Assembly: GCA_964450845.1 (NCBI GenBank)
Contig: CAYVGZ010000024.1
Location: 1 to 18,991, forward strand
Direction: 5' to 3'
Length of the DNA stretch: 18,991 nucleotides
Source of the DNA: an uncultured Candidatus Bathyarchaeia archaeon
GTDB taxonomy: Archaea > Thermoproteota > Bathyarchaeia > Bathyarchaeales > Bathycorpusculaceae
Positions 1 to 18,991 of the stretch are shown piece after piece. Numbering within the stretch: position 1 is the first letter of the stretch; every line of letters begins with the position of its first letter. The position numbers and the translations under genes are program-made. The notes under the pieces were generated by a model. That model was not told the origin of the DNA. It was given only the letters and a program-made list of their open reading frames with translations, and did not search any database.

Positions 1-1884
1 TCGCCTAGGCAAGTGACAAGCCTAGTTCAGCGGGTTGGTCGCAGCGGTCACAGCATGGACAGATTTTCTGAAGGCATCATCGTTACAGCTTATCCCGATG
101 ACACGCTGGAGAGCATTGCTGCCGTGCAGAGCGCGTATGAGAACAAGATTGAACCTGTGCTGATTCATGAGGCTGCCTTGGATGTTTTAGCTCATCAGGT
201 TGCCGGGATGCTAATGGACAAAGAAACCATCGGACTTGATGAACTATTAGCTATTCTACGCAGGGCTTATCCCTATCGCGCTTTGACCGAGAAGCAACTT
301 CTGGATGTGATAGGCTTTTTAGACAGCTTGAACGAGTTGAGGTTTGATGAAGAAGGCAGGGTTTTGAGAAAGGCACGAAAGACCAGAATGTACTATTATG
401 AGAATCTCAGCATGATTCCCGACGAAAGACGCTACCCAATAGTCAATGTGATTTCCGACAGAAAAATCGGCACGCTGGGCGACGAATTCATGGCACTGCA
501 CGCACGGGTAGGTAGGAACATGATAGTAAAGGGCAAGGTTTGGCGGATCGTGCAGATAGAGGAGGAAACTGGAACCGTTCACGTTGTACCTTCTGAGGAC
601 CCGCTAGCAGCCATTCCCGGTTGGGATGGCGAGATGATTCCAGTGCCCTTTGACCTAGCGCAACAGACAGGACGAATGCGTGAAAAGCTTTTGGGTTTTT
701 TGAAGGAGACAGGCAACGTTGAAATTGCGGCGGAGAAGGCCGCAAAGGAACTGACCATAAACAAAGCAGATTTGCTTGAAGCCGCAAAGGAGGTTGAAGA
801 GCACGCTAAGCAAGGAGCTCCATTGCCCACAAACAGGCTTGTTGTTGTTGAGGCTTTTGACAAATATTTGATCGTGCATGCCTGTTTTGGCGAGATCGTG
901 AATCGCACGTTGGGCGGGGTTTTTGATTCAGTACTCTCTGACCATGAGATTATTGTTGGTTGGTGGACTGATGGCTACAGAATTTTGATTGAAGCTAGGC
1001 ATAAGCTAAAACAGCAGGAGCTTGAGACACTCAGCAAAGCCATGTTTAGCTTATCTGATGAGGAGATTGAGAAGGCTTTTGAAGAGTATATGGAGGCAAA
1101 GTTTCCTTTTTCTTACAAAATGAAGTTTGTTGCACAACGTTTTGGAGCGTTGCCTCGTGGAAAATTCATGAGCCCTGAAAAAGAAGAAAGATTGCCGTAT
1201 CAGTTTGAGAATACACCGATTTATGATGAGACTTTGCGTGAGGTTATGGTTGAGAAGGTGAATGTTGACAAGGTCAAAGAAGTCATGCGTGATGTTCGAG
1301 AGGGAAAAGTCAAGGTTACTACGGTTTATCGTGTTGAGAAGCCTACGCCTTTGGCTTATCATATTCTTGAGAAGTATAGTGATGTTTCAGAGTTGATGGC
1401 GCCAGAACAGGTTTTGCTGAGCAATATTGAGAAGATGAAGAAGGCTATTGAAGCGAGAACTGCTAGGCTATTGTGCATGCAATGCGGCGAATGGACAGCA
1501 GAAAAGAAAGTCAGAGCTTTATCGGAACAACCAGAATGCGAAAAATGCGGTTCTAGGCTTCTGACGCTCATGTATTTTAGTCAGGATGTGAAGCGTTTGG
1601 CTGAGTTCTTGAAGAAGAGACGCAAGAATAAGGAGTTGTTTGAAGAGGAGCTTAAAGAGTTGACTCAGGCTAGGCGGAAGGCTGATTTGATTTTAAGCTA
1701 TGGAAAAAAGGCGATAGTAGCGTTAGAGGTGAAAGGTGTAGGTCCAGAAACCGCCTCTAGAATCTTGGGAAAAATGCATCCGAAAGAAGACGACTTTTAC
1801 ATGGACCTTCTGAAAGCAAAAATTCAGTATTTAAGAACCAGAGAATACTGGGAAAACAAAGAAGACCATATAAGAAGCTTTTAG
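1..1884 (+). CDS. lhr: Lhr-family SF2 helicase, 3' part (5'-truncated by the window), with C-terminal Zn ribbon and HhH-like motif
   Basis: Frame 1 is open from base 1 (SPRQVTSLVQRVGRSGH, Lhr-type motif VI). Lhr hallmarks follow: LDVLAHQV, winged-helix YPYRAL, YYENLSMIPDE, IGTLGDEF, GKVWRIV, IPGWDGE, LPT..VVVE..HACFG. C-terminal CMQC...CEKC and LEVKGVGPETASRIL. Confidence 0.93.
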   Translation, partial: SPRQVTSLVQRVGRSGHSMDRFSEGIIVTAYPDDTLESIAAVQSAYENKIEPVLIHEAALDVLAHQVAGMLMDKETIGLDELLAILRRAYPYRALTEKQLLDVIGFLDSLNELRFDEEGRVLRKARKTRMYYYENLSMIPDERRYPIVNVISDRKIGTLGDEFMALHARVGRNMIVKGKVWRIVQIEEETGTVHVVPSEDPLAAIPGWDGEMIPVPFDLAQQTGRMREKLLGFLKETGNVEIAAEKAAKELTINKADLLEAAKEVEEHAKQGAPLPTNRLVVVEAFDKYLIVHACFGEIVNRTLGGVFDSVLSDHEIIVGWWTDGYRILIEARHKLKQQELETLSKAMFSLSDEEIEKAFEEYMEAKFPFSYKMKFVAQRFGALPRGKFMSPEKEERLPYQFENTPIYDETLREVMVEKVNVDKVKEVMRDVREGKVKVTTVYRVEKPTPLAYHILEKYSDVSELMAPEQVLLSNIEKMKKAIEARTARLLCMQCGEWTAEKKVRALSEQPECEKCGSRLLTLMYFSQDVKRLAEFLKKRRKNKELFEEELKELTQARRKADLILSYGKKAIVALEVKGVGPETASRILGKMHPKEDDFYMDLLKAKIQYLRTREYWENKEDHIRSF

Positions 1885-1894
1885 CCGAATAGCG

Positions 1895-2392
1895 TTATTT
1901 TCTGGTTGTTTCACAGAGCAATACGCAATGAGGCCACCTTGTTTTCAGTTCGCTCATCCACTTCTCGATAGCTTTTTTCTGGTTGACATCTCCTATTTTC
2001 TTCAGCTCTTCCTTTATTCTCGGATTGCTTTGCTCTAGTGACTCAAAATTTTTGCATTCTGTGAGTTCATCGCATTGGCTGCAGTTGGTCAAGTTTTTCT
2101 TTAAGGCACATATTCTGATTTCGCATGTTGGATTTCCACCGCCGTTTTTGCAGCCTGAGCACAGTGGCATGGCTTTTATGCAGGCGAGGCTTTTTATGAA
2201 CTGGTTGAAGTTGAACTCTTTCGAAGCCCACTTTTCTAATGCGGATTGACTGCGTTTGATGATTTGCTCGTATTTTCTTGTTAGTTCTTGTATGGCGTCG
2301 TTGCCGCCGAGACAGCCTCCACACCAGATTCCGCAAAAACCGATTTGGTTTTTAACGTTTTCGAAGCCTTCAGTCAATTGACATTTCTCCAT
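1895..2392 (-). CDS. DUF3795-family Cys-rich protein
   Basis: Motifs CGIWCGGC, CSGC, CEIRICA and CSQCDELTEC match the DUF3795 cysteine pattern; ATG at 2392. Confidence 0.8.
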   Translation of the reverse strand: MEKCQLTEGFENVKNQIGFCGIWCGGCLGGNDAIQELTRKYEQIIKRSQSALEKWASKEFNFNQFIKSLACIKAMPLCSGCKNGGGNPTCEIRICALKKNLTNCSQCDELTECKNFESLEQSNPRIKEELKKIGDVNQKKAIEKWMSELKTRWPHCVLLCETTRK

Positions 2393-2491
2393 GTTGTTAA
2401 GAAATGTCAGAAGAGAAAAACATGATATAAATGATTTGGAAAAACCAGGGAGGGCGTTGAATCTCTCTATTGTGAACTCTTGAGGCTTTGC

Positions 2492-3591
2492 TTACAGTGA
2501 TATTCGACCGTTTTTTATTATTGTTTTTCCGCCAACTTTGAGTGTTGCTTTGCTCAGTGTCGCTGCTATGCCAAATGATGCGTTGTTTTTTCCGCCGATG
2601 TACTCGTTGTCTCCGATGCCTATTTGAACTGCTCCTTCAACAATGTAGTCCATCAAATATCCGTACTCTGCTTTGGGGTTTAAGCCTATTTGTAGATAGC
2701 CTATCTTGTCTTTGTCTCCTGAGGCTTTCTCGAACTGTTTGGAAATAGCTTCCACATTCTTCTTCGCTGTCATCGATGTCAGTTTTCCCTTTTTGAATCC
2801 AAATTTGATGCCTGATACGTTTAAGCCCACACTCTGCAGTGGTCGGTCAAAGATTACTTTTCCGTTTCCGCTTGTTTCAAGTATGGTTGTTAGCACGGAC
2901 CCAGCTGGCAGTTGTGAGTCGAGGGATTTTTTGCGATATCTTTTTTGTCGATTATTCCATCGTCGACGTGGACTGGTCTTTTGGCTAGTTCGAAAGTGAG
3001 GTTGGTTCCATTTGGTGCAGTGAGATGTGCTGTGCGGGCTTTCTCAAGAATTGCTGCGATGCTGCGTCCCACTTTCGCTATTTTCTTCAGATCCATTGTT
3101 AAAGCGTTGTTCACTACTTTTTTCCATTTTTGGAAATTGAAGCCATAGACTTTGGCTCTTTCTGCGGTCACTAGTGCTAATGGAAGACTAACGTTTCTGA
3201 TTTTTCTCTCTATGTTTCTTGGATAATGTGCCTTTCTTTCTCCTTCGCTCCAAGCGTTGATTTTTGAAGGAGACAGTTTTTTCAAGCCTTCAGGGTTTTT
3301 TGGACCAAACAGGTTGATTGTTGCTGTTTCTGTTTCGGTGAATGCTTGGCATATTTTTGAAGGAATCTGTAGACTTTCTGTTGACAGTTCCCTAAGAAAT
3401 CCGTAGTAGTACTCGTCCGTCCAGAGGCATATCATAGCGTCTGCGCCTTGTTTGAAGCATTCAACCGCCATGGCATTAGCCACGTCAATTGTGTGATCCC
3501 AAGTTGTAATTATAACGACATCACTTGGGTCAATTCTCAACGAGTCTCTAACAACTGTTTTTGCCAATTCCTCATACAATGCACTTATCAC
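2492..3591 (-). pseudogene. Peptidase M29 (aminopeptidase T/leucyl aminopeptidase)-like gene split by a -1 frameshift at 2932-2926; pseudogene, programmed frameshift or indel error; predicted catalytically dead
   Basis: ORF 3591-2890 (N-terminal part, LTAPNGTNLTFELAKRPVHVDDGII) continues in the -1 frame as SLDSQLPAGSVLTTILETSGNGKVIFD...IGLNPKA...GAVQIGIGDN..IGG, giving ~366 aa of M29-like protein. An SD-like GAGGGGGTGAT suggests TTG 3579 as an alternative start. Confidence 0.8.
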
Positions 3592-3622
3592 CCCCTCAGA
3601 AAACAGAATCGTACGACCCTAC

Positions 3623-3630
3623 ATATAAAA
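3623..3630 (-). promoter_or_regulatory. Putative TATA box for the M29-like gene
   Basis: TTTTATAT on the minus strand ~32 nt upstream of GTG 3591, with an SD-like motif in between. Confidence 0.4.
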
Positions 3631-3873
3631 CATAGGAATAACAACGTACAGTCCGGCTGCCTGTTCAATCTATATATGGAGATGTCGTTTTCACTCAGAA
3701 GGTTTGTGGCTAACAGATAGAAGCCCACGACAGAAACTGCATAGTGAAAAAAACTAAAGCATTTTAATCCGCTATGCAACCGCTTCAATCCTTAGATTTC
3801 TTCACTAGAGGATAATCCTAAAAAGGTTAAAAAGAAATTAAACCTAAAAGACAAGATGTAAGAGTTAAGAAGC

Positions 3874-4320
3874 ATGTGGTCAAGAGAAAAAATAAACGCT
3901 TCCTTATTGAAACATTATCGGATATTCCTTACTTTTTTCATAATAGGGGTTTTGGTTTTGTCTATATTGCTTCCATATAATAGATTCACATCTTCCAAAG
4001 GCAATTTTGAAAATGAAGTCAATCCAACGATTGTTAATGGTATTCTCACTGCAACGGCAATCGTTTTTGGTTTCGTGGCATTCGAATTAAGAGAAATAAA
4101 ATCGTCTATTATTGAAAAATTTGTTTTGTCTCTTCCTCTGTTATTTTATTTGATGATCACTCTAGAATGGTATTTTATAGCGGCTACGGTTGGAAAGATA
4201 ACAATGGTCTTGGTGTTTGAGATCACGTCAAACTGCCTTTTTAATATCCTCTACACAATTCCTTTAACAATTGCCAAAGAAATTCATGAAGAACTAGAAC
4301 AGAGAAAACAAGAAAAGTAA
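3874..4320 (+). CDS. Hypothetical membrane protein (~4 hydrophobic segments), 148 aa
   Basis: Clean ATG-TAA ORF in the AT-rich segment; hydrophobic stretches IFLTFFIIGVLVLSILL, GILTATAIVFGFVAF, FVLSLPLLFYLMITL, ITMVLVFEITSNCLFNILY; charged C-terminal tail. Confidence 0.7.
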   Translation: MWSREKINASLLKHYRIFLTFFIIGVLVLSILLPYNRFTSSKGNFENEVNPTIVNGILTATAIVFGFVAFELREIKSSIIEKFVLSLPLLFYLMITLEWYFIAATVGKITMVLVFEITSNCLFNILYTIPLTIAKEIHEELEQRKQEK

Positions 4321-4380
4321 AAAAAGCCACCTAACAGTATTACATGTAAGAAATGCGGAAAAAACTTATAGCATAACCAA

Positions 4381-4394
4381 AAAAGCTTATTATA
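4381..4394 (+). promoter_or_regulatory. Putative BRE + TATA box for a leaderless HEPN-gene transcript
   Basis: AAAAGC followed by TTATTATA (4387-4394), ending 23 nt before ATG 4417, the spacing typical of leaderless archaeal mRNAs. Confidence 0.45.
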
Positions 4395-4416
4395 ATAGAG
4401 CGTAGAGCGAACAGAA

Positions 4417-5257
4417 ATGAGTTTAGAGAATAAGTTTAGCGTGAAAGCCTATCTAGAGGGATTTCATAAAGTAGAAATAGGACAAAAAGTAGCTGACTGT
4501 GAGTTCGGGTTTGATTCTAAACGTAATCAATATTTCCTATCTATGATTATCTCTGCTAACAGCATGCAAGAGGCAAAGCATAAAGGTGAATTGAGACTAA
4601 AGCAAGTGCTGTGTTTTCGTCATATACAATGGAATCTCCTATTCAATTAGCACTATTGGTGTTGACCAGATTTCTGGTGAACGACCCTTCCTACATTCTG
4701 TTACCATAATTTTAGGAAGGCTAAGATATTTACCTCTCAGTAAGGAAAGAATCGAAAAAATCGTGACCTCTATAGAACTTCTTGACAAACTTCCAAGCCA
4801 AGAACAGTCAACAAAGAGAGTAGATAGAGCAATAAACTACTTTCTGAAAGGGTGTTTCTTAGAAACACGATTAGACAAATACGGACGTTCTGAGTCTTTT
4901 TTGAATTTTTACAAAGCTGTAGAAATTATAAGTCATGATTTTATAAAAAGTTTCAATAAAGAAGTTAGCGGTCAATTGGAAACTACGCAATTAGGAAACC
5001 TAACTGAACGAGAAATTGAAAAACTGCGAACCTCGAAAAGACTAATTCAGTTTACATGTGGGAAATTGGGAACAATTAACATTTGTGACATATCGAGAAT
5101 TGTTGAACTTCGCAATAAATTTAGTGCTCATGCAAGCTTGGAAGAAGCTAATGTGTCAAAAAAGGAGATTGATGATTGCAAAGTGCTTGCGGCAAGAAGT
5201 ATCATAGAATATATAAACTACGTTTACAGGAGTCTCTTGGACTCCCCTACCCTTTGA
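4417..5257 (+). pseudogene. HEPN-domain protein (putative RNase; MauJ/ApeA-like architecture) interrupted by a frameshift near 4605-4620
   Basis: ORF 4417-4650 switches into a frame open from 4601 to 5257 (VFVIYNGISYSISTIG...RAINYFLKG...ESFLNFYKAVE...LRNKFSAH), ~280 aa when joined. R-N-x4-H at 5111-5131 plus the upstream FYKAVE helix is HEPN-like. Confidence 0.65.
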
Positions 5258-5350
5258 AACATCTTGAGTTTTGATTTAACCTTAAAAAATCTTGAAACGT
5301 ATCTGATATTTTGCGATAGGTTTTTAATTTTGGTTTGATATTATTCTATT

Positions 5351-5431
5351 AGTGGTTAAGTGCGGAAAAAGAATTTTGGAATGTGAAAACGTTCAGGAAT
5401 TCTCGTATACCCAATTCCGCACTTGACCATT
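5351..5431 (+). ncRNA. Candidate structured small RNA (long hairpin with GAAA tetraloop)
   Basis: 17-bp outer stem 5351-5367/5415-5431 (15 Watson-Crick, 2 G-U), a 2x11 internal loop, a 15-position inner stem 5370-5384/5389-5403 (3 G-U, 1 G.A) and loop GAAA at 5385-5388. Confidence 0.5.
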
Positions 5432-5469
5432 CTTTAACCCCACAATTTTAAGCGATTTTATCGTGTCTT

Positions 5470-5674
5470 CTATTTATAGGGGAGAGGGGGGTAGGTTACT
5501 CACACAGAGCCTCCACTTATCCAAACTTTTCAACACTTCTCAGTACTAATCAAACTTCTGACACCTCGTTTAAATTTCAGCCTCTTCTCTTACCCTAATA
5601 CAAGGAAAAGGAGGGAAAAAGCCTCAACCAAAAGTTGAACCTATATATAAGGGGGGTCTAAGCACACAGAGAGC
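5470..5674 (+). repeat. Two imperfect direct-repeat units, CTATWTATAR-G-run-T...CACACAGAG
   Basis: Copy 1 at 5470-5510 (ctatttataggggagaggggggtaggttactcacacagagc); copy 2 at 5641-5674 (ctatatataaggggggtctaagcacacagagagc). Confidence 0.45.
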
Positions 5675-5760
5675 AACAGAAAGAAGGCATTCATAAGAGT
5701 TTGATGCGTTAACCCTTAATAATATGACATCTTTAAAACAGCTCTTGAATTGGTGTCAAA

Positions 5761-7032
5761 ATGAGCGAAAAGAACAGTGAACCGTCACAGCTTAAGTCAA
5801 CTTTAGGCTTATTTGATGCCACAGCCATAAGTGTCGGCGCAATAATAGGCGCAGGTATATTCGTTGTAACAGGCATTGTTGCAGGCTTAGCTGGTTCAGC
5901 CCTAATAGTTTCCATGCTTGTAGCCGCAATAATCTCCATGTTCACTGCATTAAGCCTCGCCGAATTAACAGCTTGGCAACCAAAAGAAGGAAGTATCTAT
6001 GAATACACATACCAACTAATCTCTCCATTCGCAGGATTCTTAACAGGCTGGATGTGGATACTATCCAACACATTCGCAGGTGCAGCAGTCTCGCTAGGCT
6101 TCGCTAATTACTTAACAGCCCTATTTCCAATTTTACCAGCCAACTGGATTGCAGCTGTCCTCTGCATAGCCTTCACGACACTCAATTTCTTCGGCATCCG
6201 CCAATCAGCCCTCATGAACAACTTCTTAGTCGTAGCCAAACTGCTTATCTTGGCATTCTTCATCATTTTAGGCGTAGCATACGTTAACTCTTCAAATTTC
6301 ACGCCTTTTGCTCCCTTTCAAGTCGGAGTGCTTTACGGTGCATGCTACATTTTCTTCGCCTACGGCGGATTCGCAAGAGTAGCCGTAGTAGCAGAAGAAG
6401 TCAAAGACGCAAAAAGAAACGTTCCAAAAGCCATACTGCTTTCACTGGCAATATCCACAATAGTCTACATACTTGTCGGCGTAGTAGCTGTCGGACTCGT
6501 AGGAGCCCCTAATTTGTCAAACTCAAGCTCACCAGCCTTAACTCACGCCATAAACGCTACAGGAAACACAACTGCCGTCTACATAGTCTCCGCTGGAGGA
6601 TTATTAGCAACCGCAAGCGTGCTACTCACATCAGTTTTAGGAGTTTCCCGCGTGGCATACGCAATGGCAAGAAGAAAAGACATCCCACAAGCCTTATGCA
6701 AACTCCACCCAAAATACAACACACCCTACTATTCAATATGGATAATAGGCACTTTAATGGCACTACTCGTTTTATTTATAGACCTTACAAAAGTCGTAGC
6801 CATAAGCACCTTCGCATTACTCTTCTACTACGCCTTTGCCAACGTTTCCGCTCTACGATTAAAAGTTCAAAAAAGACTCTATCCACAACTTGTGCCAATT
6901 TTAGGCGCAATCACGTGCCTAGCACTATTAATCTTCATTCTTTTCGCTTCACCACAAGCATGGATAATAGGCGTTGCAGGCTTAACAGCAGGAGCAGTCT
7001 ATTACATAGCCAAAAACAAGTTTCGCTTCTAA
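5761..7032 (+). CDS. APC-superfamily amino acid permease
   Basis: LKSTLGLFDATAISVGAIIGAGIF (TM1 GxxIGxGIF motif), SLAELTA...EGSIYEY, FFAYGGF, EEVKDAKRNVPKAI, HPKYNTPYYSI; ~12 TM segments. Confidence 0.93.
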   Translation: MSEKNSEPSQLKSTLGLFDATAISVGAIIGAGIFVVTGIVAGLAGSALIVSMLVAAIISMFTALSLAELTAWQPKEGSIYEYTYQLISPFAGFLTGWMWILSNTFAGAAVSLGFANYLTALFPILPANWIAAVLCIAFTTLNFFGIRQSALMNNFLVVAKLLILAFFIILGVAYVNSSNFTPFAPFQVGVLYGACYIFFAYGGFARVAVVAEEVKDAKRNVPKAILLSLAISTIVYILVGVVAVGLVGAPNLSNSSSPALTHAINATGNTTAVYIVSAGGLLATASVLLTSVLGVSRVAYAMARRKDIPQALCKLHPKYNTPYYSIWIIGTLMALLVLFIDLTKVVAISTFALLFYYAFANVSALRLKVQKRLYPQLVPILGAITCLALLIFILFASPQAWIIGVAGLTAGAVYYIAKNKFRF

Positions 7033-7039
7033 GATAAGG

Positions 7040-9469
7040 TTACTTTCCCTTCCTTTTCAACATGTTCTCCAATATTGGACGCAGCTTCTCGTTTTCCGCT
7101 TTAATCTTATCCTTGCCCAAAGCATGCATTTGCTCCGTCATCTCCCTAACAACTTCCGCAAATTTTACACCTTCAGCAGCAGAAACATATTCCACACGGA
7201 ACCTTTCAGGACTTAGTCCAAGCTTCTGCAGCATCGGTGCCAAAGCATCCATTCTGGCTTTCATTTTCCAGTTTCCGCTTATATAGTGACAATCGTAAGG
7301 CAGGTGACATGCGCCAACCAGAACGATGCCAGCACCTAACCTGAAAGCTTCCAAAACAAAATCGCGGTCAACCCTTCCCGAACACATAACCCTTATCGGG
7401 CGAATTGTCGGCGGATATTCAAATCTGCTTGTACCTGCCAAGTCTGCCCCTGCATAACTACACCAGTTGCAGAGAAAAGCCAAAATCTTGTCTTCTGGGT
7501 CTTTTTCAAGAGCAGCCCTTATCTGAGCCATTATTTGCGCATCTGTAAAGTGCATCTGCGTTATCGCATCTGCAGGACATTCTGCCACACATGTCCCACA
7601 CCCATGACACATGGCTGTTATTACTTGCGCAGGCTGTTTTTCTTCAATCTTGATTGCTCCATACGGGCATCGTTCAGCGCAAATACCACATTTACTCGTG
7701 ACATTTCTGCACTTGCTAGGGTCAATAACTGAAACTATCGGTTCAATCTTCCATTTTGGCTTCGAAAGCACAGTTGCCGCTCTTGACGCTGCACCGCTGC
7801 CCTGTGAAACGCTGTATGGTATATCCTTCGGTCCCTGACATGCTCCAGCTAAGAATATTCCATCAGTAGGCGTATCTAGCGGCTTGAGTTTGGGATGGCT
7901 CTCCATGAAAAAGCCGTCTGCACCACGAGTTAGATTAAGTATTCGTGCCATTTCCTCTGTACCCTTCTTGGGTATGGCTGCAGTTGCCAGAACAACCATG
8001 TCAGCCTCCACCTCTATAGGTTGACCAAGAGTCATGTCCTCAGCGTGTATAATCAAATTTTTTGACTCTGGAACCTCAAAAATGCGACTTACTCTTCCAC
8101 GAACAAAGTTTACGCCAAGCTCTCTTGCACGTTGATAAAATTCCTCATAGCCTTTAAAGTTGCTCCGCATGTCCATGTAGAAAATGTAAACTTCCACATC
8201 TTCCTTATACTTCTCCTTAAGCTGAACAACATGCTTCAAAGTGTACATACAGCAGAAATTTGAACAATATGGATATTTGTTTGCGTCACGCGACCCAACA
8301 CATTGAATAAAAGCTACGCTGTGTGGTTTCTGCCCATCTGAAGCCCGGACAACCTTTCCCGCAGTTGGGCCAGCAGCAAGTATGAGCCTTTCAAACTCGA
8401 GGGACGTGATTACGTTTGCGTATTTTCCATATCCTAAAAGCTGATTGTCATAGGGCAAGTATATGTCATAGCCTGTCGCCACAATTATTGCGCCCACATC
8501 CACGTCTATTTCTTCTGGTTGCTGTTCAAAGTTTATGGCTTGTCTAGCCCCACAAGCGTCAACACACTTGTAGCATTCGATACAATAATCTTTGTTTATC
8601 GTGTAATCGAGTGGAACCGCTTGGTCAAATGGTGCCGATATGGCTTTTCTAACACCTAAACTCATGTCCCACTCGTTCGGATATTCAATTGGGCAAACAT
8701 CTTTGCATTCACCACAACCAGTGCAGTTCTCAGGAATCACATACCGCGGGTTTTTCCGAATCTTAACTTTAAAATTACCTATAAAACCGCTTACACTCAA
8801 CAAATCAGCATAAGGTATTATCTCAATATTGGGATGCCGCCCAACATCAACCATCTTTGGACCTTCAATACATATGGAACAGTCAAGAGTTGGAAAAGTT
8901 TTATCAAGCTGCGCCATGTGGCCCCCTATACTTTCGCCTTTCTCAAGCAAATACACTTTAAAGCCCATTTCAGCCAAGTCTAAAGCAGCGTTCATTCCTG
9001 ATATGCCGCCACCTATGACTAATGCCTTGTTGGTTACTGGAACCTCTATTGTTTGAAGCGGATGCAGAAGCCTCACCTTCGCCACAGCCATTTTTATCAT
9101 GTCTTTGGCTTTCTCGGTTGCCTCTTTTGGCGTGCTTGGATGGCACCAAGATGAGAATTCGCGGATGTTTGCCATTTCAAAAAGAAACGGGTTCAAGTTA
9201 ACATCAGAAACTGTTCTTCGAAATGTTGGCTCATGCATCCGTGGAGAGCACGCAGCCACAACAACACGGTTAAGCTTATGCTCATCTATCCCCTTTCTTA
9301 TCTCCTCTTGTCCCGGATCTGCACATGTGTAGCGATTTTCTTTAACATAAACAACGTTTGGCAGAGTTTTTGCATATTCAACAAGCTCTTTAATATCCAA
9401 CACGCCTGCAATGTTTAATCCACAGTGGCATATGAAAACGCCTATTCTTAGCTCCTCAGTTTCAACCAT
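7040..9469 (-). CDS. hdrA: Heterodisulfide reductase subunit A fused to a C-terminal MvhD/FlpD [2Fe-2S] domain
   Basis: HdrA N-terminus (IGVFICHCG, VVAACSPRMHEPTF, MANIRE..SW.H), FAD motif VIGGGISG, DKTFPTLDCSIC, inserted and C-terminal ferredoxin motifs, CVGSRD...YCSNFCCMY, GIFLAGACQGPKDI. The C-terminal domain FLCNWCSYAGADLAG...RVMCSGRVD...GACH...CHY is MvhD. Confidence 0.95.
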   Translation of the reverse strand: MVETEELRIGVFICHCGLNIAGVLDIKELVEYAKTLPNVVYVKENRYTCADPGQEEIRKGIDEHKLNRVVVAACSPRMHEPTFRRTVSDVNLNPFLFEMANIREFSSWCHPSTPKEATEKAKDMIKMAVAKVRLLHPLQTIEVPVTNKALVIGGGISGMNAALDLAEMGFKVYLLEKGESIGGHMAQLDKTFPTLDCSICIEGPKMVDVGRHPNIEIIPYADLLSVSGFIGNFKVKIRKNPRYVIPENCTGCGECKDVCPIEYPNEWDMSLGVRKAISAPFDQAVPLDYTINKDYCIECYKCVDACGARQAINFEQQPEEIDVDVGAIIVATGYDIYLPYDNQLLGYGKYANVITSLEFERLILAAGPTAGKVVRASDGQKPHSVAFIQCVGSRDANKYPYCSNFCCMYTLKHVVQLKEKYKEDVEVYIFYMDMRSNFKGYEEFYQRARELGVNFVRGRVSRIFEVPESKNLIIHAEDMTLGQPIEVEADMVVLATAAIPKKGTEEMARILNLTRGADGFFMESHPKLKPLDTPTDGIFLAGACQGPKDIPYSVSQGSGAASRAATVLSKPKWKIEPIVSVIDPSKCRNVTSKCGICAERCPYGAIKIEEKQPAQVITAMCHGCGTCVAECPADAITQMHFTDAQIMAQIRAALEKDPEDKILAFLCNWCSYAGADLAGTSRFEYPPTIRPIRVMCSGRVDRDFVLEAFRLGAGIVLVGACHLPYDCHYISGNWKMKARMDALAPMLQKLGLSPERFRVEYVSAAEGVKFAEVVREMTEQMHALGKDKIKAENEKLRPILENMLKRKGK

Positions 9470-9470
9470 G

Positions 9471-10394
9471 TTATGATCCCTTCCATCCTAACCTCTTTTC
9501 TACGGATTCCATCACTTTCCGAGAACCTTTAGCCTTCAACTCTTTAGTCACCTCAATCGGCGAAGCCAGCTTTTCCAACGCTTTATTCCACGCTCCAGAA
9601 CGAACAGGCGTATGGCTTATTTTGGTTCGCTTAAGTTCCAAGGCTTCCTCAACGGGGCAAACAACTTTGCACGCTCCGCAGTAAACGCAAAACATTTCAT
9701 TTACATGCACTTTTTTATCTTCGTCAGAAAGGTAAAGTGCCCCAGTTATTGGGCATACGTCCAAGCAATCTGTGCAGCCTTCAGGACATTTTTCTGGATG
9801 AATCAATATTTTTCCCTGAATAAATTTTCGAACGCGAATAACGCCTTCTGGACATTTGAATTCGCAGATTCTGCAACATGGGCAACGTTCTTTTTCAATA
9901 TCAATTTTAACTTGAAGACCCTTCCTTTTTCTTTTTGTTACTTTTTCAACAACTTTTCCATCAGCCGTCAGCCTAGTTACTTTAATTAAACCTAAAGGGC
10001 ATGCTTCTTCGCATTCCACACAGTTTACGGGGCATTTGCTTGTGTCAACTTGAATGTCTCGAATCAATTGTGGGAAGCTTTCTTTTTCAACCACTGAAAG
10101 GATATGTTCTCCATTCACTGTTACCCTTATTGCTCCGTACGGGCACAGTACGTCGCATATTCCACAAAAGTTGCATTTTGCCAAATCGACGTCAATTTTT
10201 GCTTTTTCTGCCTTTTTTCCTTGAATTTTAGGCTGTTTCTCAAGTTTGATAGCCTCTTTTGGACAGACTAAAGTGCAGATTTGACAGCCGACGCAGAGGT
10301 TTTTGTCAATGGTCAACTTGTAGTTTTTTACGTGCAAAGCCCATTCTAACGTTAATGCTTCTGCTGTGTCTATTTTTGTTGTCTTTAACGGCAT
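9471..10394 (-). CDS. Polyferredoxin with six [4Fe-4S]-type motifs, FwdF-like
   Basis: Six Cys clusters (CVGCQICTLVCP, CNFCGICDVLCP, CPVNCVECEEACP, CPCCRICEFKCP, CPEGCTDCLDVCP, CVYCGACKVVCP); C-terminal HTPVRSGAWNKALEKL resembles FwdF tails. ATG 10394 follows the SD-like GGCGGTTGAT (the track starts at TTG 10409). The stop is 1 nt before the hdrA start. Confidence 0.85.
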   Translation of the reverse strand: MPLKTTKIDTAEALTLEWALHVKNYKLTIDKNLCVGCQICTLVCPKEAIKLEKQPKIQGKKAEKAKIDVDLAKCNFCGICDVLCPYGAIRVTVNGEHILSVVEKESFPQLIRDIQVDTSKCPVNCVECEEACPLGLIKVTRLTADGKVVEKVTKRKRKGLQVKIDIEKERCPCCRICEFKCPEGVIRVRKFIQGKILIHPEKCPEGCTDCLDVCPITGALYLSDEDKKVHVNEMFCVYCGACKVVCPVEEALELKRTKISHTPVRSGAWNKALEKLASPIEVTKELKAKGSRKVMESVEKRLGWKGS

Positions 10395-10497
10395 CCGATC
10401 AACCGCCAAATTACATTTTTACGATGCGTTACCCATAGGTGAAATATAGCCTAATGTTCAACTTTCATATATAGTTTAGTTTAAAAATCACAAGTTT

Positions 10498-11076
10498 TTA
10501 ATGACAAAGTTTGGTGCACACTGTCACATAGCATTTTAAGCCTTCATCTTTCAAAGCAATGACATTAAAGCCAGCACCGTGCAGTAACCTCTCAAATTCT
10601 TCCCGCGTGAAAGCCTTCTTCATACCAGTGATAACGAATACGGCATCATTTTTTGCAACTCGCCTAATTTCGTTCAAAGTTTTAGCTGGGTCTGGCATGT
10701 TTTGAATAAGCGTAATGGCAAAAACGTGGCTGAAAATGTTTCCGCTTAGAGGCATGTTGTCAGCATCAGCTAAAATCAAGCATGATCCTTGAAAATTTTT
10801 TGCGCGTTGTTTGGCTTGAAGCAAAATTTTCCTAGAAATATCCAGTCCAACTGTTGTTTCTGCTTTATCAGCCACATAACTAAATAACAGTCCCGTTCCG
10901 CAACCTGCATCTAAAACCAGACTGTAATTGTCTGTTTTTAAACCTTCTAACGCTGCCTCAATTTTTGCAATCTGTTCTTCAGCGTATTGCATGTCATAAA
11001 TGTGAGCTGTTAAATTGTAGCAATGCTTCACACCGCGTTTTTTATTCCATCCGTTCATGGCAAACTCTTCAGACAC
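10498..11076 (-). CDS. Class I SAM-dependent methyltransferase (UbiE/Methyltransf_11-like)
   Basis: VLDAGCGTG motif I, VGLDIS motif II, ADADNMP and RRVAK; alternative start ATG 11058. Confidence 0.88.
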   Translation of the reverse strand: MSEEFAMNGWNKKRGVKHCYNLTAHIYDMQYAEEQIAKIEAALEGLKTDNYSLVLDAGCGTGLLFSYVADKAETTVGLDISRKILLQAKQRAKNFQGSCLILADADNMPLSGNIFSHVFAITLIQNMPDPAKTLNEIRRVAKNDAVFVITGMKKAFTREEFERLLHGAGFNVIALKDEGLKCYVTVCTKLCH

Positions 11077-11171
11077 TCACACAACACTTCAATAATCTTT
11101 CATATTATTTAAATTCGTGTAGTAACACCAGAAATAACTCAGTGAGCCATATGTCCTTACAAGGTGAAAAC

Positions 11172-11594
11172 ATGAAAAAAAATGACAGCTCAGATAAATG
11201 GCGTATTTCAGTTTGTGGTTTGAACTGTGCAAAATGTGACATATACGAAGCTGGTCATGGCAATGAGAAGGTGCGGAATGAAATAGTGGAGTGGTTTCGT
11301 AAAGAGCGCAATGAAACTGTAAAGCCAGAGCAGGTAAGATGTAATGGTTGTAGGGGTTCCCTCGACGCTCATTGGAGTCCAGATTGCAAAATGATGTTAT
11401 GTGCAAGCAAGAGAGGGTTCAGATACTGTTTTCAATGCAAAGACTTTCCATGCGCAATCGTGAACGAATTCAGCTCAGATGACATATCGCATCATAAAAA
11501 GACCGTTGAAAACATGAAAAGAGTGAAAGAGATAGGACTTGATGCATGGATCGCGGAACAGGAAAGAAAGGGGCAATGTGTGTTCTGTCCATAG
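11172..11594 (+). CDS. DUF3795-family Cys-rich protein, 140 aa
   Basis: SD AAGGTGA at 11161-11167 precedes ATG 11172; motifs CGLNCAKC, CNGC, CKMMLCA and CFQCKDFPC. Confidence 0.85.
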   Translation: MKKNDSSDKWRISVCGLNCAKCDIYEAGHGNEKVRNEIVEWFRKERNETVKPEQVRCNGCRGSLDAHWSPDCKMMLCASKRGFRYCFQCKDFPCAIVNEFSSDDISHHKKTVENMKRVKEIGLDAWIAEQERKGQCVFCP

Positions 11595-11718
11595 CATAGT
11601 TACACGAAAACTAGCAAAAATAAGCAGTGTCTCTAAATTCTGGATTATCAGTTTTGCAGTTGACATATTGAGAAATCTTATGTACGCAAAGTCTTCTAGA
11701 TGTATCGGAGAAAATGCG

Positions 11719-12510
11719 TTGTCAAACTTCAAGCCTCTAAATATTCTAGTGAATCCTAATATCACAGACGCAGAAAAGGCCGCCAAAGAGGCTGTTTCTC
11801 AACACAAGACTCTACTCGTGGTTGGCAACTGTTGGGTGCATTACCATGGTAGAGCAAAGTCAAAACTTGAACCAGGCGAACGCATATTAATAGTTAAAAA
11901 CGATGGCTCCCTCCTCGTTCATCGTTCAGTTGGTTACGAACCAGTCAACTGGCAACCTCCAGGATGCATATTTCAAATCCAAGCCAAAGACAACATTTTA
12001 GAGATTCATGCTGTGAGGCAAAAGCCAGCCGAATCTGTTAAGGTGCTTTTTGACAAAATCCACATGGTTTCTGCCTTAAGCCTTGCTGATTCTGGAGAAT
12101 TTTCTCTTTACGCAAGCGAAGAGGACATGCAGAAAGCCATCCTATTAGATCCTTCGCTTTTGGAGGAGGGTTTCAAGCCCATAAGCTACGAGAAGAAGGT
12201 TGAACCGGGCTTTATAGATGTCTATGGTGTGGATAAGAATGGAAAACTTGTTGTTGTGGAGATTAAACGCAAAACAGCGGGCAAGATAGCAGCAATTCAA
12301 CTTGCCAAATACATAGACGCAGTTAAAAGCAAAGCCAATCGTGAAGTGAGAGGAATTCTTGTGGCGCCCAACATTGCGAAGGATGTTCAGAGATTACTAG
12401 CAACTCTCGGATTGGAGTTTAAATCATTAGACCCAAGAAAGTGTGCTGATGTCTTAAAAAGGTCTGAGGCAAGAAAACTGGAGGCGTTTTTCACGGAGGA
12501 AACTAGATAA
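11719..12510 (+). CDS. nucS: Endonuclease NucS/EndoMS (mismatch-specific)
   Basis: CWVHYHGRAKSKL..GERILIVKNDGSLLVH, EPVNWQPPG, SEEDMQ, IDVYGVD, VVVEIKR, QLAKY and RGILVAP match NucS. Likely TTG start at 11719 after GGAG (263 aa). Confidence 0.93.
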   Translation: MSNFKPLNILVNPNITDAEKAAKEAVSQHKTLLVVGNCWVHYHGRAKSKLEPGERILIVKNDGSLLVHRSVGYEPVNWQPPGCIFQIQAKDNILEIHAVRQKPAESVKVLFDKIHMVSALSLADSGEFSLYASEEDMQKAILLDPSLLEEGFKPISYEKKVEPGFIDVYGVDKNGKLVVVEIKRKTAGKIAAIQLAKYIDAVKSKANREVRGILVAPNIAKDVQRLLATLGLEFKSLDPRKCADVLKRSEARKLEAFFTEETR

Positions 12511-12550
12511 TGACTCGAAAATGCTGAATTGTTAATTGTGCTGCATTATC

Positions 12551-12567
12551 ATTATGACCATCATAAT
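12551..12567. promoter_or_regulatory. Perfect 7-bp inverted repeat ATTATGA-CCA-TCATAAT (possible operator or hairpin)
   Basis: Seen directly; lies between nucS and ppa, ~15 nt upstream of a TATA-like GTATATAAAA (12583-12592). Confidence 0.3.
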
Positions 12568-12715
12568 CCAGACAGTGCAGAAGTATATAAAAACAAAACA
12601 GTTTTCATAAAGCATTCAACACAGAACATAAACAGAAGCTAACAAGAAAAGCAAAAAGCGTATACTAAGAGAGTGAGTAAGAATTCGTTAGGAAAATGGA
12701 ATAGAGGTTGCTGAT

Positions 12716-13249
12716 ATGAATATTTGGAAAAACATTCCATCAGGCGACAAGCCACCAGAACTGCTTAACATGATAGTTGAAGTTATCATGGGTTCAAGGG
12801 ACAAATACGAATATAATATTCAATGGGAAACTTTTGTTCTAGACCGCATCATACCATCATCTGTGGTTTTTCCAGTTGACTATGGCTTTGTCCCACAAAC
12901 ATGGTTCGACGACAACGACCCGCTTGACATAATGGTGTTAAGCTATGAACCTCTTGAAGTTGGATGCATAGTTAAGGTTAGGGTCATAGGAGCCTTGATA
13001 GTGGAGGATGAGGAAGGTGAAGACCCTAAAATATTGTCTGTGCTTGTTAATGACGCAAGATTCGAAGGGTATAGAGACATCACTGACGTTCATAAGCATC
13101 AGCTTATAGAGATTCAAGAATTTTTTGAAACATATAAACGGTTAGAACCGCACAAGTGGGTCAGATTCAAAGAGTGGAAAAATGCTGAAGAAGCCAAGAA
13201 AATTGTGAATTACGCCATTAAAAGGTTTAGGAAACTTGACATACCTTAA
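12716..13249 (+). CDS. ppa: Soluble inorganic pyrophosphatase (family I)
   Basis: KYEY, LDR, PVDYGFVPQTWFDDNDPLD, EDEEGEDPKIL and FFETYKRLE are family I PPase signatures. Confidence 0.95.
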   Translation: MNIWKNIPSGDKPPELLNMIVEVIMGSRDKYEYNIQWETFVLDRIIPSSVVFPVDYGFVPQTWFDDNDPLDIMVLSYEPLEVGCIVKVRVIGALIVEDEEGEDPKILSVLVNDARFEGYRDITDVHKHQLIEIQEFFETYKRLEPHKWVRFKEWKNAEEAKKIVNYAIKRFRKLDIP

Positions 13250-13379
13250 CTATTTCTTCACCGTGTTTAAATCTTGGCACTTGAAAATAATTACTAGCTA
13301 CTCCAAACGTGCGATATTCTTAAATCGCCCACCCAACTGTTCTCGTTATTATAGTTGGGGTTAAGCTGGCGAATGAACA

Positions 13380-15044
13380 TTGCGAAAGTACACAATCAGC
13401 TTTATCGTTGGATTAGTCATACTGTGCGCAATGACTTGGCTAATTGTAACTTTCGTGGATTATCCACCAGAAATTAAAAATCTCCCCTTATACACTCTTA
13501 GCACAGTTTCTCGAATCGCAATTACTCTTTTGATTTCGGTTGCTTGGGGAGTTTCCTTCGGCATATTTGCCGCCACAAATAAATGGGCATCGCTGATTCT
13601 CACACCGTTCATTGATCTGTTGCAGTCGATTCCAATACTTGGATATTTCCCAATGGTTATTGGTTTTCTATTCGCAATGGGTCCGTTAGGCGTCGAGTTA
13701 TCCGTTATAGTCTTGCTTTTCACATCTATGGCGTGGGCAATCTTCTTTGGAGTAGTAGGAGCCATTCGAGGTATCCCAACAAACGTTGCAGAATCAGCGA
13801 GAAGTTTTGGTCTAACTGGATGGAGATATATTAGGCATGTAGTGTTGCCTGCAATCACTCCAGCCGTGATTTCAGGAGCAAACCTTGCATGGTGTGACGG
13901 CTGGTTTTTCATGATCGCCGCAGAATATATTCAATATAAAGGGACTGTCGTGATGCCGCCTTCTGGCGGATTGGGCTACCTCCTTGCAAGGGCTGCCTAC
14001 TTCTACAAAGACATGACCCTTGCTATTATTCTACTGATATTCATAACCTTCATCGTGGTATACTTCAACACCCTGACTTGGAACAAGCTTATGGAGAGAG
14101 CCAGCAAAGGCACCTTTAAACCCGTTTTCAAAATGGACCTTTCAGGGGTTGGAAAACTTGGCGTTGCACGGGCAACAAGATGGTTGCATTTTGGAAGACT
14201 TCACTGGCCAAAATCTTTCTCCATAGCTTCTCAACGTCTGCGAAAATACTCTTACATCGAAAAGATTATTGCTGTGGTTTTGGCTATTTCAGCAATTTTA
14301 TTTGTTTTTTATATGGTGTTTGGTCAACTTCCAACATTAGCTTTGATTAGCGGAGGATTCGATCAACCACCAGCAGAACAACTTGGCAGCCTGCCACTAT
14401 TAATCGCTTTGACTATGGGACGGCTTACAATAGCCTATGGAATTTCGCTTGCAGCCGCAATAGGTATGGGTGTCCTTGCTGCTAAGCATAAGAGATTTGC
14501 TACAGTGTTCTATCCACTTTTTGATGTAGGACAAGGAGTGCCGATTCTTGCTTTGTTTCCAGTTATTTTTCTTGGGCTAAATGGACTTATCGGAAACTCG
14601 GGAATTGCTCTTGAACTTACGTGTATGATAATGCTGGTTCTTGACATGGTATGGTATATGTTCCTCAACATTGTAAGCGCTGTGAAAAACATTCCAACTG
14701 AGATAAAGGAGGTTGGTCAGCTTTTCGGATTTAAAGGCTTTAAGAGAATAACGCACATAGTCATTCCATCAATATTGCCATCCATAGTTACAGGAAGCAT
14801 ACTTTCATGGGGAACCGGTTGGAACACCATAATATTTGCTGAGTACATGCCATCTACAGGTGAAGCACAGCCACTTTCAGTTCCAGGCATAGGTTCGTTA
14901 CTAGATAAAGCCGGGTATGAATTTGGAAACACTGTGGTGCTCATTTTTATCCTCGGCATAATCGCCACAATCGTACTTTCTATGGAAGGTTTTGTTTGGA
15001 GGCGTTTGCTTAGAAAATTCGAGAAATATCATTTGGAGGTGTAA
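13380..15044 (+). CDS. ABC transporter permease with two fused TM domains, NitT/TauT family
   Basis: Two internal units: DLLQSIPILGYFP...ESARSFGLTGW...VVLPA...WFFMIAAE and DVGQGVPILALFP...EVGQLFG...IVIPS...WNTIIFAE; TTG start. Confidence 0.9.
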   Translation: MRKYTISFIVGLVILCAMTWLIVTFVDYPPEIKNLPLYTLSTVSRIAITLLISVAWGVSFGIFAATNKWASLILTPFIDLLQSIPILGYFPMVIGFLFAMGPLGVELSVIVLLFTSMAWAIFFGVVGAIRGIPTNVAESARSFGLTGWRYIRHVVLPAITPAVISGANLAWCDGWFFMIAAEYIQYKGTVVMPPSGGLGYLLARAAYFYKDMTLAIILLIFITFIVVYFNTLTWNKLMERASKGTFKPVFKMDLSGVGKLGVARATRWLHFGRLHWPKSFSIASQRLRKYSYIEKIIAVVLAISAILFVFYMVFGQLPTLALISGGFDQPPAEQLGSLPLLIALTMGRLTIAYGISLAAAIGMGVLAAKHKRFATVFYPLFDVGQGVPILALFPVIFLGLNGLIGNSGIALELTCMIMLVLDMVWYMFLNIVSAVKNIPTEIKEVGQLFGFKGFKRITHIVIPSILPSIVTGSILSWGTGWNTIIFAEYMPSTGEAQPLSVPGIGSLLDKAGYEFGNTVVLIFILGIIATIVLSMEGFVWRRLLRKFEKYHLEV

Positions 15045-15047
15045 ACT

Positions 15048-15869
15048 TTGTCAGTGCTCGAAGTAGAAAACGTGACGAAAACATTCGTGATGGAAAAATC
15101 TAAAATCTCGGTCTTAGACAACGTCAGTTTTTCAGTTGGAAACGACGAGTTCGTCTGTTTAGTTGGACCTTCAGGCTGCGGAAAATCCACCATGCTCAGA
15201 ATAATCGCAGGCTTAGAAAAAGCTGATTCAGGCAAAATACTGTTCCGCGGACAACCAATTACCAAACCCACCCCAAAAATTGTGATGATCTTCCAGCTTT
15301 TCGGTCTGTTACCATGGAAAACTGCGTTGGAAAATGTTGAAGTGCCACTAGAGGTTCTGGGTATGGAAAAGGAAAAGCGAAGGCACATTGCCGAAGAATA
15401 CTTAAATATGGTTGGGCTGGAAGGCTTCGAAAACACTTATCCTCATGATCTTTCAGGCGGAATGAGGCAACGCGTTGGAATTGCGAGGGCATTAGCTTTG
15501 AAGCCAGATGTTTTGCTGATGGATGAGCCTTTCTCTTCGTTAGATGAACTTACTGCCAAAACACTGCGTGAGTTGGTGCTTGACTTTTGGCGAAATCCCA
15601 CTTTGCCAACAAACACTTTCGTAATGGTGAGCCACAATGTTGAAGAGGCAGTGTTTATGGCTGACAGAGTGATAGTCATGTCGCCTAGACCAGGAAAAGT
15701 TATTGGAGAAGTGAAAATTGAAATCCCAAGACCCCGCGAAGAACACTTGAGGGATTCTGCATACTTTAGTCTCATAGATAAAGTGGTAGAACTGCTGGAA
15801 AAAGGAAAAACCAAAACAAAAGATGAAAGCCCCGTGTCATTAACAGCGAACCGAGCGAACAGCATATAA
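15048..15869 (+). CDS. ABC transporter ATP-binding protein, NitT/TauT family
   Basis: Walker A GPSGCGKS, signature LSGGMRQR, Walker B LLMDEPFSSLD, H-loop SHNVEEA; 3 nt after the permease stop. Confidence 0.95.
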   Translation: MSVLEVENVTKTFVMEKSKISVLDNVSFSVGNDEFVCLVGPSGCGKSTMLRIIAGLEKADSGKILFRGQPITKPTPKIVMIFQLFGLLPWKTALENVEVPLEVLGMEKEKRRHIAEEYLNMVGLEGFENTYPHDLSGGMRQRVGIARALALKPDVLLMDEPFSSLDELTAKTLRELVLDFWRNPTLPTNTFVMVSHNVEEAVFMADRVIVMSPRPGKVIGEVKIEIPRPREEHLRDSAYFSLIDKVVELLEKGKTKTKDESPVSLTANRANSI

Positions 15870-15880
15870 CAAATTCCTAG

Positions 15881-17527
15881 TTAAGCGTAAGTTTTAGAGT
15901 AGGCTTTTGCGAAAGCTTCATATTCTTTTTCTGAGAACCAGCCTTCCTCTTTAAGACGTTTTAATCCGTTGCCAATTTGTTCGCGAATCGCGTTTGTTTT
16001 TAACATGTCAGCTTTCTCGCCGGTTTCGTTTATCTCTCTTTCAAACACTGCGTCTCGCTCAACTAGTGCAGGAAACTTGTTTAGAAACGTGGTTATTGTT
16101 TTGAAACGAGGCACAAGAAGTTGCTTAACTTTTGCTTTGCCTAGTGCCCCTTTAAGCTTCGCCAAAAGACTTATGCTATTTGCTATAGAAGGTGAAAACG
16201 ATACATAACGCCTTTTTGACTGGGATTGATAGCAGGCTAGATAGAATGGTATGTAAATTAGGACGTTTTTCTTCTGTTTTTGCTCAATTCCCAACTTTTC
16301 AAACTCGGCAAGCTTTGCCTCTCTCGTTTTAGCCATCTTATTGATCTGCTCAATTATCGTTGAAGTCAGTTTCTCCAACTTCTCAATTTCTTGACTATGA
16401 ACTTGGATTTTGGCTTCTCTCGAAGCCTCAAGTTCCAGCAAGTCCTTCTTAGCTTCCTTAACTTTGGCTTCCCATTCAGATCTTAGCCTAAAAGTTTCGA
16501 GCGTTCTGCTTTCGTCTATTTCCTTCATTTTTCCTTCAAGTTCTCTTATTTCGGCTTCAACTTCAGAGAGTTCTTTCTTGCTTTCATTGGTTTTTTCTTT
16601 CCATTTTCGTTCGCCAACAACATCTTTGCTGGTTGCACATGTTTTTGCTTCTATTTTGCAGCGTTCAATCTTGTTGAGTGTTTGTTCCTTGGTTTTTTCA
16701 AGTTTGACTTTTTCTTTTTGCACAGGAAGAAGACGCTTTTCAAAATCATTTGTGAGCTTGGTTATCTGTTCGTCGTATTCCTCGTTTAGGCGGTTAACCT
16801 TAGGCATTATGATGCTTTCTTGTTTCTTGATTTCTCTGCCAAATTCTTCTTCAATTGTTTTTATCTTGCTGCTGATTGTTTTGACGAAATTGCGTGTTGT
16901 TCTGTTAAGGAGTTTCATGTTTTTGTAGAGGTCGTCAAGGTCTTTCTCGAATTCGGATTTTAGGTTTTCAAGTTCCAGTGTTATGGATGAGATTGTTGAT
17001 TCATCTATTGTTGGTGATAACATTGTCAAATCTGGTGATGAGGTTTCAACTTGTTTAGCTTCAGAAAGGTATGAGGCGAATTCGTTGAGAAAATTTTGGT
17101 CTGTTACAAGGCCTTTTATCACTATTTCTTTTTCAGTCGTGGGTATTTGAAAGTAGTTAACGTTGTCAGACAGAAAAGCCATGTAAGTCTCCAGCGTTTT
17201 TGAACTTCTTTCAACGTTTTCCATGAAAGTTTTCAAATCTGGGACGACTTTGTAGTTTAAATTGAAGGCTCCTGCACTTAACCCGTCAAAGAGAAGATTA
17301 AATTTGCTCCATGAAATAAGCCAGAAAGGATAACAAATCTCGGCTATAAAAGCCGGCTTTTCCACAGGTTGTTTTAGAATTAAACCGCCGCCCTTTGCCC
17401 TCTCTAGTTCGACAGAACAAAAAATGGCAGCGTTTTCCATTTCTTTTGTGAATGGTTCTTTGCGATTTTCGGAGGGAACTGAGAAGGGAAGAATAAATCG
17501 GATATTTTCTGAAGGGAACTTTGCCAT
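15881..17527 (-). CDS. Hypothetical protein with a long central coiled coil, 548 aa
   Basis: Long ORF with its own ATG; E/K-rich heptad region over roughly residues 190-410, flanked by globular-looking termini; no NTPase motif. Confidence 0.85.
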   Translation of the reverse strand: MAKFPSENIRFILPFSVPSENRKEPFTKEMENAAIFCSVELERAKGGGLILKQPVEKPAFIAEICYPFWLISWSKFNLLFDGLSAGAFNLNYKVVPDLKTFMENVERSSKTLETYMAFLSDNVNYFQIPTTEKEIVIKGLVTDQNFLNEFASYLSEAKQVETSSPDLTMLSPTIDESTISSITLELENLKSEFEKDLDDLYKNMKLLNRTTRNFVKTISSKIKTIEEEFGREIKKQESIIMPKVNRLNEEYDEQITKLTNDFEKRLLPVQKEKVKLEKTKEQTLNKIERCKIEAKTCATSKDVVGERKWKEKTNESKKELSEVEAEIRELEGKMKEIDESRTLETFRLRSEWEAKVKEAKKDLLELEASREAKIQVHSQEIEKLEKLTSTIIEQINKMAKTREAKLAEFEKLGIEQKQKKNVLIYIPFYLACYQSQSKRRYVSFSPSIANSISLLAKLKGALGKAKVKQLLVPRFKTITTFLNKFPALVERDAVFEREINETGEKADMLKTNAIREQIGNGLKRLKEEGWFSEKEYEAFAKAYSKTYA

Positions 17528-17683
17528 TTAATGACCACAGTCATAATAAGTAGGCAAGTTGGTTTTTAAATTTGTTATAGAAAACTTGATGCGCATAATT
17601 TTAACGCCCATCATCAACACAGTGGAAAAACCTAAATCTTATATAATTTGGCTTCAAATGAAAAAACCTTAGAGTGAAAACAC

Positions 17684-17905
17684 TTGTGTCCCAAATGGCA
17701 GAGTTTGCAAAAATTGGTGGCTATTATAGGCGGTTTCTTAACATTAATGGGAATAATTCTACTGGGTATAGCCGCTCTGGCTCTTTTCGGATATTTAAAC
17801 GTCGATCTGCTTCTTGAAAGAAAATATCTGTTAACGTTTGCCATCGCAATGATCGTGGTTGGTTTACTCGACACTTTTTCAGCAATTATTATTGCTCGCT
17901 GGTGA
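17684..17905 (+). CDS. Small two-TM hypothetical membrane protein
   Basis: Two hydrophobic helices (LVAIIGGFLTLMGIILLGIAALALF; LLTFAIAMIVVGLLDTFSAIII); the start may be TTG 17705. Confidence 0.65.
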   Translation: MCPKWQSLQKLVAIIGGFLTLMGIILLGIAALALFGYLNVDLLLERKYLLTFAIAMIVVGLLDTFSAIIIARW

Positions 17906-17911
17906 GAACGA

Positions 17912-18133
17912 ATGGTAAAAGCCAGAAGTGTAGCATTGCGACTTGTTGGAGGATTTCAATGCGGGTCAGGCGGATTAGCCTCGGTTTTCGCATACTTAGT
18001 CTATACGAGTCCATCAATACGAGACATGTTAGCCATAACTTCTGAAGAGGTCCCACTGTACATGTTTCTCTTTCTAGTCTTTGGCATGTTTTCAATTTTA
18101 AGCGGATTTCTTCTTGTTCATGAAAAGGGATAG
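17912..18133 (+). CDS. Small two-TM hypothetical membrane protein
   Basis: ATG 6 nt after the previous stop; two hydrophobic segments; ends 12 nt before the permease ATG. Confidence 0.65.
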   Translation: MVKARSVALRLVGGFQCGSGGLASVFAYLVYTSPSIRDMLAITSEEVPLYMFLFLVFGMFSILSGFLLVHEKG

Positions 18134-18145
18134 TGGAAACTAAAA

Positions 18146-18991
18146 ATGGAAGGAAAAAGTCTCAAAAGAGAACTTGGACTACTCCATGCAACAATGATGG
18201 GAATTGGAGGAGCCATATGTGCAGGTGTTTTTGTAACATTAGGTTATGCTGCGACCCTTGCAGGCACAGCTCTAATAATTGCCATGATTCTTTGCGGAAT
18301 TATAAATCTGTTCACTATGCTTAGCTACGCTGAACTTGGTGCAGCCATACCCAGCGCTGGCGGAGAATACACATTCGCTAAAGCATCATTCGGCGGATTC
18401 TTGTCTTTCGCTACAGGCTGGTTTGAGTGGATAAGCAACATGTTCTATGCAGCTTTTGCCTCTGTTGGATTTGCCTATTTGATTTCCTACGTCATTCCAA
18501 CAATTAACATACCCTTAGTTGCCGTAATAACAGTCGCAATATTCACCATAATTAACATTAAAGGCGTAAAAGAGACAGGACTAACCCAAACAGCCTTGGT
18601 GATAATTCTGTTAAGTCTTTTAGGCATATTCACTGTCTGGGGTTTTTTCACCAGCCAAAACGTCGGTCCCCTAGAACTTAAAGCACCCGAAGGCTTCTTA
18701 GGAGTGCTTAGAGCATCAGCTTTTATTTTTGTGGTATATTTGGGCGGAGAAGCAATAGTAGTAGCACAAGCAGAGATTAAAGATCCAGGCAAAACTATTC
18801 CGCGAGCTATACTTTTGTCGTGCTTTGCGCTAATCATTATCTACACTGCAATCGCCTACGTAGTGTTCAAGATTGTCCCTGCCGAGAATTTAGTTGATAA
18901 GGCATCGCCTCTCGCTTATGTGGCAGAACAGTTTATGGGACCCCTCGGCGTTGGAATGATTACAATTGCCGGAATCATTGCTGCCTTGTCT
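18146..18991 (+). CDS. APC-superfamily amino acid permease (3'-truncated by the window)
   Basis: Absent from the ORF track; read by hand from ATG 18146: MEGKSLKRELGLLHATMMGIGGAICAGVF...SYAELGAAIPSAGGEYTF...GWFEW...EIKDPGKTIPRAI, open to the window end. Confidence 0.92.
   Translation, partial: MEGKSLKRELGLLHATMMGIGGAICAGVFVTLGYAATLAGTALIIAMILCGIINLFTMLSYAELGAAIPSAGGEYTFAKASFGGFLSFATGWFEWISNMFYAAFASVGFAYLISYVIPTINIPLVAVITVAIFTIINIKGVKETGLTQTALVIILLSLLGIFTVWGFFTSQNVGPLELKAPEGFLGVLRASAFIFVVYLGGEAIVVAQAEIKDPGKTIPRAILLSCFALIIIYTAIAYVVFKIVPAENLVDKASPLAYVAEQFMGPLGVGMITIAGIIAALS

What the first reader, a model, noticed from the sequence alone, without database searches (positions are those of the whole stretch)
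4417..5431. HEPN putative RNase followed by a strongly structured small RNA: candidate RNA-antitoxin/HEPN-toxin or defence module
Seen: a HEPN-like gene (R-N-x4-H at 5111-5131, FYKAVE helix) and, 93 nt after its stop, an ~81-nt hairpin, both inside an AT-rich insert. Known: HEPN domains are RNase effectors of toxin-antitoxin and anti-phage systems, and the HEPN toxin AbiF is neutralised by an adjacent ncRNA antitoxin. Inference: this may be an archaeal protein-plus-RNA toxin module from a different (MauJ/ApeA-like) HEPN branch, where the hairpin is an antitoxin or decoy substrate.
Basis: partly seen in the sequence, partly recalled or inferred. Interest (0 to 1): 0.8.

Follow-up and report, generated by a model that had tools for sequence, protein, structure and literature searches.

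The report
Broken HEPN gene beside orphan hairpin
A real but frameshifted RNase-type (HEPN) gene and a real, very stable 81-nt hairpin lie together in a 2-kb strain-specific insert of a Bathyarchaeia genome, but the hairpin accompanies none of the gene's relatives, so the two do not look like a toxin and RNA-antitoxin pair.

Summary
Both observed objects are real. The gene at 4417-5257 belongs to a small, unannotated family of about 275 aa. It has an N-terminal alpha/beta domain and a C-terminal HEPN domain with invariant R-x5-H. Fold matches to Csm6, HepT and AbiV reach Z about 10. Here a 2-nt deletion at 4610/4611 breaks the gene.

The hairpin at 5351-5431 folds at -36.6 kcal/mol (z -7.2). 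It has 26 Watson-Crick and 5 G-U pairs, no A-C pair, and a GAAA loop. It ranks about 16th of 36,000 sampled genome windows.

The proposed toxin plus RNA-antitoxin link fails its own refutation test:
- A covariance model of the hairpin hits nothing in 23 homologue loci, 100 related genomes or the rest of its own genome.
- Similarity to the nearest examined homologue stops 66 nt after the stop codon, before the hairpin.
- Downstream regions of 20 homologues are no more structured than controls.
- There is no abiF motif, no tandem repeats and no conserved neighbouring gene.

The family behaves as a solitary cassette with its own conserved promoter.

The whole 1,971-bp AT-rich segment is absent from a same-genus genome. 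It is bounded by copies of a dispersed promoter-like cassette, a kind of repeat this scan has noted before in other Bathyarchaeia. The hairpin's own role stays unexplained.

The parts
3663..3677 (+). Left boundary repeat GTTCAATCTATATAT. It is the upstream half of a dispersed promoter-like cassette.
   Evidence: G002:C23 aligns up to window 3679 and resumes at 5644. There is a 13/15 direct repeat with 5634-5648.
3678..5633 (.). Strain-specific AT-rich island of 1,971 bp counting one repeat copy. It is a mosaic of a TM-gene module, the HEPN cassette, the hairpin module and a promoter-cassette module.
   Evidence: It is absent in same-genus G002. G008 has a different 2.4-kb insert (MFS transporter plus PNPOx) at the same spot. 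GC is 0.32-0.37.
3874..4320 (+). 148-aa predicted membrane protein. It is not linked to the HEPN family.
   Evidence: 28 metagenomic homologues, none with a Pfam domain. No copy lies beside any HEPN homologue or elsewhere in the genome.
4355..4372 (+). BRE/TATA-like promoter motif GCGGAAAAAACTTATAGC of the HEPN cassette.
   Evidence: The same motif (GCGGAAAAGTTATAGC type) lies 45-55 nt upstream of the ATG in L003, L005, L013, L016, L023 and L044.
4417..4650 (+). N-terminal piece of the HEPN-family gene. It is in frame up to codon 65, then out of frame to a stop.
4610..4611 (+). Site of the 2-nt deletion that breaks the reading frame.
   Evidence: DNA alignment with L003 and L044, both of which carry two extra bases here. 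It is not in a homopolymer run.
4601..5257 (+). Frame-2 remainder of the gene, holding the rest of the N domain and the whole HEPN domain. R-x5-H is at 5111-5131.
5258..5323 (+). 66-nt 3' tail of the cassette with T-runs that could act as archaeal termination signals. It marks the end of similarity to the nearest examined homologue.
   Evidence: 83% identity to L003 2670-2735, after which similarity ends. T-runs are at 5269, 5309, 5321 and 5328.
5351..5431 (+). Orphan 81-nt hairpin: a 17-bp outer stem, an asymmetric internal loop, a 14-bp inner stem and a GAAA loop.
   Evidence: It is single copy and has no relative anywhere searched.
5471..5633 (+). Promoter-like element (5471-5520) plus a non-coding spacer. 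The block is conserved in another genomic context in G001.
   Evidence: 79% identity over 213 nt to G001:C9:181-379.
5634..5684 (+). Full copy of the dispersed promoter-like cassette in front of the amino-acid permease gene (5761-7032). Its first 15 nt form the right boundary repeat.
   Evidence: 32 copies in the genome. Permease identified.

Best explanation
The gene is a decayed copy of a solitary, horizontally shuffled HEPN cassette, consisting of its own BRE/TATA promoter, one gene and a 66-nt tail.

Intact family members are about 275-aa proteins. Their N-terminal alpha/beta domain of unknown fold probably acts as sensor or regulator. Their C-terminal HEPN domain, by analogy with HepT, Csm6 and ApeA, would dimerise to form a composite R-x5-H RNase site and cut cellular or viral RNA when triggered. 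That would make it a single-gene abortive-infection or toxin-type defence that needs no linked antitoxin. In this genome a 2-nt deletion after codon 65 uncouples the HEPN domain from its start codon, so the system is most likely dead.

The hairpin is a separate, lineage-specific module (about 5324-5470). It is wedged between the HEPN cassette and a promoter-cassette module inside a mosaic 2-kb island. It is not a family-level partner of the HEPN protein. If it is transcribed, it is transcribed on the + strand. My best guess is that it is a passive structured element at a recombination junction, acting as a 3' tail or insulator before the permease promoter.

Shown: the fold, the motif, the frameshift, the island boundaries and the orphan status of the hairpin. 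Inferred: RNase activity, a defence role, and what the hairpin does.
For: HEPN identity:
- R233 and H239 are invariant, as are E160, N164 and E170, in 37 homologues. R and H stay 90-100% conserved in 59 distant members.
- The AlphaFold model has pLDDT 86.
- 14 of the top 16 structural matches are HEPN proteins: Csm6 Z 10.4, AF_0298 10.3, HepT-type toxins 9.7-9.8, AbiV 8.8. They cover residues 127-280.
- Weak Pfam hits of distant members fall only on HEPN families (MauJ 11/59, RiboL-PSP 9/59, MAE_28990, Apea, AbiU2) and only on residues 150-260.
- The nearest named Atlas cluster is the MauJ family (score 0.95).

Solitary cassette:
- No neighbour gene is conserved among 14 loci.
- A shared promoter motif lies upstream of the gene.
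- The family was found in 0 of 400 sampled class genomes and has only 92 representatives among 1.84 billion proteins.

Broken gene: 2-nt deletion and no second copy in the genome. Seven other genes shared with G002 are in frame, so assembly indel noise is low.

Hairpin not a partner:
- (Mann-Whitney p 0.65; downstream median -20.9 against control -21.2 kcal/mol).
- No Rfam family in the window or the homologue loci.
- No tandem repeats.

Island.
Against: - The hairpin is an extreme outlier in stability for a 37% GC sequence.
- All five of its non-Watson-Crick pairs inside helices are G-U on the + strand. That is roughly p 0.06 under neutral decay, and it hints at selection on an RNA.
- A strain-specific RNA partner cannot be excluded by comparative data alone.
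- Many homologue contigs are short.
- A GTG at 4763 could still allow a HEPN-only product.
- The 2-nt deletion was not checked against reads.
Confidence: 0.7

Rival explanations
1. First reader's model. The hairpin is an RNA antitoxin or decoy substrate that neutralises the HEPN toxin, in the manner of type III or AbiF systems.
For: The hairpin lies 93 nt after the stop on the same strand. It is very stable, its wobble pairs are all on the + strand, and it has a GNRA loop. A precedent for RNA neutralising a HEPN toxin exists in AbiF/RCd22.
Against: The hairpin is not conserved with the gene in any of 23 loci, and the nearest examined homologue lacks it. The AbiF RNA is upstream, co-transcribed and carries the RF03085 motif, none of which applies here. 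There are no ToxI-type tandem repeats. Four T-runs lie between the gene and the hairpin. The protein is not of the Abi_2 family. The toxin gene itself is broken.
Confidence: 0.06
2. The hairpin is an independent, lineage-specific small RNA gene unrelated to the HEPN gene. It would be transcribed from the AT-rich TATA-like stretch at 5321-5331 and end at the T-runs at 5446-5459.
For: The TATA-like run is centred about 25 nt upstream of the first paired base, and two T4 runs lie 15-28 nt after the last one. The + strand folds far better than the - strand.
Against: There is no homologue in 100 related genomes, so no covariation can be tested. TATA-like and T-rich strings are expected by chance in 33% GC DNA. 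No Rfam match.
Confidence: 0.15
3. The gene is intact in vivo. Either the frame change at 4610/4611 is an assembly error, or it is bypassed by programmed +1 frameshifting in the 4601-4650 overlap.
For: Another gene 1.7 kb away (M29 peptidase) is also frameshifted in this assembly while its orthologues in relatives are intact. The two frames overlap by about 50 nt.
Against: The HEPN change is a 2-nt loss outside any homopolymer. All 44 homologues are single ORFs, so frameshifting is not a family trait. Seven other genes in the window are in frame relative to G002.
Confidence: 0.1

Closest known systems
MauJ family (Pfam PF17419), of unknown function
   Same: Same overall length, about 279 aa. 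It is the nearest named cluster by language-model features (0.95). It gives the most frequent weak Pfam hit, on the HEPN region (11/59 members, best E 8.5e-5).
   Different: All hits are below the Pfam gathering score (21 bits against 28). The window's protein and its close homologues give no hit. MauJ proteins are bacterial, and their role is unknown, so the resemblance gives no mechanism.
ApeA, a single-gene HEPN anti-phage system (tRNA anticodon nuclease activated by deoxydinucleotides; bioRxiv 10.64898/2026.01.26.701840)
   Same: A stand-alone HEPN protein with N-terminal non-catalytic domains and no antitoxin gene. It has a sporadic, island-type distribution. This gives the working model of a ligand-gated HEPN dimer.
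   Different: ApeA is about 580 aa with three mostly alpha-helical domains and a split HEPN with insertions. This family is about 275 aa with an alpha/beta N domain. Only 2/59 distant members touch PF18739, at E 0.0017. No member matched a stand-alone ApeA model in PADLOC; one distant member gave a weak hit to a model named Cas13-ApeA (E 1.4e-4).
AbiF / RCd22 (Abi_2 HEPN toxin with an ncRNA antitoxin carrying the abiF motif RF03085; bioRxiv 10.1101/2025.04.15.648962)
   Same: A HEPN-type toxin with a nearby structured RNA of about 100 nt on the same strand.
   Different: There the RNA is upstream, co-transcribed, contains two abiF motifs and is conserved beside homologues. Here the RNA-like element is downstream, has no Rfam match and is not conserved.
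HepT/MNT type VII toxin-antitoxin (minimal HEPN toxins, PDB 7ae2, 8xdj, 5yep)
   Same: Best-matching minimal HEPN fold (Z 8.6-9.8), with R-x4-6-H catalytic logic.
   Different: No MNT nucleotidyltransferase or any other conserved neighbour. There is an extra 125-aa N-terminal domain.

Membership tests
HEPN superfamily | Four-helix HEPN fold | tested here: met
   Residues 127-280 of the model (pLDDT 86) match Csm6, AF_0298, HepT toxins, ST0689, AbiV and sacsin HEPN at Z 8.8-10.4. 14 of the top 16 rows are HEPN proteins. Z near 10 is only middling for helical bundles, so this rests on the enrichment plus the motif.
HEPN superfamily | Conserved R-x4-6-H motif | tested here: met
   R233-x5-H239 is invariant in 37 homologues. 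H is invariant and R at least 90% conserved in 59 distant members. In the window it lies at 5111-5131.
HEPN superfamily | Metal-independent RNase activity | not testable with these tools
   Needs biochemistry.
ApeA (PF18739 / PADLOC ApeA) | Profile match above threshold, and the three-domain architecture of about 580 aa | tested here: not met
   No Pfam or PADLOC hit for the window pieces or close homologues. Length is 275 aa with an alpha/beta N domain, against the ApeA description.
MauJ (PF17419) | Profile match above the gathering score | tested here: inconclusive
   9/37 and 11/59 members hit below threshold (best 21 bits against 28). The nearest named Atlas cluster is MauJ.
AbiF-type / type III RNA-antitoxin module | ncRNA conserved next to the toxin gene across homologues | tested here: not met
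   The covariance model of the hairpin gives 0 hits in 23 homologue loci. Downstream folding energy equals controls. Upstream regions share only a promoter motif.
AbiF-type / type III RNA-antitoxin module | abiF RNA motif (RF03085) or ToxI-like tandem repeats | tested here: not met
   No Rfam match at E up to 1 in the window, or up to 0.1 in 11 homologue loci. Only trivial tandem repeats.
AbiF-type / type III RNA-antitoxin module | Toxin of the Abi_2/AbiD/F family | tested here: not met
   No Abi_2 hit in any Pfam scan.
Integron gene cassette with attC | Imperfect palindrome ordered RYYYAAC ... GTTRRRY after each cassette, with an integron integrase nearby | tested here: not met
   By inspection, the hairpin carries GTTAAGT in the 5' arm and ACTTGAC in the 3' arm, the reverse order on either strand. 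No comparable palindrome follows the TM gene. The attC consensus is taken from my own knowledge.

The most novel reading that the evidence does not exclude
The hairpin is a lineage-specific + strand RNA that arose recently as a private antitoxin or decoy for this HEPN cassette, and it outlived the toxin after the gene broke. That would be an archaeal, downstream-encoded RNA partner for a MauJ-like HEPN protein, a combination not described so far.
Probability: 0.05. Interest if true: 0.7.

Novelty: new member of a known kind. Interest (0 to 1): 0.28.

Why it matters
The result removes a tempting but unsupported RNA-antitoxin call. It also defines a small archaeal HEPN family that Pfam, NCBIfam and PADLOC do not capture. 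The family has a clear catalytic motif, an N-terminal domain with no structural match, its own portable promoter and no partner gene. These are the traits of a single-gene defence nuclease, and it is worth one expression test. The result also shows how small accessory islands in Bathyarchaeia are assembled from modules at copies of a dispersed promoter-like repeat.

Tried and rejected
- Foldseek against the PDB with the full model gave nothing below E 0.1. Only the exhaustive VIA search showed the HEPN fold.
- The profile search of PDB sequences gave only spurious Sel1-repeat matches.
- The N-terminal domain modelled alone (pLDDT 78) had no convincing structural match (best Z 5.5).
- A pattern scan of viral contigs for the outer stem gave 6 hits. 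These are two unrelated sequences that share only the searched words.
- Phage and plasmid collections hold neither the protein nor the intergenic DNA.
- The integrase of the G019 element has no relative in viral contigs.
- The 13-nt direct repeat at 4351-4363 and 5358-5370 is within chance for this AT-rich stretch. It probably reflects a BRE-like GCGGAAAAA word.
- An H/ACA or C/D guide RNA was rejected by eye. There are no C/D boxes, and the internal loop is 2 + 11 nt rather than a two-sided pocket.
- An attC site was rejected on motif order.

Full report
**Observation**

- Frame 2 of the + strand reads ...ELRNKFSAHAS..., with R at 5111-5113 and H at 5129-5131.
- FYKAVE is at 4908-4925 and the stop is at 5255-5257.
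- Ninety-three nucleotides later an 81-nt hairpin (5351-5431) folds at -36.6 kcal/mol. The shuffle mean is -16.1 (z -7.2).
- The hairpin has 31 pairs: 26 Watson-Crick, 5 G-U and none A-C. The loop is GAAA.
- The opposite strand folds much worse (-25.7, z -3.3).
- In a scan of 35,932 windows covering 1.08 Mb of the same genome, it ranks about 16th by raw energy despite 37% GC.

The gene is not one ORF. Frame 1 runs 4417-4650 and frame 2 runs from about 4601 to 5257.

**The protein**

Neither piece hits Pfam, NCBIfam or PADLOC. The C-terminal piece finds 44 metagenomic proteins of 260-287 aa at E down to 1e-107, none annotated.

Their alignment shows invariant R233 and H239 within L-R-x-x-F-S-A-H-A. 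It also shows an invariant E160/F162/L163/N164/F165/E170 helix.

An exhaustive profile search of 1.84 billion cluster representatives finds only 92 relatives. Across 59 full-length ones, H239 and E170 stay invariant, and R233 and K167 stay at 90% or more.

Weak Pfam hits of those distant members fall only on HEPN-clan families:
- MauJ, 11 members.
- RiboL-PSP, 9 members.
- MAE_28990, Apea, AbiU2 and Csm6, 1-2 members each.
- All hits fall only on residues 150-260, and all are below the gathering scores.

The AlphaFold model of the closest full-length homologue has pLDDT 86 and pTM 0.85. Foldseek saw nothing. The exhaustive aligner put HEPN structures in 14 of the top 16 places, covering residues 127-280:
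- Csm6, Z 10.4.
- AF_0298, Z 10.3.
- HepT-type toxins, Z 9.7-9.8.
- AbiV, Z 8.8.

The ESM Atlas places the protein next to a MauJ-family cluster of 279 aa.

The N-terminal 125 residues form a beta-sheet packed on a long helix. They have no convincing structural match (best Z 5.5).

It is not a member of ApeA, which is about 580 aa with three mostly helical domains. It is not of the Abi_2/AbiF family either.

**The break**

Aligned with two homologous genes, the window lacks two bases between 4610 and 4611. The window reads CAAGTGCT|GTGTTTT, against ...CTGAGTG... and ...CTTAGTG... in the homologues.
- The site is not a homopolymer run.
- Seven other genes that the window shares with the same-genus genome G002 are in frame.
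- The genome holds no second copy.

I read this as a genuine pseudogene. Read-level confirmation is still needed.

**Is the hairpin a partner of the gene?**

I collected 23 loci with homologues from metagenomes and one from a genome.
1. BLAST of the hairpin and of the whole 500-nt spacer against them finds only the first 66 nt after the stop. That match is in the nearest examined homologue (L003, 81% protein identity), and similarity ends at 5323, before the hairpin.
2. The best 90-nt fold in the 250 nt downstream of 20 homologues has median -20.9 kcal/mol. Control segments of the same contigs give -21.2 (Mann-Whitney p 0.65). The window's value is -36.6.
3. A covariance model built from the hairpin finds only itself: in those loci, in 100 related genomes and in its own genome.
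4. Rfam gives nothing in the window at E up to 1, or in 11 homologue loci at E up to 0.1. That includes the abiF motif.
5. There are no ToxI-type tandem repeats.
6. Upstream regions share only a BRE/TATA-like motif of the type GCGGAAAAGTTATAGC, lying 45-55 nt before the ATG. That is a promoter, not a structured RNA.
7. No neighbouring protein is conserved among 14 loci. This holds even between two loci whose HEPN proteins are 97% identical.

In the one experimentally studied HEPN/RNA pair that I read, the RNA lies upstream of the gene. It is co-transcribed, carries two abiF motifs and is conserved beside homologues. None of these features is present here.

**Context**

Same-genus genome G002 joins window 3679 directly to 5644. 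This puts the M29 peptidase gene next to the promoter of the amino-acid permease.

The extra 1,971 bp is flanked by GTTCAATCTATATAT (3663-3677) and GTTGAACCTATATAT (5634-5648). These belong to a cassette of about 50 nt present in 32 copies in this genome and in many relatives. Its consensus is roughly AAAGTTCAAYCTATATATAAGGGGGGTCTAGTC...GCAGAGAGCAA. Earlier notes of this scan describe similar promoter-like cassettes at variable sites in other Bathyarchaeia.

Another genus has a different insert at the same spot, an MFS transporter plus PNPOx.

The island is a mosaic of four modules:
- A membrane-protein gene with its own set of 28 homologues.
- The HEPN cassette at 4340-5323.
- The hairpin module at 5324-5470, which has no relative anywhere.
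- A promoter-cassette block at 5471-5679, which recurs at 79% identity in a different context in G001.

The family is rare. It was found in 0 of 400 sampled genomes of the class. Both observations fit a shuffled accessory or defence gene.

**Mechanism**

I commit to the following.

Intact members are solitary, sensor-gated HEPN RNases. By analogy with ApeA and HepT, their HEPN domains would dimerise into a composite R/H site. The copy here is dead.

The hairpin is a private element at a module junction. The G-U asymmetry and the strength of the fold leave some room for a + strand RNA role. A TATA-like run at 5321-5331 and T-runs at 5446-5459 would allow a transcript of about 100 nt. Nothing ties such an RNA to the HEPN protein.

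My probabilities:
- About 0.7 that the hairpin is not a cognate partner and the gene is a decayed solitary cassette.
- 0.15 that it is an unrelated small RNA.
- 0.06 for the antitoxin or decoy model.
- 0.1 that the gene is in fact intact or frameshift-decoded.

**Limits**

- Many homologue contigs are short.
- With a single copy of the hairpin, no covariation test is possible.

Noticed in passing
window 5626-5684, plus 31 other places in G000 (for example C62:1426-1476, C28:9957-10002): A dispersed promoter-like cassette of about 50 nt with a near-invariant GGGGGGTCTAG block after the TATA box. There are 32 copies in 1.6 Mb, and it occurs in many related genomes. Copies bound the island studied here.
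   Followed up: partly
L044 (G019:C5:88000-100000), 1247-10905: In a related Bathyarchaeia MAG the HEPN homologue is split at its TYLP(I/L) codons by a 9.6-kb element. The element starts with a tyrosine integrase (L044 1318-2517, PF00589 at 1e-13) and ends with a HerA/DUF87-like ATPase gene. It is flanked by TTACCTNTAA repeats, which suggests an integrated mobile element that has inactivated the gene.
   Followed up: partly
window 2492-3591 (minus strand): The M29 aminopeptidase gene changes frame near 2926-2965 in this genome. Its orthologues in G002 (408 aa) and G008 (366 aa) are single ORFs. The frameshift is therefore not conserved in relatives, which speaks against a programmed event.
   Followed up: partly
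window 5471-5679 and L045 (G001:C9:181-379): Two promoter-like elements about 160 nt apart, with a non-coding spacer lacking any ATG, are conserved at 79% identity in a same-genus genome in a different genomic context. This may be a portable promoter pair or a small RNA unit.
   Followed up: no
L038 (G008:C54:55300-58000): The spacer between the M29 peptidase and permease genes is a hot spot of gene content. G008 carries an MFS transporter and a PNPOx-like gene there instead of the HEPN island.
   Followed up: partly
window 4351-4363 and 5358-5370; L003 2741-2749: The 5' arm of the hairpin (AAGTGCGGAAAAAG) resembles the BRE-like part of the HEPN-family promoter motif. L003 has CGGAAAAAG just after its conserved 3' tail. 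This may be a relic of a neighbouring promoter, or chance.
   Followed up: no
G000:C1:132121-132210: A second AT-rich (39% GC), near-perfect long hairpin (-39.3 kcal/mol) in the same genome. It is unrelated in sequence to the one studied.
   Followed up: no
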